Source of the DNA: Chlorobiota bacterium
Lineage (GTDB): Bacteria > Bacteroidota > Bacteroidia > Bacteroidales > JAADGE01
Assembly (NCBI GenBank): GCA_013152535.1
Contig: JAADGE010000009.1
Span: 1,570 to 65,569 of the forward strand
Reading direction: 5' to 3'
Length of the DNA: 64,000 nucleotides
Below are positions 1 through 64,000 of this stretch, piece after piece. The position numbers were made by a program, and so were the translations under genes. Under the pieces are notes generated by a model. It did not search any database and was not told where the DNA came from. It worked only from the letters and a program-made list of their open reading frames with translations. Positions within the stretch are counted from its first letter, which is position 1. Each line of letters starts with the position of its first letter.

Positions 1-1342
1 AATTTTCAGGATGTTGCTTGTAATACGGATGCTCTTTGTGAACGTGGTTTGCAACAAAATCCAGCAGTACATTCATATTATTTTCGTGAGCTGTTTTTAC
101 CAATTCTTTAAAATCCCGTTCAGTTCCGAAATGACTGTCAATCAATGTAAATGAAACGGGCCAATAGCCGTGATAGGCGGAAAATTTTGTTTTAGGTTTT
201 GCATTGTTTCCGTATGCACCGTCAACATTTTTTACTATCGGAGAAATCCAAATTGTATTAATTCCTAAATTTTGAAAATATCCTGATTTTATTTTATCAG
301 TTATACCTTTAATATCACCTCCGAAATAATTGGCTTTCGGTAAAATACGTTTGTCGGGTGTCGGTCTGTCATTGGTACTGTCTCCGTCAAAAAAACGATC
401 GATAAAAACATTGTAAATAGTTGCTGCTTCAAAATCGGTTCTTGTAAGTTGTCTGACGTGATTTACAACTTTGCCTTTTTCAAGCGGTATAAGCAAGTCG
501 TCTGAAAAGCCGGAATCATTAGCCGCATATACTCTGACAAATGTTCGGTTTTGGTCTCTTGCATCGCCCGGAATAATAATACGATATGCGGTATCCGATT
601 TTGTTATAAAATCACCGGAAAGCTCAAAATTTTTGTATAAAATGACAAGTTGTTTGATGTTATTTTTAAACCCGATAAATATTAAATTATCATCGGTTAA
701 TTTTGTGAAAATATAGGGTAATTCGGTGTTATTCGTTTTTCCGATTTTCATTACTGAATTAAAACCGCCCATTCCGTTACTTATTTTTACGGGATTTGCG
801 AGGTCGAGCATTTCTTTGCCGTCGGCGACAATAAGATATTGATAGTTGCCGGGTTCTGCAATAATTTCGGTTTTCCAAATTCCGTTTTCAAATTTTAAAT
901 TTGTATTATTAGGATTCCAAGCATTCATTTCGCCTTTTATCTGAACTTTTTTGTATTTTTTATCTTCCGGATTAAATGAGAACTCATATTTTATTTTTTC
1001 AGATTTTTTCAGTAAAATATCTTGTTCAATTCCGAGAAGATAAAATTTCAGAACGCTTAACTTAGGCAGACTGTCAGAAGTAACAATAATTTTTAATTGT
1101 AAACTGTCATCGGAAAGTTGAAGTTTAAGATATTTATTGGCAGTAATACTGTCGAATACATAATTTTCCGGAAAATAGTCTTTTATGAAAACTGTTGCAG
1201 TATCCGGATTAAGATTTACGGGACTTGCTAATCCTGTAATTGGTTCAATTTCCGAAAATTTGAATTCCCGGACATTATTTTGATTGTTGCAGGAAGTTGT
1301 AATAATAATTACGCTGATTAAGAGGAGAAAGATGTTTTTCAT
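1..1342 (-). CDS. alpha-amylase family glycoside hydrolase (GH13) lipoprotein; C-terminus lies beyond the window edge
   Basis: Not in the ORF track because it is open at the edge. Manual minus-strand translation from ATG (1340-1342) gives MKNIFLLLISVIIITTSC (lipobox). Further on it reads IDRFFDGDSTNDRP, GGDIKGITDKIKSGYFQNLGINTIWISP, YHGYWP and LLDFVANHV (GH13 region I, DxVxNH). The frame stays open to nt 2. Confidence 0.8.
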   Translation of the reverse strand, partial: MKNIFLLLISVIIITTSCNNQNNVREFKFSEIEPITGLASPVNLNPDTATVFIKDYFPENYVFDSITANKYLKLQLSDDSLQLKIIVTSDSLPKLSVLKFYLLGIEQDILLKKSEKIKYEFSFNPEDKKYKKVQIKGEMNAWNPNNTNLKFENGIWKTEIIAEPGNYQYLIVADGKEMLDLANPVKISNGMGGFNSVMKIGKTNNTELPYIFTKLTDDNLIFIGFKNNIKQLVILYKNFELSGDFITKSDTAYRIIIPGDARDQNRTFVRVYAANDSGFSDDLLIPLEKGKVVNHVRQLTRTDFEAATIYNVFIDRFFDGDSTNDRPTPDKRILPKANYFGGDIKGITDKIKSGYFQNLGINTIWISPIVKNVDGAYGNNAKPKTKFSAYHGYWPVSFTLIDSHFGTERDFKELVKTAHENNMNVLLDFVANHVHKEHPYYKQHPEN

Positions 1343-1404
1343 AAGAATAATATTAGTTAATATTTTTCACAATTAACCGAAAAATTTCCTGATAGGATAA
1401 AAAA

Positions 1405-3729
1405 TCAGTTGTTTTTTTGTCTTAATGCAATTTCGGTAACCGAATTTTGTTTCAATATTTGATTATTTCCGAAAATTAAAAGTTCAATATTTGAATTACT
1501 TTGATTTTCGATTTTTACAATACTTTTTAAAACCTCAAATTTTAATAAAACACCTCTGAAACCTATTTTAAACGAATAAAATTTCCATTGTTCGGGAATA
1601 AAAGGTTCGAAACTTAATTTATCATTTTTTACTCTCATACCGGCAAAACCTTTAACAATTGTCATCCAAGTTCCGCCCATACTTGTAATGTGCAAACCAT
1701 CTTCGGTGTCGTTGTTGTAATCGTCTAAATCAAGCCGCGAGGCATTTAAATAAAATTCGTATGCGAGCTTTTTATCTCCTATTTTTGACGCAAGAATTGA
1801 GTGAATACAAGATGATAGTGAACTTTCGTGAACAGTCATCGGTTCGTAAAAATCAAAGTTTCGACGTATGGTATCAATTTCGTAATCTTCTTCAAAAAAA
1901 TAGAGACCTTGCAAAACGTCTGCTTGTTTTATATAGCAGGAGCGCAAAATCCTGTCCCACGACCAATATTGGTGAATGGGGCGTTCGAGATGTGACAGTG
2001 CTGATGCAGGTATTAATTCTTTATCTGAAAAGCCGTCTTGTTGCAGGAAAACTTTTCGTTTTTCATCGTAAGGTAAATACATATTATTAATTATTTCCTC
2101 CCAATGAACTGTTTCATTTTCAACAGTAAAATTCGTTTTTTTAATAATTCTGTTATATTCTTCGGGATAATTTTCTTTAACGAAGTTAAAGCTTTCGATT
2201 GTGTATTGAATTGTCTTGCAGACAAGTAAATTCGAATACCAATTATTATTTACGTTATTTTCGTATTCGTTGGGTCCGGTAACTCCGAGCAAAACATATT
2301 TTTGCTTATTTTTTGAAAAATTAACACGTTGTGCCCAAAAGCGAGATATTCCTATCAAAACTTCTAATCCGTATTCGGCAAGATAATATTTGTCCCCGGT
2401 ATAACGAATGTAATCTTTTATTGCATAAGCTATTGCGCCGTTTCTGTGGATTTCTTCAAAAGTAATTTCCCATTCGTTGTGGCATTCTTCTCCGTTCATA
2501 GTAACCATAGGGTAGAGGGCTGCACCGTTTTTAAATCCGAGTTTTTGGGCATTCTCAATTGCTTTTTCCAAATGCTTGTAACGATATATCAGAAGTTGTT
2601 TTGCAACTTTTTGATCTGCCGTGCTCAGATAAAAAGGCAGGAGATAAGCTTCGGTATCCCAATAAGTGCTGCCTCCGTATTTTTCACCGGTAAAACCTTT
2701 TGGCCCGATATTAAGTCGCTCATCTTGACCTGTATAGGTTTGGTTAAGTTGGAAAATATTAAATCTTATGCCTTGCTGTGCAGCAATATCACCTTCAATA
2801 ATAATATCACCTTTTGTCCATTTTTTTTGCCAGGCAAGCTCTTGTTCATTTAATAATTTTTCATATCCTTTATCTTCGGCATATTCTAAAATTTCATAAG
2901 CAATTTTTGCAAGTATATTTTTTTCGTAATACATTGAAGAAGTAACAGCTGCAAATTTATAAATTGTTGTTGTTTTTCCCTTTTTTACGGGAAGTGTAAA
3001 CTTGAAAGCTGCATATTTTTCTTTTTCAATTTTCTCAAGATTTTCTAAAGGTGTACTTTTCCCGTCAAATTCTGTTTTGATATCGGCAGCAGTGCAAACA
3101 CGAAAGTTTGTTTTTTTAGTTTCGGAAATTACATAGGGCCTAACGGCAGTTGATTTTTCAATTTCAATCCAAAATTTTTCGTCATAATTTGCATCTTGAT
3201 TCGAAATATCGGCTCTTATATCTGTTAAAACTTCAATTTCTCCTTCAAAATTAATCGGTTCAACAGAATATTTTATTACTCCGAGTTCGTCATTCACGAT
3301 ACTTAAAAAACGTTTTGACTTGATTTTAATTTTTTTGCCGCTTGGGAATTCTGCTGTGTAACGTTTACGGAAATAACCTTTTTCCATATTCAAAACGCGC
3401 TTGAATTCCGTAATTTTACATGTGTGTAAATCTAATTTTTCACCGTCAACTTTAATTTTAATACCTGTCCAGTCCGGAGCATTTAATACTTTTGCAAAAT
3501 ATTCCGGATAGCCGTTTTTCCACCAGCCCACGCGTGTTTTATCAGGATAATAAATTCCGGAAATATAATTTCCGTGTAAAGTGTTGCCGCTGTAATATTC
3601 TTCAAAGTTTCCTCTTTGACCGATTTTTCCGTTACCGAGACTGAAAATACTTTCGGATACCTTATTATACTCCGGTAATAGCCCCTCTTCAATAATTTTC
3701 CAAGGGTCGTATTTTATATATTGTTTCAT
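1405..3729 (-). CDS. GH65 family maltose (or kojibiose/trehalose) phosphorylase
   Basis: 774-aa ORF. The N-terminus KYDPWKIIEEGLLPEYNKVSESIFSLGNGKIGQRGNFEE and the GVTGPNEYENNVNNNWY block are typical of GH65 phosphorylases. It is adjacent to beta-phosphoglucomutase. Confidence 0.85.
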   Translation of the reverse strand: MKQYIKYDPWKIIEEGLLPEYNKVSESIFSLGNGKIGQRGNFEEYYSGNTLHGNYISGIYYPDKTRVGWWKNGYPEYFAKVLNAPDWTGIKIKVDGEKLDLHTCKITEFKRVLNMEKGYFRKRYTAEFPSGKKIKIKSKRFLSIVNDELGVIKYSVEPINFEGEIEVLTDIRADISNQDANYDEKFWIEIEKSTAVRPYVISETKKTNFRVCTAADIKTEFDGKSTPLENLEKIEKEKYAAFKFTLPVKKGKTTTIYKFAAVTSSMYYEKNILAKIAYEILEYAEDKGYEKLLNEQELAWQKKWTKGDIIIEGDIAAQQGIRFNIFQLNQTYTGQDERLNIGPKGFTGEKYGGSTYWDTEAYLLPFYLSTADQKVAKQLLIYRYKHLEKAIENAQKLGFKNGAALYPMVTMNGEECHNEWEITFEEIHRNGAIAYAIKDYIRYTGDKYYLAEYGLEVLIGISRFWAQRVNFSKNKQKYVLLGVTGPNEYENNVNNNWYSNLLVCKTIQYTIESFNFVKENYPEEYNRIIKKTNFTVENETVHWEEIINNMYLPYDEKRKVFLQQDGFSDKELIPASALSHLERPIHQYWSWDRILRSCYIKQADVLQGLYFFEEDYEIDTIRRNFDFYEPMTVHESSLSSCIHSILASKIGDKKLAYEFYLNASRLDLDDYNNDTEDGLHITSMGGTWMTIVKGFAGMRVKNDKLSFEPFIPEQWKFYSFKIGFRGVLLKFEVLKSIVKIENQSNSNIELLIFGNNQILKQNSVTEIALRQKNN

Positions 3730-3849
3730 TGTTGAATATTTGAGATTTTGAATTAATCGAATGTTTGTTTTTTATTTTGGTAATAATATTTGCTTCATTA
3801 ATTCATTCAATTTTTTGTTTCTCCATTTCAATAACATTCTATAATTCAG

Positions 3850-4500
3850 TTAATTTATTAATTCAACTATTTTTCCAAAAGTTATTCCGTAAAATCCTTG
3901 CATAGTGTAATTTGCTTTGCCGAGATTATCAATTGAACCAATTCCTACACATTTAAATCCGCCCTTAATTGCTGCTTCAATTCCGGCTTTCGCATCTTCA
4001 AATACAATACATTCTTCCGGTTTCAGATTAAGAGATTGAGCACCTTTCAAAAAAACTTCGGGATCGGGTTTAGCTTTATTTACGTTTGTTCCGTCAATTA
4101 CGGTATCGAAATAATCGGTTAATTTTAATTGAGTTAAAATAGTCATTGCATTTTTACTTGCCGAACCGAGTGCAATTTTAATTTTCTTACTTTTTAGTTC
4201 TTTCAGAAAGTCAATTACTCCGGGTAAAATTTCACCGGGAGTCATTTTCATAATGTATTCCAGATATACTTTGTTTTTATTTTCGGCAAATTTTAATTTA
4301 GTTTCTTCGTTGAATTGCTTATTGCCGATTTTTAACAAAATATCAAGAGAATGCATTCGGCTGACACCTTTTAATTGTTCGTTATCTGATTTTGTGAAAT
4401 CAAAACCTAAATCGTCAGCCAATTCTTTCCAAGCAAGATAATGATACTTTGCTGTATCAACAATTACACCGTCTAAATCAAAAATACACCCTTTAATCAT
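3850..4500 (-). CDS. pgmB: beta-phosphoglucomutase (HAD superfamily)
   Basis: Motifs: IFDLDGVIVDT (DxDG nucleophile), KGVSR, GSASKN, FEDAKAGIEAA. I place the start at the ATG at 4498-4500 (MIKGCIFDLDG). The longer ORF-track start (4527) would overlap the upstream transporter stop at 4508. Confidence 0.85.
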   Translation of the reverse strand: MIKGCIFDLDGVIVDTAKYHYLAWKELADDLGFDFTKSDNEQLKGVSRMHSLDILLKIGNKQFNEETKLKFAENKNKVYLEYIMKMTPGEILPGVIDFLKELKSKKIKIALGSASKNAMTILTQLKLTDYFDTVIDGTNVNKAKPDPEVFLKGAQSLNLKPEECIVFEDAKAGIEAAIKGGFKCVGIGSIDNLGKANYTMQGFYGITFGKIVELIN

Positions 4501-4507
4501 CTTTTTA

Positions 4508-6004
4508 TTAATTATCGTCCTTAACAAAAATTACTAATACGGCGGCAATAATTAACGAAATACCTCCGAGAATTAAAGCATAAATTGCTTCTTCTTTAAA
4601 TACGCTTTTTACTAAAAAACCCAAAATGCTGGCGGCTAAAATTTGCGGTATTACAATAAAAAAATTAAAAATTCCCATATAAACACCCATTTTGTTTGAT
4701 GGTAAGGCTCCTGTTAATATTGCATAAGGCATTGCAAGAATACTTGCCCAAGTTAAACCGATACCGACAAAGGGAATAAGAAGCGTATTTGCATCCTTAA
4801 TGAAAAATATTGAAATAAAACTTAATCCGCCGATTAATAAAGCAATGGAATGTGTCATTTTACGGCTTGTTTTTTTTGCTAACCATATCAATAAAAAAGC
4901 AAATAAAGCTGCGAAACCGTTATATACGCCGAAACACACTCCGACCCAATTAGCACCTTCGTTATAAAGAGCAGAGGTTGTGTCAGTTGTACCGTAGATT
5001 TGTGCTGTTACTCCTGCGGTTGTGTATATCCACATAGCGAATAAAGCAAACCAGGAAAAAAATTGAACAACAGCGAGTTGTCCCATCGTTTTAGGCATGG
5101 CATTTAAGTCATTAAACACGGATACGAATCCGTTTTTATTTTTTGAATTTTGAAACCAAGCAGAAATTAATTCTAAAATGCCGAAAATCATTAAACCGAA
5201 AGATAAAATATAGACTTCTTTCTCTACTTTAATATAGTAAAAAACAGCTGTAAGTATTATACCGAGAATTACTGATATCATACCCAATTTTACAGATTTT
5301 TTAATTTGTTTTCTGCTGTCTTCTTCAATATCCGTTTCACAAACATCTTCAACATGGTCATCAAAAGATTGGAGTTCTTCAGGAGAGTATTCTTTTGTTC
5401 TGAATACGGTCCAAGCAACGGCACTTATGAAAATGATACCTCCGATATAAAATGAAAACTTTACGGAAGGCGGTATTTGTCCTTCTGCGGCTGTGTTGGA
5501 AATTCCGAACCAATTTGCCATCATATAAGGGAGTAAGGATGCGATTACGGCACCTGTTCCTATAAAAAAACTTTGCATGGCAAATCCTGTGGTTCTTTGA
5601 TCAGCCGGTAACATATCGCCTACAAAAGCCCTGAAGGGCTCCATCGAAACATTAATTGAAGCATCCATCATCCACAGCATACCGGCAGCAATCCACAGTG
5701 CCGGAGAATTCGGCATAATAAATAATGCGATTGATGCCAGTAAAGCTCCGGCTAAAAAATACGGTCTTCGCCGTCCGAGTTTACACCATGTTTTATCAGA
5801 GGCATGACCGATAATCGGTTGAATTATTAATCCCGTAACCGGTGCAGCAATCCACAGAATAGGTATGTCATCAATTTTAGCTCCTAAGGTTTCAAAAATT
5901 CTGCTGACATTAGCATTTTGCAGAGCAAATCCGAACTGAATTCCCATAAACCCGAAACTCATATTCCAAATCTGCCAAAAACTTAATTTTGGTTTTGTTG
6001 TCAT
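4508..6004 (-). CDS. MFS/GPH-type sugar (maltose/maltodextrin) transporter
   Basis: 498 aa with about 12 hydrophobic segments. Carries the GRRRPY loop motif typical of GPH/SLC45-like sugar:cation symporters. Operon context with GH65 and pgmB. Confidence 0.75.
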   Translation of the reverse strand: MTTKPKLSFWQIWNMSFGFMGIQFGFALQNANVSRIFETLGAKIDDIPILWIAAPVTGLIIQPIIGHASDKTWCKLGRRRPYFLAGALLASIALFIMPNSPALWIAAGMLWMMDASINVSMEPFRAFVGDMLPADQRTTGFAMQSFFIGTGAVIASLLPYMMANWFGISNTAAEGQIPPSVKFSFYIGGIIFISAVAWTVFRTKEYSPEELQSFDDHVEDVCETDIEEDSRKQIKKSVKLGMISVILGIILTAVFYYIKVEKEVYILSFGLMIFGILELISAWFQNSKNKNGFVSVFNDLNAMPKTMGQLAVVQFFSWFALFAMWIYTTAGVTAQIYGTTDTTSALYNEGANWVGVCFGVYNGFAALFAFLLIWLAKKTSRKMTHSIALLIGGLSFISIFFIKDANTLLIPFVGIGLTWASILAMPYAILTGALPSNKMGVYMGIFNFFIVIPQILAASILGFLVKSVFKEEAIYALILGGISLIIAAVLVIFVKDDN

Positions 6005-6294
6005 CTGTTTATTTTAATTATTTCAAGCGGTTATACATAGCCTTTAATTATATTTAAATTTTATTTCAGTAAATAATTTTTGATGATAATTTCCTGCTGT
6101 ATAACCGAATATTGCATTTTAAAAAATACGTAAAACATCTGTTTGTCGAATGAAAATTCAACTTTTAAAAGGAAAGAAATAATACTTGTTAAAATTAACT
6201 GCAATGCAAATATATATGAATTTATGAAAAATGCAAATTTAGGCAACTTAAAATAATTGTATTATTTTACTGTATATCAGATATAAACGAATAT

Positions 6295-6307
6295 TCAAAC
6301 GATTGCG
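6295..6307. promoter_or_regulatory. candidate LacI-family operator half-palindrome (TCAAACGATTGCG)
   Basis: Reverse complement of the GCAATCGTTTG core seen again at 7410-7420. Lies between the lacI-type gene and the transporter operon. Confidence 0.35.
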
Positions 6308-6311
6308 GAAT

Positions 6312-7325
6312 TTAAAGTTTTTTTGTGGAATTTCTGATAATTAGTTTTGTGGGAATTATTTTTGATATAATATCAGTTGTTTCGTTTTCAATTTTATTAA
6401 TTAAAATTTCAGCGGCAGAATAACCCATTAAATAACCGTTTTGTTCTACTGTTGAAAGTGAGGGAGACGTAATTTGAGAAATAATTCCGTTCGTGAAGCC
6501 GAATACAGATATTTCTTCGGGGACTTTAATTTTTAATTCATTTAAGGCACTTAAAGTTCCTGCAGCAGTCATATCATTAACAGTAAAAATACCGTCAGGT
6601 AAATGATTATTTTTATAAAGTTCGTAAGTTAAATTATAGCCTTTTGAAAAATTGTCGGCAGAATAAATCATTTCTTCATTAAAGGACAGGTTATTTCGTT
6701 TTAATGCATCAGCAAATCCCCACATTCTTTTTGAACTTATTTTTAAATTTTTGGGTCCGGCAAAATGAAGTAAGTTTTTACACCCTGTTTTTATTAAGTA
6801 TTCTGTTGCATCGTATGCTGCTTTATAGTCGTCAATAATTACTTTGTCTGTTTTAATGCCGTGGCAAGTTCTGTCAAAAAAAACAATCGGAGTTCCTGTA
6901 TTCAAAATATTACGAAAATGGTCAAAATTTTCTGTATCTTTAGTTCTTGAAACAATCATCCCGTCAACTCTTCCGGAAAGCAGTGTTTGACAGTTGTCAA
7001 GTTCTTTTTTTTGAGATTCGTTTGATTGTGTGATAATGATATTATACCCTTTATCTGCAGCAAGTTCTTCAATACCGCTGATAACTGTTGAAAAAAAGTG
7101 ATGAACAATTTGCGGAACTATAATTCCTATGATATGACTTTTATTACTTTGCAGACTTAAAGCGATAGCATTAGGTTTATACTTTAACTTATCGGCAAGT
7201 TTTTTAACCTTGTTTTTTGTTTCAATACTGATGTCAGGATGATCCTTTAATGCCCGGGACACAGTCGAAGCAGAAATGTCAAGGATTTTAGCTATATCTT
7301 TTATGGTAACTTGATGGCTTTTCAT
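6312..7325 (-). CDS. LacI family transcriptional regulator
   Basis: N-terminal HTH VTIKDIAKILDISASTVSRALKDHP plus a periplasmic-binding-protein-like sugar-binding core, 337 aa. Confidence 0.88.
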   Translation of the reverse strand: MKSHQVTIKDIAKILDISASTVSRALKDHPDISIETKNKVKKLADKLKYKPNAIALSLQSNKSHIIGIIVPQIVHHFFSTVISGIEELAADKGYNIIITQSNESQKKELDNCQTLLSGRVDGMIVSRTKDTENFDHFRNILNTGTPIVFFDRTCHGIKTDKVIIDDYKAAYDATEYLIKTGCKNLLHFAGPKNLKISSKRMWGFADALKRNNLSFNEEMIYSADNFSKGYNLTYELYKNNHLPDGIFTVNDMTAAGTLSALNELKIKVPEEISVFGFTNGIISQITSPSLSTVEQNGYLMGYSAAEILINKIENETTDIISKIIPTKLIIRNSTKKL

Positions 7326-7407
7326 CAGAGCTCTAATATAGATATTTTTTTTGATTTCATAAAGAAAAATTGTAAATTGTATATTTATAAAATATATTAT
7401 TGAGAAC

Positions 7408-7435
7408 TTGCAATCGTTTGCGAGAGCGTTTGCAT
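7408..7435. promoter_or_regulatory. candidate LacI-family operator (GCAATCGTTTGC, 10/12 palindromic) plus an extra CGTTTGC half-site
   Basis: GCAA-N-CG-N-TTGC symmetry at 7410-7421. CGTTTGC repeats at 7427-7433. Sits in the divergent lacI/susC intergenic region. Confidence 0.4.
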
Positions 7436-7573
7436 AAAGATAATGGGTAATTTCTTATGTGTGTTAATAAAAGTTAATTAATTTTAAGAATTTGAAAGTT
7501 AATAATATTCGTTTTTTATTATTAAAAAATTTAGCTGCAATTTTATTATTAAATTTAATTAAATTCTAACGCA

Positions 7574-10528
7574 ATGAAATTAAAAAAGTTATTTATTACG
7601 AAATTACTTCCTGTAATTCTTTTTGTTTTAGTCGGGTTCTCAACCTACGGGCAAAAAACAATTACGGGTACGGTAACCGGAACTGACGGCGAAGCCATTC
7701 CCGGTGTAAGTGTTCTTGTTAAAGGAACAACTACAGGAACAATGACCGATGCTCTCGGTAAATATTCAATAGCGGTTCCGAATGATGCAACATCTTTGGT
7801 TTTTTCATACATCGGTATGAAAATTCAAGAAAAAACAATTAGCGGTGATGTTGTTGATTGTACTTTAAGCTTTGATGAAACTGAATTATCAGAAGTGGTT
7901 GTTATCGGTTACGGTAAAGTTAAAAAAGAAGATGCTACAGGTTCTGTTCAAACGGTTTCTTCCGCTGATTTTAATCAAGGAAATATTACTTCTCCCCAAG
8001 AATTGTTAGTCGGTAAGAGTGCCGGTGTTGTTATAACAACTTCAGGCGGAGCACCCGGAAGCGGAGCAACTATTCGAATAAGAGGCGGCTCTTCATTAAA
8101 TGCTTCCAATGATCCGTTGATAATAATCGACGGTGTACCTATTGATAATAATGATGTATCGGGAAGTTCTAATCTGCTGTCACTTATTAACCCTAATGAC
8201 ATAAAAACTTTTACAATATTAAAAGATGCCTCAGCAACGGCAATATACGGTAACAGAGCTTCTAACGGTGTTATTATTATAACTACAAAAAAAGGAAAAT
8301 TAGGCAGTCCGCTGAAAATTTCTTATAACGGAAATATTTCTGTTGCATCAGCCATAAAATATATGGATGTTTTTTCCGGAGACCAATTAAGAAAAATTGC
8401 TTACGATCATAAAGATTTATATTCGGATGAAAGTTTTAATTCTTTGGGATCTGCTAATACAAATTGGCAAAAAGAAATATTCCGAACAGCAATTTCTCAA
8501 AATCATAATGTCGGAATTACCGGTTCATATAAATTTCTGCCTTACCGTGTTTCTTTCGGTTATACAGATCAAAACGGAATTTTAAAAAATACTGACATGC
8601 AAAGAATGACGGGACTTATTAATCTTAATCCGTCATTTTTAAATAATAGTTTGAAAGTTAATATTAATGCCAAAGGAATGAATACCGATAATAATTTCGG
8701 CGATCCGGGTGCTCTCGGTTCAGCGATAAATATGGATCCGACACAATCTGTTTATGATGTTGATTCCTTATCAGGCGGATATTTTCAATGGGAAAATTAC
8801 GGAGCTAATTTAGGAACGCCTAATCCGGTTGAGCAACTTTTGCAAGCCGACAATAAATCAAATGTAAAACGCTTTATCGGCAATATACAACTTGATTATA
8901 GTGTGCCGTATATTAAAGGATTAAAGGCTAATTTAAATTTAGCTACGGATTATACCGAAAGTGAAGGGCATAATAACAGACCTGCAACTTCTCCTTCTGT
9001 TTTAACCAGCCCGTTATGGGGAAGACTGTCAGATTACAGCGGAACAAATAAAAATCATCTTTTAGAGTTTTACATGAATTATCAAACAAATCTTGAAAAT
9101 ATAAAAAGCAAAATTGATCTTACCGCAGGTTATTCATGGCAGCATTTTCAACGAGACGGACAATCTTATACCAGAGGAATAGTTGATGAAAATCATCCTT
9201 ATCAAATGCAGGACAGTTCTGTTTTTGTAACGGAAAATTATCTCATTTCATTTTTCGGTCGATTAAATTATTCATTACTTGATAAATATTTATTTACTTT
9301 TACTCTCAGAGATGACGGTTCTTCACGTTTTGCAGAAGCTAATCGTTGGGGATTATTTCCGTCTGCTGCTTTTGCCTGGAAAATTAATGAAGAATCTTTT
9401 TTGAAAGATGTTGATATTTTTTCAAATTTGAAACTGAGATTAGGATGGGGGATTACCGGACAACAAGATATTGGAAATGATTATCCTGCTCAGGCAAGAT
9501 TCCTTTTGTCAAGCATAGGATCTTATTATCCGATAGACGGTGTATTTTTACCGACATTAAGACCGAATCCTTATGATCCTAATATAAAATGGGAAGAAAC
9601 AACGACTGAAAATATCGGTTTAGATTTCGGATTATACAAGGGGCGAATAAACGGGTCGGTTGATTTATATAAACGGGTTACTGATAATCTTTTAAATCAA
9701 GTAACAATACCTACGGGAAGTAACTTCTCAAATACCTTACTTACAAATGTCGGAAGTCTCGAAAATAAAGGGATTGAAGCATCTTTAAATTTTGTTCCTT
9801 TATCAAAAAAAGACATGTCTTTGGAATTTGGTATTAATTTTACGTATAATAAGAATAAAATTACGAAACTACTTATTTCTGATGATCCGGATTATATCGG
9901 TATTTTATACGGTGATGCTTTTACCGGAAAAAAACAGGTAACAAGAGTGGGGTATCCTGCATATTCATATTTTGTTAATCAACAAGTTTATGATACAGAA
10001 GGAAACCCTATAGAAGGTTTATATGTGGATTTGTCCGGAGAAGGAGGATCTGTTAACGGTAATGATGCCGATAAATATATTTATCATAATCCGGTTGCAG
10101 ATTATTTATTCGGATTTTCTTTCCGTTTTACTTATAAAGATTTTGATTTATCTACTTCTGCAAGAGTCAGTATCGGAAATTATGTTTATAATCAGGTTGC
10201 TGCAGGTGCTTCATACGATCAAATGTACCAAATCGGATATTGGAAAAATTTCCCGACAGCTTTAAGTAAAACAAATTTCATTAAAAGACAGTTTACCAGT
10301 GATTATTTTGTTGAAAACGCATCTTTCTTAAAAGTTGACTATTTAAGTGCCGGCTATAATTTTAAAAATATTATCAATAAAATAAGCGGAAGGGTTAGTT
10401 TTACCGTTCAAAATTTATTGATGTTAACAAAATACAGCGGACTTGATCCGGAAGTTAACGGAGGAATTGATAATAATTTCTATCCCAGACCGCGAACATT
10501 TTTGTTGGGTTTAAGTTTAACTTATTAA
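7574..10528 (+). CDS. susC: SusC/RagA family TonB-linked outer membrane protein
   Basis: Signal peptide, carboxypeptidase-regulatory-like domain (ITGTVTGTDGEAIPGVSVLVKGTTTG), plug region (VVVIGYGKVKKEDATGSV), 984 aa. Immediately followed by a SusD-like gene. Confidence 0.92.
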   Translation: MKLKKLFITKLLPVILFVLVGFSTYGQKTITGTVTGTDGEAIPGVSVLVKGTTTGTMTDALGKYSIAVPNDATSLVFSYIGMKIQEKTISGDVVDCTLSFDETELSEVVVIGYGKVKKEDATGSVQTVSSADFNQGNITSPQELLVGKSAGVVITTSGGAPGSGATIRIRGGSSLNASNDPLIIIDGVPIDNNDVSGSSNLLSLINPNDIKTFTILKDASATAIYGNRASNGVIIITTKKGKLGSPLKISYNGNISVASAIKYMDVFSGDQLRKIAYDHKDLYSDESFNSLGSANTNWQKEIFRTAISQNHNVGITGSYKFLPYRVSFGYTDQNGILKNTDMQRMTGLINLNPSFLNNSLKVNINAKGMNTDNNFGDPGALGSAINMDPTQSVYDVDSLSGGYFQWENYGANLGTPNPVEQLLQADNKSNVKRFIGNIQLDYSVPYIKGLKANLNLATDYTESEGHNNRPATSPSVLTSPLWGRLSDYSGTNKNHLLEFYMNYQTNLENIKSKIDLTAGYSWQHFQRDGQSYTRGIVDENHPYQMQDSSVFVTENYLISFFGRLNYSLLDKYLFTFTLRDDGSSRFAEANRWGLFPSAAFAWKINEESFLKDVDIFSNLKLRLGWGITGQQDIGNDYPAQARFLLSSIGSYYPIDGVFLPTLRPNPYDPNIKWEETTTENIGLDFGLYKGRINGSVDLYKRVTDNLLNQVTIPTGSNFSNTLLTNVGSLENKGIEASLNFVPLSKKDMSLEFGINFTYNKNKITKLLISDDPDYIGILYGDAFTGKKQVTRVGYPAYSYFVNQQVYDTEGNPIEGLYVDLSGEGGSVNGNDADKYIYHNPVADYLFGFSFRFTYKDFDLSTSARVSIGNYVYNQVAAGASYDQMYQIGYWKNFPTALSKTNFIKRQFTSDYFVENASFLKVDYLSAGYNFKNIINKISGRVSFTVQNLLMLTKYSGLDPEVNGGIDNNFYPRPRTFLLGLSLTY

Positions 10529-10547
10529 AAATATAAAAACATAAGAT

Positions 10548-12182
10548 ATGAAAAACAGAATATTAATTTTAGGCATTCTTTTTTTAAGCATGATGTTTAC
10601 GTCTTGTTTGAAAGATTTGGATGTGAAACCAAAAGATCCGAGTTCCGTTATGGCTGATAACTTAAATGATAATCCGGATTATTTAAAAGGTTTTTTAGGA
10701 AAAATATATGCCAGTTTTATGGTATCAGGACAAGGCGGCAATTTACCCGATGACATCGTTGCTGCCGACGGGAACTTTTTTACGACAATGCGAGCTTTAT
10801 GGAATTTACAGGAATTACCGACCGATGAAGCAATTTGTGCATGGGGAGATGCCGGTATAGCAGATTTAAATACCCAAACATGGAGTCCTGAAAATTTGTT
10901 TCTAACTGCTCTGTACCAGAGATTAGGTCTCAGTATTACGTATGCAAACGAATTTATACGAGATACACAAGGAAGTACCGATCCTGATGTAAAACGTTAT
11001 ATTGCCGAAGCTCGCTTTTTGAGAGCATTAGCATATTATTGGGATTTAGATTTATTCGCAAATCCTCCTTTTACAACAGAAAAGAATCCTGTCGGAAATT
11101 TTTTCCCGAAACAATTAAGTCCGGATATGTCTGTTGCAAGGGTGAAATTATTTAATTACATTGTTAATGAATTACATGCTGTCGAACCCGAATTAAGCGA
11201 CCCCGGAACTTCTTCTACACAAGCTGACAGAGGTGCTGCATGGATGCTTTTAGCAAGACTTTATTTAAATGCTGAAGTCTATACCGGAACGGCAAAATGG
11301 GACAGTTGTAAAATTTATTGTGATAAAGTTATTAACAGCGGTGCTTATTCGTTAGCAACTGATTACAGACAAAATTTCAGTGCTGATAATGATTCTTATT
11401 CGAATCCTGAAATGATTTTTGCTTGGGAACAAGACGGTATTTATACTCAAGGATACGTCGGGACAACTTTTATAATTGAATCAAGCAGTGATTCCAAATA
11501 TATAAGAGCTGAAGAATTCCACGGTTTAACATCGAATACAAATTGGAACGGTAACAGAGCTACCAAACAATTTTTAAATGTTATGATTGATACATTAACA
11601 ACCTACGGAGGCAGTGCAATTCCTACAAATGATTCGTTATTTACGGCATGTCCGGATAAACGGGTTTATTTAAAAAGAAAGAAAGATTTGGATATTCCGA
11701 GTGCTTCATCCAGCGGTGATTACGGTGTCGGCGTTTATAAATTTACGGCAAAAAATACTGATGGTTCGCAAGCTGCAGATTATAATCCGGCATTTGCATC
11801 TACCGATTATCCTGTTTTCCGTTTGGCTGATGCTTATTTAATGAGAGCAGAAGCATTGTTCCGCTTAAATAATTCAGCAGATGCCGTAAAAGATATAAAT
11901 CTTGTCAGAGAACGTGCATACGGGAATACAAGCGGTGATATTACCGCCGGTCAGTTAAATGCTCAATTTATTTTGGATGAACGCGGAAGAGAGTTCTATT
12001 ATGAGGGACAAAGAAGAACGGATTTAATTCGTTTCGGTAAATTTACCGACGGAAATTACAATTGGGCTTGGAAAGGCGGTGTAATGGACGGAACCAATAC
12101 AGACACTCATTTTAATGTTTACCCGATTCCGGGAGCAGAAGTTTCTGCCAATCCTAATATTACTCAAAATCCCGGTTATTAA
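10548..12182 (+). CDS. susD: SusD/RagB family nutrient-binding outer membrane lipoprotein
   Basis: Lipobox MMFTSC, 544 aa, TPR-like SusD core (RFLRALAYYWDLDLF, YLMRAEALF, ERGREFYYEGQRRTDLIRF). Confidence 0.92.
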   Translation: MKNRILILGILFLSMMFTSCLKDLDVKPKDPSSVMADNLNDNPDYLKGFLGKIYASFMVSGQGGNLPDDIVAADGNFFTTMRALWNLQELPTDEAICAWGDAGIADLNTQTWSPENLFLTALYQRLGLSITYANEFIRDTQGSTDPDVKRYIAEARFLRALAYYWDLDLFANPPFTTEKNPVGNFFPKQLSPDMSVARVKLFNYIVNELHAVEPELSDPGTSSTQADRGAAWMLLARLYLNAEVYTGTAKWDSCKIYCDKVINSGAYSLATDYRQNFSADNDSYSNPEMIFAWEQDGIYTQGYVGTTFIIESSSDSKYIRAEEFHGLTSNTNWNGNRATKQFLNVMIDTLTTYGGSAIPTNDSLFTACPDKRVYLKRKKDLDIPSASSSGDYGVGVYKFTAKNTDGSQAADYNPAFASTDYPVFRLADAYLMRAEALFRLNNSADAVKDINLVRERAYGNTSGDITAGQLNAQFILDERGREFYYEGQRRTDLIRFGKFTDGNYNWAWKGGVMDGTNTDTHFNVYPIPGAEVSANPNITQNPGY

Positions 12183-12199
12183 TTTAAAATTTTATAATT

Positions 12200-13234
12200 A
12201 TGAAAAATAAGATATTAATTTTTATATCAATTATTGGCTTGACAGCTCTGTTTTCCTCTTGCGAAAAAGACGGAACACAGATTGTAATGTCAAAAGATGT
12301 TATTGCTCCCGAGATTATTTCTTTACCGGATTTAACACTGGTAAGAGGAAACTCTTCAGATACTGTCGAATTTGTGGGAAAATCTGTTGATCCCGGATTT
12401 GATGCCTCTGCAAAATATTTTTTGGAAGCTGCTAAAGCAGGTACTGATTTTGAAAATGTTGTTCAGTTGTATTCCGGTAATCAAATTAAATCGGTAAAAA
12501 TGACTGTAGGTGAATTAAATACGATGTTACTTGATGTATTACCTGAAGATCAAATGTCAGCAGCAGATTATCGAATTCGATGTGATTTGGTTGTTGACGG
12601 CGGAACAGGTGCTGCAGGTACCGGAAACAAACCTTTTGAATATATTTCCGATCCTGTTGAGTCTAATACAACAGTATTCGGTTTATTGCGATTGGATTTA
12701 ATCAATTCCGGTATTGCACAAAAAATTACTTCACCGCAAAGTGACGGCGAATATTCAGGATTTGTGAAATTAAACGTAGCTAACCCTTTTACACTAAAAG
12801 ATCCTGATAACAATGTAGAGTACGGCGGTTCCGGCGGAAATCTTGTCGTTAACGGTGCAGCAATTGTTCCGGGTGCAGACGGATGGCACAAGTTAACTGT
12901 TAATACGACTGATCTTACTTATGATCTGCAACCTTATATGATTGGTTTAGTCGGTTCTGCGACACCAAACGGATGGAATAGTCCCGATCAAAAAATGGAT
13001 TATGATGTTGCAACAAAAACATGGAATATAACATTAGATTTAGTTGACGGTGAAGTTAAATTCCGACTTAATGACGGTTGGGCATGGAATCTGGGGCAAA
13101 CAGACGCGTATGATAATAATCTTGTTGCTGACGGTCATAATATTTCCGTTACAGCCGGAAATTATACAGTAACATTAAAAGTTACGGATTATGACGGAAA
13201 AATTGCTACATTTACGATGGTTAAAAATAATTAA
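12200..13234 (+). CDS. SusE-like outer membrane starch-binding lipoprotein
   Basis: Lipobox LFSSC. C-terminal CBM-like module (GSATPNGWN ... VKFRLNDGWAWNLG). Position directly after susCD. Confidence 0.65.
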   Translation: MKNKILIFISIIGLTALFSSCEKDGTQIVMSKDVIAPEIISLPDLTLVRGNSSDTVEFVGKSVDPGFDASAKYFLEAAKAGTDFENVVQLYSGNQIKSVKMTVGELNTMLLDVLPEDQMSAADYRIRCDLVVDGGTGAAGTGNKPFEYISDPVESNTTVFGLLRLDLINSGIAQKITSPQSDGEYSGFVKLNVANPFTLKDPDNNVEYGGSGGNLVVNGAAIVPGADGWHKLTVNTTDLTYDLQPYMIGLVGSATPNGWNSPDQKMDYDVATKTWNITLDLVDGEVKFRLNDGWAWNLGQTDAYDNNLVADGHNISVTAGNYTVTLKVTDYDGKIATFTMVKNN

Positions 13235-13247
13235 TAATATACAGAAT

Positions 13248-14774
13248 ATGAAAAAAATAGTAAAATATAATATAATTGTATCTTTTGTTGTAATGATTGC
13301 ATTATTAGCATCATGCACAAAAGATTTGACGCAGGTTAAACTTGAGCCTGAAATAGAAACGTCGCAAGTCGAAGATATTTCTTCTTATACGGCGGTAATT
13401 ACAGGTTTTGTTGTTGCTTCAGGTGACGGATATTCTGAAAAAGGAATATGTTATAATAAAACCGGCGATCCTACAATTGATGATGAAAAGATGATATATG
13501 AAGGCGATGATAACAACGCTACGTTTAAGGTAACTCTTACCGGATTAGATTACAACACAAAATATTATGCACGTGCTTACGGAATAAATACAAGCGGTGT
13601 TGTTTACGGTTCAGATACTACGTTTACAACTTTACCTATTTTAGCAACCCTTACGACAGATACCGCTACCGATATTACCGGATTCTCCGCAACTTCCGGC
13701 GGTGAAATAACAGATGCTGGAGGTGCTGAGATTACGGACAGAGGCGTATGTTGGAGTACTTTGCCTAATCCCGTAATTGATAACGACAGTTTAACTTCCG
13801 ACGGTACCGGAATTGGAACTTTTACGAGCAGTATTACAGGTTTAAACGGACTGACAACGTATTATGTCAAAGCCTATGCTATAAGCTCTGCAGGTGTGTC
13901 TTACGGAAATGAGATTAGTTTTACGACACCGATTGCTCATATTACGTGGTATGTTCCGGGCGATCATCAAGGATGGAATCCGGCAACGGCACCGACTGTT
14001 GAAAATACCGTCAGCGATCCAAATACACTTTCCGGTTATGTTTGGTTGAATACTGAATTTAAATTTACACCGGCTCCTAATTGGGATAACAGTTGGGGCG
14101 ATGACGGTGCAGACGGTACTTTAGATGCCGGAGGTGCTAACATTGCGGTGCCGTCTCCCGGATATTATTTAATAACGGTTGATTTTACCGCAAAAACTTA
14201 TACTTTAACTAAAACCGATTGGGGTTTAATCGGTGGTGCAGTTCCTCCTTATGATTGGACAGTTGATCAAAATATGACATACAGTTCCGTTACAGGAACA
14301 TGGCTCTTAACGCTTTCGTTAAATTCAGGGGATATGAAATTCAGAGCAAATGATGAATGGGTCATAGATTACGGAGATACCGGAGCGGACGGTTCGCTTG
14401 AACAGGGTGGTGATAATATACCTGTTGCAACTGCCGGAGATTATACCGTGACATTAGACTTATCACATCCTAACAATTATACTTACAGTCTTAATCAATG
14501 GGGAATTATAGGTTCTTCCGTTCCTCCGTATGATTGGACAGCAGACGTAAATATGAGTATTGTTCCCGGAACAAATCAATGGACTGTAACGGAAGATTTA
14601 GTGGTCGGCGAATTTAAGTTCAGAGCAAATGATGCTTGGAACGTAGATTACGGAGACACCGGTGCGGACGGTTCACTTGAACCGGGCGGTGATAACATAC
14701 CCGTTACAACTGCAGGAAATTATACCATTACAATTGATTTGTCAACTTTAACTTATACGATGGTACAAAATTAG
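13248..14774 (+). CDS. SusF-like outer membrane starch-binding lipoprotein with three tandem CBM-like modules
   Basis: Start moved to ATG 13248 (MKKIVKYNIIVSFVVMIALLASC lipobox). Two Ig/Fn3-like repeats (KYYARAYGINTSGVVYGSDTTFTT / TYYVKAYAISSAGVSYGNEISFTT). These are followed by three copies of W(G)xIG..VPPYDWT...FKFRANDxWxxDYGDTGADGSLExGGDNIPV.TAGxYT. Confidence 0.65.
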   Translation: MKKIVKYNIIVSFVVMIALLASCTKDLTQVKLEPEIETSQVEDISSYTAVITGFVVASGDGYSEKGICYNKTGDPTIDDEKMIYEGDDNNATFKVTLTGLDYNTKYYARAYGINTSGVVYGSDTTFTTLPILATLTTDTATDITGFSATSGGEITDAGGAEITDRGVCWSTLPNPVIDNDSLTSDGTGIGTFTSSITGLNGLTTYYVKAYAISSAGVSYGNEISFTTPIAHITWYVPGDHQGWNPATAPTVENTVSDPNTLSGYVWLNTEFKFTPAPNWDNSWGDDGADGTLDAGGANIAVPSPGYYLITVDFTAKTYTLTKTDWGLIGGAVPPYDWTVDQNMTYSSVTGTWLLTLSLNSGDMKFRANDEWVIDYGDTGADGSLEQGGDNIPVATAGDYTVTLDLSHPNNYTYSLNQWGIIGSSVPPYDWTADVNMSIVPGTNQWTVTEDLVVGEFKFRANDAWNVDYGDTGADGSLEPGGDNIPVTTAGNYTITIDLSTLTYTMVQN

Positions 14775-14796
14775 TTAATAATTAAATATTTTTTTT

Positions 14797-14829
14797 AAGC
14801 CGGCTTTGAAAAGTCGGCTTTTTTATTTT
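14797..14829 (+). terminator. Rho-independent terminator of the sus operon
   Basis: AAGCCGGCTT / AAGTCGGCTT 10-bp stem (one G-U) with a TGAA loop, followed by a T-run. Confidence 0.75.
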
Positions 14830-14869
14830 ACGGCATAAAATTTATTTTTTATTATTAAATTAACTGTGT

Positions 14870-14877
14870 TAATTTTG
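14870..14877 (+). promoter_or_regulatory. Bacteroidota -7 box TAatTTTG
   Basis: Exact TAnnTTTG match 20 nt upstream of the ATG at 14897. Confidence 0.45.
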
Positions 14878-14896
14878 CTAATTACAAATCGGAACA

Positions 14897-15187
14897 ATGA
14901 TTAATATTGAAAGTGAAATAATACGACTTAAAACCTTAACGGGAAATCTTATTTCAGCTTATGAAAAGAAAGTAATTTTAATTCATAAACTAGAAGAAAA
15001 AAACAGTCGTTTAGAAATTGAAAATAAAGATTATAAACATAAAATTACAGAACTGGAAGAAAAAACAGAAATTTTAAAAACAGCTAAAACAATCAGTTTA
15101 TCTAAAGAAGATAAAACACAAGTAAAAGAAAAAATAAATAAAATAGTGCAAGAAATTGATAAAAGTATAGGTTTGTTAAACGAATAA
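14897..15187 (+). CDS. small coiled-coil protein (ZapB-like, hypothetical)
   Basis: 96 aa with heptad-rich K/E/L composition, located directly upstream of zapA. Function is inferred from context only. Confidence 0.45.
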   Translation: MINIESEIIRLKTLTGNLISAYEKKVILIHKLEEKNSRLEIENKDYKHKITELEEKTEILKTAKTISLSKEDKTQVKEKINKIVQEIDKSIGLLNE

Positions 15188-15198
15188 TATTGTAAAGT

Positions 15199-15492
15199 AT
15201 GGATGATAAGTTGTCAATAAAAATTAATATCGGGAATGCTTATTATCCTATGCGTATTAACCGGGATGAAGAAGAAATTATAAGACGGGCAGCAAAAATT
15301 ATTAATGATAAATTAACCCAATATCAGAATAAATATACTGAAAGAGAACCTTTTGATTTATTGGCAATGACATCTTTACAATATGTTAAACAACTGCTGG
15401 AATGTGAAAATAAAAATGATATTTCTTCATTAACCGAAGAATTGAAACAGATTAATGAAGAATTGGAACATTTCATTGAACAAAACAAATAG
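15199..15492 (+). CDS. zapA: cell division protein ZapA
   Basis: 97 aa. LSIKINIGNAYYPMRINRDEEEIIRRAAKIINDKL matches the ZapA family pattern. Confidence 0.75.
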   Translation: MDDKLSIKINIGNAYYPMRINRDEEEIIRRAAKIINDKLTQYQNKYTEREPFDLLAMTSLQYVKQLLECENKNDISSLTEELKQINEELEHFIEQNK

Positions 15493-15499
15493 AATTTTT

Positions 15500-15531
15500 T
15501 TTGCATTATTATAAAAAATGTTGTATCTTTG
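15500..15531 (+). promoter_or_regulatory. Bacteroidota sigma-A promoter (-33 TTTG, -7 TAtcTTTG) for the downstream ncRNA
   Basis: TTTG at 15500-15503 and TATCTTTG at 15524-15531, 20 nt apart. Confidence 0.55.
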
Positions 15532-15537
15532 GTATAA

Positions 15538-15754
15538 ATAATAAGGCATTAAACGGCCCGTATATTTCTCAAAACTGTTTGTTAAGCTCAACACTAACAA
15601 ATTTGGAGTAATGTTTATTTTACGGAAAACAGGTCGCAATTTTGATTTATCAAAATCTGATTTATTCAGCGGTGAAAGTTTGAACTAAATGACAACTCCA
15701 TAAATGCTCAATTCGGAGCTTTTTTTAAATATTTGAGAAAATGCGGGCTTTTTT
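15538..15754 (+). ncRNA. ssrS: structured small RNA, probable 6S RNA (ssrS)
   Basis: Has its own promoter. A 17-bp closing helix pairs 15556-15573 with 15732-15748 (one bulged A) and is followed by a U-tract. Inner helices are 15584-15589/15716-15721 and 15601-15609/15695-15705, flanking an internal loop. Apical hairpin at 15639-15656. No credible ORF. Lies directly 3' of zapA, as ssrS does in E. coli. Confidence 0.5.
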
Positions 15755-15776
15755 ATTAATAAAAATGTAAAATATA

Positions 15777-17336
15777 ATGAATGAGACAGTTATAATAATC
15801 GGAGTACTTGGTTTAGTAATCGGATTTTTTGCGGGATACTTTTTGAAAATAAAAGCGATGCATAAAAAAGCAGATGAAATTGTCAAAGAAGCTGAAGCTG
15901 AAGCCGAAGTCCTGAAAAAAGAAAAAATTCTGCAAGCAAAAGAAAAATTTCTTCAATTAAAAGAAAAACATGAAGAAATAATAAACGAAAAAAATAATAA
16001 AATTGCAGAAGCCGAAAATCGTTTAAAACAAAAAGAAAACAGTTTAAATCTTCGTAAAGAAGAATTTAAAAGCAGATTTAAAGAATTTGAAATTTCAAAA
16101 CAAGAAGTTAATGCGGTAAGAGAAAATCTTACAATGCAACTCGAAATTGTTGATAAGAAAAACGAAGAACTTGAAAAAATAAAAAGACAGCATATTGAGA
16201 AACTCGAAAATATTTCCGGCCTATCAGCAATTGACGCAAAATCCGAATTAATAAAATCATTAAAAGCCGAAGCAAAAACCGAAGCAATGGCTCATATTAA
16301 CGATATTATAGAGGAAGCAAAACTTACGGCAAATAAAGAAGCTAAAAAAATAATAATTAAGAGTATTCAACGTATCGGAACTGAGGCAGCAATTGAAAAT
16401 GCCGTTACGGTTTTTCATATCGAAAACGATGATATGAAGGGGCGTATAATAGGAAGAGAAGGAAGAAATATCAGAGCACTCGAAGCTGCTACCGGAATTG
16501 AAATTATTGTTGATGATACACCGGAATCTATAGTTTTATCAAGTTTTGACCCTATCCGCAGAGAAGTTGCCAGATTGGCATTGCATCAATTAGTTACCGA
16601 CGGACGAATCCATCCGGCACGAATTGAGGAAGTGGTCGCAAGAACTCGGGAACAATTAGAAGAAGAAATTTTGGATACCGGTAAAAAAACCGCTATTGAT
16701 TTGGGTATTCACGGCTTGCATCGTGAAATACTTCGCTTGGTAGGTAAAATGAAATACCGTTCATCATACGGACAAAACTTATTACAGCATTCACGGGAAG
16801 TTGCTAAGTTATGTGCTGTAATGGCTTCTGAAATCGGATTAAACGTTAAACTTGCAAAACGAGCAGGATTACTTCATGATATAGGAAAAGTACCTGATGA
16901 AGAAATTGAAATACCGCACGCAATATACGGCATGAAATTAGCCGAACGCTATAAAGAAAAACCGGAAGTGGTAAATGCTATAGGAGCACATCACGATGAG
17001 GTTGAAATGACAAGTTTAATTTCTCCGATTGTGCAGGTTTGTGATGCTATTTCAGGTGCCAGACCGGGTGCTCGAAGAGATGTTGCAGAATCGTATATTA
17101 AACGAATTAAAAAACTCGAAAGTATTGCCGCCGAAGAAAGAGGAGTTGTAAAAACTTATGCTATTCAAGCAGGCAGAGAACTTCGTGTAATAGTCGGCAG
17201 CGATAAAGTAACCGATAAAGAAATTGAAGAATTATCGTTTAATATTGCAAAAAAAATTGAAGAAGAAATGACTTATCCCGGTCAGGTAAAAATTACGGTA
17301 ATTCGTGAAGTGCGAGCAGTAAACTATGCAAAATAA
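15777..17336 (+). CDS. rny: ribonuclease Y
   Basis: N-terminal TM helix, long coiled coil, KH motif [17 protein letters not shown] motif LLHDIGK, 519 aa. Confidence 0.93.
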
Positions 17337-17342
17337 AAAATT

Positions 17343-17368
17343 AACAGCTCTGAATGAGCTGTTTTTTT
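17343..17368 (+). terminator. hairpin plus T7 run after rny (terminator or attenuator)
   Basis: AACAGCTC / GAGCTGTT stem, TGAAT loop, T-run 17362-17368. Ends 11 nt before the next ATG. Confidence 0.6.
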
Positions 17369-17379
17369 AACTAAATAAA

Positions 17380-18513
17380 ATGAAAAATATTCAGATGGTT
17401 GACCTTAAAGGTCAATATCAAAAAATTAAAACCGAAATAAATGATTCAATTTCGGAAGTGATAGAATCTGCAACATTTATTAACGGATCGAAAGTTAAAG
17501 AATTTCAACGAAATCTTGAATCGTATTTAAAAGTAAAGCATGTTATTCCATGCGGAAACGGAACGGACGCTTTGCAAATAGCTCTGATGGCTCTGAACTT
17601 AAAGCCCGGAGATGAAGTAATTACGGCTGATTTTACGTTTATTGCAACAGTTGAAGTTGTGGCATTGCTCGGATTAAAATTGAAATTTGTTGATGTAAAT
17701 CCCGAAACTTTTAATTTGGATGTTTCTCAAATTGAAAAAGCAATAACTCCCGATACAAAAGCAATCGTTCCTGTTCATTTGTTCGGGCAGGCAGCTGATA
17801 TGGACGTAATTATGACGATTGCTGAAAAACATAAGTTATATGTTATCGAAGATACAGCACAAGCAATCGGTGCTGAATACACTTTTAATAACAGAAAAAC
17901 AAAAAAACTCGGAACAATCGGGACTGTCGGTTGTACTTCATTTTTTCCCTCAAAAAATCTTGGCGGGTACGGTGACGGCGGTGCATTATACACTAATGAT
18001 GATAAACTTGCAGAAAAAATAAGGCAGATAGCAAATCACGGTTCAAAAGTGAAATATTTTCATGATACAGTAGGTGTAAATTCCAGATTGGACTCAATTC
18101 AAGCAGCAATTTTAAATGTTAAATTAACATATCTTGACAATTATATTTCAGCGAGGCAAAAAGCTGCTGAATATTATGATAAAGCATTTAAAAATCATCC
18201 GAATATTATTATTCCTTTCAGAAATGATAAATCAACCCATGTTTTTCATCAATATACTATTAAAGTTCAGGGAATTGACAGAGATGAACTGAAAGAATTT
18301 TTGAATAAAAACAAAATCCCTGCAATGATTTATTATCCTTACCCTTTACATCTTCAAAAGGCATATAAATATTTAGGATATAAAGAAAATGATTTTCCGG
18401 TAAGCGAAAAATTATCAAAAGTAGTTTTATCTTTGCCGATGCATACGGAATTAACCGAAGAACAATTAAAATATATTACCGAAAAAGTATTAGAATATGC
18501 CGACAGAAAATAA
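17380..18513 (+). CDS. DegT/DnrJ/EryC1/StrS family aminotransferase (WbpE-like)
   Basis: 377 aa. The PLP-lysine region is [16 protein letters not shown]. Operon with WbpD/WbpB/WbpA-like genes. Confidence 0.85.
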
Positions 18514-19078
18514 TTATTTTGCTCACAAAACTGCCGTTATAGATGAAGCTTGCGAAATTGGCGAAGGCACAAAAATTTGGCATTTTTCTCATATAATGTC
18601 CGATTGTAAAATTGGTAAAGAGTGCAATATCGGACAAAATGTTGTCGTATCTCCCGGTGTTATTCTCGGGAAAAATGTTAAAATTCAAAATAATGTTTCA
18701 ATTTATACAGGTGTGATTTGCGAAGATGATGTTTTTCTGGGACCTTCAATGGTTTTTACGAATGTAACAAATCCGAGAAGTGCTGTTATCAGGCGCGGAC
18801 AATATGAAACAACCATTGTTAAAAAAGGTGCATCAATCGGTGCAAATGCAACCATTGTTTGCGGACATAATATCGGAAAATTTGCATTTATAGGTGCCGG
18901 AGCGGTTGTAACAAAGGAAGTGAAAGATTATGCTTTGGTGGTCGGAAATCCGGCAAAACAAATAGGGTGGATGAGCGAATACGGTCAGCGATTGAATTTT
19001 GACGAAAACGGAACGGCTGTTTGTTCTGAAAGTAAAGAGATATATAAGCTTGAAAATGATAATGTTATAAAGTTGTAA
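18497..19078 (+). CDS. hexapeptide-repeat N-acetyltransferase (WbpD-like)
   Basis: Left-handed beta-helix repeats ([50 protein letters not shown]), 193 aa. Overlaps the upstream gene by 17 nt. Confidence 0.8.
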
Positions 19079-19102
19079 TAATAAAAATTTTAATTTTGTG
19101 CT

Positions 19103-20197
19103 ATGATAACTAAATTAGAAGTAAAAAAATTAAACGGAAAGTTTGATTTTGACTTTAATTTTTATCCTGATATAAATATATTTACCGGAAAAAACGGTTG
19201 CGGTAAAACAACTGTATTAAAATTAATCTGGTATTTGGTTTCCGGTAATATTAAGCAAATCTTAAGAGAAATTAATTTTGAATATGTTTATTTTAAATCT
19301 GATATAACAGAAGCTAAATTAGAAATAGTAGGGGATGGAAATGAAAAAATTGTAAATGGTTTTTACAATACAATAGGGGGAGGTATTAATTTTAAAAAAA
19401 ATTTAGTAAGAGATGTTAACAATGGATTGATTTTTAGAAGAGATAAAAGTGGTGAAAAAAGTTTGTTCTTTCCTACTTTCAGAAGAATTGAAGGTGGATT
19501 TGCCATTAATGACAGGAAAGAAGAAGTAATTATTCATGAAGGACAACGTATTGTTGTGGGCAGAGGTTTAGATAATTTAAATTCTGCTTTAACAGAATTA
19601 GCAAATAGAATTTCTCCTAATAGGAATAATAGGTTTATTGCTTCAATATCAACAACAGATATAATTGCTTTGTTAAATAATAAATATACAGAAGTTTTAG
19701 AAAAAATTAATAAAAAAGAAATAGAACAATCTGCTGTTATTTTATTGAAAACCAGAAACAGTAAGCATAATATTAAAATATTACAAGAGATTGAAGATCT
19801 TGTTAAAAAGACAGATGCAGAAAAAAGTATTTTAATGAAACCTTTTACGGTTTTATCTGATTTAATTAAAGAAATTTTTTCTGATAAAAGCATACAAATA
19901 ACTAAATCTTTAACTTTGGGTGAGACAAAGGATGCAATCACATCGGATAAACTGTCTGCCGGAGAAAAACAAATGCTTAGTTTTTTATGTTATAATTTCT
20001 TTTCGGATAATACTGCAATATTTATTGATGAACCGGAACTGAGTTTACATACGGATTGGCAAAGAATTCTTTTTCCTACTTTGTTGGAACAATCAACAGA
20101 TAATCAATTTTTTGTTGCTACACATTCACCTTTTATTTATTCACAATTCCCTGACAAAGAGCATATTTTGGATATTGATAAAGGAGGAGATAAATAA
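19103..20197 (+). CDS. ABC/OLD-type AAA ATPase, AriA-like
   Basis: Walker A GKNGCGKTT, ABC signature LSAGEKQ, Walker B AIFIDEPELSLH, H-loop VATHSP, with a helical insert between Walker A and the signature. Partnered with a DUF4435 gene. Confidence 0.7.
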   Translation: MITKLEVKKLNGKFDFDFNFYPDINIFTGKNGCGKTTVLKLIWYLVSGNIKQILREINFEYVYFKSDITEAKLEIVGDGNEKIVNGFYNTIGGGINFKKNLVRDVNNGLIFRRDKSGEKSLFFPTFRRIEGGFAINDRKEEVIIHEGQRIVVGRGLDNLNSALTELANRISPNRNNRFIASISTTDIIALLNNKYTEVLEKINKKEIEQSAVILLKTRNSKHNIKILQEIEDLVKKTDAEKSILMKPFTVLSDLIKEIFSDKSIQITKSLTLGETKDAITSDKLSAGEKQMLSFLCYNFFSDNTAIFIDEPELSLHTDWQRILFPTLLEQSTDNQFFVATHSPFIYSQFPDKEHILDIDKGGDK

Positions 20198-20198
20198 A

Positions 20199-20996
20199 AT
20201 GAGAACAAATCCTCTGACACCTGATATATTAATTAAAACACTTAAAAGATCAAGTTTGCCGACTGTTCTTGTTGAAGGCAAAGATGATTTTTTAATATAC
20301 CGAAAATTTCAAAATAAAATCGGAGCAAGATTTGTTTCTTTTTTAGGTTGCGGAGGAAGAAATACTCTTTTGAATATATATGACAGAAAAAAAGAATTCA
20401 GTAATAAAAAAGTTATGTTTATTGCCGATAAAGATATGTGGGTTTTCTCGTCAGTCCCTGAAAAATATAATGATATTATTTTTACAAAAGGGTACAGTAT
20501 TGAAAATGACCTCTATGAAGACGGGCAACTTTTTTTAAACGAAATACTTGAAAGTAACGAAAAGGAAAGGTTTAAAATTATTATTAATCAACTTATTTTA
20601 TGGTTTGCTTTTGAAGTTAATAAAATTAAATCTGAAGAAGAATATAATACTGAATTTTCAGAAGTTACTATTTTATCAAAAAACACTTTTGACAGAGAAT
20701 TAAATAAATTTACTGATAATTTTATTTCAAAAAGAGGAAAAGAAGATGCTGATAATGAAATTGTTAAAAAAATTGTCGATAGCTTTGTTCATAAGCTAAG
20801 AGGTAAATTTATTTTTCAAATATTTGAATTGCTTTTTCAAGAAAGAAAAAACAAAAAGGGAAAAGTAACTTATACGAAAGAACAACTTTTTGATTTGTGC
20901 TATACTGAAGGAATACGTGATAAAAATAATGAAACAAATATGAACAGATTAGTTAATGAATTATTAAAATTTAAGAATTATAAGAAAAATAATTAA
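20199..20996 (+). CDS. DUF4435/TOPRIM-like protein, AriB-like
   Basis: Start moved to ATG 20199, 1 nt after the upstream stop and preceded by AAGGAGG at 20181-20187. Motifs LVEGKDDFLIYRKF (TOPRIM Glu), FIADKD (DxD) and KGYSIENDLY are typical of DUF4435. Confidence 0.7.
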   Translation: MRTNPLTPDILIKTLKRSSLPTVLVEGKDDFLIYRKFQNKIGARFVSFLGCGGRNTLLNIYDRKKEFSNKKVMFIADKDMWVFSSVPEKYNDIIFTKGYSIENDLYEDGQLFLNEILESNEKERFKIIINQLILWFAFEVNKIKSEEEYNTEFSEVTILSKNTFDRELNKFTDNFISKRGKEDADNEIVKKIVDSFVHKLRGKFIFQIFELLFQERKNKKGKVTYTKEQLFDLCYTEGIRDKNNETNMNRLVNELLKFKNYKKNN

Positions 20997-21940
20997 TGAA
21001 AAACTTCGCACTAATAGGAGCAGCAGGATACATAGCCGTAAGGCACATGCAAGCCATAAAAGAAACAAGAAATAATTTAATTGCCGCACTTGATAAGTTC
21101 GACAGTGTAGGAATAATTGACAGTTATTTTCCTGAAGCTGATTTCTTTACGGAATTTGAACGTTTCGACAGACATATCGACAAATTACGTCATAACGAAA
21201 ATAAACAGATTGATTATGTAAGTATTTGTACACCAAATTATTTGCATGATTCTCATATTCGTTTTGCATTAAAACAACAAGCAGAAGCTATTTGTGAAAA
21301 ACCCTTGGTACTTAATCCTTGGAATGTGGATGCTCTTGCAGAAGTTGAAAAAGAAACAGGCAAAAAGATAAATACAATTTTGCAGTTACGTTTGCATCCG
21401 AGTATTATAAAATTAAAAAAAGAAGTAGAAAACGGACCGAAAGATAAAATCTACGATATAGATTTAACGTATCTGACATCTCGCGGTCGTTGGTATTTTA
21501 TCAGCTGGAAAGGCGATATGCAAAAATCCGGCGGAGTTGCAACCAATATAGGCGTGCATTTTTTTGATATGCTTTCGTGGATTTTCGGTACTGTAAAAGA
21601 AAATATTGTTCATGTTTCGGAAGAATCAAAAGCTGCCGGTTTGTTGAAATTAGAAAGAGCCGACGTACGTTGGTTTTTAAGTGTTGATTATAATAACATT
21701 CCTGAAGAAATAAAGAAAAGCGGGCAAAGAACTTATCGCTCAGTTACAGTTAACGGAAAAGAAATTGAATTCAGCGGCGGATTCACCGATTTACATACCG
21801 TAAGTTATCGTAAAATTTTAGAAGGGAAAGGTTTCGGTCTTACAGATATACGTTCAACCATTCAAACTGTTTATGAAATAAGAAATGCCGTACCGATTGG
21901 TTTAAAAGGAGACTATCATCCGTTATTAAATAAAAAATAA
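20996..21940 (+). CDS. Gfo/Idh/MocA family oxidoreductase (WbpB-like)
   Basis: N-terminal Rossmann segment FALIGAAGYIAVRHMQAI, then EKPLVLN, 314 aa. Its ATG overlaps the upstream TAA (TAATG). Confidence 0.8.
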   Translation: MKNFALIGAAGYIAVRHMQAIKETRNNLIAALDKFDSVGIIDSYFPEADFFTEFERFDRHIDKLRHNENKQIDYVSICTPNYLHDSHIRFALKQQAEAICEKPLVLNPWNVDALAEVEKETGKKINTILQLRLHPSIIKLKKEVENGPKDKIYDIDLTYLTSRGRWYFISWKGDMQKSGGVATNIGVHFFDMLSWIFGTVKENIVHVSEESKAAGLLKLERADVRWFLSVDYNNIPEEIKKSGQRTYRSVTVNGKEIEFSGGFTDLHTVSYRKILEGKGFGLTDIRSTIQTVYEIRNAVPIGLKGDYHPLLNKK

Positions 21941-21958
21941 AATTTTAATTAAAACACA

Positions 21959-23248
21959 ATGTATAATAAATTAATCAGAGATAAAGCAACAATTTCAGTT
22001 ATCGGATTAGGTTATGTCGGTTTACCGATTGCTCTTGAATTTTCTAAAATAATCAAAGTTATCGGTTTTGATATTAATGAAGAACGTGTTGAAATGATGC
22101 GTAATCATAAAGATCCCAGTAAAGAACTTTCTTCTGAAGATTTTGAAGGAACAAATATTCAATTTACTTCTAAGTCTGAAGATTTAAAAGAAGCTGATTT
22201 TCATATTGTTGCAGTTCCTACACCGATTAATGAACACAATCAGCCGGATTTGACTCCTTTGCTCGGGGCTTGTCATATTGTAGGAAAAAATATTAAGAAA
22301 GGTGATTATATTGTTTTTGAATCAACCGTGTATCCCGGTTGCACCGAAGAAGATTGTGTGCCTATTCTGGAAGAAGAATCCGGTTTAACATATTGTGAAG
22401 ATTTTAAAGTCGGATACTCTCCCGAACGTATAAACCCGGGTGATAAAGTTCATACACTTACGACAATAACGAAAATTGTTTCCGGCTGCGATGACGAAGC
22501 ATTGGATAATATCGCAAATATTTATGATATTATTCTGAAAAACGGGACACACAGAGCAAGTTCAATAAAAGTTGCCGAAGCTGCCAAAATTATTGAGAAT
22601 ACCCAAAGAGATGTTAATATTGCATTAATGAATGAGCTTTCAATTATTTTTAATAAAATGGGAATTAATACCTATGAAGTCCTTGAAGCAGCCGGAACAA
22701 AGTGGAATTTCTTGAATTTTACTCCCGGTTTAGTCGGCGGACATTGTATCGGTGTTGACCCTTATTATCTGGTTCATAAAGCGAAAGAACTCGGCTATCA
22801 TCCGCATATTATTAATGCCGGAAGATTTGTAAATGATTCTATGGGCAGTTATGTTGCTAAACAAACTGTTAAACGAATTGCAGCTCAGGATAAAAATATT
22901 CGAAATGCAAAAGTATTGGTAATGGGCTTAACATTTAAAGAAAACGTAAGTGATATCAGAAATACAAAGGTAGTAAATATTGTAAAAGAATTGAAGACCT
23001 ATAAAGTTCTTGTTGATGTTGTTGATCCGTATGCCTCCGTGGAGGAAGTAAAGGAAGAGTATAACATTGATTTGTCAGAAAATATTGATACTAATTACGA
23101 TGCCGTTATTGTAGCCGTAAATCATAAACAATATATTGAATTAGATGAAGATTTTTTCAAAAAACATACATCTGAAAACGGTATTGTAATTGACGTAAAA
23201 GGTTTCTTAAAAGATAAAATACAAACCATGTTGTATTGGAGTTTATAG
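21959..23248 (+). CDS. nucleotide-sugar 6-dehydrogenase (WbpA/TviB-like UDP-GlcNAc dehydrogenase)
   Basis: VIGLGYVGLPIALEF NAD fold, catalytic region GGHCIGVDPYY, 429 aa. Confidence 0.85.
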   Translation: MYNKLIRDKATISVIGLGYVGLPIALEFSKIIKVIGFDINEERVEMMRNHKDPSKELSSEDFEGTNIQFTSKSEDLKEADFHIVAVPTPINEHNQPDLTPLLGACHIVGKNIKKGDYIVFESTVYPGCTEEDCVPILEEESGLTYCEDFKVGYSPERINPGDKVHTLTTITKIVSGCDDEALDNIANIYDIILKNGTHRASSIKVAEAAKIIENTQRDVNIALMNELSIIFNKMGINTYEVLEAAGTKWNFLNFTPGLVGGHCIGVDPYYLVHKAKELGYHPHIINAGRFVNDSMGSYVAKQTVKRIAAQDKNIRNAKVLVMGLTFKENVSDIRNTKVVNIVKELKTYKVLVDVVDPYASVEEVKEEYNIDLSENIDTNYDAVIVAVNHKQYIELDEDFFKKHTSENGIVIDVKGFLKDKIQTMLYWSL

Positions 23249-23322
23249 AATATTTTCTTTGCTAATGACTTCAAAACCTCTGATTATTATTTAAAAAATA
23301 CCGTGCTGATGTGCGGCATTTT

Positions 23323-24564
23323 TTAGTGCCTGATATACGATGATAATTTATGAGTTTGTCCCGAAATTTTCCAAATTGCATTTGCCGCAACTTCCCATTT
23401 TAAAGCAGATACTCCCGGGATGTTGCCGATAATTCGGTATGCTGTATTTTTGTAATAAATTTCTAAGCGTTCATTAACTTGCGGATTAATTGTTTGCAAA
23501 TCATCGAAATTCATATTTATAACTTTTTCTGTATCAATAAATTTTAAAGTAATTTTATCCTTGAAGAATTGAATATCGGCTTTTCCGGCAAATATTAAAT
23601 CCGGAGTATTTTCTTTTTCAATATATACATTCGAAGCAATATCTTCAAAAATCATATCTTTAAATCCGTTTTTTATTATTTCTGAAACTGATTTAAAAAA
23701 TTCTTGTTCTTCCCAATTAAACCAATCCCGAACATTGTCGAAATACAATTTGCCGAAACTTGTACGTTCAAAAAAACCGTATCTGTTAATATGAATATCG
23801 TAACCGCAGGAACGGCAATAAAAATTATTGCCTTTTGCCGAAAACGTGTCAATTGCTTTACATTCGGGGCACAGATACAGTGTGTGATTAATAAATTCGG
23901 CTCTTTTACTTGAATGTATTTTATTCTTTTTTATACGCTGCCTGCTGACTTCGTTGTAGTTAACAGCTTCGGTAAATTTATCGTAAATTTCCTTTTCCGA
24001 AAATTCAATTACGTTTTCTTTCGTAAAAAGTAATTTGTATTCAACTTCAACTTTTGTCCGTCTTATTTTATATGCCCAGCGCGGATTAAGAAGGTTCATT
24101 CCTTCTAATATAGGAACGACCACAGGCACTTTTAACATTTTAATGAGTTTCGCTATTGAAGGGTCAATCGGTTGTGTGCAGCCGGACCAAGTTCTGGTTG
24201 CTTCTGCAAATATGCCCACATTTTCGCCTTGTTTTATCACGGAAATTATATCCCGTATAACTTTTGTGTCTCTTATACTTTTCTTTTTCGGAATTGTGCC
24301 TAATCCGTTAAGAAAAAAGCGAATAACCGGATTACGAAATGCCGCATCGGAAGAAACAAAATGCGTATATTCCGGAAGAAAATAACCTGTAATAAACGGG
24401 TCCCAATATCCGACATGATTTCCGAGAACCAAATACGGAGCTTTTAATTTCTTAATTTCTTCGGGCATATTTTTCTTAATGCCGTAAAATCTTGTAAATA
24501 AAGTAAATGCAATATGTGTAATAAAACGAATAAGTTTTGAAGTCGGGTATTTTTTTTTCTTCAT
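23323..24564 (-). CDS. lysophospholipid acyltransferase (PlsC-like) with a C-terminal Cys4 zinc-ribbon domain
   Basis: HX4D motif NHVGYWD and FAEATRT block. CPECK...CRSCGY pairs lie in the C-terminal half. Confidence 0.7.
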   Translation of the reverse strand: MKKKKYPTSKLIRFITHIAFTLFTRFYGIKKNMPEEIKKLKAPYLVLGNHVGYWDPFITGYFLPEYTHFVSSDAAFRNPVIRFFLNGLGTIPKKKSIRDTKVIRDIISVIKQGENVGIFAEATRTWSGCTQPIDPSIAKLIKMLKVPVVVPILEGMNLLNPRWAYKIRRTKVEVEYKLLFTKENVIEFSEKEIYDKFTEAVNYNEVSRQRIKKNKIHSSKRAEFINHTLYLCPECKAIDTFSAKGNNFYCRSCGYDIHINRYGFFERTSFGKLYFDNVRDWFNWEEQEFFKSVSEIIKNGFKDMIFEDIASNVYIEKENTPDLIFAGKADIQFFKDKITLKFIDTEKVINMNFDDLQTINPQVNERLEIYYKNTAYRIIGNIPGVSALKWEVAANAIWKISGQTHKLSSYIRH

Positions 24565-24607
24565 TAGGTGGTTTTTCTGCTTAAAGTTTTACGCTCAATA
24601 CCGGTCA

Positions 24608-25246
24608 TTAAGTATATTTTTTCAAAAATAACAAAAATTCATTAAGAGGAATGTATTCGGCACCGAGACTTTCTAAATGAGAAGTGTGAACTTGTGCATC
24701 AATTATTTCCAAATCAATTGTTTTTATAAGATAAGCCAAAGCAATTTTAGAAGTGTTACTTTCTTTGCTGAACATAGATTCTCCGAAAAAAACTTTTCCC
24801 AGTTTTACTCCGTAAAGTCCGCCGACAAGATTATTTTCTGAATTAAAAACCTCAACAGACACTGCAAATCCGAGTTTGTGCAATTTTGTGTATGCTTGTT
24901 GCATTTTATATGTAATCCAAGTTCCGTAATTTTCTTTGCGTTGAATATTTTTGCAGTTTTTAATTACTTTTTCAAAATCCCGGTTTACGGAGCATGTGTA
25001 AATATTTTTGTTAATCAGCGATTGTAAACTTTTTGATTTTTTAAACTTTTCGGGAAAAAGAACAAAACGCGGGTCGGGAGCATGCCAAATAATCGGTTCA
25101 GTTTCGTTATACCATGGGAATATTCCGTTTTGGTATGCTAAAATTAAACGCTCCGGCGATAAATCTCCTCCTACGGCAAGAACTCCGTTTTCCGCAAGAG
25201 ACGGATGCGGGAAAATTATTTCATTGTTAAGTTCAAAAACAGGCAT
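24608..25246 (-). CDS. aat: leucyl/phenylalanyl-tRNA--protein transferase
   Basis: 212 aa. GVLAVGGDLSPERLILAYQNGIFPWY and GESMFS blocks are typical of Aat. Confidence 0.85.
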   Translation of the reverse strand: MPVFELNNEIIFPHPSLAENGVLAVGGDLSPERLILAYQNGIFPWYNETEPIIWHAPDPRFVLFPEKFKKSKSLQSLINKNIYTCSVNRDFEKVIKNCKNIQRKENYGTWITYKMQQAYTKLHKLGFAVSVEVFNSENNLVGGLYGVKLGKVFFGESMFSKESNTSKIALAYLIKTIDLEIIDAQVHTSHLESLGAEYIPLNEFLLFLKKYT

Positions 25247-25247
25247 T

Positions 25248-26967
25248 TTAATTTTGAATTATAATTTTTTGAACGGAAACAGTATTTTTTACTTGTATTT
25301 TTATAAAATATATTCCCGGAGAAAAGTTTTTAATACAAATTTCGGAAGTGTTTTGTTTGCTTAAGATTAAATTTCCTCTGATATCATATATCATAATTTT
25401 ATTTGCTGTTTCCGATAATAAAATAAAATCAGTTGCGGGATTAGGATATATTTCGATATTGTTTTCGTTATTTTTTTCAACACTCACAGGCTTGCAATTC
25501 CATTCAGCTGTCCAGCCGCTTCTTACGGTTGCACCGTCGGAATAAAATTTTAGAGTTAAAGCGTTTCCGCTTGCTTCAACATAACCGGGGCTTGCCGTGC
25601 CCGAATATCCGCCTATTAACGGAGCATTTGTGTTGTATCCGTCATAAATCCATAAAGAATCATATCCGGTTTCCAGTTTAAACGAGCTGAAACTTAAAGA
25701 AAGTAAAGAAACATTGTCCGGTGCAATTGTAAAAATATAATCTTCATGGTTATAATGATTCCTGTTAGGACCTCCCATATCGTAAATCGTATAATTGCAG
25801 GGAGTTACTGAACAGTCTGTAACAAATCCCACATTTCGGAATATCCGTCGTCATATCCTAAAGCCCAAATTCCTATTCCTGCTAAATCTTGATGTTGAAT
25901 GACATCGTATTTATATTTCATGGTTTTTTTCGTATCAACCCAAGCCTGATGCCAATTTCCGCCCGAATAATATGTGTAATAACTGCACATACTGTTTTCA
26001 TTAAGTTTTCTTTCATCATAATAAGACGATGTATTATTTTTAATTGTTTTGATTGTTCTTGCTGTTCCTTTTGCCGGTGGTGAAGACGGCACATTTTCGC
26101 TTTCCGTTTTCCATTCGTATCCGTAATACGGAATACCGCAAAGTAATTTTTCTTTCGGAATACCGGCATATAAATAGGTGATTATTGATTTTGAAATATT
26201 GTAATCGAATGTATTCATTGTATAAAGTTGACCGGAAGGACCTGCAATACTGCTGCCGGGCCAATAATAATCATAAGCCATTATAATAAAAAGGTCAATA
26301 TAATCTCTCAGCAACGGAATATTATAAATATTATGCCAATCAACGGCAGGCAGAGCGATACTCACTTGAGAACCGGGAATGCTCGAATGAAATTGGTCGG
26401 CAAGATTTACAAGAAAATTATTCAATTGTACAGCTTCACTATCCGGAACAAGTTCAAAATCTATATTTACGCCGTCGGCATTTCTGTATTCGATCAAAGT
26501 AAGTAAATTGTCAATCAGGTTTTGTTGTGCCGAAGCATTCGCAAAAAATGCAGCATGATTATTAAAAAGTGTAACGCATAAATTTACTCTGACATTATTC
26601 GCTTGTGCAGAATCAATAACGGCGGCAGTTTTCCAGTTGTGCGTATTTACAGAATCCCCTGTGAGATAATCAACTTCATAAGAAAAAAAGATAAATCGGA
26701 TAATAAGTTCCAGTGATAATTCAAATATGAATTTCCGGACCAATAGGGATACCAGCCGAAAACCAGTTTTTGTAAATTGCATTTATCTTTACCGACGGGT
26801 AAAATTGATTTAATTTCGGTAAGTTTTTTATATTCTTTCGGAGAAAAAATTGCTAAAGAATCATAATATTCTTTTTGCTCTTTATGTGCAGAGTGCCTTA
26901 CATTTTTTTGAGAAAAAATATTAGCTGAAATAAATATCACTAAAATTGTTATTAAATTAAATTTCAT
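25248..26967 (-). pseudogene. GH18 (chitinase-like) - CUB - T9SS C-terminal-domain secreted protein, split into three frames by two frameshifts
   Basis: ORFs 26967-26647, 26782-25805 and 25832-25248 read as one protein. Order: signal peptide, LVFGWYPYWSG...LLSDLSFF|SYEVDY, GH18 motif DGVNIDFE, GIWALGYDDGYSEMW, CUB-like YDSLWIYDG, then T9SS CTD IEIYPNPATDFILL...GIYFIKI. Shift 1 is at the A7 run 26683-26689. Shift 2 lies within 25808-25850. Confidence 0.65.
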
Positions 26968-27003
26968 TTTTTCAAATAATAACTTTTTTGTTTGAAAATT
27001 TTT

Positions 27004-27041
27004 ATGACGTTTTGAAGTCCTGTCTGACGTTCAAAAGTCAT
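27004..27041 (-). terminator. 12-bp hairpin downstream of the ppx-like gene (weak terminator candidate)
   Basis: ATGACGTTTTGAA / TTCAAAAGTCAT with one bulged G and a 13-nt loop. No clean U-tract on the minus strand. Confidence 0.25.
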
Positions 27042-27104
27042 TTTATAACGTAAGGATATTGGTTTATATTAATAAATCTGTTTTTTAAAAGCGAACATTA
27101 TCAG

Positions 27105-27986
27105 TTACATAAAATCGTCTTCATAGAGTTGTCTTATTATACCGTCGGCAAGTCCTGTTTTAGGAACATAAATTGTATTAAGTTTTACGGTTTCTAAAAT
27201 TCTTATGTAAATTTCTAATGCCGGCACAATAACATCTGCTCTGTCGGTTCTGAAAAAATATTTAAGCATACGTTCATCAATGTTTAAAGGTTTAAGTTCA
27301 TTGTATAGATTTTTGAGGAAAATTAAGGGAACTGATTTGTTGCTGCATATTTTACTTATTCTGTTTATGTTCCCTCCGGTTCCTATTAAATTTATGTTAA
27401 TATGTTTTTCAAGTAATTTCTGCATATCTTTTTCAAAACGAGAATATTCGTTACTGTCAACTTTTTTTTCTAATATTCTGACAGTTCCGATTTTATATGA
27501 ATCTGACCAAAATAATTTTTCTCCTTTAAAAAGTGATAATTGTAAACTGCCGCCGCCTAAATCGGCAGAGAGATAGGTATTTCCCGGTGTAAGATGGTAT
27601 TTATTAGTTTCGAAAATCAGATTTGCTTCTTCGTTAATATCAATAATATCAATACGGATGCCGGTTAATTTTTTTATTTCTTTTATCACTATTTCTCCGT
27701 TTTTTGCATCCCTTACGGCTGAAGTGGCACAAGCTCTGAATTGCTTTACATTATAGAAATCCAATAATCTTCGGTAGATTGTTATTGCATCAATAAAATC
27801 TTGCTTTTTTTGTTGTTTTATTTTGTCGTATTCAAAAACATCAGCACCTAATCTTACAGGCATCCGTACATATAATCTTTTTTTTAAAACGGCTTTATCA
27901 TAACTTTCTCCCGGCAACACATCCTTTATAATTAAACGTGTTGCATTTGATCCTATATCTATCCCGGCATATCTTTTTATTTCCAT
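27105..27986 (-). CDS. Ppx/GppA family phosphatase (short form)
   Basis: ASKHA fold motifs YAGIDIGSNATRLII and DLGGGSLQLS, 293 aa. Confidence 0.8.
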   Translation of the reverse strand: MEIKRYAGIDIGSNATRLIIKDVLPGESYDKAVLKKRLYVRMPVRLGADVFEYDKIKQQKKQDFIDAITIYRRLLDFYNVKQFRACATSAVRDAKNGEIVIKEIKKLTGIRIDIIDINEEANLIFETNKYHLTPGNTYLSADLGGGSLQLSLFKGEKLFWSDSYKIGTVRILEKKVDSNEYSRFEKDMQKLLEKHININLIGTGGNINRISKICSNKSVPLIFLKNLYNELKPLNIDERMLKYFFRTDRADVIVPALEIYIRILETVKLNTIYVPKTGLADGIIRQLYEDDFM

Positions 27987-28106
27987 TAATTTATTTTCTC
28001 TTTAATTTTACAAATATACATTCCCGTTCGGATATATCAAAATATGAAGTTTATGAAAAAAAACTGATTTATTCGGCAAAAAAACTTTTATGTGTAATTA
28101 TTTTAT

Positions 28107-28114
28107 TAATTTTG
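28107..28114 (+). promoter_or_regulatory. -7 box TAatTTTG for the tRNA
   Basis: Exact TAnnTTTG match 15 nt upstream of the mature tRNA 5' end. Confidence 0.45.
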
Positions 28115-28128
28115 CAGCCTGAATAAAC

Positions 28129-28202
28129 GGACCCGTAGCATAATTGGATAGTGCACCTGACTACGGATCAGGAGGTTGGGGATTCGAATTCCTCCGGGTT
28201 CA
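28129..28202 (+). tRNA. tRNA-Arg (anticodon ACG)
   Basis: Hand-folded 74-nt cloverleaf. Acceptor GGACCCG/CGGGTTC, D-stem GCAT/GTGC, anticodon stem CCTGA/TCAGG with loop CTACGGA, T-arm GGGGA-TTCGAAT-TCCTC, discriminator A. Confidence 0.9.
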
Positions 28203-28213
28203 CATTAATAATC

Positions 28214-28256
28214 AAAGCCTTGCAGAGATGCAGAGATGCAGGGCTTTTTGTTTTTT
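28214..28256 (+). terminator. Rho-independent terminator after tRNA-Arg
   Basis: AGCCTTGCA / TGCAGGGCT stem followed by TTTTTGTTTTTT. The loop contains the tandem GCAGAGAT GCAGAGAT. Confidence 0.7.
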
Positions 28257-28369
28257 GAATTCAACATACAAATTAGGTTTAGAAAACAATTAATGTCAGT
28301 ATTCATAGAAGTGAAAATGAATATAAATATTTCTCAGATTTTATCGCCGTAAATTTTAGGCAGTAAATC

Positions 28370-28465
28370 AAGTTTATCTGATTATTTGTCTTGTAGAATA
28401 CGATTTCTTTGCTTTAGATAAACTGTATTAGCCTTAAAATAAAATATTTATAAAAAAGTTTATCT
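28370..28465. repeat. three copies of the 9-mer AGTTTATCT (direct, inverted, direct)
   Basis: 28371-28379 AGTTTATCT; 28416-28424 AGATAAACT (reverse complement); 28457-28465 AGTTTATCT. Each direct copy is preceded by an extra A, giving the 10-mer AAGTTTATCT at 28370-28379 and 28456-28465. Confidence 0.6.
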
Positions 28466-28480
28466 AATTTAATTCCCAAA

Positions 28481-29155
28481 TTATCTTTTGAAATGTTCTT
28501 GATAGTATTTAATATTACCTCCATATTTCTTAATAAAAGCTTCTTTTGAAATATATCTGCCTTCTCCGTAGCCATAATCTATACCTTCTTCTACCCAAAA
28601 TAAATTTTCATCTCCGAAATCAAAGAAGATATTTCTTTTTGATTCTTCCCAACTTTTTTTCGGATAGCTCCACCTAAATCTTAAATATTTTTTTAAATTT
28701 TTGGAAATTTCATAAGATCTTTTTTTTTGATCATATTCAAAATATCTATTTTCTGTCTTAATCTCAAATCTTTCTTTAAAAGATATACCGTTTATTATCC
28801 ATAACATTTTATTACCATAAAATTCTTCTCTTTCTCTTATTATTTTTTTCGAGATTGGAGAATTCTGCAATTCAATCACAACTTTATTTTTAGTATAAAT
28901 ATCAGCAAAATGTTTTTTCCCGTCTTTCTCAAGGACAACTTCAGTATAATCTTTTCCAAAAGTCATTTTCCAATGATAATGCCATTCAGACTCCGGTTCG
29001 TACCAGCTTTCGCAACTACCATTCTTATAGTGAGACCAATGATGAATATTTATTTCACCGCACTTTGGAAATAATTTTTGTTCACATAAAGGACACTTTC
29101 CTGTTAATCCTTTTTTTGCTTCAATTTTTTCGTTATTTACTATAGCATATAACAT
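28481..29155 (-). CDS. CoiA-like family protein (zinc-finger plus PD-(D/E)xK-type nuclease fold)
   Basis: CPLCEQKL...HHWSH zinc-finger-like N-terminus. Also ESEWHYHWK, FADIY...VVIELQNSPIS and REREEFYGNKMLWIING, which match the CoiA family signature. Confidence 0.65.
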   Translation of the reverse strand: MLYAIVNNEKIEAKKGLTGKCPLCEQKLFPKCGEINIHHWSHYKNGSCESWYEPESEWHYHWKMTFGKDYTEVVLEKDGKKHFADIYTKNKVVIELQNSPISKKIIREREEFYGNKMLWIINGISFKERFEIKTENRYFEYDQKKRSYEISKNLKKYLRFRWSYPKKSWEESKRNIFFDFGDENLFWVEEGIDYGYGEGRYISKEAFIKKYGGNIKYYQEHFKR

Positions 29156-29163
29156 AAAATAAA

Positions 29164-30666
29164 TTATGCAATTTTTATAAAGTCAAACTCATATTCAAAA
29201 AGTTCAATATTAGGAAGAGATTTAACTAATGTTTTTAACTTATTCGTAGCTTCTTTAATGCAAATAATTCCTTTTACAGCCTGACCCGGTTTTGCTAAAT
29301 TATTTATTGTCCAATTAATATAATTTTGTATTTGCTCCACAACTTCAATGTCTGATTTTCCTCTTTTTAATTCAATAATTACATAAGAGTTATCTTCTAA
29401 ATTTTGTGTTAGAATATCCATTCTTCCGGTATCTGTTCTGAATTGACGACCATATTTGCTTGGGTCGTCAGCTTTACTATATATTTTAAGGTATTTTCCA
29501 AAAGTTTGCTTATTTTTTTGTAATCTGATTTCTAATAAGTCTTCTAAAATTTCTTCTAATTCCAATTGAATACCGGATGTCTTTTTATTCAAAGGAGAAG
29601 GAACAAAAGTTATTTCTTTTTCATCTTCAATAATCTTCTCACTCTCAAGAACAAGGTTTACCTTTGATGGTTCTATCCTTTTTTTATGTTTCTTTTTAAG
29701 TTTATTTATTGAATCAATTTCATTTTGTAATAATTTTTTACTTTTTGTTTTAGTCTTTAAAATTTCTATTACTTCCAATGCCTTATTAAATTCACCGGTA
29801 ATTTTATATACTCTTATTTTATTCCAATAAGGGTATAAACCGTCCTTTCCTAACTCAATACTTTTGTCAAGGTAGAATAATGCGTCATTATACATTTTTA
29901 ATTTATATAAACTATACCCCATTAAATTATTAACATGGGCAATATCGGTTTTTATATTTAAACTCTTCTTAAGAAATTTTACTGTGTTTTTGTAGTCCTT
30001 GATTAAAGAATAACTTTCAGCCAAATATAGGAAAATTGTCACAAAAAAGTCTTTCTGAATATCTTCAGTAAATTCAAGTGTTTTGTGAAAATAGCTTATA
30101 GCTATTCTATATTTTTTTGTAGCAAAGTATGTATAGGCAATATACAGAAAGGCATACCAAAAATTATTATCTATATCGGTTGCTTTATCAAATTCTTTAA
30201 TTGCTTGAGTATATTTTTCTTCAATTATAAGTTTATATCCTTCTAAGAATGGGATATATTCTTTGTTAACTGATTTAAATTTAAGAATATTAATAATTTC
30301 AACTATCAGTTCAAAAGCAACTGACTCATCCAATAAACCCAAGAAATAAATTAAATTGCTTAAATTCTCATAGTTTTTGTCATCAATTAAATTACTTCCG
30401 TATTTATCGACAAAAAGTTTTTTATAGTGTTCAATTTTTTCTTCCTTTTTCAGTTCAATATTCAAACGTAACCTATCGACAACAAACTGGTTATCCGGTA
30501 TTTTTGAAAACACATCATTAAGTTTATTAATATCTTCAATCGGTTTATGCTTTTGTGCGAAAAAAGTATCCAGCACTTGTGAGAGCTCCTCTTTTAGTTT
30601 AATATCATTAAGGTTTTTCTTAAACTGTTCAAGTAAGTTAAATAATTTGCTTATATCTTTTTTCAT
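29164..30666 (-). CDS. TPR-repeat protein with a C-terminal NucS/Shedu-like PD-(D/E)xK nuclease domain
   Basis: Central TPR-like repeats (AIKEFDKATDIDNNFWYAFLYIAYTYFATKKYRIAISYFHKTLE, ...YNDALFYLDKSIELG...). C-terminal GRMDILTQNLEDNSYVIIELKRGKSDIEVVEQIQNYINW gives a D...ExK...Q..Y arrangement as in NucS/DUF4263-type nucleases. Confidence 0.6.
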   Translation of the reverse strand: MKKDISKLFNLLEQFKKNLNDIKLKEELSQVLDTFFAQKHKPIEDINKLNDVFSKIPDNQFVVDRLRLNIELKKEEKIEHYKKLFVDKYGSNLIDDKNYENLSNLIYFLGLLDESVAFELIVEIINILKFKSVNKEYIPFLEGYKLIIEEKYTQAIKEFDKATDIDNNFWYAFLYIAYTYFATKKYRIAISYFHKTLEFTEDIQKDFFVTIFLYLAESYSLIKDYKNTVKFLKKSLNIKTDIAHVNNLMGYSLYKLKMYNDALFYLDKSIELGKDGLYPYWNKIRVYKITGEFNKALEVIEILKTKTKSKKLLQNEIDSINKLKKKHKKRIEPSKVNLVLESEKIIEDEKEITFVPSPLNKKTSGIQLELEEILEDLLEIRLQKNKQTFGKYLKIYSKADDPSKYGRQFRTDTGRMDILTQNLEDNSYVIIELKRGKSDIEVVEQIQNYINWTINNLAKPGQAVKGIICIKEATNKLKTLVKSLPNIELFEYEFDFIKIA

Positions 30667-30762
30667 TGTTCAATATTATTTTAAAACATAACTATTATAT
30701 TTCCGATATTTTCGAATTGAAATCTTGACTGTATTTGAAAGAATGTTTTTTTGTTTGTTAAA

Positions 30763-31204
30763 CTAAATAATATTTCCGTCTTTATTAAAACGTTCTCTTT
30801 TTGAGAAAAAGAAAGATGCTTCAATTTCGGCATTCTCATCGCTGTCCGAACCGTGAACGGCATTTGCCTGTATATCAGTAGCATATAGCTTTCTGATTGT
30901 TCCTTCGGCTGCGTCTTTAGGGTTGGTGGCACCTATTAATTTTCGATAATCTTCAACGGCATTTTCTTTTTCTAAAACTGCGGCAACAATGGGTCCTGCC
31001 TGAACTCATAAAGTCGGTTAATTCACCGTAAAAAGGTCTTTCTTTATGAACTTCGTAAAATTTTTCGGCATCGGCTTTGCTCATTCTGAACATTTTTATT
31101 GCCTGAATTCTGAAACCGCCGTCTGTTATTTTTTCTAATATTTTTCCCGTAAATCCTTTTTTTGCGGCAGTAGGTTTAATCATTGTTAATGTAATATTTC
31201 CCAT
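30763..31204 (-). pseudogene. ndk: nucleoside diphosphate kinase disrupted by a 4-bp tandem duplication
   Basis: [69 protein letters not shown] runs into a premature stop. The next frame continues [64 protein letters not shown] to the stop at 30763-30765. CCTGCCTG at 30995-31002 (coding strand CAGGCAGG) is the duplicated tetranucleotide. The 442-nt span minus 4 gives 146 codons. Confidence 0.7.
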
Positions 31205-31285
31205 TTTTTCTTTTTTAAATTTAAAATACAAAAGTAATATTTATAGCGAATAATTAAAACTGAATAAATAATAGAGATATTCATT

Positions 31286-31293
31286 TATATTTG
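31286..31293 (+). promoter_or_regulatory. -7 box TAtaTTTG for nrnA
   Basis: Exact TAnnTTTG match. It contains the TTG that the ORF track used as the start codon. Confidence 0.45.
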
Positions 31294-31311
31294 CAACATA
31301 AAAATTATACC

Positions 31312-32322
31312 GTGAAAATTCTGACAAAAGATTTTAAAAATAAGATAAAAGAAATTCTTATCAAGGATAAGAGTATATTAATTTCGGGGCATCATAATCC
31401 TGACGGCGACAGTTTGGGCGGTTCATTGGGTTTAGCTCATTTATTGAAAAATGCTGGTTACGATGTAACCGTAATGATGCCTTCAAATATGCCCGAATAT
31501 TTGGAATGGATGCCCGGAGCAGATGATATTTTGATTTATGAGAAAGGGCTGACAGATAAAGTTATAGAAAAAGCGGATATTATCTTTTTTGTTGATTTTA
31601 ATGCTGTAAGCAGAACGGAAAATGCTGCCGAAGCTCTTAAAAATTCAGAAGCGATAAAAATTATGTTAGACCACCATCCGCAACCTTCCGACGATGCCGA
31701 ATTTATTTTTTCCGATACGAAAGTGAGTTCGGCTTCCGAAATTGTGTATGAATTTATAAATATGCTCGGATTTTCGGAATATACAGATAAAAATGTTGCG
31801 ACCTGCTTGTTTACCGGAATTATGACTGATACTTTGAATTTCAGCGTAAATTCTTCTCGTCCCGAAACTTTTGAAATTGTAAGTAATTTTCTGTCATTCG
31901 GAATTGATAAAGACGCTATTTATGAAAAAGTAAACAATAACTTTTCTTTAAAACGTTTAAAACTTATAGGTTATTTGCTTTATAAAAAAATGAAAGCGGT
32001 TTCAGATTATAAGTTTGCTTATATGTTAATTTCTGAAAAAGAATTGAATGAATTTGATTTCAGGGACGGAGATCATGAGGGTATCGTAAATATGCCTTTG
32101 TCTGTTTCCGATATAAATGTTTCGGTACTTGCAATTGAACAAGATGATTTTGTAAAGTTATCTTTACGTTCTAAAGGGGATTATGACGTAAATTTACTGG
32201 CAAGAAAATATTTTAATGGCGGCGGACATAAAAATGCTGCGGGCGGCAGAATTTATAAACCTTACGAGGAGGTTGAAGATTATATTTTAAGTTCTGTAAA
32301 AGATTATTTTTCTGAAAATTAA
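31312..32322 (+). CDS. nrnA: DHH/DHHA1 phosphoesterase, oligoribonuclease/pAp phosphatase NrnA
   Basis: Motifs GHHNPDGDSLG, FFVDFN, LDHHPQ, GIMTDT, GGGHKNAAGG. Start set at GTG 31312 because TTG 31291 lies inside the -7 box. Confidence 0.85.
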   Translation: MKILTKDFKNKIKEILIKDKSILISGHHNPDGDSLGGSLGLAHLLKNAGYDVTVMMPSNMPEYLEWMPGADDILIYEKGLTDKVIEKADIIFFVDFNAVSRTENAAEALKNSEAIKIMLDHHPQPSDDAEFIFSDTKVSSASEIVYEFINMLGFSEYTDKNVATCLFTGIMTDTLNFSVNSSRPETFEIVSNFLSFGIDKDAIYEKVNNNFSLKRLKLIGYLLYKKMKAVSDYKFAYMLISEKELNEFDFRDGDHEGIVNMPLSVSDINVSVLAIEQDDFVKLSLRSKGDYDVNLLARKYFNGGGHKNAAGGRIYKPYEEVEDYILSSVKDYFSEN

Positions 32323-32325
32323 ACA

Positions 32326-32856
32326 ATGAAACGAATTATTTATTTTTTAACCGTATTTGTTTTTTTGATTGTTGCCTGTAATAATGAGGATGTTACAACT
32401 CAACCGAGAGTCCAAAAACGTTTTATTCAGGACAGTTTAATAAAAGCCAATCAATTTTTGGTACAACGAGACAGCGAATTAATTCAAAGTTATGTTGACC
32501 GGCACAATTTTAAAATGAAGATAACACCTGACGGGTTGTGGTACGATATTTATAAAAAATCTGACGGCAAAAAGTTACAAAACGGTGATATTATTCGTTA
32601 TAAATACAAAATTGAACTTTTAGACGGTACTGTTTGTTATTCTTCAGAAAAGGACGGAATTGAACAAATGAAAATCGGAAGTTCGGGAAAAGAAACAGGT
32701 TTAGGTAAAGGATTTTTAATGATGCGTGTAGGCGAAAAAGCAAAATTTATTTTACCTCCGTATTTGGCATACGGTTTAGTAGGGGATATGAAAAAAATTC
32801 CTGCTCGTTCGGCATTAGTTTATGATGTAGAAGTTACAGAACTTGTTGATTTTTAA
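32326..32856 (+). CDS. FKBP-type peptidyl-prolyl cis-trans isomerase (lipoprotein)
   Basis: Lipobox LIVAC. FKBP core GDIIRYKYKIELLDGTVCYSS...LGKGFLMMRVGEKAKFILPPYLAYG. Confidence 0.8.
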   Translation: MKRIIYFLTVFVFLIVACNNEDVTTQPRVQKRFIQDSLIKANQFLVQRDSELIQSYVDRHNFKMKITPDGLWYDIYKKSDGKKLQNGDIIRYKYKIELLDGTVCYSSEKDGIEQMKIGSSGKETGLGKGFLMMRVGEKAKFILPPYLAYGLVGDMKKIPARSALVYDVEVTELVDF

Positions 32857-32913
32857 ACTTATTTAGGCACTGATTTTGATGTTTATTATAATTGAACTTA
32901 AAACCTTACTGCA

Positions 32914-33345
32914 ATGAAACTTTATAAAATTTTATTTCCGATTGTTATTTTGTTTTTGTCATTATCTTCTTGCATTGATGAACCCGCACAACCTGTAAGC
33001 GAAAAAGAAATAATTGATAATATTTCTCGTGAGTGGAATTGTTTAATGGACGAAGACGGTTATAATGTTGATTTTAATGCCGTTATTTCTCCGGATGGAA
33101 CAAATTCAAAACAAGTATTAATTAATAATTTCCATAAAATAGGAAATGATTTGTCTGTTTATGTAATTGTAAATCAGGATTTAACACTTGAGATTCCGGA
33201 ACAAGCCGTTGGCAATCAAGTGTTTAAAGGAACGGGATTGATTTCGGATGATTACACTGAAATTACTTGGAATTATACAATAGAAACCGATGATAATACC
33301 GTTACACAAGTTATGGGAAAATATTCTTACGGCATTTCGGCTTAA
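32914..33345 (+). CDS. hypothetical lipoprotein
   Basis: Lipobox LSLSSC, 143 aa, no recognisable motif. Confidence 0.4.
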   Translation: MKLYKILFPIVILFLSLSSCIDEPAQPVSEKEIIDNISREWNCLMDEDGYNVDFNAVISPDGTNSKQVLINNFHKIGNDLSVYVIVNQDLTLEIPEQAVGNQVFKGTGLISDDYTEITWNYTIETDDNTVTQVMGKYSYGISA

Positions 33346-33348
33346 CAT

Positions 33349-34254
33349 TTATTTTATTGTAAAACAAATAATTTGTGTTTGCTGATGTTTGCTTTTATTA
33401 TCATCGGTAATAAAAATAATTTTTGACCGGTCGGCATTAAAAGTCATTCCTTCAACATTATCCGGTTTGAAATATAAATTGTCAAAATTAAATAAGCATT
33501 TAGTTTTAACTGCTTTTTTTGTTTTGTAATTAATTTCAGTTTTGTAAACTCTTACGGAAGCGTGTTTTGTACTTTTTTGCCAATCACGTTCTAAAACAAT
33601 AAGTGTGCTGTCATTTATACATAAAATTTCTGTAATACCGTTATCATTTTTTGTGTCATTAGGTAATACATCTAATTCATATTTAAAAGTATCAATTTTT
33701 CCAGTTGATAAATTTAATTTTAAAATATCAGTAATCGGCTTATTATATGACTGTTCCAGAGAAATAAAAAGATTATTGTAATTAGTGTCAAAACAAATAC
33801 CTTCCCAACCTCTGTTAAATTTCTGCATACTGTCCGATTTCAAAATTGTTCTTAAGTTTCCCGAAGAATCTGTTTTTTTAATAAATGATTGTTTTTTAAG
33901 CTCTTCTGACAGATAAATTGATTTATCTTTTTTATTAAACCTTACGGATTCGCCGTCGAAACTTTTTGCGTTTAGATTAATAACACTGTCAAGATACCAA
34001 GAAATTTGATTACTGTGTTCTTCAATGGTGCAAAGGAAGTAATGCGGTGCAAAATCGGATTGCGGCAATAAATAATATTTTTCCGGTGTTCCTGAATACT
34101 CAATTCCGGAAATTTCTTCAACTTTTGTTCCTTTATATTGATACTGATGAGGAATTATTTTATAATCGAAAAAAATTAAACTGTCAATATTTTGCGAAAA
34201 TGATTTTACGGAAATGCTTAGAATCAGAATAAGCGGAAGTATATATTTGTTCAT
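33349..34254 (-). CDS. secreted beta-propeller-like protein (esterase-like activity of phytase family, tentative)
   Basis: Signal peptide. Repeated EISGIEY / GWEGICF / NGITEI / NVEGMTF blocks resemble the phytase-like esterase family. Confidence 0.4.
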   Translation of the reverse strand: MNKYILPLILILSISVKSFSQNIDSLIFFDYKIIPHQYQYKGTKVEEISGIEYSGTPEKYYLLPQSDFAPHYFLCTIEEHSNQISWYLDSVINLNAKSFDGESVRFNKKDKSIYLSEELKKQSFIKKTDSSGNLRTILKSDSMQKFNRGWEGICFDTNYNNLFISLEQSYNKPITDILKLNLSTGKIDTFKYELDVLPNDTKNDNGITEILCINDSTLIVLERDWQKSTKHASVRVYKTEINYKTKKAVKTKCLFNFDNLYFKPDNVEGMTFNADRSKIIFITDDNKSKHQQTQIICFTIK

Positions 34255-34257
34255 ATT

Positions 34258-36306
34258 TTATTTTAAAAGTTTGATAAAAATTATTTCTAAAGCAATAAAT
34301 AATAATGCAGCAAACAAAAAATATTTATATAGTCGAATGCCGTAATTTTTATTTAATAGTGCCTCTTTTGAAAGTCCCCTGTTTGTATCAATAACAAAAA
34401 TGTTTTTGTCGGAAAAATCAACAGAGAATTTCTTTAATTCATCGTTTGTAAAATGCGATAAATCCGATTCTTTTCGATTGTAATTTAAGGATATTCCGCC
34501 GACAACTTTGTTGTTATATCGTATTTTAAAATGACCGGCTGTTTCTATCATGTTGTTAATAAATATTTTACTGAAAGAATTTCCTGTCCTGATAACTTGC
34601 GGGATAATATCTGTTGTATTGTTTGTAATATGAAAAATATTATCTGTATTGTCATTTTGATTTTTTATCGGAATAACAACATCATTTCCTATGGTGTAAT
34701 AAATGTTTTTTCCGGAAGTATTGTAAAAAACCATATTGTAAAGTAAAGAAACCCATAAAGGATGCATAACCAAATTTCCGGATTTTTCATCAGCACTTTG
34801 TGCAAAAATAAATATCTTTCCGCTGCCGAAGTTTGCAGCACTTATCAATTTGTCATTTTTTTCCGAGTACAAAATAACGTCTTCGTCAATATCTGTTAAA
34901 TTGCTGAATATAACTCTTTTCAGAACGTAAGGCATTTCCGAATTTGTTTCTTTCTTCCTGAATACATTTTTTAAAATTTCGCTGTTGTAATTTATTTTAT
35001 CGGCATCAATTTTTACGGTATCGAATCCGGTTATGAAATTTAAGTTTGCTTCGTTGAAGAATTTATTATACGATCTTGTATTACAGTTTATTTTTGGGAA
35101 AATAATTAAAATTCCGCCGTCTTGCACAAAATTTATATAATTCTCATTTAACTTGTCAGAAATTTGTTGCAAACCGTCAGATATTATCACATTAAAATCA
35201 CTAAAATTTATTAAATGAGTGTTTCTTACGGACACAGTTTTTAATGATGCATAATTTAAACCTGAAAAAACAGTATTTATATATTTGTTAAGTTTGTTAT
35301 TTTCTCTTATAATCAGAATTTTGCTTGTATCTGTTAAATTATAATTGAAATAAAAACGATTATCATAAGTTACCGGAAAATCTGTAATTTCTGCTCTTCC
35401 GTTAACAATTCCTGTTGTGTTATTCGTAAAATTTATTGTTTTTATTTTTTCAGAATGTGCATCAATATTAAAACTTTCTGCCGCTTTTAAACTGTCATTA
35501 ATAAATAATTTAAGTGGTATTTGTCTGTAGGCGTCATCAGATGTGTTTGTAATTTGTATATTTAATATATCATTTTGATTCACAGGTCTGTTCGGACTTT
35601 CAAACCATACTGAATCAATAAAAAGATTAGCTGTTTTTTCGGCAGGTACCGGAACGAATATAATTTTTTGAGTACTGTCATTATGTATTTGTTCAATATT
35701 TGAACTTGTTTTTTGAAAATCAGAAATAATGTATATTAAATAATTTCTGCGAGGTTTTTTAATCCCTTTGAAAATTGTATTTATTTTATCTGTAACCGAA
35801 CTTATTTTCCTGACAAGAGGACTTACTTTGGTTTCATTAATAAAATCTCTGAATTGTTCTTTGGACACAAAATGCTGATGCTTCAGACTGAAATTATTTG
35901 TCAGAAATAAAATTTTAACATCTTCGGGGTAAGCATTTGCAATTTCAACAGCTTTTTTCTTTTCGGTTTCAAGAATGTTTCCGTATTTATTTTCGGCTTC
36001 GGTGCTAAATGAATTATCAATATAAATTCCGATTCTGTTTTCGGAAATATCCGTATTCTGATTTTTTTCGGGTATATAAGGTCGGGCAAAAGCAAAAACC
36101 AATGCGGCAATTGTAAGAATTCGCATCAACAATATTATCAGGTGTTTTAAATTAGATTTTGATTTTGTTTCTTGTTTTATATTCTTCAAAAATCTAACAT
36201 TGCTGAAATAAACTGTTTTGTATGTTCTGAAATTGAATAAGTGAATGATTACGGGAATCAAAACGGCAAACAGTGCAAATAAAAATGTCGGGTATATAAA
36301 ACTCAT
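34258..36306 (-). CDS. BatA-domain (N-terminal double-transmembrane) protein
   Basis: MSFIYPTFLFALFAVLIPVIIHLFNFR start is typical of the N-terminal double-TM domain family. A second TM follows and there is a C-terminal TM anchor. Confidence 0.6.
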   Translation of the reverse strand: MSFIYPTFLFALFAVLIPVIIHLFNFRTYKTVYFSNVRFLKNIKQETKSKSNLKHLIILLMRILTIAALVFAFARPYIPEKNQNTDISENRIGIYIDNSFSTEAENKYGNILETEKKKAVEIANAYPEDVKILFLTNNFSLKHQHFVSKEQFRDFINETKVSPLVRKISSVTDKINTIFKGIKKPRRNYLIYIISDFQKTSSNIEQIHNDSTQKIIFVPVPAEKTANLFIDSVWFESPNRPVNQNDILNIQITNTSDDAYRQIPLKLFINDSLKAAESFNIDAHSEKIKTINFTNNTTGIVNGRAEITDFPVTYDNRFYFNYNLTDTSKILIIRENNKLNKYINTVFSGLNYASLKTVSVRNTHLINFSDFNVIISDGLQQISDKLNENYINFVQDGGILIIFPKINCNTRSYNKFFNEANLNFITGFDTVKIDADKINYNSEILKNVFRKKETNSEMPYVLKRVIFSNLTDIDEDVILYSEKNDKLISAANFGSGKIFIFAQSADEKSGNLVMHPLWVSLLYNMVFYNTSGKNIYYTIGNDVVIPIKNQNDNTDNIFHITNNTTDIIPQVIRTGNSFSKIFINNMIETAGHFKIRYNNKVVGGISLNYNRKESDLSHFTNDELKKFSVDFSDKNIFVIDTNRGLSKEALLNKNYGIRLYKYFLFAALLFIALEIIFIKLLK

Positions 36307-36384
36307 GGATTGTCAGAAATAATTTTCATAAATTATAAAACCCGAAAGTAGAAAAAAATATGAAAATATAATCAAATGAAATGC

Positions 36385-38820
36385 TTAAATTTTTATTGAC
36401 AATTTTAAATTAAAACGTCTTCCCGTTAAGTTGTACGGTACCGGAAAATTATTGTTTATGTTATTTACGGCAATTGAAGAATTCGGCACAACATGTATCC
36501 ACCGATATGAAATGGTATTTTCGATATCTAACATATTAAAAACTTCTACAGTAAGCCATACGGATTTAAAATAATTAAAGAATTTATTTTGATATTTTTT
36601 GTTCTCATTTATCAGCACGGCAGATGCACCTAAATCAACTCTTTGGTATGAAAAAGAACGGTATTCTGCTTTTTCTTCTATGTTTTTAGGTTCACCGAAA
36701 GGAAAACCGGTACCGAATACAAAATTCATAAATACTTTAAAGCGTTTGTTGCCGGGTAAATAATCTTGAACAAACAGATTTGCAGTAACTCTTTGATCGG
36801 TCGGACGAGGGATGTAAAAAGATGTATCGTTATTGAAATCAGTAATTTTCTCTTCTGTTTTAAGGAAAGATAAACTGAACCACGAATCAATTCCGGGAAC
36901 AAAATCACCGCGAATTTTAGTGTCAATACCTTTTACATATCCGGAAGTTCTTACATCGGCATAATATTTAACTCGAATATTATCCATTTCAAACGGGATA
37001 ATATTATTCAACTTTTTATAATATATTTCGGTATAAAGTTTCATATTTCTGCCTAACGCATGAAACTGAAACTGATGACCCAAAACAAAATGAACAGATT
37101 TTTGAGCGGTTTTATCAGCAGCAATACTGCCGTCAAATTTTCGTATTTCACGATAAAAAACCGGTTGATAATAAATTCCCGAAGAAAACCTGAATACATG
37201 TTTGTTCTTTCCGAGTGATTTTGCAGCTATGGCAATACGCGGACTCCAAAGAGTTTCATGAGCCAAGGTATTATATTGAACTCGCAGTCCGCCTATAAAT
37301 TCATATTGCATCAAATAATCTTGAATGAGATATTTGTCTTGTAAATATGCCGTAAAGCGATTGTTCAATATTTTATTTTTAGATTTTATATTTTCAAAAA
37401 TGTCTAATTTTTCTTTGTTTTGAGGAATTGAATAACTTGCAGAATCCAATAAATTCCATTCATCAATTTTATCATTAATCGAATCGTGCTTATAAATTAT
37501 ACCCCAATTGAAATAATGATTATTTTTTTTAAAATAACCGGAATGTGTTACTTGTAATCCACTTATTAATAAACAATTACGTGCATGTTGCATGTAAGCA
37601 CCGTTACCGAGATTCAGAATACTGTCTCCGGCATTATCACTTCCGATATCATTGTTTAATTGGTTTAAATCGTAAAAACCTATAATATCAAATTTCTCAC
37701 TTTCATTTGCTGAATAAGCTGATAAGTTGAAAGAATAATTTAAATTTTTATCAGGATGGAAATTAAAAGACAACGCAGCTGTATTTGAGTAAAACTGGTC
37801 TGTTTCTTGTCCGGTATAATAGACATTTAAAGAAAGTAATTTCTCAATACTTCCGAAATTTGTAACACCGCTTTTCGGAATAAAATTAAATCTACTGTCT
37901 GACATATTTGCTAAAAAGCGAATATCATATTTGCGGTTAATAATATAACTTATGTAAGTTTGAAAATCTATAAATCGGGGATTATAATCGCCGGAAGTCT
38001 CCAAAGAATTAAGTAAATATTTTGTTGTTTTATAACGCAATCCGGAGAGAATACTCAGTTTTTTATTTTTGCTTAATCTCTGATAGAATAATGAGCCTCC
38101 GAGTAAACTTGCTGATGCCGAAAACTCATTTTTTAAAGCATGTTTATAGGTGATATCCAGTACCGAAGATAATTTTCCGCCGTATTTTGCCTCAAAACCT
38201 CCTGATGAGAATTTTGCTTCCGAAACCATCGACGGATTTATAAAACTTAATCCTTCCTGTTGACCGGCTCTTATTAATTGCGGTCTGTATATCTCAATAC
38301 CGTTTACATAAACCAAATTTTCGTCAAAACTTCCGCCTCTGACCGAATATTTTGAACTTAATTCGTTTCTTGCCCCCGAAACTCCGAGTTCTGTTTTTAT
38401 CAAACTTTCAATGCCGCCGGAAATTGACGGTAATACTTCAGATATTTTTGCTTCAACGGAAATGATACCTGTTGCATTAACTTTATCAGCCTCTATAACA
38501 ACATCTTCGATTTTATTTGTTGCTCCGAGTGTAATGTTCATTTTAAAACTGCTTTCGTTTGCAGGAATTTTAACTTGTACCGGTTCGTCATTCTGAAATT
38601 GAAAATAGAGAAATTTGTATTTTGAAGGAACCGTAATCGAAAATCTGCCCGAAGAGTCCGATACATCCTGAATTTTATTATCTTTTGTAAAAATGTTAAC
38701 GTAAGGTAAGTCTATATTGTTTTCATCTTTTACAGTTCCGTGTATTTTTACGGTTTGAGAAAAAAATAGGAGAGGAAAAAAAGAAATTAAGATTAAAATT
38801 AATAGTTTTTTAAAAAACAT
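36385..38820 (-). CDS. TonB-dependent receptor with a carboxypeptidase-regulatory-like N-domain
   Basis: Signal peptide, VKIHGTVKDENNIDLPYVNIF domain, plug-like SVRGGSFDENLVYVNGIEIYRP, 811 aa, ends in an aromatic-rich beta-strand. Confidence 0.8.
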   Translation of the reverse strand: MFFKKLLILILISFFPLLFFSQTVKIHGTVKDENNIDLPYVNIFTKDNKIQDVSDSSGRFSITVPSKYKFLYFQFQNDEPVQVKIPANESSFKMNITLGATNKIEDVVIEADKVNATGIISVEAKISEVLPSISGGIESLIKTELGVSGARNELSSKYSVRGGSFDENLVYVNGIEIYRPQLIRAGQQEGLSFINPSMVSEAKFSSGGFEAKYGGKLSSVLDITYKHALKNEFSASASLLGGSLFYQRLSKNKKLSILSGLRYKTTKYLLNSLETSGDYNPRFIDFQTYISYIINRKYDIRFLANMSDSRFNFIPKSGVTNFGSIEKLLSLNVYYTGQETDQFYSNTAALSFNFHPDKNLNYSFNLSAYSANESEKFDIIGFYDLNQLNNDIGSDNAGDSILNLGNGAYMQHARNCLLISGLQVTHSGYFKKNNHYFNWGIIYKHDSINDKIDEWNLLDSASYSIPQNKEKLDIFENIKSKNKILNNRFTAYLQDKYLIQDYLMQYEFIGGLRVQYNTLAHETLWSPRIAIAAKSLGKNKHVFRFSSGIYYQPVFYREIRKFDGSIAADKTAQKSVHFVLGHQFQFHALGRNMKLYTEIYYKKLNNIIPFEMDNIRVKYYADVRTSGYVKGIDTKIRGDFVPGIDSWFSLSFLKTEEKITDFNNDTSFYIPRPTDQRVTANLFVQDYLPGNKRFKVFMNFVFGTGFPFGEPKNIEEKAEYRSFSYQRVDLGASAVLINENKKYQNKFFNYFKSVWLTVEVFNMLDIENTISYRWIHVVPNSSIAVNNINNNFPVPYNLTGRRFNLKLSIKI

Positions 38821-38891
38821 GCCCTGAATTTTGTTATTTAAATAAACTGTTTTAATTTTAAATTATTGTAGAACAGATTAAAATAAAACAG

Positions 38892-39302
38892 ATGATTTAT
38901 CAAAAAGAAATTATAGTCCCTTCTTTAAAAAGAGGATTTCATTTAATAACAAATAATATTATTTCAGAGTTACCGGATTTACCGAGAACAGGCTTGCTTA
39001 ATATTTTTATAAAACATACTTCTGCCGGTTTAACTTTGAACGAAAATGCTGATTATACCGTACGTGAAGATTTTGAAAAAGTATTTAATAAAATTGTTCC
39101 GGAAAATAAATCTTATTATTCACATACTTTTGAAGGTGCCGATGATTTGCCTGCTCATATAAAAGCAAGTCTGTTAGGTAATTCTGTTACAATTCCCATT
39201 ACTGAAAGTTCTTTAAATCTCGGAACATGGCAGGGTATTTATTTGTGTGAATTCCGAAATTCCGGGGGCAGGCGAAAATTGATTTTAACAATTTATTCCT
39301 AA
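38892..39302 (+). CDS. YjbQ/UPF0047 family secondary thiamine-phosphate synthase enzyme
   Basis: 136 aa. HTSAGLTLNENADYTVREDFE and DDLPAHIKASLLG blocks. Confidence 0.75.
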   Translation: MIYQKEIIVPSLKRGFHLITNNIISELPDLPRTGLLNIFIKHTSAGLTLNENADYTVREDFEKVFNKIVPENKSYYSHTFEGADDLPAHIKASLLGNSVTIPITESSLNLGTWQGIYLCEFRNSGGRRKLILTIYS

Positions 39303-39365
39303 TAAAATAGTTATGCTTGCATAAATAAATTAAATTTTTTTAATTTAGCATCGCTAATTAAATAA

Positions 39366-40622
39366 ATGGATTTTTCAGATATAATAAAAGCTTTCGAAGA
39401 AAAATATCAATCAACGGAAATTGATTTAACCGATGAACTTCAATCTTCGGAGATTGAACAATTGGCTGAACAATTGTTCTTAAAAGCGACTTCTTCAGAG
39501 GATCTGAAAACTCTCGAAAAAGAAACCGCAAAAAATAAAAAAAAATACAGTATTTTAGTTTACTCGGCAATTAAGATTGCAATATCAAAAAAATATATTT
39601 CAGAAATTAAGCAAAGAGTTCATTTTACGATTGTTTTTGCTGTTTATAAAGAAAATAATCGAATTTTGACAAAAGAAGAACATCCGAACGGAGAAGATTT
39701 TTTAATTCGAAAAATTAAGCAATTAGAAAATCTTACCGGTAAGTTTCCGAATATTTCTTGGGATATGTTGGTTGTGGATGACGGATGCCCCGAGAACAGC
39801 GGTAAAATTGCAGAAAAAGTTTTAAAAGAAAGATATTCCGAAGATAATGTAAAGGTATTATACTTGCAGGATGCAATTGATAATAATTTAAAAATTGCAG
39901 ACGGATTGCAAACTGCCGATGACAGCAGAAAAGGCGGAGCTGTTGAATACGGGATGTGGTACGCAGCAGAACGAAATATAAAAAATCATATTATTATTTA
40001 TACCGATGCTGATTTATCAACACATTTGGGGCAAATCGGTTTATTGGCAGAACCTGTAATAAATGAAGGCAAATTTGCAGCTGTTGCCTCTCGAAGAGAA
40101 GATTTGTCGGTTGTTATTAAGAAAGGAACACGTGATAAACGCGGCAAACTTTTTATTTATTTGTGGAAGCGAATGATTCGCCGATTAAATTATATTACAG
40201 ATACACAATGCGGATTTAAAGCTTTTAAAGCTGATGTTGTAAGAAAAATAATTTTAAATAATATTGAAAAGAAATTTGCTTTTGATATTGAATTATTAAT
40301 AAAAACAGATATGCTTGAGAGAGAATCAATTGCTAAAGTTGCAATTGTTTGGATCGACAGTGAAGAAGAATCAACAACAACAGATTTGCAACCATACATT
40401 GAGATGTTAAAAGCTATTGCAGATATGTATTTTAAATATTTACCTGCAAACGCATTTTCGCATTCTTTTGCTTTCTTTGTAAAATCGTTAAACAAAGAAA
40501 AATGGGATATTCTTGTTAATCATATTCCTGAAGGAATATTGATTAAATCAGCTATTCATTATGATAAATATGATGAAATGAAAGTTCCTGCATTTCAAGA
40601 AATTATAGAAAAAAACAGATAA
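39366..40622 (+). CDS. family 2 glycosyltransferase (dolichyl-phosphate glucosyltransferase-like)
   Basis: FTIVFAVYKE...VVDDGCPENS...YTDADLS (DxD) GT-A fold motifs. Confidence 0.7.
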   Translation: MDFSDIIKAFEEKYQSTEIDLTDELQSSEIEQLAEQLFLKATSSEDLKTLEKETAKNKKKYSILVYSAIKIAISKKYISEIKQRVHFTIVFAVYKENNRILTKEEHPNGEDFLIRKIKQLENLTGKFPNISWDMLVVDDGCPENSGKIAEKVLKERYSEDNVKVLYLQDAIDNNLKIADGLQTADDSRKGGAVEYGMWYAAERNIKNHIIIYTDADLSTHLGQIGLLAEPVINEGKFAAVASRREDLSVVIKKGTRDKRGKLFIYLWKRMIRRLNYITDTQCGFKAFKADVVRKIILNNIEKKFAFDIELLIKTDMLERESIAKVAIVWIDSEEESTTTDLQPYIEMLKAIADMYFKYLPANAFSHSFAFFVKSLNKEKWDILVNHIPEGILIKSAIHYDKYDEMKVPAFQEIIEKNR

Positions 40623-40656
40623 TAAAATTAAATAAATTACTAAAAAACAGATTATT

Positions 40657-41799
40657 ATGGTAGATTTTTCATTGACAAAAGAACAACAGGCAGTAATTGA
40701 AAAATACAGAGATTTTGCTGAAAATGTTATTAAACCGGTTAGAGCAAAATACGATTTATCCGGTGAATTTCCGTGGGAAGTTGTAAAAAAAGCATATGAT
40801 GCCGGTTTAATGAATTCTCAAATACCGAAAAAATTCGGAGGAGAAGGATTAAATATTTTTGATGCTCAATTAGGCTCGGAAGAACTCGGAGCAGCTTGTG
40901 CCGGTATCGGTATCAGTATTGATGCAAATATGCTTGCTTTAACTCCGTGGGTAATTGCTGCGACTGATGACCAACTTAAAAAATTTATGGGAGAGATAGT
41001 TGAAAAGAAAGCTGCTGTAGCATATGCTTTAACAGAGCCTAATGCCGGTTCCGATGTAGCAGGAATTAAATCTAATGCTATTTTAAAAGGTGATAAATAT
41101 ATTTTAAACGGGCATAAACGCTTTATAACCAATGGTGAAGTTTCAACTTATATGACCGTATTTGCACAAGCAGATCCCGAAAGAGGAGCAAGGAGTTTAT
41201 CTTGTTTTATTGTCCCGACGGATGCTCCGGGTGTTGAAATTGTTTCTCGATTAGATAAAATGGGACAAAGAGGTTCCGTACAAAGTGAAATCAAATTTCA
41301 TGATGTTGAATTACCAAAAGGAAATATACTCGGAAGAGAAGGAGAGGGCTTTTTAATCGGAATGAAAACTTTTGACAGAACAAGAACCGGTGTTGCTGCA
41401 TTAAGTGTCGGTATTGCACGTTCGGCATTTGAAATTTCAAGAGATTGGGCAAAAAACAGAATTCAATTCGGGAAACCGGTAACGGCAAATCAAGGCGTTT
41501 CGTTTATGTTGGCAGAAATGGCAACCAAAGTGGAACTTGCCCGATTAATGACATGGAAAGCTGCTTGGTATTATGAACAAGGTCTTAAAACTCCCGGAAC
41601 TTATTCGGCAATGGCAAAATATTATGCTTCAGATGTTGCAATGGAAGTTACTACTGACGCTGTTCAAGTGATGGGCGGTGACGGTTATACAAGAAGCTTC
41701 GGTGTAGAAAAAATGATGCGCGATGCAAAATTATGTCAAATATATGAAGGTACTAATCAAGTTCAACGACTTGTTATTTCAAAAGGGATATTGAAATAA
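40657..41799 (+). CDS. acyl-CoA dehydrogenase
   Basis: 380 aa. YALTEPNAGSDVAG, FITNG and QIYEGTNQVQRLVI motifs. Confidence 0.9.
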   Translation: MVDFSLTKEQQAVIEKYRDFAENVIKPVRAKYDLSGEFPWEVVKKAYDAGLMNSQIPKKFGGEGLNIFDAQLGSEELGAACAGIGISIDANMLALTPWVIAATDDQLKKFMGEIVEKKAAVAYALTEPNAGSDVAGIKSNAILKGDKYILNGHKRFITNGEVSTYMTVFAQADPERGARSLSCFIVPTDAPGVEIVSRLDKMGQRGSVQSEIKFHDVELPKGNILGREGEGFLIGMKTFDRTRTGVAALSVGIARSAFEISRDWAKNRIQFGKPVTANQGVSFMLAEMATKVELARLMTWKAAWYYEQGLKTPGTYSAMAKYYASDVAMEVTTDAVQVMGGDGYTRSFGVEKMMRDAKLCQIYEGTNQVQRLVISKGILK

Positions 41800-41831
41800 T
41801 TATTCTTTCAAATACTAATGTTTTACTTAAT

Positions 41832-41867
41832 AAAAAAGTCGCACATTTTAATGTGCGACTTTTTTTA
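41832..41867. terminator. bidirectional Rho-independent terminator between convergent genes
   Basis: AGTCGCACAT TTTA ATGTGCGACT 10-bp stem flanked by A5 and T7 runs. Confidence 0.8.
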
Positions 41868-41886
41868 TCAGATTTCTTTACTAATT

Positions 41887-43527
41887 TTATTTTGCGACTT
41901 TTTCAAGTTTCTTCATAATAGAAAAAATAAATCCGGCAGCAATTATAGTTAATATAACAAAAATTAACCAAACCTGCCAAATTTGTATCCTTTCGTAGAA
42001 ATAACTTCCCACCCAAAGAAATAAGTTTCCTACGGCAGTTGTTCCGAGCCAAGCACCTTGCATAATTCCCTGATATTTAGGAGGTGATACTTTTGAAACA
42101 AAAGATAAACCCATAGGACTCAGGAATAATTCGGCAACGGTTAAAATAAAATAAGTGCTTATTAACCACTGTACACCTACACGAGGAGATTCCGGAGTTA
42201 AATCTTTAAATGCCGGTAAACTTAAAGAACCTATTAACATAACTAAAAATGCTGTCGATGTAAGTATCATTCCGATACCGATTTTTTTAGGTGTAGAAGA
42301 TTCTTTTTTTCGTTTTCTCTGCCAAGCAAATAATCCGACTACAATCGGTGTTAAAATAACAATAAATGCAGGATTAAAAGGTTGGAACAGTTCCGGTGAG
42401 AACGGATTAATATCTTTAAATGTAGTGTACATATAATAGGTTGCAGCAACACCGCCTATAAAAAATAATCCGCCGATAATTCTTCCTGTTTTTGAATTTC
42501 TTTTGCCTAAAAGTGTAATAAGACCGTAGAACCCGATAATCATAGACACCAGAGACCAAACGTTAAAGAGTAAAAAAGAACCTTTCCCGACTTCCTGAAC
42601 TGTATAATCTTTGGCAAATAATGTCATTGTTAATCCGTTTTGGTGAAATGACACCCAAAAGAAAATAACAACGGCAAAAACTAAGAAAAGAACTGTAAGG
42701 CGTTGTTTTGTTTCTTCTTTCGAAATTTCAATCACACGTTTTCCGCTGGCAATTTCTTTTTTAACATCAGGTAACATCTTTTTAAAGAAGACATAAACAA
42801 GGAATGAAAACACCATTGTTAAACCGGCGACTCCGAAAGCATAATTAAACCCGGTACTGTAAATTTCTAAGTAATGATGTGTCCAAGTAGCCAAATCCGT
42901 AATTGCAGTATGAGATACTTTATTTGCAATTGACTGCAAATCAATTTTTTCTACTGCAGTAAGAGTTCCTTCATTAAATTTATGGATTAGAGAAGGCAGC
43001 AAATCATTTCTTTCATATCCTTGTCGGTTTATGAACCAATTGATGATGCCCGAAGCAGCGTGCGGAGCAAATAAAGCACCTATGTTAATTCCCATATAAA
43101 AAACACTGAAAGCTGAATCTCTCAAATGCTCGTATTTTTCATTGTCATAAAGTTGACCGACAACAGCTTGAAGATTTCCTTTAAATAAGCCGTTTCCGAA
43201 TGCTATAACAAAAAGTGCAAAAATTGTAAAAGCCAAACCCAAACCCGGTAACGACATCAGTACATAACCGGCAAGCATCGTAATCAGTCCGATAAAAATA
43301 ACACCTTTATAATTTTTTGTTTTATCTGCAAAAATTCCTCCTACAAGTGCGAGACCATAGATTGAAGCATAAAAAATACTGTATATAATACCGGCTTTTG
43401 TGGGTGTTAAACCGTATTTTGCCGTAAGATAGTATACCAAAATACCCATCATAGTATAAAATCCGAAACGTTCGCCCATATTTGCAAAAAATGCAACATA
43501 TAATCCTTTTGGGTGACCTTTAAACAT
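41887..43527 (-). CDS. POT/PTR2 family di-/tripeptide:proton symporter
   Basis: GERFGFYTMMGIL (ExxERFxYY-type motif), GGIFADK, multiple TM segments, 546 aa. Confidence 0.85.
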   Translation of the reverse strand: MFKGHPKGLYVAFFANMGERFGFYTMMGILVYYLTAKYGLTPTKAGIIYSIFYASIYGLALVGGIFADKTKNYKGVIFIGLITMLAGYVLMSLPGLGLAFTIFALFVIAFGNGLFKGNLQAVVGQLYDNEKYEHLRDSAFSVFYMGINIGALFAPHAASGIINWFINRQGYERNDLLPSLIHKFNEGTLTAVEKIDLQSIANKVSHTAITDLATWTHHYLEIYSTGFNYAFGVAGLTMVFSFLVYVFFKKMLPDVKKEIASGKRVIEISKEETKQRLTVLFLVFAVVIFFWVSFHQNGLTMTLFAKDYTVQEVGKGSFLLFNVWSLVSMIIGFYGLITLLGKRNSKTGRIIGGLFFIGGVAATYYMYTTFKDINPFSPELFQPFNPAFIVILTPIVVGLFAWQRKRKKESSTPKKIGIGMILTSTAFLVMLIGSLSLPAFKDLTPESPRVGVQWLISTYFILTVAELFLSPMGLSFVSKVSPPKYQGIMQGAWLGTTAVGNLFLWVGSYFYERIQIWQVWLIFVILTIIAAGFIFSIMKKLEKVAK

Positions 43528-43620
43528 AATATTTTATTTATATGGTTAATAAAAATTTATCTTTACAAAAATAGAAATAAAAATTAATTTCGTGCATTCT
43601 TGAAAAATTACTTATATAAA

Positions 43621-43648
43621 TAAAAAAAGTCCTCAAAAAGAGGACTTT
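43621..43648 (-). terminator. Rho-independent terminator of the sulfur-cluster operon
   Basis: AAAGTCCTC AAAAA GAGGACTTT stem-loop. On the minus strand it is followed by T7. Confidence 0.7.
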
Positions 43649-43670
43649 AATTTTACGGAAATGATTGGAA

Positions 43671-44174
43671 TTAAGTAAAAATTATCTGAGTTTGTAATCC
43701 GTCAGCCATTTCGTAAAATTCCCCGATGGTAATTATGTTTTTTACTTCATCAACCAAATCTTCTCTTTTTAATTTAAACATATCAACAGCCAATTTACAA
43801 GCAAAGATTTCACCGCCGCCGGCAACAATCATCTCCAGAAATTCATCAATTCGCGGAATGTCTAAGTCTTCAATTTGTTTTTTCATCATTGCCGATACAC
43901 CGGCTTCAACTCCGGGGATACTTCCGAGCCAAGTCGGAAACGGTAATCCTCCGGGCATTCTCATAGCCGGATTTCCGACGGCTGCCGTATGTAATTTATT
44001 CATACGTTTTTTTGTGATACCGTCTAATCCGAAAAAGGTAAAAAATACTTTTGTTTCAATACCTTCCATTACGGCACCGTTTGCCATAACTAATGTTGCA
44101 AGCACATCTTCTAATGAGCCTTTTGCACAAATCATTAATACCTTTTTTAAAGGGTGTTTAACTTCTTCTGCCAT
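43671..44174 (-). CDS. DsrE/DsrF/DrsH-like family protein
   Basis: 167 aa. KVLMICAKGSLEDV...FFTFFGL...EIFACKLAVDMF matches the DsrE-2-type proteins. Confidence 0.65.
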   Translation of the reverse strand: MAEEVKHPLKKVLMICAKGSLEDVLATLVMANGAVMEGIETKVFFTFFGLDGITKKRMNKLHTAAVGNPAMRMPGGLPFPTWLGSIPGVEAGVSAMMKKQIEDLDIPRIDEFLEMIVAGGGEIFACKLAVDMFKLKREDLVDEVKNIITIGEFYEMADGLQTQIIFT

Positions 44175-44197
44175 AATTTTAGTTTTTTAATGTATAA

Positions 44198-44509
44198 TTA
44201 AACGCAACTTGAGGGTTTTGAAACACCGGCATATAATGTTGCTTTTTTTAACGGTGCACCCGGAAATAATTTATAAAATCCTTTAATGTCTGTGATACCG
44301 GATTTTCCGATTGATCGTATCGTCAGACTTTCTCCGGATTTTATTTTTTTTCTGATAAATTCTAGGACTTCAAAGTGCTTATCGGTCAGTTCTTCACCGT
44401 TTTCTTTTGCCATTTCTTTTGCCATTTCTTTGGTCCATTGATCCGGATTTGTAAAATAACCGTTATCATCTAATTCAATCACTTTTCCTGCATATTCTTT
44501 TTGTACCAT
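44198..44509 (-). CDS. TusE/DsrC/DsvC family sulfur relay protein
   Basis: 103 aa. LTDKHFEVLEFIRKKI HTH-like core and a C-terminal arm ending KPSSCV (penultimate Cys). Confidence 0.7.
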   Translation of the reverse strand: MVQKEYAGKVIELDDNGYFTNPDQWTKEMAKEMAKENGEELTDKHFEVLEFIRKKIKSGESLTIRSIGKSGITDIKGFYKLFPGAPLKKATLYAGVSKPSSCV

Positions 44510-44534
44510 AATTTTTAATTTTACTGGTTATTAA

Positions 44535-45218
44535 TTAATTATTTTTTTCTTTATTCATAGTTGTTGTAAGATTTTTTAAGAATGTAATCATAAATCCGAT
44601 ACTTTTTTTCATTTCGGGAGTTTGCATAGTTCTGAAAGCTTTCCACATAGAGTATTCCGGAATATTTTCGGTATCCATACTTTTGAAAACCGTAAGTGCA
44701 TTATTTATTGCACCCATCATATCCGGTTGTGTCAGATTTTTAACTGTTTCAAGAATTGAAACAATATTATCTGCCAAATCTCTTACATCTTTTGTCGAAA
44801 AGTGTGTTACTATATTATCGCTGATACTCATAAGTTCTTTAAAGAAATCTAAATAACCTTTTTCTTCAAATTCCGAAAATTTTGCAATAGCATCAAGTCC
44901 TACTTGGTTTATAATCGGGGATACATCTTTCATAAAATCCGTAACACTTTCGAGTGAGTCCATCATTTGGTTGAATGTACCGATATTTCTGACAAGTTTT
45001 ATTAACAGTGCCGTAAGAGCTTCGCCGTCGAAATCAACTCCGGCCTGGTCTAAAACCGTTACGGTATGAGCAAACATATCCTTACCGACAATTGAAACAT
45101 CCTTTATCAAATCTTCTTTTTCAATTCTGCTGTTTCTTTGAGCAAACATTTCTTCAAGAATGATATCCATTTTGCGGTTTAAATCATTTATTTGCTCTTG
45201 AATATTGTTATCTGACAT
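44535..45218 (-). CDS. DUF1641 domain-containing protein
   Basis: 227 aa helical protein. The repeated helical layout and its position next to an SQR-like flavoprotein are typical of DUF1641. The assignment is contextual. Confidence 0.5.
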   Translation of the reverse strand: MSDNNIQEQINDLNRKMDIILEEMFAQRNSRIEKEDLIKDVSIVGKDMFAHTVTVLDQAGVDFDGEALTALLIKLVRNIGTFNQMMDSLESVTDFMKDVSPIINQVGLDAIAKFSEFEEKGYLDFFKELMSISDNIVTHFSTKDVRDLADNIVSILETVKNLTQPDMMGAINNALTVFKSMDTENIPEYSMWKAFRTMQTPEMKKSIGFMITFLKNLTTTMNKEKNN

Positions 45219-45248
45219 ATTATTTGTGTTTAAGATTAAATAAATGAA

Positions 45249-46478
45249 TTATACTTCTTTACCTGCCATATACATTTCTGAAGGAATCGGCATTTCTTTT
45301 CCTTTCAGTAAGATGTGCCAATACATCCAACGGAACATCAGTTTACCGTAATGATTCATTCTGGTTTCTTTTAATAATCCGAAAGGACCTATGCCGGGGA
45401 AAGGGAATGATCCGGGTAAGGGTTCTGTATCATAATTAAAATCAATGAGTGCTCCCATTCCGTGGCCTGTTTCGATGTAACAGTTTGAGTGCCCGTCAAA
45501 TTTTGCGGTTAACGGTCTTCCTTCAATTGCACACATAAGATTTTCGGTAACGACTTCAGATGCAAAATGCACGACAGAACCTGCTTTAGAAGTAGGAAGG
45601 TTTGCCGAATCTCCGATAACGAAAATATTATCAAATTTTGTTGAATTAAGATGAAATTTATCTGTTAAAACAAAATTCATATCATCTCCTAATCCGCTTC
45701 TTTTAACCATGCTGTCACCCATGTGTACGGGAATGGTAACAAGACAATCAAACGGAACTTCTTTTTCATCGTATGAACGAATAACTTTTTTATCATTATC
45801 AACACTTTCCAAATAAAAGTCGGGAACAACGTTAATGTTTTTTTCTTTTAACATACCTCCCAAAACTTTTGATGCTCTGGGTTTTGTGAATGCCCCTTCC
45901 ATTGGTGTAACAAATGTAATGTTGACTTTGTCGCGTATGCCTCTGTCAATAAAAAAAGCATCTGCAAACATAACAAATTCCAGGGGTGCAACCGGGCATT
46001 TAATAGGATTATCAGCAATGTTCAGAACCAATTCACCGCCTTTCCAAGTTTTGAAAAATTCGGCTAATGCCATTGCCCCTTCAATGGTATAAAAATCAAA
46101 CACATTTTTGTGCCATAATTTATCTTTTAATCCCGGTGTTTCTTCAGGAACAATTCGAACCCCTGTTGAAATTACTAAAAAATCATAATTTAAGACTTCT
46201 CCGTCTTGTAAAATAACTTTATTGTTGTCTCCGTCAACTTTATCAATCTTCGACTGAATAAAATTTACACCAATCGGAATAAAGTCTGATTTTGATTTTA
46301 TAACATCTTGTTTTGTGTAAAAACCAAACGGGATAAATAGAAATCCGGGTTGGTAATAATGTGTTTTGAATTGATCAATTATAGTAATCTCCCATTCATC
46401 TCTTTCAAGAACTTTTCGCATTTTATTTGCCATTATTGTTCCGCCGGTTCCGGCACCTAATATCAGAAGTTTTTTCAT
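45249..46478 (-). CDS. NAD(P)/FAD-dependent oxidoreductase, sulfide:quinone oxidoreductase-like
   Basis: KLLILGAGTGGTIMANKM dinucleotide fold, IFVIGDSANLPTSKAG second FAD motif, 409 aa. Confidence 0.7.
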   Translation of the reverse strand: MKKLLILGAGTGGTIMANKMRKVLERDEWEITIIDQFKTHYYQPGFLFIPFGFYTKQDVIKSKSDFIPIGVNFIQSKIDKVDGDNNKVILQDGEVLNYDFLVISTGVRIVPEETPGLKDKLWHKNVFDFYTIEGAMALAEFFKTWKGGELVLNIADNPIKCPVAPLEFVMFADAFFIDRGIRDKVNITFVTPMEGAFTKPRASKVLGGMLKEKNINVVPDFYLESVDNDKKVIRSYDEKEVPFDCLVTIPVHMGDSMVKRSGLGDDMNFVLTDKFHLNSTKFDNIFVIGDSANLPTSKAGSVVHFASEVVTENLMCAIEGRPLTAKFDGHSNCYIETGHGMGALIDFNYDTEPLPGSFPFPGIGPFGLLKETRMNHYGKLMFRWMYWHILLKGKEMPIPSEMYMAGKEV

Positions 46479-46509
46479 CTTTATTTATTATTTTAAAATT
46501 AATACACGG

Positions 46510-46517
46510 CAAAGGTA
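46510..46517 (-). promoter_or_regulatory. -7 box TAccTTTG for the SQR-like operon
   Basis: Reverse complement of CAAAGGTA. About 32 nt upstream of the ATG at 46478. Confidence 0.45.
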
Positions 46518-46572
46518 TATATTAATAAAACTGTCCGGATATTTATATGTGTTTTTAATAGCATAAATAACA

Positions 46573-46586
46573 TTGTTATATAACAA
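46573..46586. promoter_or_regulatory. perfect 14-bp palindrome TTGTTATATAACAA (5-4-5 FNR/CRP-type box)
   Basis: Self-complementary over all 14 nt. Lies between the divergent SQR-like operon and the Crp/Fnr gene. Confidence 0.5.
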
Positions 46587-46615
46587 AAAAAGTTATGATG
46601 ACAGATAAAAATTAT

Positions 46616-46623
46616 TATATTTG
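46616..46623 (+). promoter_or_regulatory. -7 box TAtaTTTG for the Crp/Fnr gene
   Basis: Exact TAnnTTTG match 18 nt upstream of the ATG at 46641. Confidence 0.45.
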
Positions 46624-46640
46624 CAGAAAAATAAAATAAA

Positions 46641-47330
46641 ATGGCTAAAATATCTAAACCTCAAAGTTGTTTACAGTGTCCTTACAAATGGAAATATTTG
46701 AATTTGTTAGAAGATGCAGATATAGAATCAATTCAAAATAACTGTACGATTATTAATTTTAAAAAAGGAGAAACAATTTGCAAGCAGGGAACAGATGCAA
46801 CACATGCTTTGTATTTGGCGAAAGGTACGGTAAAATTATATATTGAAGGGAAGAAAAATCTCATTTTAAAATTAATAAAAGCCGGAGAATATATTGATTT
46901 GCAGACATTGTTCGGCGACAAAACATATAAATATTCTATTGCAGCAATGGATGATACGATGGTTTGTATGATAAATTCCGATCATTTAAGGGGTTTGGCA
47001 CAAAAAAATTCTGCTTATTTATATGAGCTGACTAAAACAATAAGTAATTCCGGAAATTATTTCTATAAAAAAATCAGTGATATCAGCAGAAAACATTTAA
47101 GAGGCAGATTGGCAGATACTTTGCTTTATTTAGCTGATGAAATTTATAATTCTAAAGAATTTAATATCGGGATGACGCGTAAAGAGTTAGCGGAACTTTC
47201 TTCAATGTCGATGGAAAATGCCGTAAGGATTTTATCTGAATTTAAAGCTGACAAAGTTATTGCAATAAACGGTAAAAAAATGACTGTTTTACAATATGAT
47301 ATTTTAAAGAAATTGAGTGATATCGGATAA
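46641..47330 (+). CDS. Crp/Fnr family transcriptional regulator
   Basis: cNMP-binding-like beta-roll (FKKGETICKQGTDATHALYLAKGTVKLY) and a C-terminal HTH (MTRKELAELSSMSMENAVRILSEF). The N-terminus carries CLQC. Confidence 0.85.
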   Translation: MAKISKPQSCLQCPYKWKYLNLLEDADIESIQNNCTIINFKKGETICKQGTDATHALYLAKGTVKLYIEGKKNLILKLIKAGEYIDLQTLFGDKTYKYSIAAMDDTMVCMINSDHLRGLAQKNSAYLYELTKTISNSGNYFYKKISDISRKHLRGRLADTLLYLADEIYNSKEFNIGMTRKELAELSSMSMENAVRILSEFKADKVIAINGKKMTVLQYDILKKLSDIG

Positions 47331-47378
47331 AAAAAAGCCGCAAAATATTGCGACTTCTTAAAACAGGTATTGAAAAAA

Positions 47379-48692
47379 TTATTGGTTTCGAAGGTACAGT
47401 AAAGTTAAATTACCGGTTTTCTTAAAAAGTTTGCCGTCTTCAAATTTTCCGCTGCATTCCCAAACATATACTTCTGAAGATGCGGGAGAATTTTTGTAAA
47501 AACCGTTCCAGCCAATATTTATATCGGTACTTTCAAAAATTAAAGTTCCGTATTTATTAAAAATTCTGAGACGGTATTTTGAAACTTCAGTGTTTACAAC
47601 AGGGTGGAAAATGGTATTCGTATAAGAAGAATTTTTCCAGTATCCGTTATTTTGACCGCTTTTATCCGGACTGAAAGCCGTAGGAAAATTGATTTTATAT
47701 TTTAAATCTTGTATCGACACATTACTTATGTATGCTGTATCGGCACATCTTTTATCTGAAATACTAATTAATGAAACTTTATAATTGCCTGCATTTTCAT
47801 ATGTGTGTTCAGGGTTTGTGTATGCAGAAGTATTGTTATCTCCGAAATTCCAAATGCACTTGGAATAACCCGAACTGTTATTTAAGAATATTATTTTATC
47901 ATTATTGTACAAGTTTTTATTCTTATTTCCGATTTCAAAATCGGCATTAGGTTTAGGATAAATTGTAATTTTTTTACTCATAAAATCAGAAACACTGCCG
48001 GAAGTTACGGTAAGCGTAACAGTATATGTTCCGGCAGTACTGAACACAAAAGTCGGATTTTTTTGAGATGAAGTTTTTCCGTTTCCGAAATTCCAATGAA
48101 ACGAGTCGCAATTTTCGGATTCATTTAAAAATGTAATTGCGGCAGGTTCACAAGCACTTTCAGTACTTACTGAGAATTCGGAATGAGGTTCGGCTAATTT
48201 CACATTTATTTTCCCCTCGTTGTTTGATTTTAATTCTGAATTTGTGTAATTTTCTTTCAGAAGATTGCCGGAAATAACTTCAATTTCGTTTTTGTCCGAA
48301 ATTTGATTTTCTGATTTATTATTAAAAGCATTATTAATTTGAGTTATCTTTTTTTCGGTATTTGTTTTTTCTGCAGTTTCTTTTTTGTCATCGGTAATTA
48401 CAATTGATTTATTTCTGATATTATTGTCTGTAATAACATTTTTAACTGTTTTTTCAGTTAAAAGGTTTTTTGTAATTTTATGTGTCGTATTTTGCGTAAT
48501 TAAAATTGTTGAAGTAATTATTGCAGTAATCCCAATAATATTCCATAAGTTTAAACTTAAGGGTTTATACTTTAAAAAGCGCTTAAAAATCATTTTTCGC
48601 TCAATCTTTTTCCAGACAGAACTCGGCGGAGTTTGTTTGAATGATTCAAATTGATTCTTGAATATATTTTCTGTATTTTCTTTACTTGACAT
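47379..48692 (-). CDS. membrane-anchored protein with two PKD domains and a T9SS type B (gliding-motility-associated) C-terminal domain; putative ECF partner
   Basis: TM segment LWNIIGITAIITSTILI. PKD cores WNFGNGKTSSQKNPTFVFSTAGTYTVTLTV and WNFGDNNTSAYTNPEHTYENAGNYKVSLI. C-terminal FPTAFSPDKSG...LRIFNKYGTLIFES...GWNG...EVYVWE. Overlaps the sigma gene by 11 nt. Confidence 0.65.
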   Translation of the reverse strand: MSSKENTENIFKNQFESFKQTPPSSVWKKIERKMIFKRFLKYKPLSLNLWNIIGITAIITSTILITQNTTHKITKNLLTEKTVKNVITDNNIRNKSIVITDDKKETAEKTNTEKKITQINNAFNNKSENQISDKNEIEVISGNLLKENYTNSELKSNNEGKINVKLAEPHSEFSVSTESACEPAAITFLNESENCDSFHWNFGNGKTSSQKNPTFVFSTAGTYTVTLTVTSGSVSDFMSKKITIYPKPNADFEIGNKNKNLYNNDKIIFLNNSSGYSKCIWNFGDNNTSAYTNPEHTYENAGNYKVSLISISDKRCADTAYISNVSIQDLKYKINFPTAFSPDKSGQNNGYWKNSSYTNTIFHPVVNTEVSKYRLRIFNKYGTLIFESTDINIGWNGFYKNSPASSEVYVWECSGKFEDGKLFKKTGNLTLLYLRNQ

Positions 48693-49263
48693 TCTTTATC
48701 TTAATTTTTGACAATTGTTCTAATTTTTCTCGTATTCTTTCTTTAGCTCTTAAATATTGTGATTTTGATGTATTATGGCTGATATTTAATTTCTCTGCTA
48801 TTTCTTTGTGTTTATACCCTTCAATTGCGTACATATTAAAAATCACTCTGTAACCTTCGGGTAAATCATTTATAACCTTTAACAACTCCTCTTTTGTAAA
48901 ATCTTCGTTTCCCCACACATAATTTTCGGTATTTTTTTCAGTTATTTCATCAATATCATAAGTTTCATTATATTTTTTATTTTTATGATAAAAAGAAATC
49001 GCTGTGTTTACAATTATTCTTTTCATCCAACCTTCAAAAGAACCGATATCTTTAAAATCATTAATTTTTGTTAATATTTTAACAAATCCTTCTTGTAAAA
49101 CATCTTCTGCTTCAGCCTCTGACTTGCTGTATCTCAAACATATACCAAACAACACCGGAGAATATACATCGTATAATTCTTTCTGTGCTTTTTTGTCGTA
49201 TGCTTTGCATTTCTTTACTATCTGATGTAAATCAATCATTTGCTTTCGTGTTTCAGACTGCAT
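48682..49263 (-). CDS. ECF (sigma-70 family) RNA polymerase sigma factor
   Basis: Region 2 (EAEDVLQEGFVKI, WMKRIIVNTAISFY) and region 4 (YRVIFNMYAIEGYKHKEIAEKLNISHNTSKSQYLRAKERI). Confidence 0.88.
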   Translation of the reverse strand: MQSETRKQMIDLHQIVKKCKAYDKKAQKELYDVYSPVLFGICLRYSKSEAEAEDVLQEGFVKILTKINDFKDIGSFEGWMKRIIVNTAISFYHKNKKYNETYDIDEITEKNTENYVWGNEDFTKEELLKVINDLPEGYRVIFNMYAIEGYKHKEIAEKLNISHNTSKSQYLRAKERIREKLEQLSKIKIKNVK

Positions 49264-49317
49264 ACTGTTTGAAAAAGTTGCACGGGATTAATGTTTTTTT
49301 CAATTTAAGAATGAAAT

Positions 49318-50193
49318 CTATTGTACTTGTGATATTTCTGCTTTTCGCAAAAAATATTTTTTTTGCTTTTCAGTTAAAAACGTATTTTTAATTAATATAT
49401 TTTTAATAATTTTTTTCTGTTTTTGATAGTCGTCAATTAAATTGAACTTTTTTAAAGCATTTAAATATTCTGTTTGCCAAATAAGGTTTTTAGGATAAGA
49501 TTTTAAAAGTTTTTTATAATAATACTTTGAAAGTGCTGCATTTTTTTCGTCTTTGTAATAAATTAATGCAAGTTGGTGTAAACTTCTTGTTTGCATCTTT
49601 TTGTCTGATGAGTTTGTGCATTCTTTGAGTGAGTTAAGACCTTCTTTTTTATTTCCGCTTGGGTAAAACAGCAGTATCGGATATATAATCGGATAATCTT
49701 CTTTTGCAGTTTCAACATAATAATTATACATACCTGAAATATATTTCATTCTTTCATTTTCTTGATGTTCTGTTGCATATTCAAAATATTTTATGATTGA
49801 TTGCATATTTTTGGCAGCACTTAAATATTCCTTTTTTTTGACACTGATTTTTAAAAGAATGGATTTTGCCGAAATAATTCTGAACACATCATTATTTGTA
49901 TTTATTTTTTTCTTTTTCAGTTGTGTAACAGCCGCATCCGAATATTTTTTGCAAATGTTATAATATTTATCTTCTCCTCCGGATGTTTCAAATAACACTG
50001 AGTAATAATTGGCAATAATTAATTTTGTTTTAACGTTTTCCGGATATTCTCTTTTGATTTTCAGTAATATTTTTTTTGCATTAGGATAATTTCCGGAAAA
50101 TATTGCATTAAAATATAAATCAAATTCTTCTTTTGGCTGAGAAAAAGAAGTGGCTACAGCGAAAATTAATAATATTAGTAATAATTTTTTCAC
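49318..50193 (-). CDS. secreted TPR-like hypothetical protein
   Basis: Signal peptide and all-helical repeat-like composition. No specific motif. Confidence 0.4.
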   Translation of the reverse strand: MKKLLLILLIFAVATSFSQPKEEFDLYFNAIFSGNYPNAKKILLKIKREYPENVKTKLIIANYYSVLFETSGGEDKYYNICKKYSDAAVTQLKKKKINTNNDVFRIISAKSILLKISVKKKEYLSAAKNMQSIIKYFEYATEHQENERMKYISGMYNYYVETAKEDYPIIYPILLFYPSGNKKEGLNSLKECTNSSDKKMQTRSLHQLALIYYKDEKNAALSKYYYKKLLKSYPKNLIWQTEYLNALKKFNLIDDYQKQKKIIKNILIKNTFLTEKQKKYFLRKAEISQVQ

Positions 50194-50273
50194 GGGCTAA
50201 AAATAATAAAATTTATGTATGAATTTTTGATTAAACAATTCTTTAATAGTTTTGTATTTCAATAATTACTAAA

Positions 50274-50546
50274 ATGAAAAAAGAAAAAATTACAAAAAAC
50301 ATAACTATTGAAGATTTAGTTGAGAAATATCCTTTTTCCGTTAATTATTTATCAAAAAAAAGTATTCGTTGCATTGTTTGCGGCGAACCGCTTTGGGGAA
50401 CTCTGGAGGAAGCAGCGAAAGAAAAAGGTTATGACAATAAAACAACAGACAAATTTGTTGAAGAACTTAACGAATTAAATAATAACTTTGAAGAAAAAGT
50501 TAATAATAATTTCAAAGAAATAAATACCGACAAAACAGATGTATAA
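50274..50546 (+). CDS. DUF1858 domain protein (hybrid-cluster-protein-associated redox disulfide type)
   Basis: ITIEDLVEKYPFSVNYLSKKSIRCIVCGEPLWGTLEEAAKEKGY matches the DUF1858 pattern with CxxC. Confidence 0.65.
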   Translation: MKKEKITKNITIEDLVEKYPFSVNYLSKKSIRCIVCGEPLWGTLEEAAKEKGYDNKTTDKFVEELNELNNNFEEKVNNNFKEINTDKTDV

Positions 50547-51348
50547 AGCAGTTGTAATCGATTTAGACGGAACTTTATTAAACGATGAAAAAAAAGTAGG
50601 CAAAGACGATTTGCTGACTTTATATGAGTTAGGTAAAAAAGATATTGTTCGTATAATTGCTACCGGAAGGTCTTTATTTAGTTTTCATGAAGTTGTAAAC
50701 AATACTTTCCCGATTGATTATTTAATTTTTGATGCCGGCGGAGGTATCATAAATTTCAAAACGAAAGAAATATTAATATCTCATTTTTTACTTTCGGAAG
50801 ATGTTAAATATATTGCCGAAAAGCTAAGTGAATTAAAAATAGATTTTCAGGTAAGAAATAAAATTCCGGACAGTCATAAGTACTTTTATAAAAGATTTTT
50901 GGATTGTAATCCCGATTTTGACAGATTAAATATGCTTTATAAAAATTATAGCACAGAATTGAGCAGTTTCTCTGTATTATCCGATGCTTCCAGATTTATA
51001 GCAATTTCTCCCGTTGACGATATAGTGAAAATAATAACCGATGAATTTGCCGAATACAGTATAATAAGAGCAAGTTCGCCTATTGATAATAAATCAGTTT
51101 GGATGGAAATATACCCGAAAAACGTCAATAAAGGAAGTTCTTTGAAGTATCTTTGTAATAAACTGAAAATAAGTATGTCGGAAACTGTGGGTTTGGGAAA
51201 TGATTATAATGATATTGAATTTCTGAACATTACAGGTAAAAGTTTTATTGTTTCAAATGCACCGAAAATATTAAAAGAAAGATATACAATTACAGTAAGG
51301 AATAATGAAAATCCTTTAACCGAAATTGTGAAAAATGTATTTATTTAA
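50539..51348 (+). CDS. Cof-type HAD-IIB family hydrolase
   Basis: VVIDLDGTLL, ATGRS and GLGNDYNDIEFL motifs. Confidence 0.8.
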   Translation: MYKAVVIDLDGTLLNDEKKVGKDDLLTLYELGKKDIVRIIATGRSLFSFHEVVNNTFPIDYLIFDAGGGIINFKTKEILISHFLLSEDVKYIAEKLSELKIDFQVRNKIPDSHKYFYKRFLDCNPDFDRLNMLYKNYSTELSSFSVLSDASRFIAISPVDDIVKIITDEFAEYSIIRASSPIDNKSVWMEIYPKNVNKGSSLKYLCNKLKISMSETVGLGNDYNDIEFLNITGKSFIVSNAPKILKERYTITVRNNENPLTEIVKNVFI

Positions 51349-52250
51349 GTTCTGTTCTTTTTTGAATAGTATATATTAAGAGTAATTAACCATAATAATA
51401 CAAAAATACTCATAACGGCAGCAGGTATTGCCGATTTTTCTTCAAATAAAATTAAAGTAACCGCAATTGCAAAACCGGAACTTTTTATCGTAAGCATTAA
51501 ATTTTTACTTATTATCAGTTTTTTATCGGTAGTTTTTCTGTGAATAAACAAGAAAAATACGCCTGTCCCGAAAGTGCTTAAAAACAAAATACCGACAGAT
51601 TTCAGAACCGTTATATAATCATTAAAAATTAAATCTCTGTTTACGGCAACGGCAGTGTATATAATTAATGCAAATCCCCAATCAATAATTTTTCCGCGAA
51701 TTTTTTCCGTAACAGGATATATCTTTTTAATAAGAAGAAATCTTGACAGAATTAACGGAACAACAATAATCTTTACGGTTACTCCGATTATTATCATAGG
51801 ATTAAGAACAACTCCTTCTGAAAAAACATAGATAATTAAAGGAGATAAAATTACAGATGCTAAATATGCTCCCAAAATACCTCTGAATGAAAAATCCTGA
51901 TTCCCTTTAAAAGTATATGTAAAAGGAATGACCGCAACACCCGGAGGCGTAGCTGCCAGTACAACAAACCCGTTGAAAATAGATTTATCAAAAGAGAAAT
52001 ATGCAATTCCCAATAACAGAATACCTTGAAAAATAAAATTATACAAGATTGCTTCTCCGGAAACTTTTAATGTTGATTTATAGTCTTTTAATAAATTTAA
52101 CTTCACACCCGTTAAAGAAAAAATCATAACAACAGCTAATATATATAAGGTGTAGTCTGAAATATATTTTGAACCTCCGGGTAATAAGAATGCAAATATT
52201 AATGCCGAAATAAGTATTACATTTCTGTTTTGTAGTAATTTGAGAAACAT
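51345..52250 (-). CDS. polytopic membrane permease (AEC/bile-acid:sodium symporter-like, tentative)
   Basis: 301 aa with about 9-10 TM segments. Family assignment rests on topology and composition only. Confidence 0.35.
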   Translation of the reverse strand: MFLKLLQNRNVILISALIFAFLLPGGSKYISDYTLYILAVVMIFSLTGVKLNLLKDYKSTLKVSGEAILYNFIFQGILLLGIAYFSFDKSIFNGFVVLAATPPGVAVIPFTYTFKGNQDFSFRGILGAYLASVILSPLIIYVFSEGVVLNPMIIIGVTVKIIVVPLILSRFLLIKKIYPVTEKIRGKIIDWGFALIIYTAVAVNRDLIFNDYITVLKSVGILFLSTFGTGVFFLFIHRKTTDKKLIISKNLMLTIKSSGFAIAVTLILFEEKSAIPAAVMSIFVLLWLITLNIYYSKKNRT

Positions 52251-52407
52251 TTATAGAGGTATTTTGTTTTTGGATTTAAAAATTAAATTTTTGCAAATAT
52301 CTGTTTTTATTTGTAATTATAAGAATAATGAGAGATGTAATATGCTTAGGTTAAAATATTTTTACTAATATAAATAAATGTATAAATGCGTTTTAAATAA
52401 AAGTTTA

Positions 52408-52415
52408 TATATTTG
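52408..52415 (+). promoter_or_regulatory. -7 box TAtaTTTG for rpsO
   Basis: Exact TAnnTTTG match about 40 nt upstream of the rpsO ATG. Confidence 0.45.
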
Positions 52416-52454
52416 TACGCTTAAATTATTAACAAAAATAAATTATTTTAACTC

Positions 52455-52724
52455 ATGTATTTAAACGCAGAAAAAAAACAAGAGATTTTTCAACAGTACG
52501 GAAAGTCTAATAATGACACCGGTTCTGTAGAGAGCCAAGTAGCATTATTTTCCCACCGTATTACGCACTTAAATGAACATCTTAAAAAAAATAAAAAAGA
52601 TCATCATACAAGAAGAGCGTTAATAAAATTGGTAGGAAAAAGAAAAAAGTTACTTAAATATTTACAAAATAACGATATTGAAAGATATCGTAATTTAATA
52701 AAGGCTCTCGGATTACGTAAGTAA
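52455..52724 (+). CDS. rpsO: 30S ribosomal protein S15
   Basis: 89 aa. GSVESQVALFSHRITHLNEHLKKNKKDHHTRRALIKLVGKRKKLLKYL. Confidence 0.95.
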   Translation: MYLNAEKKQEIFQQYGKSNNDTGSVESQVALFSHRITHLNEHLKKNKKDHHTRRALIKLVGKRKKLLKYLQNNDIERYRNLIKALGLRK

Positions 52725-52740
52725 TTCTTCCCCTAAAGAG

Positions 52741-52775
52741 AAAGGCATACATACTATATGCCTTTTTCTTTTATT
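52741..52775 (+). terminator. rpsO terminator/attenuator hairpin
   Basis: AAAGGCATA / TATGCCTTT 9-bp stem, 7-nt loop, then a T-rich run. Lies between rpsO and pnp as in other bacteria. Confidence 0.7.
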
Positions 52776-52824
52776 TATTTTGCGTAAAATACATTAAACA
52801 CATTAACATTAATACAAAATAAAA

Positions 52825-55002
52825 ATGAATATTATTACAAGAAAAATTGATATAGGAAACGGCAGGATAGTAGAAATTGAAACCGGAAAATTAGCAAAGC
52901 AAGCAGACGGATCTGTTGTTGTAAAACAAGGAGACACAATGCTTTTGGCAACAGTTGTTTCCTCTAAAGATGCAAAAGAAAATGTTGATTTTATGCCTTT
53001 ATCGGTAGATTATCGCGAAAAATTTGCTGCCGCAGGGCGATTCCCGGGAGGTTTCAGAAAAAGAGAAGGCAGACCTTCTGATGAAGAAGTGCTTGTTGCA
53101 CGTTTAATCGACAGAGCTTTAAGACCTTTATTTCCTTCTGATTATCATGCAGATACATTCGTAAATGTTGAATTAATTTCAGCAGACAGAGAAAAAGAAG
53201 TTATGCCCGATGCCTTAGCCGGATTAGCTGCATCAGCAGCTCTTGCTGTGAGCGATATTCCGTTTCACGGACCGATTTCCGAAGTCCGAGTGGGAAAAAT
53301 TGACGGTGAATTAATTATAAATCCGACTTTCTCACAACTTGAAAACACGGAAATTGACATAATGCTTGCAGCAACCATAGACAATATTTTGATGGTTGAA
53401 GGTGATATGAAAGAAATTTCCGAAGAAGAAATGCTTGAAGCAATGAAATTCGGACACGAAGAAATTAAGAAACACTGCAAAGTTCAACTTGAAATGGCTG
53501 AAGAAAAAGGTGTAACCGAAAAAAGAGAATATCAACACGAGCAAGAAGATGATGAAGAACTTAGAGCAAAGTTAAAAGAAGCAGTAAGTAAAAAAATATA
53601 TGAAGTTGCGAAATCTGCTTTGTCAAAGCATGAACGTACCGAAAAATTTTCTGAAATAAAACAAGAATTTATTGACGGTTTTTCAGAAGAAGAACAAGAA
53701 GAATTAAATACAGTTCTTATTGGTAAATATTTTCATGATGAAGAAAAAGAGGTTGTGAGAAATATGGTTTTACACGACAGAATTCGTCTTGACGGAAGAA
53801 AATTAAACGAAATCAGACCTATTTGGTGTGAAATTGATTACTTGCCCGGTACTCACGGTTCGGCAATATTTACAAGAGGCGAAACTCAATCTTTATCCTC
53901 CGTAACGCTTGGTTCACCGCTTGATGTTCAAACTGTTGACAGACCTTTAGATCAAAGCAAATCGAATTTTTTATTGCATTATAATTTCTTGCCTTTTTCT
54001 ACAGGTGATGCAAGACCGTACAGAGGAACAGGAAGAAGAGAAATCGGACACGGAAATTTGGCTCACCGAGCACTTGCTTCTATGTTACCCGAAAAAGAAG
54101 ATAATCCTTATACAATAAGAATTGTTTCCGATATATTGGAATCAAACGGTTCGTCCTCAATGGCTACAGTTTGTGCAGGAACATTGGCACTGATGGATAC
54201 AGGGGTAAAAATAAAAAAACCGGTTTCCGGAATTGCAATGGGTTTAATTACTGATGAAAAAGGAAATTTTGCCGTATTATCAGATATTCTCGGAGACGAA
54301 GACCATCTTGGTGATATGGATTTTAAAGTTACGGGAACAACAGACGGAATAACTGCTTGCCAAATGGATATTAAAGTTGACGGACTTCCTTATGAAATTT
54401 TGTCTCAGGCGTTGACTCAGGCAAAAGAAGGACGAGCTCATATTTTAAATGAAATGTTGAAAACAATTTCCGAACCGAGAGCTGAATATAAATCGCATGT
54501 TCCCGGAATTACCTCAATAATTATACCGGGCGATTTGATAGGAACAGTTATCGGACCGGGAGGAAAAATGATACAACAAATTCAAAAAGATACCCAAACA
54601 ACCATTACAATTGAAGAAATTGACAGTTTGGGAAATGTTGTAATTATGGGACCGACACAAGATTCTATTAATGAAGCAAAAGATTATATAAAAGGCTTAA
54701 CCGCTGTCCCGGAAATCGGTCAGGTTTACACGGGCAAAGTGAAAAAAATTGTCGATTTTGGTGCTTTTGTTGAAATTTTGCCCGGTAAAGACGGTTTACT
54801 TCATATTTCTGAAATTTCTTATGAAAGAACAAATAAAGTCGAAGATGTTCTTAAAGAAGGTCAGGAAATTGAAGTTAAATTAATTGGTATTGATTCAAGA
54901 ACAAAAAAATTAAAATTATCTCGAAAAGCATTATTGCCGAAACCGGAACGAAAAAAAGATGATAAAAAAGATGATAAAAAAGACGATAAAAAAGAGATTT
55001 AG
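52825..55002 (+). CDS. pnp: polyribonucleotide nucleotidyltransferase (PNPase)
   Basis: Two RNase PH domains, a KH domain ([19 protein letters not shown]) and an S1 domain ([32 protein letters not shown]). The C-terminal tail is [16 protein letters not shown]. Confidence 0.95.
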
Positions 55003-55026
55003 TTCTGAATTTTAAGAAAAATAAAA

Positions 55027-55060
55027 AAAATCCTCGATTATTTATCTGAGGATTTTTTAT
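55027..55060 (+). terminator. Rho-independent terminator after pnp
   Basis: AAAATCCTCG / CTGAGGATTTT stem followed by T-run. Confidence 0.7.
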
Positions 55061-55279
55061 TTTAAAAAATATTACTGACATTTTATTAACATAAATAGTA
55101 AACTTTGTAATACTTTTTAAATTGACTTCTTGACATTTTGCATTTTTTAACCGACAAATTGTATGTTATGTAAAGTTTACGATGCCTTTTATTGACTTGA
55201 AAAATCGGAACTCCGGTATAATTTTTGGAATAGATTAATCGGAAAAACATTTTAAATCAAACAAAAGGAGGAACAAAAA

Positions 55280-56896
55280 ATGAAAAAATTATTTTTATTA
55301 ATCGGATTGGCACTTTTTATCTTGAGCTCGTGTACCACGACTCGAGTTGTGCATTATTATGACGATGCTTATCCGTCTTCAAAAACAACCACAGTTGTTG
55401 TAAAAGACAAAAATAATACAACTGTAGTTCAAAATGATACAGATAACGATGTGTATGATAATTATGCTGATGACAATTCAGCAGAAAATAATGTCTCAAA
55501 CTATTCAGATGATACCGGTAATTATTCGGATACAGTTGTTATTAATAATGACGGAAATAGTGATGTAGATGTTTATGTGTATAACAATTATCCGTCTTAC
55601 TCTTCGAGAATAAGGCACTTCTATGGTTCAACATACATAATCTCTGATTATAATGATGATTATTATACATACGGAGGTTGGAATGATTATTATTCTCCGT
55701 ATTATAGTACCGGATATTATTACAGACCATTTTACGGAAGATCATGGTATCAATGGAACAGACCGTATTACTATAATTCTTGGGGATACGGAAGCTATTG
55801 GAGCGGATACAATAATGGTTATTATGACGGGTATTATGACGGTTATTATAATAATTATTGGGGATACGGTGGTTATTATAACTACGGATATTACAATAAT
55901 TCTTATTACAATGACAGATATTCCAAAAATTATTCTGCATACGGAAACCGTTACAGAACAAATGCCGGTGAAAGAAGCAGCGGTACAAGAAATAATACTG
56001 TAAGGCATAGTTCCGTAAGCAAATCTGTTCCGGGAGATAAAAGAAATACGAACAGAAATAATGCTTTAAGAAATACAGGCTCTGACAGAAATACAACAGT
56101 AAGAAGATCAAATGTAAACAGAGTTAATACCGGAACGAATACCGAAAGAGTAAACTCAAGAACAAACAGTAACAGAGTTAATCACGGAACAAATTCAGGA
56201 AGGGTAGGGACAAGAACAAATAGTAACAGAGTTAATGCCGGGAATACAGGACGTGTAGATTCAAGAACAAATAATGACAGGTTTAATTCAGGATCTAACT
56301 CAAACAGAGTCGATTCTCGAAATAACAACCACAGAGTTAATACTGGAAATAACACAACTGTAAGAAGAAGTTCTTCAAGTACCAGCAGAAATTATAACAG
56401 AACGTCAACCGGCAGAAATACAGGTTACAACCCAAGAACTAATTATAATTCAGGTAATACCAGAACTTATAACTCGAACAGAAATCAGTCTTCCGGTCAT
56501 AACAGAACAAATTATAACAGACCGAATACCGGTTCTGATTCGAATTACAGCAGTCATTCAAGAACCAATAATCACAGTTCGTATTCAAGACCGAAAACAA
56601 ATAACAGCTCTAATTACAGCAGCAAAAATTCAGGAAACAGAAGAACTTATAATAACAGTTCACGATCAAACTCATCCGGAAATCGTTCAAGTTATAACAG
56701 CGGTTCACGTTCGAGTAGTTCACACTCTAATTTCAACAGCGGAAGTCGTTCAAACAATTCTCGTTCGAGCAGTTCACGTTCAAATTACAGCAGCGGTTCA
56801 CGTTCTTCCGGAAGTTCTCACTCAAGCGGAAGTCGCTCAGGCAGTTCGCGTTCAGGCAACAGTTCTTCAAGCTCTTCTCGTTCGGGAAGAAGATAA
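55280..56896 (+). CDS. extreme low-complexity lipoprotein (Y/N/G-rich block, then R/N/S/T repeat tail)
   Basis: Lipobox LFILSSC. Preceded by AAGGAGG (55265-55271). Residues about 100-215 are dominated by Y, N, G, D and S (YYNNYWGYGGYYNYGYYNNSYYNDRY). Then come RTNSNRVNxG-type repeats and an SGSRSS-type tail ending SRSGRR. Confidence 0.6.
   Translation: MKKLFLLIGLALFILSSCTTTRVVHYYDDAYPSSKTTTVVVKDKNNTTVVQNDTDNDVYDNYADDNSAENNVSNYSDDTGNYSDTVVINNDGNSDVDVYVYNNYPSYSSRIRHFYGSTYIISDYNDDYYTYGGWNDYYSPYYSTGYYYRPFYGRSWYQWNRPYYYNSWGYGSYWSGYNNGYYDGYYDGYYNNYWGYGGYYNYGYYNNSYYNDRYSKNYSAYGNRYRTNAGERSSGTRNNTVRHSSVSKSVPGDKRNTNRNNALRNTGSDRNTTVRRSNVNRVNTGTNTERVNSRTNSNRVNHGTNSGRVGTRTNSNRVNAGNTGRVDSRTNNDRFNSGSNSNRVDSRNNNHRVNTGNNTTVRRSSSSTSRNYNRTSTGRNTGYNPRTNYNSGNTRTYNSNRNQSSGHNRTNYNRPNTGSDSNYSSHSRTNNHSSYSRPKTNNSSNYSSKNSGNRRTYNNSSRSNSSGNRSSYNSGSRSSSSHSNFNSGSRSNNSRSSSSRSNYSSGSRSSGSSHSSGSRSGSSRSGNSSSSSSRSGRR
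56110..56345 (+). repeat. degenerate in-frame tandem repeats (about 51-54 nt period) inside the low-complexity gene
   Basis: CAAGAACAAACAGTAACAGAGTTAAT at 56157-56182 recurs with one mismatch at 56211-56236 and degenerately at 56262-56287. AACAGAGTTAAT-like cores also occur at about 56116, 56301 and 56329. Confidence 0.6.
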
Positions 56897-56904
56897 TATA
56901 AATT

Positions 56905-56939
56905 AAATGCCGAGTCCTTCGGTACACGACTCGGCATTT
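56905..56939 (+). terminator. 12-bp hairpin between the low-complexity gene and the barrel gene (weak terminator or processing/attenuation element)
   Basis: AAATGCCGAGTC / GACTCGGCATTT with an 11-nt loop. No extended U-tract follows. Confidence 0.4.
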
Positions 56940-56994
56940 AAAATTTAAGTTTCTGAAATAACAAATATCTTATTTCAATCTAAAAAACACAAAA

Positions 56995-58548
56995 ATGGTT
57001 TCAAAAAAAAATATTTTCATTATTGTGCTGATAATGAATTTTAGTTTTTCATTTGCACAAAATCATATCGATGCACTTCGATACAGTCAACAATTTTGGT
57101 CAGCAACGGCAAAATCTGATGCTATGGGTAATTCCTTATCGGCATTAGGTGCGGATATGTCTGCATTTTCAATAAATCCTGCCGGTATTGCAGTATTTAA
57201 AAATGCACAATTTACCTTAACACCTAATTTTATTATTAGCAATACTGACGGAACTTTTCTCGGAAGTTCGAGAAAAGAAAATAAGAATGGTTTTACGTTT
57301 TCAAATATTGCTTATGTTGGTGTTATGTATCCGAAAAATATATTTAAATCAGTAAATTTCGGAGTGGCATATAATTCTTATAATGATTACAGAAAACGAA
57401 CGGTTGTTTCCGGCACTAATCCTGACGGCTCAATCTTAGATTATTTGGTATATAACGCAAATTCCGACAGATACAGTGTTTTTAGAGAAGATTTGGCATA
57501 TAGAGGATGGTTGCTGAATTATGATGATACCAAGGGCGAATATTGGTCTTATGTAACTGATGATGCACGCTACGGTGAAACTCAAAGAAATGAGATTGTT
57601 ACAAAAGGCGGTGCCGGGGAATTTATTCTTTCATTAGGCGGAAATATTGCCGATAAATTATATCTCGGAATGAGTGTCGGTTTTGCATCAATCAATTATC
57701 GTGAAGAATCTCTTTATTCCGAATCAAATTTTCCGATTATTTATGCAGACGATTCAAATAATCCCGGGGACAGTATTATTGTCAGCCCGACACAATTGGA
57801 TTATTCGCAGACATTGGTATCTGAAGGCAACGGAATTAACGGAAAATTCGGTTTTATTTATCAACCGTTTAAATTCTTACGATTCGGCGGAGCTGTTCAC
57901 ACTTCAACAGGTTATAAATTTAATGATGATTATCAAACATCAATGTATATTGATTATCCTGTTGCTGATAACAACGGATATTATGATTATGAACCCGATA
58001 CGGCAAATACGTTTATATGGCGTTTGCAAACACCGTTCAGAGCAACTTTCGGTACGGCATTTATTTTTGATTCGCATCAAATAGGGAAATTCTATACGGT
58101 TCCTATGACTTTTACTATTGATTATGAATATGTTGATTATTCAAGAGCTCGATTAAAAGCAAATTATTCTTCAGATTATTCCTTTGATAATGAGAATTTT
58201 ACAGTTAAAAATTTGTATCAGGCAACTCACAGCATCAGAGCCGGAGCGGAATTTAATTTCGGTTTTATGAAATTGCGCGGAGGTTATGCAGTTTATACCA
58301 GTCCGTATAAAGGGAATACCGATTTTTTTGACGGAGCAAAATCTATTTATTCAGGCGGTATCGGATTTGCCGGAGAACATTCTTATATCGATTTTTCATA
58401 TTCTTATGCAAAAAACAACGAAACAATCTATCTTTATAATGCAACAAATGTTTTTCCGTACGATCCTATGGGGGGTAAAACCGAACCGACGGCAACTGCT
58501 AAAGATGTAAAACAATTTATTAAAGTAACTTTAGGATTGCGGTTTTAA
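56995..58548 (+). CDS. outer membrane beta-barrel protein, FadL/TodX/PorV-like
   Basis: Signal peptide ending SFAQ. N-terminal AKSDAMGNSLSALGADMSAFSINPAGIAVF resembles the FadL/PorV hatch motif. Alternating beta-strand pattern and a C-terminal LGLRF. Confidence 0.55.
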   Translation: MVSKKNIFIIVLIMNFSFSFAQNHIDALRYSQQFWSATAKSDAMGNSLSALGADMSAFSINPAGIAVFKNAQFTLTPNFIISNTDGTFLGSSRKENKNGFTFSNIAYVGVMYPKNIFKSVNFGVAYNSYNDYRKRTVVSGTNPDGSILDYLVYNANSDRYSVFREDLAYRGWLLNYDDTKGEYWSYVTDDARYGETQRNEIVTKGGAGEFILSLGGNIADKLYLGMSVGFASINYREESLYSESNFPIIYADDSNNPGDSIIVSPTQLDYSQTLVSEGNGINGKFGFIYQPFKFLRFGGAVHTSTGYKFNDDYQTSMYIDYPVADNNGYYDYEPDTANTFIWRLQTPFRATFGTAFIFDSHQIGKFYTVPMTFTIDYEYVDYSRARLKANYSSDYSFDNENFTVKNLYQATHSIRAGAEFNFGFMKLRGGYAVYTSPYKGNTDFFDGAKSIYSGGIGFAGEHSYIDFSYSYAKNNETIYLYNATNVFPYDPMGGKTEPTATAKDVKQFIKVTLGLRF

Positions 58549-58571
58549 AATATCCCTCTTTTTTTCGGAAT

Positions 58572-58610
58572 AACTTTGCCGAAGTTTTAATCTTCGGCAA
58601 AGTTTATTTT
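58572..58610 (+). terminator. Rho-independent terminator after the barrel gene
   Basis: AACTTTGCCGAAG / CTTCGGCAAAGTT 13-bp stem followed by TATTTT. Confidence 0.75.
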
Positions 58611-58683
58611 GAAATTCTTTTTATTTTAGCGTGTTATTTGCGAACTTTACGTAACAAAAAGTTAACTGATTCATTCAAAATAT

Positions 58684-60315
58684 TTAAGTCCTTATAACCC
58701 CCGTTTTATATTCTTCTGTTACAGGATTATGTGAAGCTGCTTCAATACCTTTTGAAATAATGTTGCGTGTTTCAATCGGGTCAATTACGGCATCAACCCA
58801 CAGGCGACTTGCCGCATAAATAGGGGTAGTTTGCTCATCGTAGCGTTTTTGAATATCTTTTAAAATTTTGTCTTCGGCTTCTTTTGTAATTTTTTCGCCT
58901 TTGGATTTTAAAGAAGCAACTTGTATTTGCAATAAAGTTTTTGCGGCACTTGCTCCGCTCATTACGGCAATTTTTGCCGAAGGCCAGGCAACAATCAATC
59001 GCGGGTCATAAGCTTTTCCGTTCATGGCATAGTTGCCGGCACCGTATGAATTTCCTATAATTACCGAAAATTTCGGAACAACCGAATTTGCAACGGCATT
59101 TACCATTTTTGCACCGTCTTTTATAATTCCGCCTTGTTCCGAACGACTCCCGACCATAAATCCGGTAACATCATGAAAAAATACTATCGGTAATTTTTTT
59201 TGATTGCAATTCATTACAAAATGTGCCGCTTTATCTGCCGAATCGGAATAAATAACACCGCCGAACTGCATTTCACCTTTTGCTGTTTTTTGTATGGTGC
59301 GCTGATTGGCAACAATTCCTACAGGCCATCCGTCAATGCGAGAATAGCCGCAAACAATGGTTTTGCCGTATGCAGATTTGTATTCGGTAAAGTCCGAATT
59401 ATCAACAATACGTTCTATAATCTCTCTTATTTCATACGGTTTTTCGCGAGTTGCAGGTAATATGCCGTATATTTCTTTTGGATTTTTTTTTGGTATTACG
59501 GGTTCTTTTCTGTCAATACAACATTTTGCTTCGTTAATACATGTTTTATCAATTAATTTACGAATTAAATCAAGAGCTTCTTTATCATCTTCAACTTTAT
59601 AATCTAATATTCCGGAAATTTCAGTTTGTGTAGTTGCTCCGCCAAGTTCCTCATTATCAATTTCTTCACCTATAGCAGATTTTACCAAATACGAACCGGC
59701 AAGAAAAATAGAACCTGTTTTATTTACGATAATAGCTTCGTCAGACATAATAGGCAGGTAAGCACCGCCGGCAACACAACTTCCCATAATTGCAGCAATT
59801 TGTATTATGCCTTGTGCACTCATTTTGGCATTATTTCTGAAAATACGTCCGAAATGTTCCTTATCGGGAAAAATTTCATCTTGCATAGGCAGAAAAACAC
59901 CGGCACTGTCCACCAAATAAATAATCGGAATATGATTTTCCATGGCAATTTCTTGTGCTCGTAAATTCTTTTTTGCCGTAATCGGAAACCAAGCTCCGGC
60001 TTTTACCGTGGCATCGTTGGCAACAATAACACACAACCTTTTTTCGACATAAGCAAGAACAACTACGACACCGCCCGACGGACATCCGCCGTATTCTTTA
60101 TACATGCCTTCTCCGGCAAATGCTCCTATTTCAATCGGCTCTGTGCCTTTATCGATTAAATAGTTAATGCGTTCGCGAGCCGTCATCTTGCCTTTGGCCT
60201 GTTGCTTTTCGATTTTCTTTTTTCCGCCTCCGAGATATATTTTTTCTAATCGATGTTTTATTTCGGAAACGGCAAGTTTGTTAAAATCTTCGTTTTTGTT
60301 GAATTCGATATCCAT
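58684..60315 (-). CDS. acyl-CoA carboxylase carboxyltransferase subunit (methylcrotonyl-/propionyl-CoA carboxylase beta-like)
   Basis: 543 aa. The GGGKKKIEKQQAKGKMTARERI start, and the ANDATVKAGAW and GNSYGAGNYAM blocks, are typical of carboxyltransferase beta chains. Confidence 0.85.
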   Translation of the reverse strand: MDIEFNKNEDFNKLAVSEIKHRLEKIYLGGGKKKIEKQQAKGKMTARERINYLIDKGTEPIEIGAFAGEGMYKEYGGCPSGGVVVVLAYVEKRLCVIVANDATVKAGAWFPITAKKNLRAQEIAMENHIPIIYLVDSAGVFLPMQDEIFPDKEHFGRIFRNNAKMSAQGIIQIAAIMGSCVAGGAYLPIMSDEAIIVNKTGSIFLAGSYLVKSAIGEEIDNEELGGATTQTEISGILDYKVEDDKEALDLIRKLIDKTCINEAKCCIDRKEPVIPKKNPKEIYGILPATREKPYEIREIIERIVDNSDFTEYKSAYGKTIVCGYSRIDGWPVGIVANQRTIQKTAKGEMQFGGVIYSDSADKAAHFVMNCNQKKLPIVFFHDVTGFMVGSRSEQGGIIKDGAKMVNAVANSVVPKFSVIIGNSYGAGNYAMNGKAYDPRLIVAWPSAKIAVMSGASAAKTLLQIQVASLKSKGEKITKEAEDKILKDIQKRYDEQTTPIYAASRLWVDAVIDPIETRNIISKGIEAASHNPVTEEYKTGVIRT

Positions 60316-60439
60316 TTTTTGTTTTGATGAATTAGAGCATAAAAATATAAAAAATATACTCGTTTATTTAATTAAATTTTAAAAATAAAAAGTTGCAAAG
60401 CATCTTTGGGTGTTACACAACTGATTTTTTCATAGAAAA

Positions 60440-61036
60440 TTAAATAAAACTTACAGCACTCGGTCCTTCATTAAATAACAAATCCAATATTGATAAATTC
60501 GGAACAAAATCAAATCTGTCGAAAAAAACTTGAGTATATTTTTTGAAAATAAATTTAGGAGAGTTCTTTTTCGGGTGTATCAAATTTCTGAAATCAGGAA
60601 AAGAGTATTCTTTTTTATATTCTTCGGTAAAAGTTAATTTTTTATCAATTTCCGATTCGGAAAGTAATTTGTGCAGTATTTCAATATTGTAATCCAATAA
60701 AAAAGTATATTTCTTTTCAAAAAAAGGCAAAAAAGCATCAATATAAAATTCAAAAAAGGGAGAAGACAGATATGCCGTTTTTAAACTTTTCAGGTGCAGA
60801 GATTGCCAATTGTTTTTATAGTCAATCTTTACATCTTTTATAAATTGTTTTTGTCCCGATTTTTTTACAATCGGAATACTTAAAGTTTGCTTGCCGCCGG
60901 GTGATAAAATTTCGCAACGATTTCTGTAAGTCTGTTTTATATAGTTTTCGTATTTCTCAATTATAACGGTTTCGGAATTAATTAACTCGGAAAAATAACC
61001 GATTGGAGGAAAATATGCTGCTGAAAAAATTTTCAT
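60440..61036 (-). CDS. WbqC family protein
   Basis: MKIFSAAYFPPIGYFSEL...YIKQTYRNRCEI matches the WbqC pattern. ATG 61036 is preferred over the GTG at 61054 used by the ORF track. Confidence 0.7.
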   Translation of the reverse strand: MKIFSAAYFPPIGYFSELINSETVIIEKYENYIKQTYRNRCEILSPGGKQTLSIPIVKKSGQKQFIKDVKIDYKNNWQSLHLKSLKTAYLSSPFFEFYIDAFLPFFEKKYTFLLDYNIEILHKLLSESEIDKKLTFTEEYKKEYSFPDFRNLIHPKKNSPKFIFKKYTQVFFDRFDFVPNLSILDLLFNEGPSAVSFI

Positions 61037-61133
61037 AGAAAAAAATAACTTCACAAAAGTAACAAATAAGATAAAATTTTGTAAAATATTTACGATTTCC
61101 TATTTATAATTTTTCTAAATAAGAATAAATTCG

Positions 61134-61141
61134 TATCTTTG
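61134..61141 (+). promoter_or_regulatory. -7 box TAtcTTTG for the peroxiredoxin gene
   Basis: Exact TAnnTTTG match 47 nt upstream of the ATG at 61188. Confidence 0.45.
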
Positions 61142-61187
61142 CATCTGAAAATATTAAATACAATTATTAACATAAAAATTATAAAAA

Positions 61188-61829
61188 ATGGCTGTATTAA
61201 CAGGAAAAAAAGCACCCTTATTCACGGCTCCGGCAGTATCTAAAGGCGGAGAAATGATTGATGGATTCAAATTGGCAGATTATATCGGAAAAAAATACGT
61301 AGTATTATTTTTCTATCCTGCCGATTTTACCTTTGTATGTCCTACCGAAATCTTGGCTTTTCAAGATAAGATGGATGAGTTTGATAAAAGAAATGTTCAA
61401 GTTATCGGTGTATCAACCGATTCGCAATTTTCACATTGGAAATGGTTACAAACAGAATTAAACGACGGCGGAATTAAAGGTGTTCAATATCCTTTGGTTG
61501 CCGACCAATCGAAAACTATTTCACTGGATTATGACGTACTTGCCGGAAATTACGATTATGAAGAAGGTTCTGATGATTACAAAATGATATTTACCGGAAC
61601 ACCAATGGCATACAGAGGCTTGTTCTTAATTGATAAAGAAGGAACCGTTCAACATCAAGTTGTAAATAATATGCCTCTCGGCAGAAGTATTACGGAAACT
61701 TTAAGAATGATTGATGCTTTGCAATATTTTGAAAAACACGGAGAAGTTTGTCCGGCAGATTGGCACGAAGGTGAAGAAGCTTTAGTGGCAACTCAGGAAG
61801 GAATTGCAGAATATTTAGCAAAAAAATAG
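61188..61829 (+). CDS. ahpC: typical 2-Cys peroxiredoxin (AhpC/Tsa family)
   Basis: Peroxidatic FTFVCPTE and resolving GEVCPA motifs, 213 aa. Confidence 0.9.
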   Translation: MAVLTGKKAPLFTAPAVSKGGEMIDGFKLADYIGKKYVVLFFYPADFTFVCPTEILAFQDKMDEFDKRNVQVIGVSTDSQFSHWKWLQTELNDGGIKGVQYPLVADQSKTISLDYDVLAGNYDYEEGSDDYKMIFTGTPMAYRGLFLIDKEGTVQHQVVNNMPLGRSITETLRMIDALQYFEKHGEVCPADWHEGEEALVATQEGIAEYLAKK

Positions 61830-61850
61830 TTCCTTTATTTCAATAAGTAT

Positions 61851-61881
61851 AAAAGGTTTCTGAATTCGGAAACCTTTTTTT
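61851..61881 (+). terminator. Rho-independent terminator after ahpC
   Basis: AAAAGGTTTC / GAAACCTTTT stem, 8-nt loop, T-run. Confidence 0.75.
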
Positions 61882-61928
61882 GTAAGTCGTCTTTTAAAGG
61901 CGACATAAATAAAGTTTTAAGTTTATTA

Positions 61929-62798
61929 TTAAATATATAAACTCATTAATGTAAAAACAGCAAAAACAATACTTGCTATTCCGTTTGTCGTAAAAAATGC
62001 CAAGTTTACTTTACTTAAATCATTCGGTTTTACAAGTAAGTGCTGATATATTAGTGAAAATCCAAAAAAGAAAGCTCCTGCCCAATACCAAATTCCGAGA
62101 AAATCGGCACCTGTAATTCCTGCCCAAATAATAAACCCTGTTGTTAAAATATGCGATAAACTTGACAAGCGAAGTGCATTCTTTTTGCCGAGAAGCGTAG
62201 GAATAGATTTCAAATTATTCTGTTTGTCAAATTCTTCATCTTGAAGAGAATAAATAATATCAAAACCGGCTGTCCAAAATAAAACGGTTAAAGAAAATAA
62301 TATCGGTAACAATGAGAATGTGCCTGTAACGGCAAGATATGCACCGACCGGTGCCAGCGATAATCCCAAACCCAAAATAAAATGACAAAACCATGTAAAA
62401 CGTTTTGTGTAACTGTATCCCAAAACAACAGCCAACGCAACGGGGGCAAGTATAAAAACAAGGGTATTAATAAAATAAGTCGTAATTAAAAACAGCAAAG
62501 AATTAATAATAACAAACCAAAGAGCATATTTTGATTTTATTTTTCCGGAAGGAATCTCTCTTATTACCGTTCTGGGATTTTTTTGGTCGATGATTCTGTC
62601 AAGCCAACGATTAAATCCCATTGCTGCATTTCTTGCAAAAATCATATCCAAAATAACCAAAATCAGAAGTTGCAAATTTTCGGTGCTTAAAATTTCTTTA
62701 CCGGAAGTTTTTAATGCCAGAAAAAAACCTATTAAAGCAAAAGGCATTGCAAAAATAGTATGGCTGAACTTTACAAGAGATAAGTATTTCTTTATCAT
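61929..62798 (-). CDS. UbiA family polyprenyltransferase (4-hydroxybenzoate polyprenyltransferase-like)
   Basis: Nine TM segments. Asp-rich motifs NRWLDRIID and YSLQDEEFD. Confidence 0.8.
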   Translation of the reverse strand: MIKKYLSLVKFSHTIFAMPFALIGFFLALKTSGKEILSTENLQLLILVILDMIFARNAAMGFNRWLDRIIDQKNPRTVIREIPSGKIKSKYALWFVIINSLLFLITTYFINTLVFILAPVALAVVLGYSYTKRFTWFCHFILGLGLSLAPVGAYLAVTGTFSLLPILFSLTVLFWTAGFDIIYSLQDEEFDKQNNLKSIPTLLGKKNALRLSSLSHILTTGFIIWAGITGADFLGIWYWAGAFFFGFSLIYQHLLVKPNDLSKVNLAFFTTNGIASIVFAVFTLMSLYI

Positions 62799-62900
62799 TC
62801 AAATAATTCTGTTTTTTAAAATATTGAACAAAAATACATTAAATCTTCGGTTTTAAACAAAAATTTCTAAATTTGTCATAATATTATTTTCTGATAAACA

Positions 62901-63509
62901 GTGAACAATTACCGACAAATATCTGATAATAAATTAGTTATTCTTTACAAGGAAAGTCTTGATAAAGAAATTGTCGGTGAATTGTTTAAACGCTACACCC
63001 GATTTGTGTTTCTTGTTTCTGTGAAATATCTCAAAAATGAAGATGAAGCAAGTGATGCGGTAATGCAAATTTTTGAAAAACTTTTTGATGATTTATTGAA
63101 CCATAAAGTTGAAATTTTTAAATCTTGGCTGTATATGGTAACGCGAAATCATTGTTTGATGAATTTACGCAAACAACAATCCGATTTAAAGAAAAATCTG
63201 GAATATAAAAAAGATAACGAAAATTTTATGGAAAATGACTTTAACTTGCATCTAAAAGAAAATGAAGTTAAAGAATTAAAGGATAAAACAGTTCAAGATG
63301 CGGTAAATCAACTTAATAAAGAACAGAAAGAATGTATAGCTTTATTTTATTTCGAAGGAAAATCTTATTCGGAAATTGCCGAAATAACAATTTATTCCGA
63401 GAAAAAAGTTAAAAGTTATATACAAAACGGCAAACGAAACTTGCAAAATATTTTGACCAAACAAGGAATTACGGCATTATTTTTTATTTTTATACAACTA
63501 TTCTCATGA
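62901..63509 (+). CDS. ECF (sigma-70 family) RNA polymerase sigma factor (GTG start)
   Basis: Region 2 (ASDAVMQIFEKL, WLYMVTRNHCLMNLR) and region 4 (ECIALFYFEGKSYSEIAEITIYSEKKVKSYIQNGKRNL). Confidence 0.85.
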   Translation: MNNYRQISDNKLVILYKESLDKEIVGELFKRYTRFVFLVSVKYLKNEDEASDAVMQIFEKLFDDLLNHKVEIFKSWLYMVTRNHCLMNLRKQQSDLKKNLEYKKDNENFMENDFNLHLKENEVKELKDKTVQDAVNQLNKEQKECIALFYFEGKSYSEIAEITIYSEKKVKSYIQNGKRNLQNILTKQGITALFFIFIQLFS

Positions 63510-64000
63510 GTACGGAAATAAATCACATATTTAATCAAAGTTCTTGCCTCACTTCGCGTGAAGTTGAACAGTATGTTTCCGGAACTTTAAACGCTGAAGA
63601 GCTTCGGCGTGTTGAATTGCATATTGCCGATTGTCCGATGTGCAGTGATGAAATTGACGGATATACCTTACTGAAAGACAAAAAAACATTACCTAATATC
63701 ATTGATAGTTTAAATGAGAAAATTGATAAATCTGCAACTGCATCAAAAACAATTCCGCTTCATTCGTCTTCAAAAAAATCATTAACTAAACGTTTTATTT
63801 CAATAGCTGCTTCGCTTATTTTGTTGCTTGGTGCCGGGTATATAATTAATTTTTATATGAATTCCGAAAAAAATAATCTGGCAGAAGCCCCTTTAACCGA
63901 AAAAATAAAACCGGGCGAAAAAGAAATAACTGATGAAAATATTAATAACGAAAAAAAATATTCGGAAAAAAGTATAACCGAAAAGAATATCATAGAAAAT
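63506..64000 (+). CDS. anti-sigma factor (zf-HC2 type), 3' end beyond the window
   Basis: Not in the ORF track because it is open at the edge. Its ATG overlaps the sigma gene stop (ATGA). HIADCPMCSDEIDGY zinc-finger motif. TM segment FISIAASLILLLGAGYIINF. Confidence 0.7.
   Translation, partial: MSTEINHIFNQSSCLTSREVEQYVSGTLNAEELRRVELHIADCPMCSDEIDGYTLLKDKKTLPNIIDSLNEKIDKSATASKTIPLHSSSKKSLTKRFISIAASLILLLGAGYIINFYMNSEKNNLAEAPLTEKIKPGEKEITDENINNEKKYSEKSITEKNIIEN

Follow-up and report, generated by a model that had tools for sequence, protein, structure and literature searches.

An ABC ATPase gene and a TOPRIM-type nuclease gene, two genes with the look of an antiphage system, lie in the middle of an operon for nucleotide-sugar synthesis in a 64,000-nt stretch of a Chlorobiota genome (the window; positions below refer to it). 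A preliminary description had read them as an AriA/AriB pair, as in the abortive-infection system PARIS, captured by a surface-glycan operon. The arrangement raises the questions of what the two proteins are, whether they belong to the operon or arrived from elsewhere, and what their position might mean.

Layout of the pair and of the surrounding wbp genes

A check of the open reading frames in the window found both genes exactly as earlier noted, on the + strand and coding for proteins of 364 and 265 amino acids. The first (19103..20197) codes for an AriA-like ABC ATPase, as assigned by Pfam, PADLOC, PDB and Foldseek searches, while the second (20199..20996) codes for a predicted AriB-like DUF4435/TOPRIM nuclease, assigned by the PADLOC AriB profile, a family profile and an AF2 model. 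They are 1 nt apart, the stop codon of the ATPase gene ending at 20197 and the ATG of the following gene lying at 20199. In every homologous locus examined the ATPase gene precedes the DUF4435 gene, the two overlapping or lying no more than 5 nt apart.

On the 5′ side, a 24-nt spacer with no terminator-like site (19079..19102, + strand) separates the stop codon of a wbpD-like gene from the ATPase ATG. A TAATTTTG sequence 4 nt upstream of this ATG was not conserved in L001, a related locus that also carries the pair. On the 3′ side, the stop codon of the TOPRIM gene overlaps the start of a wbpB-like gene in a TAATG (20994..20998, + strand), and the sequence of this junction, ATAATTAATGAAAAAC, is identical in L001. 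An AAGGAGG resembling a Shine-Dalgarno site (20181..20187, + strand) is located 11 nt upstream of the TOPRIM gene ATG, within the K-G-G codons of the ATPase gene. The AAAGGAG sequence is kept in eight of nine family loci, while the window, L005 and L007 have the full GGAGG; since the ATPase has conserved D-K-G-G codons at this site, this conservation is ambiguous as that of a Shine-Dalgarno-like site. The gap, the TAATG and the AAGGAGG are all as first described.

The neighboring genes are also on the + strand. The first gene of the operon codes for a WbpE-like DegT aminotransferase (17380..18513; Pfam DegT_DnrJ_EryC1, 7.3e-122) and is followed, on the left flank of the pair, by that for a WbpD-like hexapeptide acetyltransferase (18497..19078; Pfam Hexapep). 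The right flank is formed by the gene for a WbpB-like GFO/IDH/MocA oxidoreductase (20996..21940; Pfam, 80 related loci), and the last gene codes for a WbpA/TviB-like UDP-GlcNAc 6-dehydrogenase (21959..23248; NCBIfam TviB 4.3e-148, NDP-sugar dehydrogenase 2.4e-119). The four Wbp enzyme families (6-dehydrogenase, 3-oxidoreductase, aminotransferase and N-acetyltransferase, each with a predicted substrate) therefore occur in one co-oriented cluster, and the Pfam and NCBIfam assignments confirm that the pair lies within a wbpE-wbpD-wbpB-wbpA operon. Of the 80 related loci, 22 have the cluster adjoining rny and 61 have wbpD directly 5′ of wbpB. The accompanying statement that in Porphyromonas gingivalis the Wbp pathway supplies the sugar linking T9SS cargo to A-LPS agrees with the literature (PMC4031482, PMC7468200).

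A hairpin search predicted terminator-like structures after rny (17343..17363, + strand) and after the wbpA-like gene (23301..23316, + strand), which are likely to be the upstream and downstream boundaries of a transcription unit; they bracket wbpE to wbpA, and no such site was found next to the pair. Sigma-70-type promoter sites showed no enrichment (43 found, 39 expected), while the Bacteroidetes-type TTTG..TAnnTTTG occurred at chance level and nowhere near the pair. From the placing of the hairpins we infer that the pair is co-transcribed with the wbpE to wbpA unit.

Relationship of the two proteins to AriA and AriB

The motifs initially attributed to the ATPase (GKNGCGKTT, LSAGEKQ, IFIDEPELSLH and VATHSP) can all be read in its translation, with Walker A at G29-T36, an FPTFRR segment at 122-127, the LSAGEKQ signature at 284-290, Walker B at D309/E310 and the H-loop at H341. 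Residues K35, S285/G287/E288, D309/E310 and H341 are invariant across 35 ATPase homologues. They line up with positions 366-437 of AriA, where E393 is the counterpart of the Walker B glutamate (E310). The protein matched Pfam AAA_21 (72 bits) and AAA_15 (61 bits); the published PARIS detection rule asks for AAA_15 at 32 bits or more or AAA_21 at 27 bits or more (Rousset 2022, PMC9122126), so that both models exceed it. A PADLOC profile scan gave AriA as the best match (2.1e-27), ahead of PtuA (3.5e-19) and GajA (1.2e-14). AriA was likewise the best PDB match of the sequence (2.2e-19) and of the family profile (1.1e-29; next non-AriA entry, 9.6e-12). The AF2 model (pLDDT 79) contains a two-helix coiled coil at 184-261 (helices 184-219 and 224-261) and, at 130-157, a disordered loop with Arg and Lys residues. 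Its best 15 Foldseek matches in the PDB were all AriA chains (E 8.7e-16 to 7.8e-12, TMq 0.49-0.62), while PtuA/GajA-type structures were weaker (5e-11 and weaker, TM about 0.4).

The second protein is more divergent. The LVEGKDDFLIY, FIADKD and GYSIENDLY motifs noted before are present in its translation, and the only PADLOC family it matched was AriB (PDLC02983, 33.9 bits, E 8.1e-9). The PARIS rule for this component is a DUF4435 (PF14491) match of at least 27 bits; a scan with the current Pfam DUF4435 model and NCBIfam gave no DUF4435 match, and the sole Pfam match was OLD-like_TOPRIM (E 0.026). Among 46 family members, 25 matched PF14491 (best, 6.7e-10) and 29 matched OLD-like_TOPRIM. NCBI labels the identical protein DUF4435. 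The assignment to DUF4435 is thus not returned by the current Pfam model for this protein, but it is upheld by the PADLOC AriB profile, the protein family and the structure.

A phmmer search of the PDB with the second protein gave no match, while the DUF4435 family profile matched AriB only, and marginally. Using hhalign, its N-terminus aligned to that of AriB (E 3.4e-5), with E26, D30, D77, D79 and E102 corresponding to AriB E26, D30, D88, E90 and E122, acidic residues whose roles were described in PMC11464382. The two alignments place these residues in the same register. E26, D77, D79 and E102 were invariant and D30 at least 90% conserved in 46 homologues; at the position of AriB E90 the window protein has an Asp (D79), and at that of AriB R31, which contacts AriA, a Phe. 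Sequence similarity to AriB is limited to the first ∼110 residues. The AF2 model (pLDDT 93) gave AriB chains 8ux9_A and 8v46_D as its only PDB matches with E ≤ 0.001 in Foldseek; the best (E 1.7e-4, prob 1.0, 306 aligned columns) is a loose superposition (TM 0.38, rmsd 14 Å). The C-terminal TOPRIM structures of OLD proteins came next. Against viral structures (BFVD) no match reached E ≤ 0.001, an RloB-like protein scoring 0.13.

AriA and AriB are thus the top sequence, profile and fold matches of the two proteins, and the AriA/AriB-type identity first proposed is borne out by PADLOC profiles, by sequence and profile searches of the PDB and by Foldseek comparison of AlphaFold models. The gene order, ABC ATPase followed by DUF4435/TOPRIM, is also that of PARIS from the P4 satellite of E. 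coli B185 (PDB 8ux9, 8v45-8v49). Identity to PARIS AriA/AriB is 14-20%, and both window proteins are smaller: 364 against 464 amino acids for the ATPase, and 265 against ∼308-316 for the nuclease. The ATPase has a coiled-coil insertion as AriA does, but its insertions are shorter; it lacks ∼25 amino acids of the N-lobe (the R116/R119 loop), ∼55 of the helical insert and ∼15 at the C-terminus. The suggestion that it represents a compact, uncharacterized clade therefore holds in its first part, the protein being ∼100 amino acids shorter than the 464-residue E. coli AriA, but not in its second: the family is very large (more than 3000 ATPase and 592 DUF4435 relatives), NCBI labels it DUF4435/ATP-binding, and existing PARIS profiles match both window proteins. 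The pair is an ordinary member of the known PARIS family, unusual only in its location, and it leaves the current understanding of PARIS unchanged.

The central-pore residues R116 and R119 of AriA are required for sensing Ocr, and the conservation of pore residues across PARIS clades is poor (PMC11464382). In the family profile alignment the R116/R119 segment faces a gap, and the model has the disordered loop at 130-157 instead; the trigger thus probably differs from that of E. coli AriA. The same non-conserved loop, the sole Pfam match to OLD-like_TOPRIM (shared by the 29 family members mentioned above) and the place of OLD TOPRIM domains directly after AriB in Foldseek would also be compatible with an OLD-family ATPase plus TOPRIM defense that works unlike E. 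coli PARIS, for instance by nicking DNA (as in OLD or Gabija) or by sensing a cellular perturbation rather than an anti-restriction protein. We regard this as unlikely, given that AriA and AriB were clearly the best match for both proteins in every search and that the split into two genes is the PARIS architecture, unlike that of the fused OLD or GajA.

Two related systems share an ABC ATPase with a helical insertion, namely Septu or retrons (PtuA) and Gabija (GajA). In Gabija, ATPase and TOPRIM domains are fused and accompanied by the UvrD helicase GajB, whereas the window proteins are separate and their neighbors are wbp genes; the unfused domains and the lack of a helicase among the neighbors rule out membership of Gabija or of class 1-2 OLD. 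The partner in Septu and retrons is the HNH nuclease PtuB, whereas the window pair has a TOPRIM protein of the DUF4435 type. Neither a reverse transcriptase nor msr-msd lies near the pair, and Rfam showed no RNA in the region; Septu/retron PtuAB membership is ruled out by the TOPRIM rather than HNH partner and by the lack of an Rfam RNA.

Insertion at the wbpD-wbpB junction

The proposal that the pair was acquired horizontally was examined by comparing orthologous operons. The pair was missing from all 80 reference loci, and the wbpD-wbpB junction was empty (≤150 nt) in 47 of the 61 related loci. The closest relative (L009), whose flanking proteins are 93-97% identical to those of the window (rny 97%, wbpB 93%), has an empty, clean junction. 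More distant homologous pairs were located in unrelated gene contexts. The AT-richness that had been judged by eye was confirmed by calculation: the GC content was 0.268 for the ATPase gene and 0.249 for the TOPRIM gene against a gene mean of 0.326, and their GC3 values (0.159 and 0.165, against 0.250 ± 0.033; z = −2.7 and −2.5) were the two lowest among the 49 genes of the window. The empty sites in the closest relatives, the unrelated contexts of distant homologues and the deviant GC3 together show the pair to be a horizontally acquired insertion at the wbpD-wbpB junction.

This presence/absence pattern effectively refutes a housekeeping function of the pair in Wbp, glycan or T9SS pathways, such as that of an ABC ATPase in export or regulation. 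The operon-internal position and the recurrence at the same junction in four or more lineages are all that speaks for such a role, and we give it almost no credence: the pair is missing from every reference operon including that of the nearest relative, homologous pairs occur in other contexts, there is no transmembrane partner and the composition is foreign.

Besides the window, the same junction holds the same cassette in L001-L004, L103/L104 and L105, which represent at least three other lineages. The frames are intact in each of four divergent carriers, of which two lie on short contigs that include little flanking sequence. A scan of JGI metagenomes for close relatives found only copies of ≤44% identity and thus no further carriers at this site. 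Searches with tblastn gave no match in GenBank phages and two weak ones (31-38%) in plasmids, and IMG/VR contained six distant relatives (30-33%); the clade of the pair is not notably virus-borne.

Comparison of the window with the L001 copies gave dN/dS values of 0.18-0.21 for the pair and 0.07-0.10 for the flanks, indicating purifying selection on the pair. The low GC3 and the dN/dS values above those of the flanks might suggest an old insertion that is decaying and no longer functional, but this is scarcely credible, as both frames are intact (also in the four divergent carriers), all catalytic residues are present and dN/dS is well below 1; on these grounds pseudogene status was rejected.

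Synonymous differences were distributed unevenly. Comparison of the window with L009 gave a pS of 0.51 in wbpD, against 0.20-0.31 for the remaining four genes. When the window was compared with L001, the pair had values of 0.47-0.50 and its flanks of 0.62-0.66, and across all four carriers the pair ranged from 0.27 to 0.56, but these comparisons are near saturation and involve very AT-rich genes, which makes any reading in terms of recombination suggestive only. Neither the window nor L009 was singled out as the recombinant in wbpD, both being about equally distant from outgroups (pS ∼0.5). With this restriction, the data are suggestive of homologous recombination, acting through the wbp flanks, as the route by which the cassette was gained or lost.

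Possible action and setting of the cassette

Taken by analogy with its relatives, the pair is likely to be an abortive-infection cassette of the PARIS type (class 4 of the OLD family, AriA/AriB), operon-internal and polymorphic, with an antiphage action expected by homology. The ATPase would assemble into an oligomeric scaffold, as in the AriA6:AriB3 complex of PARIS, and hold the TOPRIM nuclease in an inactive state. Binding of a phage protein to the ATPase would free the nuclease, which would then dimerize and cut RNA of the host, the target in E. coli PARIS being tRNA, leading to a stop in translation and an aborted infection. The cassette, with no mobility genes of its own, would be read as part of the transcription unit of the rny-wbpE-wbpD-wbpB-wbpA cluster. 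Within some related lineages of Bacteroidota it persists as a presence/absence polymorphism, and the conserved wbp flanks probably allow it to spread or be lost by homologous recombination.

A selfish cassette of the addiction or toxin-antitoxin kind with no real antiphage role, which persists because its loss is harmful (the nuclease acting as a toxin, or excision disturbing wbpB expression), appears much less plausible. In its favor, the Pfam name of the AAA_21 domain is ‘putative AbiEii toxin, Type IV TA system’, and a deletion that is not exact might carry a cost because of the stop/start overlap with wbpB. In relatives, moreover, further gene junctions of this operon contain a nucleotidyltransferase with a partner containing an Rx4H motif, a combination that looks TA-like. 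Against this, either gene of E. coli PARIS can be deleted without toxicity, and a TA mechanism was excluded there (PMC9122126). In addition, the closest relatives have clean junctions without the cassette, so its loss is tolerated.

Under the PARIS-type reading the position is what sets the locus apart. The window pair is chromosomal and operon-internal, whereas E. coli PARIS lies in a satellite/prophage hotspot. The core defense hotspots of Pseudomonas aeruginosa likewise hold variable defense-type cargo between core genes, with presence/absence polymorphism (PMC10250203). The site described here differs from them in being a junction within a single biosynthetic operon, with a co-oriented cassette whose stop codon overlaps the next start, and the wbp junctions hold only small cassettes of one to three genes. 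The locus is a clean natural case of a defense cassette in a housekeeping operon without mobility genes, and its occupied and empty alleles among close relatives, together with a possible recombination footprint in the flank, bear on how defense genes spread outside classical islands. To our knowledge, PARIS has been characterized only for the satellite-borne system of E. coli. The member described here belongs to an uncultured Bacteroidota-like lineage, and its sensor, ∼100 amino acids shorter and without the Ocr-sensing loop, means that this family could help to separate the AriA core scaffold from its trigger-specific parts.

A more far-reaching reading, which we consider doubtful, is that the operon junctions serve as a landing pad for small defense or selfish cassettes that lack mobility genes and move between lineages by homologous recombination in the wbp flanks. 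The cargo observed at the junctions comprises the PARIS-type pair, pairs of a nucleotidyltransferase and a HEPN-like protein, and 23S-rRNA-IVP genes of the four-helix-bundle type. Under this reading the expression of the PARIS-type pair would be hard-wired, with translational coupling at the TAATG, to the synthesis of the T9SS/A-LPS linking sugar, with the compact ATPase sensing a different class of trigger. If so, immunity would be co-regulated with a glycan that is a likely phage receptor.

Gene pair and host operon

The gene for an AriA-like ABC ATPase (19103–20197, + strand, 364 aa) is followed on the same strand by that for an AriB-like TOPRIM protein (20199–20996, 265 aa). The coordinates in the preliminary description were exact, and all the motifs it quoted were found in the translations. 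The ATPase stop codon ends at 20197 and the ATG of the second gene lies at 20199; the stop codon of the latter overlaps the start of the next gene (TAATG, 20994–20998). The neighbors encode a DegT aminotransferase (WbpE-like, 17380–18513), a hexapeptide acetyltransferase (WbpD-like, 18497–19078), a GFO/IDH/MocA oxidoreductase (WbpB-like, 20996–21940) and a TviB/WbpA-like UDP-GlcNAc 6-dehydrogenase (21959–23248), and are the four Wbp pathway activities. The RNase Y gene (rny, 15777–17336) lies directly upstream of the wbp genes. In P. gingivalis, A-LPS requires WbpA, WbpB, WbpD and WbpE, and, as the preliminary description correctly stated, the sugar linking T9SS cargo to A-LPS is a Wbp/Vim product (PMC4031482, PMC7468200).

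The spacers measure 24 nt before the ATPase gene, 1 nt within the pair and −1 nt before wbpB, making it likely that the pair is co-transcribed with the wbp genes. No terminator-like hairpin adjoins the pair, and promoter scans of the region were uninformative. A strong terminator-like hairpin (17343–17363, + strand; eight pairs and then a T-run) is located directly 3′ of rny, 17 nt ahead of the wbpE-like ATG. No recognizable promoter was seen between this hairpin and that ATG, and the wbp genes may rely on the rny transcript, either by read-through or by processing. Another terminator-like hairpin follows wbpA (23301–23316). The presence of the reported AAGGAGG ahead of the second gene was confirmed. 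The conserved codons for D-K-G-G overlap this motif, and eight of nine family loci contain AAAGGAG; the motif may be conserved because of constraint on the coding sequence, because of translational coupling, or for both reasons.

The pair had been judged AT-rich by eye, and the GC3 values of its genes (0.159 and 0.165; mean, 0.250 ± 0.033) are indeed the two lowest among the 49 genes of the window. An antisense ORF of 135 aa within the ATPase gene (19534–19941, − strand) is most likely a chance ORF of AT-rich sequence.

Relationship of the two proteins to AriA and AriB

The ATPase matched the Pfam families AAA_21 (72 bits) and AAA_15 (61 bits). Its top PADLOC family was AriA (2.1e-27), with the PtuA, MAD3 and GajA models far weaker, and AriA was also its best sequence match in the PDB (2.2e-19). 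A profile of 35 homologues found AriA in the PDB at 1.1e-29, and the next non-AriA protein at 9.6e-12; Walker A, FPTFRR, the signature, Walker B D309/E310 and H341 were invariant in these homologues. The AlphaFold model (pLDDT 79) predicts an ABC core, a long two-helix coiled coil (residues 184–261) and a disordered loop (130–157). The best 15 Foldseek matches of this model in the PDB were AriA chains only (E 8.7e-16 to 7.8e-12, TMq 0.49–0.62), with Retron and Septu PtuA and GajA ranking after them (TM ∼0.4).

The only PADLOC match of the second protein was the AriB profile (8.1e-9, 33.9 bits). The current Pfam DUF4435 model did not match it; an identical protein is named ‘DUF4435 domain-containing protein’ by NCBI, and PF14491 is precomputed for many of its 592 relatives. 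In an alignment of 46 relatives, 25 matched PF14491 and 29 OLD-like_TOPRIM; E26, G27, D77, D79, G98, E102, N103, W135, G202 and K203 were invariant, and D30 nearly so. The profile of this alignment recovered AriB alone from the PDB (E 0.073 and 0.13); LVEGxxD, DxD/E and GxSxEN were in register, and hhalign aligned the family to the AriB N-terminus at E 3.4e-5. The conserved acidic positions correspond to the metal-binding residues of AriB (E26, D30, D88, E90 and E122; PMC11464382), AriB E90 being replaced by Asp. The catalytic residues of the pair are intact. The confident AlphaFold model (pLDDT 93) had significant PDB matches only to AriB (8ux9_A, E 1.7e-4; 8v46_D, E 8.3e-4), the global superposition being loose (TM 0.38). 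OLD TOPRIM regions ranked after AriB, and an OLD-like mechanism with another target is less supported than a PARIS-type one.

The pair is homologous to PARIS: both proteins fit existing PARIS profiles and already carry NCBI labels. PARIS has been reported from 5.2% of genomes, its detection resting on the same gene-adjacency rule (PMC9122126). By homology, the pair is probably a functional PARIS-type abortive-infection system. An oligomer of the ATPase would hold the TOPRIM nuclease sequestered, a phage protein would bind the ATPase, and the freed nuclease dimer would cleave host RNA, stopping translation (steps as in PMC9122126, PMC11464382 and PMC12409363). For the window pair, we infer trigger, target, stoichiometry and protection.

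The pair is smaller than E. coli PARIS (364 + 265 aa, compared with 464 aa for AriA and 308–316 aa for AriB chains). In the profile alignment, residues 2–134 of the ATPase correspond to AriA 6–163 and residues 282–352 to AriA 366–437; it therefore lacks ∼25 aa of the AriA N-lobe, ∼55 aa of the helical insert and ∼15 aa of the C-terminus. The first of these gaps falls on the AriA segment containing R116 and R119, central-pore residues required for Ocr sensing that are poorly conserved across the 11 PARIS clades (PMC11464382). A system that responds to another trigger is thus expected to differ here and, with the E. coli trigger loop absent, it should not be presumed that the trigger is of the Ocr type.

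Insertion of the pair at the wbpD–wbpB junction

A scan of the genome collection with the WbpB-like protein yielded 80 loci, in 61 of which wbpD was immediately upstream of wbpB (with a gap of ≤150 nt in 47 of the 61). Screening by tblastn with the window genes found the pair in none of the 80. The nearest relative, locus L009, has 97% (rny), 93% (wbpE), 90% (wbpD), 93% (wbpB) and 94% (wbpA) protein identity to the window, and a clean wbpD–wbpB spacer of 35 nt. The pair is an insertion in the wbp operon. A housekeeping role and a selfish addiction module are both less supported readings of it than a PARIS-type system. Its closest homologues (68–74% identity) all lie at the same junction, in loci L001–L004 of a Bacteroidales MAG and in L103/L104 and L105. 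The short flanks of L103/L104 and of L105 code for the C-terminal end of WbpD and the N-terminal end of WbpB. More distant pairs (L005 and L007, 61–66% identity; the P0017 locus, 44–64%; L095–L097, 39–50%) are located elsewhere, among hypothetical genes, toxin-antitoxin-like genes and a reverse transcriptase. Members of the family occur in Bacteroidota, Caldilineaceae, Gemmatales, Solibacter and Paenibacillus.

The pair behaves as a cassette, and what is unusual is its location: co-oriented and with no mobility genes, it sits inside a conserved biosynthetic operon beside rny, with occupied and empty alleles both present among close relatives. The 3′ junction sequence ATAATTAATGAAAAAC is common to the window and L001, which indicates one original insertion event. 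Even so, several empty-site genomes (L009, L011–L013, L018) are closer to the window than L001 is (rny 85%). Between the window and L001, the synonymous difference (pS) was 0.47–0.50 for the pair and 0.62–0.66 for the flanking genes; over all four carriers, that of the pair was 0.27–0.56. Between the window and L009, pS was 0.51 for wbpD and 0.20–0.31 for rny, wbpE, wbpB and wbpA, and nucleotide identity fell from ∼93% to 84–88% over wbpD (18497–19078) and the 5′ end of wbpB (∼100 nt, 20996–∼21100). These values suggest, though only suggest since pS is near saturation in very AT-rich genes, that recombination has left a local footprint around this site and that the cassette moves by homologous recombination through the wbp flanks, either gained by the window or lost by L009. 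The dN/dS values of the pair (0.18 and 0.21) show both genes to be under purifying selection, weaker than that on the wbp genes (0.07–0.10); a decaying remnant is less supported than a working system.

Other cargo in the operon and in the window

Other junctions of the wbp operon also hold small cargo in relatives. Small four-helix-bundle genes are present at wbpD|wbpB (L011:7599–7955), rny|wbpE (L027:4705–5109, L040:3966–4325, L086:4684–5082, L021:1813–2187 and L038:5373–5759) and wbpE|wbpD (L038:6981–7442). The two scanned, those of L011 and L027, matched Pfam 23S_rRNA_IVP (at best 9.5e-31, the other at 8.2e-24); the others were assigned only by resemblance in sequence. The L013 copy, at wbpD|wbpB, has an in-frame TGA and no ORF of at least 50 aa, and seems to be disrupted. 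Three relatives carry a two-gene cassette at wbpE|wbpD (L021:3342–4163, L033:1251–2006 and L040:5544–6302). Its first gene encodes a small nucleotidyltransferase (Pfam Polbeta/NTP_transf_2; Polbeta 4e-8 and 6e-9), and its second a 151–152-aa protein with an R-N-E-I-T-H motif (Rx4H, HEPN-like) and no Pfam or PADLOC match; the cassette looks like an MNT/HEPN toxin-antitoxin pair. In seven relatives (L026, L027, L028, L033, L040, L086 and L021), wbpD|wbpB holds an NAD-dependent epimerase gene (347–350 aa), accompanied in L021 by two more nucleotide-sugar genes; this junction thus also takes pathway-related cargo. The pattern resembles that of core-gene-flanked defence hotspots (PMC10250203), although it is smaller and operon-internal.

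A low-GC gene pair (28481–30666, − strand; GC 0.26–0.28) adjoining a tRNA gene (28129–28202, + strand) may be a second defence-type insertion in the window. A 500-aa TPR protein that matches the PADLOC candidate system PDC-S02 (8.9e-25) and has a NucS_C/PDDEXK nuclease domain at its C-terminus is the product of one gene, and a 224-aa CoiA_N-domain protein that of the other.

The window also encodes a CUB-domain protein carrying a C-terminal T9SS sorting domain (25248–25832, − strand; Por_Secre_tail 2.6e-14) and a SusE/F-like protein (13191–14774, + strand), which fit a Bacteroidota-type organism despite the NCBI label ‘Chlorobi bacterium’. In relatives, SusC/SusD/SusE lie upstream.

Follow-up and report, generated by a model that had tools for sequence, protein, structure and literature searches.

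An AT-rich islet of two nuclease genes beside tRNA-Arg

Within the 64-kb stretch of DNA analysed here (the window), a small islet is bordered on one side by a plus-strand tRNA-Arg gene with anticodon ACG (28129–28203; called by ARAGORN, 62.2 bits against the Rfam tRNA model) and on the other by the minus-strand gene ndk (30763–31204; identified by sequence and the NDK profile). Directly 3′ of the tRNA, on the plus strand, we read from the sequence a terminator-like hairpin (28214–28257) with an 11-bp stem (AAAGCCTTGCA / TGCAGGGCTTT) and a 12-nt loop, followed by TTTTGTTTTTT; because its loop is longer than 8 nt, the consensus scan did not see it. An AT-rich non-coding spacer (28258–28480), in which searches for repeats, RNA families and gene remnants found nothing, leads from this hairpin to the 3′ end of a gene for a 224-aa short CoiA-like protein (28481–29155, minus strand). 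After a gap of 8 nt (29156–29163), and on the same strand, lies an entire gene for a 500-aa protein that combines TPR repeats with a NucS_C-type nuclease domain (29164–30666; hereafter the TPR-nuclease). Both genes were defined as open reading frames (ORFs) with Pfam matches. The consensus scan found no terminator between them, and at the sequence level the 8-nt spacing is compatible with co-transcription. A further 96-nt spacer (30667–30762) lies between the start of the TPR-nuclease gene and the stop of ndk. ARAGORN, Rfam and the ORFs thus bear out the preliminary description, which had placed two minus-strand genes 8 nt apart in the interval from tRNA-Arg(ACG) to ndk, with the amendment that ndk is frameshifted. 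The frameshift is a 4-nt tandem duplication (cagg cagg, 30995–31002) that splits the NDK profile over two frames (positions 3–71 in one and 68–134 in another). A GH18 gene near the islet is frameshifted as well; this contig is thus not free of decayed genes or sequence errors.

The segment 28204–30680, about 2.5 kb, has a GC content of 26.3% against a window mean of 32.2% (sd 2.6, same-size segments), the lowest among non-overlapping segments of that size. This AT-richness, which had been noted by eye, is real but moderate, because a segment near 48.3 kb is almost as AT-rich (26.4% GC) and several single genes equal it. The islet shares one feature with tRNA-integrated islands, namely atypical composition flanked by housekeeping genes (Ppx/GppA, NDK, DHH/DHHA1 and FKBP). 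It consists of the two nuclease genes only, with neither an integrase nor a far-border repeat of the tRNA 3′ end, and a search allowing up to three mismatches found no tRNA-derived direct repeat anywhere in the window, in keeping with the preliminary description. The segment nevertheless looks acquired, as had been suggested, judging from its AT-richness and from DNA homology to the nearest relative that covers exactly one ORF.

A TPR array joined to a NucS_C/YhcG-type nuclease

The AlphaFold2 (AF2) model of the 500-aa protein comprises three parts, all encoded on the minus strand. Residues 1–328 (29683–30666) form an all-helical TPR array, supported by the AF2 secondary structure, by Foldseek matches to TPR proteins down to E = 1.6e-9, by alignments and by Pfam TPR_1 and TPR_2 matches above their cut-offs. 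Residues 329–365 (29572–29682) are a K/E-rich linker that is predicted to be disordered (pLDDT <50), and residues 366–500 (29167–29571) fold into an α/β domain of the NucS_C/YhcG type of PD-(D/E)xK nuclease. The last assignment draws on Pfam NucS_C (38.8 bits, cut-off 24, residues 407–482), on a profile search of the PDB that retrieved NucS 2vld at 2.3e-8, and on the PADLOC model PDC-S02, which residues 366–496 match at E = 9e-25 over profile positions 177–303 of 308 only. The motifs GRMDIL, VIIELKRGK and EQIQNY, from which a nuclease had originally been proposed, are all present in the translation.

A full HMMER scan returned 6441 hits (493 with E ≤ 1e-30); the family has thousands of nuclease-domain matches, and dozens of sequence clusters carry the full TPR plus nuclease layout. 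Many proteins of about 450–530 aa match both parts; they can be aligned from end to end, and their catalytic residues are invariant. Across homologues, E371, E375, D417, E432-L-K434, Q445 and Y449 do not vary in the nuclease domain, and the family-invariant, non-structural positions of the TPR array include D166, W170, N247, G250 and D275-G-x-Y-P279...N282. Together, these data place the TPR-nuclease in a broad family of proteins of about 500 aa, in which a disordered linker joins a TPR array to a D-ELK PD-(D/E)xK domain of the NucS_C/YhcG type. The ORF in the window is intact with every catalytic residue present, and dN/dS is 0.14–0.20 overall and 0.05–0.15 in the nuclease domain, values that include pairs without an intact prokaryotic Argonaute (pAgo) gene.

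The C-terminal domain had been called NucS/Shedu-like, and the first half of that label stands. Like NucS/EndoMS (PDB 2vld, 5gke), the TPR-nuclease ends in a RecB-like PD-(D/E)xK domain with ELKR and Q...Y motifs, in which D417, E432 and K434 are invariant; unlike it, it lacks the NucS_N DNA-binding and dimerisation domain and has a sporadic, island-like distribution. Assignment as NucS itself was rejected, as the NCBIfam models NF003270 (32.6 bits, cut-off 216) and NF002876 (27.3 bits, cut-off 252) are matched far below threshold and by the C-terminal domain only. Shedu (SduA, DUF4263), also of the PD-(D/E)xK superfamily, is comparable in that it is a stand-alone defence nuclease whose N-terminal domain is regulatory, but the second half of the label lacks support: neither Pfam DUF4263 nor a PADLOC Shedu model was matched at E ≤ 1. 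The closest sequence relatives of the nuclease domain are PDC-S02 and nucleases of about 300 aa that combine EVE with a NucS_C-type domain (35–41% identity to P0005–P0007, P0130 and P0131). These also fuse, in a single gene, a sensor-like N terminus to the same nuclease type; they differ in that the PDC-S02 match spans only some 127 C-terminal positions of the 308 in the profile and in that TPR repeats, instead of EVE or some other domain, make up the N terminus of the window protein. The literature searched yielded no functional study of PDC-S02.

Members of the family occur in defence islands or as single-gene insertions. One family locus adjoins an RVT_1 reverse transcriptase, HsdM/HsdS of a type I restriction–modification system and DUF5906 (L185), others adjoin a TumE toxin (L087) or a WYL regulator (L088), and in L187 the gene is inserted within a hyp operon. 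Gene context and the domain-level match to PDC-S02, an unvalidated PADLOC candidate, make a defence role for the TPR-nuclease plausible.

A solo CoiA-like endonuclease

The 224-aa protein has an N-terminal Zn-ribbon (C21, C24, C32, H39/H42), a PD-(D/E)xK core (D85, E95, Q97) and a conserved β-rich C-terminal domain, and its AF2 model has a pLDDT of 84.8. All the motifs quoted for it earlier (CPLC...HHWSH, ESEWH, ADIY...IELQNSPIS and REEFY...LWII) are in the translation. Pfam CoiA_N scores 33.7 bits (cut-off 26.3; 2.6e-8) and CoiA_nuc (PF06054) 22.6 bits (cut-off 20.3; 1.3e-4), the latter over positions 36–104 of 158 only (44%). More than 288 homologues were found at about 50–56% identity; across homologues, the Zn-ribbon ligands and D85, E95 and Q97 are invariant. 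With these residues and D417, E432, K434, Q445 and Y449 of its neighbour, and with the Pfam profiles, the view that both products are PD-(D/E)xK-type nucleases is upheld.

The family is strongly conserved across Bacteroidota, Proteobacteria, Cyanobacteria and archaea. Its nearest relatives lie in islands with an integrase and an excisionase, 13 IMG/VR loci encode relatives, and there are full-length structural matches among phage and giant-virus proteins (E 6e-16, TM 0.70–0.74). Structural matches in the PDB are non-significant (best E 0.6); among them, T7 endonuclease I and the homing endonuclease I-Bth0305I show a weak resemblance. Because its neighbours are a heterogeneous mix of housekeeping and mobile or defence genes, with many copies among ordinary chromosomal genes, a 'defence' label for the CoiA-like gene is weak; the largest cluster of shared neighbours comprises 4 of 79 loci. 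These data show that the gene encodes a solo Zn-ribbon plus PD-(D/E)xK endonuclease of a large, sporadic and horizontally scattered family, on which no study was found in the literature searched.

CoiA of Bacillota is a competence D-loop resolvase reported to be restricted to that phylum (bioRxiv 10.1101/2024.02.06.579203); it is a member of the competence regulon and works with RadA. The window protein shares with it the N-terminal Zn-finger followed by a PD-(D/E)xK core with a 10-residue spacing between the catalytic Asp and Glu. It differs in being shorter, in its partial CoiA_nuc match (the published survey of CoiA required >50% profile coverage) and in carrying another C-terminal domain; moreover, its host is a Chlorobi-group metagenome-assembled genome, its context includes neither competence genes nor RadA, and its family is scattered in islands and viruses. 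Of the earlier CoiA-like assignment, membership of the domain superfamily is all that is retained, and the family is distinct from competence CoiA.

No co-occurrence of the two families in the loci examined

The genes had been proposed as a two-gene sensor/effector module, with co-occurrence set beforehand as the refuting test. A nuclease-domain HMM found no NucS-type ORF within 5–8 kb of CoiA-like loci (80 genomic, 13 viral and 3 metagenomic, about 1.2 Mb). Conversely, a CoiA-like HMM found no CoiA-like ORF in about 95 nuclease-family loci, which included every recovered TPR-nuclease relative, although many metagenomic loci are short and lower the power on this side. In the roughly 190 loci examined outside this genome, the families were never together, and neither has a conserved partner gene. 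Each of the four clade loci, the window included, has its own same-strand gene 8–63 nt 3′ of the TPR-nuclease: in the three close relatives it encodes AlbA_2/HATPase_c_4 (L001), a 278-aa protein (L005) or a 253-aa protein (L006). The 278-aa and 253-aa proteins are unrelated to each other, and the downstream genes of the relatives are unrelated to the CoiA-like gene (hhalign probabilities 21% and 0.3%). In more distant members of the family, the gene downstream is a housekeeping gene or is convergently oriented. A conserved two-gene module is thus contradicted by these data; a lineage-specific functional coupling of the two genes may exist, as far as their arrangement goes. Of the proposed defence pair, what survives is a plausible defence role for the TPR-nuclease, given the PDC-S02 match and neighbours elsewhere that include pAgo, restriction–modification, reverse transcriptase, TumE and WYL genes; the pairing itself is unsupported.

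Close relatives of the TPR-nuclease follow an Argonaute gene or its remnant

At all three other loci of the window's clade (59–77% identity), the gene lies directly behind a long-B-type pAgo or its decayed 3′ remnant, a sample of one small clade with one intact locus, found in four samples, and two decayed loci from a single metagenome. In the closest relative (L001, 77% identity), it begins 19 nt downstream of a pAgo gene (PADLOC, E = 8e-187) whose best PDB matches are the long-B proteins AfAgo, RsAgo and EcAgo. The other two loci retain a shortened remnant of the same pAgo 3′ end, with a stop codon in L005 and an internal deletion in L006. DNA homology between the window and L001 (81%, blastn) is confined exactly to the ORF 29164–30666, and DNA alignment and blastn showed the 96-nt spacer upstream of the window copy to be unrelated to the pAgo 3′ end found there in the relatives. 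The upstream neighbour of the window copy is ndk, and no Piwi-like sequence was found in the 64-kb window; more distant family members also lack a pAgo, and most of the wider family has none nearby. Because its close relatives sit directly behind an Argonaute gene, the TPR-nuclease is plausibly a stand-alone or orphaned defence nuclease.

BPAN systems, such as EcBPAN of E. coli, consist of a long-B pAgo and the nuclease bAgaN; EcbAgaN is described as a dimer, autoinhibited until the pAgo–guide–target complex activates it, in which an unstructured linker connects an N-terminal α-helical switch domain, reported to be without structural homologues, to a D-EVK nuclease at the C terminus (PMC10620215, PMC13535254). 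Comparing the AF2 model with the published description of EcbAgaN, the TPR-nuclease likewise has a flexible linker between a helical N-terminal domain and a PD-(D/E)xK domain at the C terminus, and the order of pAgo then nuclease recurs in L001 and, vestigially, in L005 and L006. The differences are that the window copy has no adjacent pAgo, that its nuclease domain is of the NucS_C/YhcG type and that its N terminus is a recognisable TPR array. At the sequence level, neither profile nor single-sequence HMMER searches of the PDB found homology to bAgaN up to E = 10, and no PADLOC Aga_* model was matched.

Interpretation of the islet

We favour, with a probability of roughly 60%, the reading that the islet is a small acquired segment with two unrelated, independently mobile nuclease genes that stand in tandem, probably co-transcribed, only in this genome and form no conserved two-gene system, the TPR-nuclease being a candidate defence effector. 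We infer that it would be an autoinhibited DNase in which the helical TPR domain binds protein and acts as sensor or switch; once it bound a trigger, the nuclease domain would be freed or would oligomerise, and DNA would then be degraded in an abortive-infection type of defence. For the closest relatives, in which the gene directly follows a pAgo gene, the most likely trigger would be the long-B Argonaute in complex with guide and target. The window copy, parted from any pAgo, may act alone, with the TPR domain sensing something else, or may be an orphaned effector. By analogy with CoiA, the target of the CoiA-like nuclease would be a specific site or structure in DNA, and its role would be either that of a defence gene carried by islands or that of a selfish nuclease of the homing type.

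It is very unlikely that the two genes form a single defence or DNA-processing module in which the TPR protein senses and the nucleases act together. Their shared strand, the 8-nt gap and the lack of a terminator would make co-transcription likely, both products are nucleases by Pfam, the genes share a single AT-rich segment, and the variable same-strand gene at 8–63 nt in the clade could be an exchangeable partner slot; yet co-occurrence is 0 in some 190 loci of both families, homology to the nearest relative stops at the TPR-nuclease ORF, and the gene next to it is unrelated in relatives and housekeeping or convergent in distant members. A different account would make the islet the stranded remnant of a BPAN-like locus, whose TPR-nuclease is strictly pAgo-dependent and either served in trans by a pAgo from elsewhere in the genome or inert and decaying. 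The intact ORF with all catalytic residues kept, a dN/dS of 0.14–0.20 even among copies without an intact pAgo, the mostly pAgo-free surroundings of the wider family and the Piwi-free window render this unlikely, despite a pAgo or its remnant ahead of the gene in 3 of 3 other clade members, a domain logic shared with EcbAgaN, and nearby frameshifts in ndk and GH18 that reflect decay or sequence errors.

A housekeeping role in repair and recombination appears extremely improbable; the TPR-nuclease would then be a mismatch endonuclease like NucS/EndoMS, and the CoiA-like protein would resolve D-loops during natural transformation. The NucS_C, CoiA_N and CoiA_nuc matches and the 10-residue Asp–Glu spacing of both CoiA-type cores (D85/E95 here, D95/E105 in Streptococcus pneumoniae CoiA; bioRxiv 10.1101/2024.02.06.579203) fit it, but the NucS equivalog models reach 27–33 bits against cut-offs of 216–252, the N terminus is a TPR array instead of NucS_N, CoiA proper is confined to Bacillota while other bacteria use YraN/ComM, and both families are sporadic, variable in context and AT-rich here, with CoiA-like genes also viral. 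For the CoiA-like gene only, a selfish free-standing homing-type or mobile endonuclease outside host defence is a possibility, if a rather doubtful one: the gene has no conserved neighbour, its homologues in far-apart phyla, archaea among them, are still about 50% identical, it turns up in IMG/VR contigs and integrative islands as well as in phages and giant viruses, and it weakly echoes I-Bth0305I and T7 endonuclease I in structure, whereas those PDB matches are not significant, many copies lie among ordinary chromosomal genes, and no target-site or intron/intein context was identified.

We tentatively suggest that the clade of the TPR-nuclease might be an undescribed type of long-B Argonaute effector, BPAN-like but with TPR repeats as the switch and catalysis by a NucS-type domain. 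It would be a modular cassette, exchanged downstream of a conserved pAgo 3′ end and capable of surviving without the pAgo, as in the window, where it stands beside a CoiA-like nuclease. For the window, the practical result is negative, and the proposed two-gene system should not go forward as a pair. Telling the short CoiA-like family from competence CoiA prevents 'competence' mis-annotation outside Bacillota. If the TPR-nuclease is a real effector, a widespread family would join the single-gene defences that fuse sensor repeats to a nuclease, and it would be one linked to long-B Argonaute systems, in which the range of effectors and the way they are activated are still under study. In the relatives, the decayed pAgo remnants and a mosaic pattern of identity hint at how effector genes come to be swapped behind Argonautes.

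An AT-rich islet between tRNA-Arg and ndk

The islet holds two minus-strand genes, encoding a 500-amino-acid (aa) TPR-nuclease (29164–30666) and a 224-aa CoiA-like protein (28481–29155), which lie 8 nt apart and occupy the space up to ndk. At the opposite border, tRNA-Arg(ACG) (28129–28203, plus strand; ARAGORN and Rfam) is directly followed by a strong 11-bp hairpin with a T-run (28214–28257, plus strand), in a terminator-like position as read from the sequence. The 12-nt loop of this hairpin accounts for its being missed by the consensus terminator scan, and Rfam together with promoter and terminator scans of the islet returned only the tRNA. The flanking genes are of the housekeeping type (Ppx/GppA, NDK, a DHH/DHHA1 phosphoesterase and an FKBP isomerase). 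The GC content of 28204–30680 is 26.3%, compared with 32.2% (s.d. 2.6) for segments of the same length across the window, which makes it the lowest in the window, by a small margin and with several single genes equally AT-rich. The preliminary description of two minus-strand genes in an AT-rich segment between tRNA-Arg and ndk is thereby confirmed. It had also seen no tRNA-derived direct repeat and this holds: no copy of the tRNA-Arg 3′ end brackets the islet, even when 3 mismatches are allowed, and neither does any other meaningful repeat.

The position of ndk (30763–31204, minus strand) as the islet border stands, but the gene is not intact. A 4-nt tandem duplication (cagg cagg) at 30995–31002 breaks the frame, so that NDK profile positions 3–71 are matched in one frame and positions 68–134 in another; the break points to a pseudogene or else to an error in the assembly. 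Elsewhere on the contig, a GH18 glycosyl-hydrolase gene with a T9SS-type tail (25248–26967, minus strand) is read as three overlapping open reading frames (ORFs; 26647–26967, 25805–26782 and 25248–25832). It is possibly a second frameshifted gene in addition to ndk, which brings the sequence quality of the contig into question.

The two genes are not a system

The two genes had been proposed to form a paired module, with co-occurrence of their families elsewhere set beforehand as the first of several tests. This co-occurrence was absent across the loci scanned by HMM. Around the CoiA-like loci scanned (80 genomic, 13 viral and 3 metagenomic; about 1.2 Mb), no ORF within 5–8 kb matched the nuclease-domain HMM, and the CoiA-like HMM matched no ORF in 6 + 80 + 5 nuclease-family loci, many of them on short contigs; the metagenome scan for the TPR-nuclease, which used alignment A5, recovered mostly short contigs. 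When the neighbours of the CoiA-like genes were clustered (up to three genes per side), the largest common family was found at 4 of 79 loci, and Pfam and PADLOC annotation of 148 such neighbours gave a mix of housekeeping genes, with AbiE, methyltransferase, AAA_15 and Abi_2 genes here and there. The gene after the TPR-nuclease is different in every close relative, and in none of them is it related to the CoiA-like family. At two loci of the window's TPR-nuclease clade (L005 and L006), the downstream genes were considered as hidden CoiA-like proteins and rejected by BLASTP and hhalign. Because the families do not co-occur in the scanned loci, the two-gene hypothesis is refuted: the TPR-nuclease and the CoiA-like protein are not a system.

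A CoiA-like family distinct from competence CoiA

The 224-aa protein matches Pfam CoiA_N (33.7 bits) and, in part, CoiA_nuc (22.6 bits; profile positions 36–104 of 158), and nothing in PADLOC, NCBIfam or PHROGs. The more than 288 homologues (about 220–250 aa; 50–56% identity) are found among Bacteroidota and other bacteria and also in archaea. Their invariant features are a Zn-ribbon, EPE..WH..WK, H82-A-D85, I-E95-L-Q97-N-S and a conserved C-terminal domain. True CoiA is reported to be a Bacillota-restricted D-loop resolvase that works with RadA in transformation, and has a Zn-finger, the catalytic residues D95/E105 and a long C-terminal region (bioRxiv 10.1101/2024.02.06.579203). The window protein shares the common domains and retains the 10-residue D/E spacing, but belongs to a distinct, shorter family in a non-Bacillota host. 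The CoiA-like label given to it earlier applies only at the level of the domains (CoiA_N, with CoiA_nuc matched in part); the protein is not competence CoiA.

A search of its AlphaFold2 model (pLDDT 84.8) against the PDB with Foldseek gave nothing significant (best E value 0.6), with faint PD-(D/E)xK echoes among the sub-significant neighbours. Against BFVD, the same model found full-length phage and giant-virus matches (E values 6e-16 to 4e-14; TM scores 0.70–0.74), namely A0A516L083, two Hyperionvirus (giant virus) proteins and a Siphoviridae ‘competence protein’. Relatives are also encoded at 13 IMG/VR loci, and the closest ones lie in islands rich in hypothetical genes that carry integrase/excisionase or primase–helicase genes. 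Longer variants exist (about 500 aa at L043, L045 and L054; about 390–430 aa at L026, L082 and L079), and the extra 150–280 residues of such variants (330–500 aa) have no Pfam match and give no functional clue. We infer that the CoiA-like protein would work on its own as an endonuclease specific for a structure or a site, and would travel as cargo of islands or viruses; the present data fit a defence role and a selfish, homing-type role alike.

A TPR array joined to a NucS-type nuclease domain

In the 500-aa protein, Pfam detects TPR repeats and NucS_C (38.8 bits; residues 407–482), with YhcG_C below threshold. The AlphaFold2 model (mean pLDDT 78) runs from an all-helical array (residues 1–328) through a disordered K/E-rich segment (residues 329–365; pLDDT < 50) to an alpha/beta domain (residues 366–497; pLDDT about 85–94). 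Similarity to the TPR array dominates whole-protein comparisons: the top 50 Foldseek matches of the full-length model in the PDB are all TPR proteins, with no read-out for the nuclease domain; TPR proteins also dominate a PDB profile search with profile A2 (418 positions, TPR columns included), and the PHROGs match is at the TPR level only.

Word-index searches returned a TPR-nuclease family of only 4 full-length members, and 2 proteins only for the nuclease domain alone. A HMMER scan of 1.84 billion representatives with profile A2, TPR columns included, yielded 6441 matches (493 at E ≤ 1e-30), with true family members still ranked first. Many of the matched proteins are 450–530 aa long and cover both parts, aligning end to end at 24–31% identity. 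Family-wide invariant positions are E371, E375, D417, E432-L-K434, Q445 and Y449, and the invariant non-structural positions of the TPR part include D166, W170, N247, G250 and a D275-G-x-Y-P...N282 motif. The NucS-type nuclease layout read earlier from the sequence is thus supported by both NucS_C and the invariance of the catalytic residues, whereas the suggested likeness to Shedu finds no profile support in Pfam or PADLOC. Membership of NucS itself also fails: the NCBIfam equivalogs reach scores of only about 30 bits, whereas their cut-offs exceed 200. PADLOC matches the single-gene defence candidate PDC-S02 (E value 9e-25) over the C-terminal 127 profile positions only, leaving the N-terminal half of the profile unmatched. 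The nearest nuclease-domain relatives without the TPR fusion, from the word-index searches, are proteins of about 300 aa, two of them with an N-terminal EVE domain; the joining of this domain to different sensor-like N termini (TPR and EVE) marks it as a portable module. No relatives of the TPR-nuclease were found in IMG/VR.

Argonaute linkage in the window's clade

The window's TPR-nuclease belongs to a clade with 59–77% identity. At one locus of this clade, L001, the TPR-nuclease lies 19 nt downstream of a prokaryotic Argonaute (pAgo) and is followed after 12 nt by the gene for a protein with AlbA_2/Schlafen and HATPase_c_4 domains, in an operon-like row (L001:3–4224); assemblies from four independent samples give this row identically. 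The pAgo matches a PADLOC pAgo model (E value 8e-187; profile positions 282–674 of 674). Among solved structures, its best relatives are AfAgo, RsAgo and EcAgo, all long-B. An association of AlbA_2/Schlafen domains with pAgos is already known, and the AlbA_2 protein here also matches the N-terminal part of a 1121-position PADLOC pAgo profile. The literature searched contains no mention of a TPR-containing pAgo partner.

In both L005 and L006, what is left of this pAgo's 3′ end, truncated on its 5′ side, lies directly upstream of the TPR-nuclease, with an identical truncation junction; a stop codon breaks the L005 remnant, and the L006 remnant has an internal deletion (pAgo 3′ end or remnants at L001:1027–1235, L005:932–1140, and L006:651–746 and 3050–3159). 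The remnants retain 89–91% nucleotide identity to L001, compared with just 70–72% for the adjoining TPR-nuclease genes, and a second remnant in L006 (81% identical) precedes a different gene. This mosaic identity suggests that effector cassettes have been exchanged behind a pAgo 3′ end that is itself conserved. The homology between the window and L001, at 81% nucleotide identity, comprises exactly the TPR-nuclease ORF and ends at both ORF ends; where L001 has the pAgo 3′ end, the window has ndk and a 96-nt spacer of unrelated sequence, and no Piwi-like sequence occurs anywhere in the 64 kb. Within the clade, dN/dS is 0.14–0.20 overall and 0.05–0.15 in the nuclease domain, and is also low between copies without an intact pAgo, which shows that the TPR-nuclease is under purifying selection.

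We infer that the TPR-nuclease would be an autoinhibited DNase with its helical TPR domain as the switch. EcBPAN, a long-B pAgo with its bAgaN nuclease, is a published precedent for this logic: EcbAgaN joins a helical N-domain to a D-EVK nuclease through an unstructured linker and forms an autoinhibited dimer; the pAgo–guide–target complex recruits bAgaN through the N-domain and drives oligomerization of the nuclease (PMC10620215, PMC13535254). By analogy, the TPR-nuclease of L001-type loci probably plays a bAgaN-like role. The likeness to bAgaN and PDC-S02-type effectors would lie in the predicted mode of working, although homology to bAgaN is not detectable. The copy in the window could be self-sufficient, its TPR array sensing another protein, or it could be an orphan. 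The TPR-nuclease is best called a candidate nuclease effector with a sensor-repeat N terminus, pAgo-linked in one clade, and the pAgo–TPR-nuclease cassette, which lies mostly outside the window, offers a concrete lead.

Settings of more distant family members

No pAgo was found near five more distant TPR-nuclease members (L185, L087, L088, L187 and L180). The L185 gene directly follows a 492-aa RVT_1 reverse transcriptase, in a region (L185:979–11830) that also carries type I restriction–modification HsdM/HsdS, an AAA_14 ATPase and DUF5906, a setting typical of defence islands or mobile elements. The others adjoin a TumE toxin (L087) or a WYL/HTH regulator (L088), or come after a housekeeping-like gene (L180). 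At L187, the TPR-nuclease (L187:3352–4806) is a single-gene insertion in a hydrogenase-maturation operon, where it separates hypF from hypC; slightly beyond it lies another insertion, a 23S_rRNA_IVP-family gene.

What the first reader, a model, noticed from the sequence alone, without database searches (positions are those of the whole stretch)
55280..56896. 538-aa lipoprotein of extreme low complexity: tyrosine/asparagine/glycine block followed by arginine/serine/asparagine repeat tail
Seen: a normal lipoprotein signal (LFILSSC) is followed by an N/D/T/V-rich stretch. Then comes a block made almost only of Y, N, G, D, S, W and R (YYSPYYSTGYYYRPFYGRSWYQWNRPYYYNSWGYGSYWSGYNNGYYDGYYDGYYNNYWGYGGYYNYGYYNNSYYNDRY). 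This is followed by degenerate repeats of about 17-18 aa (RTNSNRVNxGTNxGRVxS), encoded by DNA repeats with a 51-54-nt period. The C-terminal tail of roughly 190 aa is essentially R, S, N, T, G, Y and H, with (by my reading) a single acidic residue, and ends SGSRSGSSRSGNSSSSSSRSGRR. The compositional bias leaves four of the six reading frames open over 55.5-56.1 kb. Established: Y/G/N-rich segments are typical of prion-like, phase-separating or amyloid-forming proteins, and RS-rich tails bind polyanions such as nucleic acids. Inference: this may be a periplasmic or surface matrix-forming or polyanion-binding protein, for example binding eDNA, polyphosphate or acidic glycans. I know of no characterised bacterial homologue.
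Basis: partly seen in the sequence, partly recalled or inferred. Interest (0 to 1): 0.6.

Follow-up and report, generated by a model that had tools for sequence, protein, structure and literature searches.

The report
Disordered lipoprotein paired with FadL barrel
This is a real, conserved gene for an almost entirely unstructured, tyrosine- and arginine-rich outer-membrane lipoprotein that, throughout the Bacteroidota, is encoded directly in front of its own FadL-type barrel; nobody knows what the pair does, so it is a good target for cell-envelope biology.

Summary
ORF 55280-56896 (+) encodes a 538-aa lipoprotein (S 20%, N 18%, Y 12%, R 11%; net +36). It has the lowest entropy of 1932 long ORFs in this genome. 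It is not spurious. Relatives keep the frame open, all indels are in frame, and dN/dS is 0.16-0.22, below 0.3 in every segment.

It belongs to an unnamed family with no Pfam, NCBIfam or PDB match. AlphaFold2 predicts disorder (pLDDT 43). The gene always lies directly upstream of one FadL-fold barrel (here 56995-58548). That barrel was found in 210 of 301 sampled Bacteroidota genomes, including Flavobacterium, Pedobacter, Rhodothermus, Balneolaceae and Ignavibacteria.

Four features are conserved:
- a lipobox followed by a short peptide (DDVYY-like);
- an acidic, aromatic N-terminal part;
- a polycationic Ser/Arg tail ending in GRR;
- no surface-export signal (0 of 39).

Asparagine richness is specific to this AT-rich lineage.

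The positional counterpart in F. johnsoniae, Fjoh_4940/4941 beside proS, is detected by proteomics and rises on TamL depletion (PMC12045153).

Function is unknown. My best guess is a barrel-docked, periplasm-facing polycationic tether or envelope-homeostasis factor.

The scan has reported this family before on other genomes, with the same reading.

The parts
55267..55272 (+). AGGAGG Shine-Dalgarno-like hexamer 8 nt upstream of the start codon
   Evidence: Read from the sequence. Only 8 of 1930 ORFs of 200 aa or more in this genome have AGGAGG at -22..-4. It is kept in 8 of 9 orthologues.
55280..56896 (+). Coding sequence of the 538-aa disordered lipoprotein
   Evidence: ORF. Open-frame orthologues occur in 20 of 24 genomes of the same family. 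dN/dS is 0.16-0.22. AlphaFold2 mean pLDDT is 42.9, with only the signal helix ordered.
55280..55333 (+). Signal peptide with lipobox (residues 1-18, ILSSC)
   Evidence: Read from the sequence. Cys18 is invariant in the 25-member alignment A1.
55334..55684 (+). Conserved post-Cys peptide (TTTRVVHYYDDAYPSS), acidic Asp/Tyr/Thr/Val linker (net -13) and the SRIRHFY motif (residues 19-135)
   Evidence: D28, D29, Y31, Y107, R110 and F114 are invariant or nearly invariant. dN/dS is lowest here, 0.08-0.15. An SRIRRFH-type motif occurs in 15 of 48 members against 0.9 expected. Profile-profile matches to the Flavobacterium-type and CYTQL-type partners cover only this N-terminal end.
55685..55999 (+). 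Aromatic low-complexity block (residues 136-240: Y 32%, G 14%, N 14%, W 5%)
   Evidence: Composition. An aromatic/Gly block is present in every lineage: Tyr-rich here and Trp-rich in Flavobacterium. dN/dS is 0.12-0.25.
56000..56893 (+). Polycationic Ser/Asn/Arg/Thr tail (residues 241-538, net +43) ending in GRR
   Evidence: Composition. dN/dS is 0.18-0.29. The C-terminal G536 R537 R538 are invariant or nearly invariant. 79% of 48 members have at least two Arg in the last six residues, against 2.6% of this genome's ORFs.
56104..56287 (+). 54-nt tandem repeat encoding 17-18-aa NRVNxGTNxGRVxSRTNS units
   Evidence: Tandem Repeats Finder: period 54, 3.5 copies, 74% matches. Copy number differs among genus orthologues, always in frame.
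56903..56941 (+). Stable hairpin (14-bp stem) just after the lipoprotein stop codon, in the 98-nt spacer before the barrel gene
   Evidence: Folding z-score is -4.67; 0 of 200 shuffles fold as well. All 9 orthologues have a hairpin at the same place with a different sequence.
56995..58548 (+). Partner gene: 517-aa FadL-fold outer-membrane barrel
   Evidence: AlphaFold2 pLDDT 90.9, pTM 0.85. Foldseek gives E. coli FadL at 2.9e-16 and BtBamG at 7e-15. A homologue lies directly downstream of every lipoprotein homologue examined. Found in 210 of 301 phylum genomes, mostly as a single copy.
58572..58604 (+). Intrinsic terminator closing the two-gene unit
   Evidence: 13-bp stem with 6 G-C pairs, followed by a T run.

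Best explanation
Shown:
- The ORF is a genuine gene under purifying selection.
- It belongs to an unnamed, phylum-wide family of intrinsically disordered lipoproteins.
- The gene is always encoded immediately upstream of one particular FadL-fold barrel.
- The two genes form one unit. It has its own upstream region, an inter-gene hairpin, and a terminator after the barrel.

Inferred:
- The protein is lipidated at Cys18 and anchored in the inner leaflet of the outer membrane, facing the periplasm, because it has no surface-export signal.
- Its few conserved short motifs dock it to the partner barrel. These are the peptide just after the lipid anchor through DDxY, and the SRIRRFH-like motif. BamH is held by BamG in a comparable way.
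- The rest of the chain acts as a polymer. An acidic, Tyr/Trp/Gly-rich proximal part sits at the membrane interface. A polycationic Ser/Arg tail of 200-300 residues reaches into the periplasm.
- The tail binds anionic envelope material by many weak contacts. Candidates are peptidoglycan carboxylates, anionic lipid head groups, the acidic barrel, and the acidic blocks of neighbouring copies through Tyr-Arg contacts.

Most likely role: non-covalent cohesion between outer membrane and cell wall, or envelope homeostasis, in a phylum that lacks Braun's lipoprotein.

My odds: real gene and barrel-partner unit about 0.9; periplasm-facing about 0.65; polycationic tether or envelope-cohesion role about 0.3. 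The single confidence figure given (0.4) is for the statement as a whole, mechanism included.
For: Real gene:
- Open-frame orthologues occur in 20 of 24 same-family genomes.
- All indels are in frame. dN/dS is 0.16-0.22 overall and below 0.3 in each of four segments.

Family size:
- The profile search finds 3680 cluster representatives at E<=1e-3 and 440 at E<=1e-30.

Obligate pairing:
- A barrel homologue lies directly downstream in genus, family and distant contigs.
- At 38 of 40 barrel loci sampled one per lineage across the phylum, the upstream same-strand gene encodes a protein of the same architecture.
- Named members include Flavobacterium, Pedobacter, Roseivirga, Flavisolibacter, Rhodothermus marinus, Balneolaceae and Ignavibacteria.

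Partner fold:
- FadL fold, with the NPA hatch motif invariant.

Disorder:
- pLDDT is below 50 for 495 of 538 residues.

Orientation:
- 0 of 39 lipobox-bearing members have two or more acidic residues at +1 to +6 after Cys.
- Fjoh_4940 is listed as SPII and 'periplasm-facing'.

Conserved charge architecture:
- Charge segregation has median z -6.6 against shuffles.
- Centroids along the chain are 0.32 for acidic, 0.33 for aromatic and 0.61 for basic residues.
- The N-terminal part has mean net charge -6.9, the C-terminal part +22 and the barrel -14.
- Lipoprotein and barrel net charges are anti-correlated: Spearman -0.49, n=48, not corrected for phylogeny.

Expression and envelope link (papers):
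- Gene order is Fjoh_4939 proS, Fjoh_4940 lipoprotein, Fjoh_4941 FadL homologue.
- Fjoh_4940 averages 46 spectral counts in membrane fractions.
- On TamL depletion the two rise 2.6-fold and 5.6-fold (PMC12045153).
- Fjoh_4941 is found in vesicles, but Fjoh_4940 is not (bioRxiv 10.1101/2024.10.17.618404). Exclusion from vesicles is what one expects of a wall-tethered protein.
Against: - No direct evidence for a physical complex, for orientation, or for any ligand.
- Orthology with Fjoh_4940/4941 rests on gene order, and on a Flavobacterium genome with the same proS-lipoprotein-barrel arrangement. The F. johnsoniae sequences were not compared here.
- Beyond the first 50 residues or so, homology between lineages cannot be shown by profiles. 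The signal peptide also inflates those scores.
- Lack of a canonical export signal does not exclude export through the dedicated barrel.
- The charge anti-correlation is not phylogenetically corrected.
- The C-terminus is Arg, not Lys, so a covalent Lpp-like link is unlikely.
- Tail length varies from about 190 to 590 aa, so it is not a precise spacer.
- The barrel keeps FadL transport hallmarks (the NPA motif and a break in strand 3), which fits a transport role equally well.
Confidence: 0.4

Rival explanations
1. The lipoprotein is an accessory of a working FadL-type channel. The barrel moves a hydrophobic molecule (fatty acid, lipid, aromatic compound) through its lateral opening. The disordered aromatic lipoprotein acts as a periplasmic acceptor, gate or selective aromatic 'phase' at the channel exit.
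For: - The barrel has the FadL fold.
- The NPA hatch motif is invariant.
- Strand 3 is broken at residues 131-134 in the model, where FadL has its kink.
- Many homologues reach Pfam Toluene_X and are named OmpP1/FadL family transporter.
- Both proteins rise when the lipid-linked TamL is depleted.
- Blocks rich in Tyr and Trp favour membrane interfaces and hydrophobic ligands (established physical chemistry).
Against: - No FadL transporter with a known role needs a lipoprotein partner.
- A cationic Ser/Arg tail of 200-300 residues has no obvious role in handling hydrophobic cargo.
- In Bacteroidota, FadL-fold barrels have repeatedly become protein-binding anchors (BamG, PorV; PMC12578637, PMC12611786).
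- The N-terminus of the barrel is about 7 residues longer before NPA than I recall for FadL, and it is highly conserved. This resembles the non-transporting BamG (inference, not measured here).
Confidence: 0.2
2. The barrel exports or holds the lipoprotein at the cell surface. There its Tyr/Gly block and Arg/Ser tail form a matrix, or bind eDNA, polyphosphate or acidic glycans, for adhesion or aggregation.
For: - Other FadL-fold barrels of this phylum hold surface proteins: BamG-BamH and PorV-cargo.
- Bacteroidota BamA carries a disordered Tyr/Gly/Asn-rich extracellular loop. Such sequence therefore does occur on the surface.
- The composition suits polyanion binding and self-association.
Against: - 0 of 39 members carry the acidic lipoprotein export signal.
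- Fjoh_4940 is classed as periplasm-facing. It is not detected in vesicles, whereas surface lipoproteins and the barrel are.
- The pair is a single-copy core module next to housekeeping genes in lineages from gut to hot springs. That is unlike niche-specific adhesins.
Confidence: 0.12
3. The pair is an alternative or auxiliary module of the Bacteroidota BAM machinery, comparable to the BamG2-BamH2 operon. It would help in folding or sorting of outer-membrane proteins or lipoproteins.
For: - BamG is a FadL-fold barrel that binds the N-terminus of a lipoprotein, and BamG2/BamH2 form an operon.
- Foldseek matches BtBamG, PgBamG and FjBamG almost as well as FadL.
- The barrel, like BamG, is near-universal in the phylum.
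Against: - Profiles of the barrel hit no BamG chain in the PDB, even at E<=10.
- F. johnsoniae BamG is Fjoh_1412, not Fjoh_4941, and neither Fjoh_4940 nor Fjoh_4941 is among the purified BAM subunits.
- BamH is a folded surface lipoprotein with an export signal. This protein is disordered and has none.
Confidence: 0.08
4. The ORF is spurious and stays open only because of repetitive, compositionally biased DNA.
For: - Low complexity leaves four frames open over about 55745-56000.
- There is no family or structure match.
Against: - This frame is kept open over 400-620 codons in more than 20 genomes at 45-86% identity.
- Indels are in frame and dN/dS is 0.16-0.22.
- The lipobox and motifs are conserved.
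- The positional counterpart is detected as a protein in F. johnsoniae.
Confidence: 0.01

Closest known systems
Fjoh_4940 (lipoprotein, function unknown) and Fjoh_4941 (FadL homologue) of Flavobacterium johnsoniae, next to proS Fjoh_4939 (PMC12045153)
   Same: - Same gene order, lipoprotein then FadL-type barrel, as in distant relatives of the window pair that also sit beside proS.
- SPII signal and no export signal.
- A Flavobacterium genome carries the barrel orthologue (E about 1e-87) with a partner of 356 aa: aromatic/Gly-rich with an Arg/Ser/Gly tail ending GGRRG.
   Different: - The F. johnsoniae sequences were not compared here.
- The Flavobacterium-type partner is shorter and Trp-rich rather than Tyr-rich. 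It is alignable only over the first 50 residues or so.
- In this window's genus the pair follows pnp, not proS.
- The paper only notes a possible functional link; nothing is characterised.
BamG-BamH of the Bacteroidota BAM complex, and the BamG2-BamH2 operon (PMC12578637, PMC12611786)
   Same: - A FadL-fold barrel with a dedicated lipoprotein partner whose N-terminal region the barrel binds.
- An operon arrangement exists (Bt1785/Bt1786).
- The structural match to BamG is E 7e-15.
   Different: - The barrel is not a BamG by sequence; profiles give no PDB hit.
- BamH is folded, surface-exposed and has an export signal. This partner is predicted fully disordered and has none.
- It is not a subunit of the purified F. 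johnsoniae BAM.
E. coli FadL / TodX / TbuX hydrophobic-compound channels (PF03349)
   Same: - FadL-type barrel fold with an N-terminal hatch and NPA motif.
- The profile reaches TbuX at E 0.0015.
   Different: - 12-15% identity.
- About 90 residues longer.
- The window protein itself does not reach the Pfam model.
- The known channels work without a lipoprotein partner.
Tyr/Gly/Asn-rich disordered extracellular loop 3 of Bacteroidota BamA (PMC12578637)
   Same: - Same odd composition (Tyr, Gly, Asn) in a flexible segment of an outer-membrane protein of the same phylum.
- Its function is also unknown.
   Different: - It is a 38-residue loop on the cell surface, not a 100-residue block of a lipoprotein.
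- It has no cationic tail.
FUS-family low-complexity proteins (Tyr-rich prion-like domain plus Arg-rich domain; sticker-and-spacer phase separation)
   Same: - Tyr (12%) and Arg (11%) are spread in Ser/Gly/Asn spacers.
- Separate aromatic and cationic blocks, and predicted disorder.
   Different: - No homology.
- Bacterial, lipid-anchored and extracytoplasmic.
- Phase separation is untested.
Braun's lipoprotein Lpp (outer membrane to peptidoglycan tether of Enterobacteria)
   Same: An abundant outer-membrane lipoprotein facing the periplasm with a basic C-terminal end. This is the proposed functional analogy.
   Different: - Lpp is a 58-residue helical trimer linked covalently through its C-terminal Lys.
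- This protein is 5 to 10 times longer, disordered and ends in Arg-Arg.
- Any wall binding would be non-covalent and is untested.

Membership tests
Bacterial lipoprotein (signal peptidase II substrate) | N-terminal signal peptide ending in a lipobox [LVI][ASTVI][GAS]C | tested here: met
   MKKLFLLIGLALFILSSC has Cys18, which is invariant in A1.
Bacterial lipoprotein (signal peptidase II substrate) | Actual lipidation and cleavage by Lgt/Lsp | not testable with these tools
   Needs biochemistry. The F. johnsoniae counterpart is listed as SPII in PMC12045153.
Unnamed Fjoh_4940-type disordered lipoprotein family | Encoded immediately upstream, on the same strand, of the orthologous FadL-fold barrel | tested here: met
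   There is a 98-nt spacer to the barrel at 56995. The same arrangement holds in all relatives examined.
Unnamed Fjoh_4940-type disordered lipoprotein family | Conserved post-Cys peptide with a DD[VIL]Y-type motif, an aromatic/Gly block, then a cationic Ser/Arg tail with an Arg-rich C-terminus | tested here: met
   The window protein has HYYDDAY, a block with 32% Tyr, and a tail of net +43 ending GRR.
Unnamed Fjoh_4940-type disordered lipoprotein family | Location next to proS | tested here: not met
   In this genus the upstream gene is pnp. proS adjacency holds in other lineages. This is a frequent context rather than a defining trait.
FadL/OmpP1/TodX family (PF03349), for the partner barrel | Match to the Pfam model above its gathering score | tested here: not met
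   The window barrel gives no PF03349 hit, and the family finds nothing in this genome at E<=0.01. 2 of 15 aligned homologues and many database homologues do match.
FadL/OmpP1/TodX family (PF03349), for the partner barrel | FadL-type barrel fold with an N-terminal hatch carrying the NPA motif | tested here: met
   The AlphaFold2 model has pLDDT 90.9. Foldseek top hits are FadL, TodX and BamG at E 1e-16 to 1e-10. N61 P62 are invariant and A63 nearly so.
BamG-BamH (Bacteroidota BAM subunits) | Barrel orthologous to BamG by sequence | tested here: not met
   Profiles A2 and A3 hit no BamG chain of the solved B. thetaiotaomicron, P. gingivalis or F. johnsoniae BAM structures, even at E<=10. FjBamG is Fjoh_1412.
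BamG-BamH (Bacteroidota BAM subunits) | Partner is a folded surface lipoprotein with an acidic export signal after the Cys | tested here: not met
   The partner is predicted disordered. 0 of 39 members have two or more acidic residues at +1 to +6.
PorV / type IX secretion shuttle | Match to PorV-type models, and a partner carrying a T9SS C-terminal domain | tested here: not met
   The PorV2 model scores 16 bits against a cut-off of 325. The lipoprotein matches no Pfam or NCBIfam family and ends in a low-complexity Ser/Arg tail, so no T9SS sorting domain was found.
Phase-separating prion-like / FUS-like low-complexity proteins | Disordered sequence with multivalent Tyr and Arg stickers in polar spacers | tested here: met
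   62 Tyr and 57 Arg in 538 residues, with Ser/Asn/Gly/Thr spacers and pLDDT below 50. This shows composition only.
Phase-separating prion-like / FUS-like low-complexity proteins | Demonstrated condensation or gelation | not testable with these tools
   Needs purified protein.
Braun's lipoprotein-type covalent wall tether | C-terminal Lys for L,D-transpeptidase linkage; helical trimer | tested here: not met
   The protein ends in Arg-Arg, and most members end in R, G or N. No helices are predicted.

The most novel reading that the evidence does not exclude
The family is a new kind of envelope component. It is a lipid-anchored, fully disordered 'sticker-and-spacer' polymer that a dedicated FadL-fold barrel holds at the outer membrane. 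Its Tyr-rich and Arg-rich blocks form a multivalent periplasmic gel or brush. This layer ties the outer membrane non-covalently to the cell wall, or forms a selective aromatic phase under the channel. It would be the Bacteroidota answer to the missing Braun's lipoprotein.
Probability: 0.2. Interest if true: 0.85.

Novelty: new variant of a known kind. Interest (0 to 1): 0.6.

Why it matters
The Bacteroidota include major gut, oral, soil and marine bacteria. Their outer membrane is built differently from the E. coli model.

This pair has three notable properties:
- It is found in nearly all sampled genera, mostly as a single copy.
- It is detected by proteomics in F. johnsoniae.
- It responds to disturbance of outer-membrane homeostasis.

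Despite this, it has no name, no curated family model and no known function.

A conserved protein that is disordered from end to end, evolves fast in sequence, and keeps its charge and aromatic architecture over a whole phylum is rare in bacteria. It would be a clean system for asking what disordered polymers do in the periplasm.

The question is directly testable in F. johnsoniae or B. thetaiotaomicron with existing genetics.

Tried and rejected
- **Family libraries.** Pfam and NCBIfam scans of the protein and of 25 family members gave nothing significant.
- **PDB by sequence.** The only hit for the lipoprotein profile was a compositional match to an RS-rich CWF21 protein.
- **Structure of the lipoprotein.** AlphaFold2 with a 25-sequence alignment gave no fold. 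It was therefore not worth a fold search.
- **Alignment-based locus search.** It failed because no stretch was conserved enough. The single-protein scan found only two close relatives.
- **Sequence searches alone.** They understate the family. The lipoprotein profile found 27 of 301 phylum genomes, against 210 for the barrel. I therefore walked upstream of the barrel instead.
- **Profile-profile comparison between lineage types.** It aligns only the signal peptide and the post-Cys peptide. Deeper homology is inferred from position and architecture, not shown.
- **Loop-side assignment in the barrel.** I tried to sort the barrel's loops into periplasmic and extracellular sides from the secondary-structure string, to ask where its negative charge sits. 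The strand count was ambiguous without coordinates, so I dropped it.
- **Rejected readings.** Spurious ORF; BamG/BamH orthologue; PorV; covalent Lpp-like tether; asparagine richness as a functional trait.
Full report
**1. Observation**

- The ORF at 55280-56896 (+) is as described.
- Its product has 538 residues: S 20%, N 18%, Y 12%, R 11%, G 9%, T 8%; net charge +36.
- The lipobox ILSSC places the lipidated Cys at residue 18.
- Residues 19-135 are acidic (net -13) and rich in D, Y, N, V and T.
- Residues 241-350 hold about four 17-18-aa repeats, encoded by a 54-nt tandem repeat at 56104-56287.
- Residues 351-538 contain a single acidic residue and end in GRR.
- Four frames are open at once only over about 55745-56000, which is narrower than stated.
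- Among 1932 ORFs of at least 200 aa in the 3.3-Mb genome, this one has the lowest sequence entropy. It also has by far the highest Y+N+S+R+G+T fraction, 0.77 against 0.55 for the next. There is no look-alike elsewhere in the genome.

**2. It is a real gene**

- A six-frame search of 40 related genomes finds an open frame of 400-620 codons in 20 of 24 genomes of the same family, at 45-86% identity.
- In nine genus orthologues every indel is a multiple of three. The repeat number varies, and the C-terminus stays SRSGR(R).
- Nei-Gojobori dN/dS against three orthologues is 0.16-0.22 overall. By segment it is 0.08-0.15 for the N-terminal part, 0.12-0.25 for the aromatic block, 0.18-0.29 for the repeat region and 0.18-0.22 for the tail.

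**3. What surrounds it**

- Upstream lie rpsO and pnp, then a 277-nt spacer.
- Downstream, after 98 nt, lies a 517-aa signal-peptide protein (56995-58548), followed by a strong terminator at 58572-58604.
- pnp-lipoprotein-barrel is kept in six of the genus genomes examined. Lipoprotein-barrel is kept in every relative examined.
- Distant homologues from metagenomes (28-34% identity) share these features:
  - the lipobox;
  - a YDDVYYS motif;
  - a YSSRLRRFH motif;
  - an aromatic/Gly block;
  - YYGHR;
  - a long polar cationic region with SYSxPSRS-like repeats;
  - a C-terminal GRR.
- Their contigs show the same downstream barrel of about 500 aa. Some of these barrels carry Pfam Toluene_X. proS is divergent upstream, and a WbqC-like gene often lies downstream.

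**4. The partner barrel**

- Sequence models barely see it. The hits are UPF0164 at E 7e-4, PorV2 at 16 bits against a cut-off of 325, and no PF03349 hit.
- Profiles of homologues reach the FadL-family toluene channel TbuX at E 0.0015, and nothing else in the PDB.
- Many database homologues carry PF03349 and are named OmpP1/FadL family transporter.
- The AlphaFold2 model is confident: pLDDT 90.9, pTM 0.85.
- Foldseek puts E. coli FadL first (2.9e-16). Next come the Pseudomonas FadL homologue, TodX, and the BamG chains of the three solved Bacteroidota BAM complexes.
- The hatch NPA motif is invariant.
- It is therefore a distinct clade of FadL-fold barrels. It is not BamG, because sequence profiles miss every BamG chain and F. 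johnsoniae BamG is Fjoh_1412. It is not PorV either.

**5. How wide the pair is**

- I searched a sample of 301 genomes of the phylum, each at least 90% complete.
- The barrel profile finds 210 genomes and 130 of 144 genera, nearly always as one copy.
- The lipoprotein profile finds only 27 genomes.
- I then fetched DNA around 40 barrel loci, mostly one or two per lineage. In 38 of them the gene just upstream on the same strand encodes a protein of the same build.
- That build consists of:
  - a signal peptide, in most members with a lipobox;
  - a lineage-typical post-Cys peptide: CTTQYQ, CSTAYKT, CGSYQ or CYTQL;
  - a DD[VIL]Y-type motif;
  - 8-16% Tyr (in Flavobacterium, Trp-rich WGWN repeats instead);
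  - a Ser/Gly/Arg-rich remainder;
  - an Arg-rich end.
- Lengths run from 190 to 590 aa.
- The whole-library profile search counts 3680 cluster representatives at E<=1e-3 and 440 at E<=1e-30.
- Named members place the pair in Flavobacterium, Pedobacter, Roseivirga, Flavisolibacter, Cryomorphaceae, Chitinophagales, Rhodothermus marinus (barrel Rmar_2269), Balneolaceae and Ignavibacteria.
- Every lipoprotein record that carries a meaningful name is called 'hypothetical protein'.
- One family, 63 sampled genomes of 1.8-2.8 Mb, has neither gene.
- The window's own lineage is close to MAGs labelled 'Bacteroidetes bacterium Dive96_bin10.164' and 'uncultured Draconibacterium sp.'.

**6. What is conserved and what is not**

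- N+Q ranges from 2 to 32% across members.
- Conserved features:
  - The Cys and the peptide after it. Profile-profile probability to the Flavobacterium-type and CYTQL-type partners is 99%, but over fewer than 50 columns and inflated by the signal peptide.
  - An SRIRRFH-type motif, found in 15 of 48 members against 0.9 expected. The window has the variant SRIRHFY.
  - The aromatic block.
  - A diblock charge pattern. Acidic and aromatic residues sit in the first third, and basic residues in the last two thirds. Sequence charge decoration is far below shuffles: median z -6.6, and 82% of members below -3.
  - An Arg-rich C-terminus. 79% of members have at least two Arg in the last six residues, against 2.6% of this genome's ORFs.
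- None of 39 lipobox-bearing members has two or more acidic residues at positions +1 to +6. This is the criterion the BAM paper uses for surface lipoproteins.
- The barrels are net acidic, mean -14. Their charge is anti-correlated with that of the partner: Spearman -0.49, n=48. This is uncorrected for relatedness and so only suggestive.
- AlphaFold2 predicts no structure beyond the signal helix; 495 of 538 residues are below pLDDT 50.

**7. Link to published work**

- In the F. johnsoniae TamL study (PMC12045153), Fjoh_4939 is proline-tRNA ligase. Fjoh_4940 is an SPII 'periplasm-facing lipoprotein, function unknown'. Fjoh_4941 is an OMPP1/FadL/TodX barrel.
- That is the gene order of the distant relatives found here. 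It is also the order in a Flavobacterium genome of my sample (CP109995), where the barrel orthologue and a 356-aa partner follow proS.
- I did not compare the F. johnsoniae sequences themselves.
- Fjoh_4940 averages 46 spectral counts in membrane fractions, similar to BamG. Fjoh_4941 averages 19.
- On TamL depletion they rise 2.6-fold and 5.6-fold. The authors note only that proximity 'might indicate a functional link'.
- The preprint adds that Fjoh_4941, but not Fjoh_4940, is seen in vesicles.
- The two BAM papers give the nearest structural precedent: BamG, a FadL-fold barrel, grips the N-terminal region of the lipoprotein BamH, and BamG2/BamH2 form an operon.
- They also describe a disordered Tyr/Gly/Asn-rich loop in Bacteroidota BamA of unknown function.

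**8. Mechanism (inference)**

- The pattern is that of a disordered protein with a few short docking motifs and a long functional polymer.
- I propose the following:
  - The anchor-proximal peptide and the SRIRRFH-like motif bind the barrel.
  - The aromatic block lies at the membrane interface.
  - The cationic tail reaches into the periplasm and binds anionic material by many weak contacts, including Tyr-Arg contacts between copies.
- Several points favour a non-covalent tether between outer membrane and wall, or an envelope-homeostasis role (about 0.3):
  - the absence of an export signal;
  - the exclusion from vesicles while the barrel is present;
  - the rise when outer-membrane homeostasis is disturbed;
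  - the lack of Braun's lipoprotein outside a few proteobacterial groups (established knowledge).
- Rivals:
  - accessory of a working hydrophobic-substrate channel (0.2);
  - a BAM-like auxiliary module (0.08);
  - spurious ORF (0.01).
- The remainder is 'something else'.

**9. Novelty and earlier notes**

- The family is undescribed in curated libraries and is mentioned once in passing in the literature.
- The kind, a FadL-fold barrel with a dedicated lipoprotein in Bacteroidota, is known. The disordered partner is a new variant of it.
- After reaching the above, I looked up the scan's earlier notes. At least eight follow-ups on other genomes describe the same family, with the same closest-known items, so this window is a further member.
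- New points here:
  - the pnp context instead of proS;
  - the per-segment selection figures;
  - the conserved charge segregation and the barrel/partner charge anti-correlation;
  - the 0-of-39 export-signal count;
  - the conserved inter-gene hairpin and the rare AGGAGG site. Another first-reader note on this same stretch had flagged both.

Noticed in passing
window 55267-55272: An AGGAGG hexamer lies 8 nt upstream of the lipoprotein start. Only 8 of 1930 long ORFs in this genome have one at -22..-4. It is kept in 8 of 9 orthologues. This is odd in a phylum whose ribosomes largely ignore Shine-Dalgarno sequences (PMC13000453 abstract).
   Followed up: partly
window 56903-56941: A 14-bp hairpin lies right after the lipoprotein stop codon (z -4.67). 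All nine orthologues have a hairpin at this place with a different sequence, some followed by T runs. It could be a partial terminator or a transcript-stabilising 3' end that sets a lipoprotein-to-barrel ratio above one. In F. johnsoniae the ratio is 46 to 19 spectral counts.
   Followed up: partly
window 60440-61054 (-): A WbqC-like gene (PF08889, E 6e-38) lies two genes downstream of the barrel. A WbqC-like gene also sits directly downstream of the barrel in distant relatives (L013, L015/L016) and nearby in L019 and L021. It may be a third conserved neighbour.
   Followed up: partly
window 52825-55002 and relatives L002-L010: In this genus the pair follows pnp rather than proS, the usual neighbour elsewhere in the phylum. 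The proS linkage is therefore not required for function.
   Followed up: yes
whole genome G000: Pfam Toluene_X (PF03349) finds nothing in this 98%-complete genome at E<=0.01. Yet the FadL-type BAM subunit BamG is reported as near-universal in free-living Bacteroidota. Either BamG here is too divergent for the model or it lies in an unassembled part.
   Followed up: no
phylum sample, family f37 (63 genomes of 1.8-2.8 Mb): One family of the phylum has neither the barrel nor the lipoprotein in any of 63 sampled complete genomes. I did not establish its identity.
   Followed up: no
window 55030-55059: A hairpin with flanking A and T runs (AAAAAAAATCCTC...GAGGATTTTTT) lies just after pnp. It looks like the pnp terminator and sets the lipoprotein gene apart as its own transcription unit. 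The consensus scan did not flag it.
   Followed up: no
L034-L037 (Flavobacterium-type partners): In Flavobacteriaceae the aromatic block is built of Trp-rich WGWN/GWGW repeats instead of Tyr. The tail ends GGRGGRRG. Aromatic character is conserved, not tyrosine as such.
   Followed up: partly
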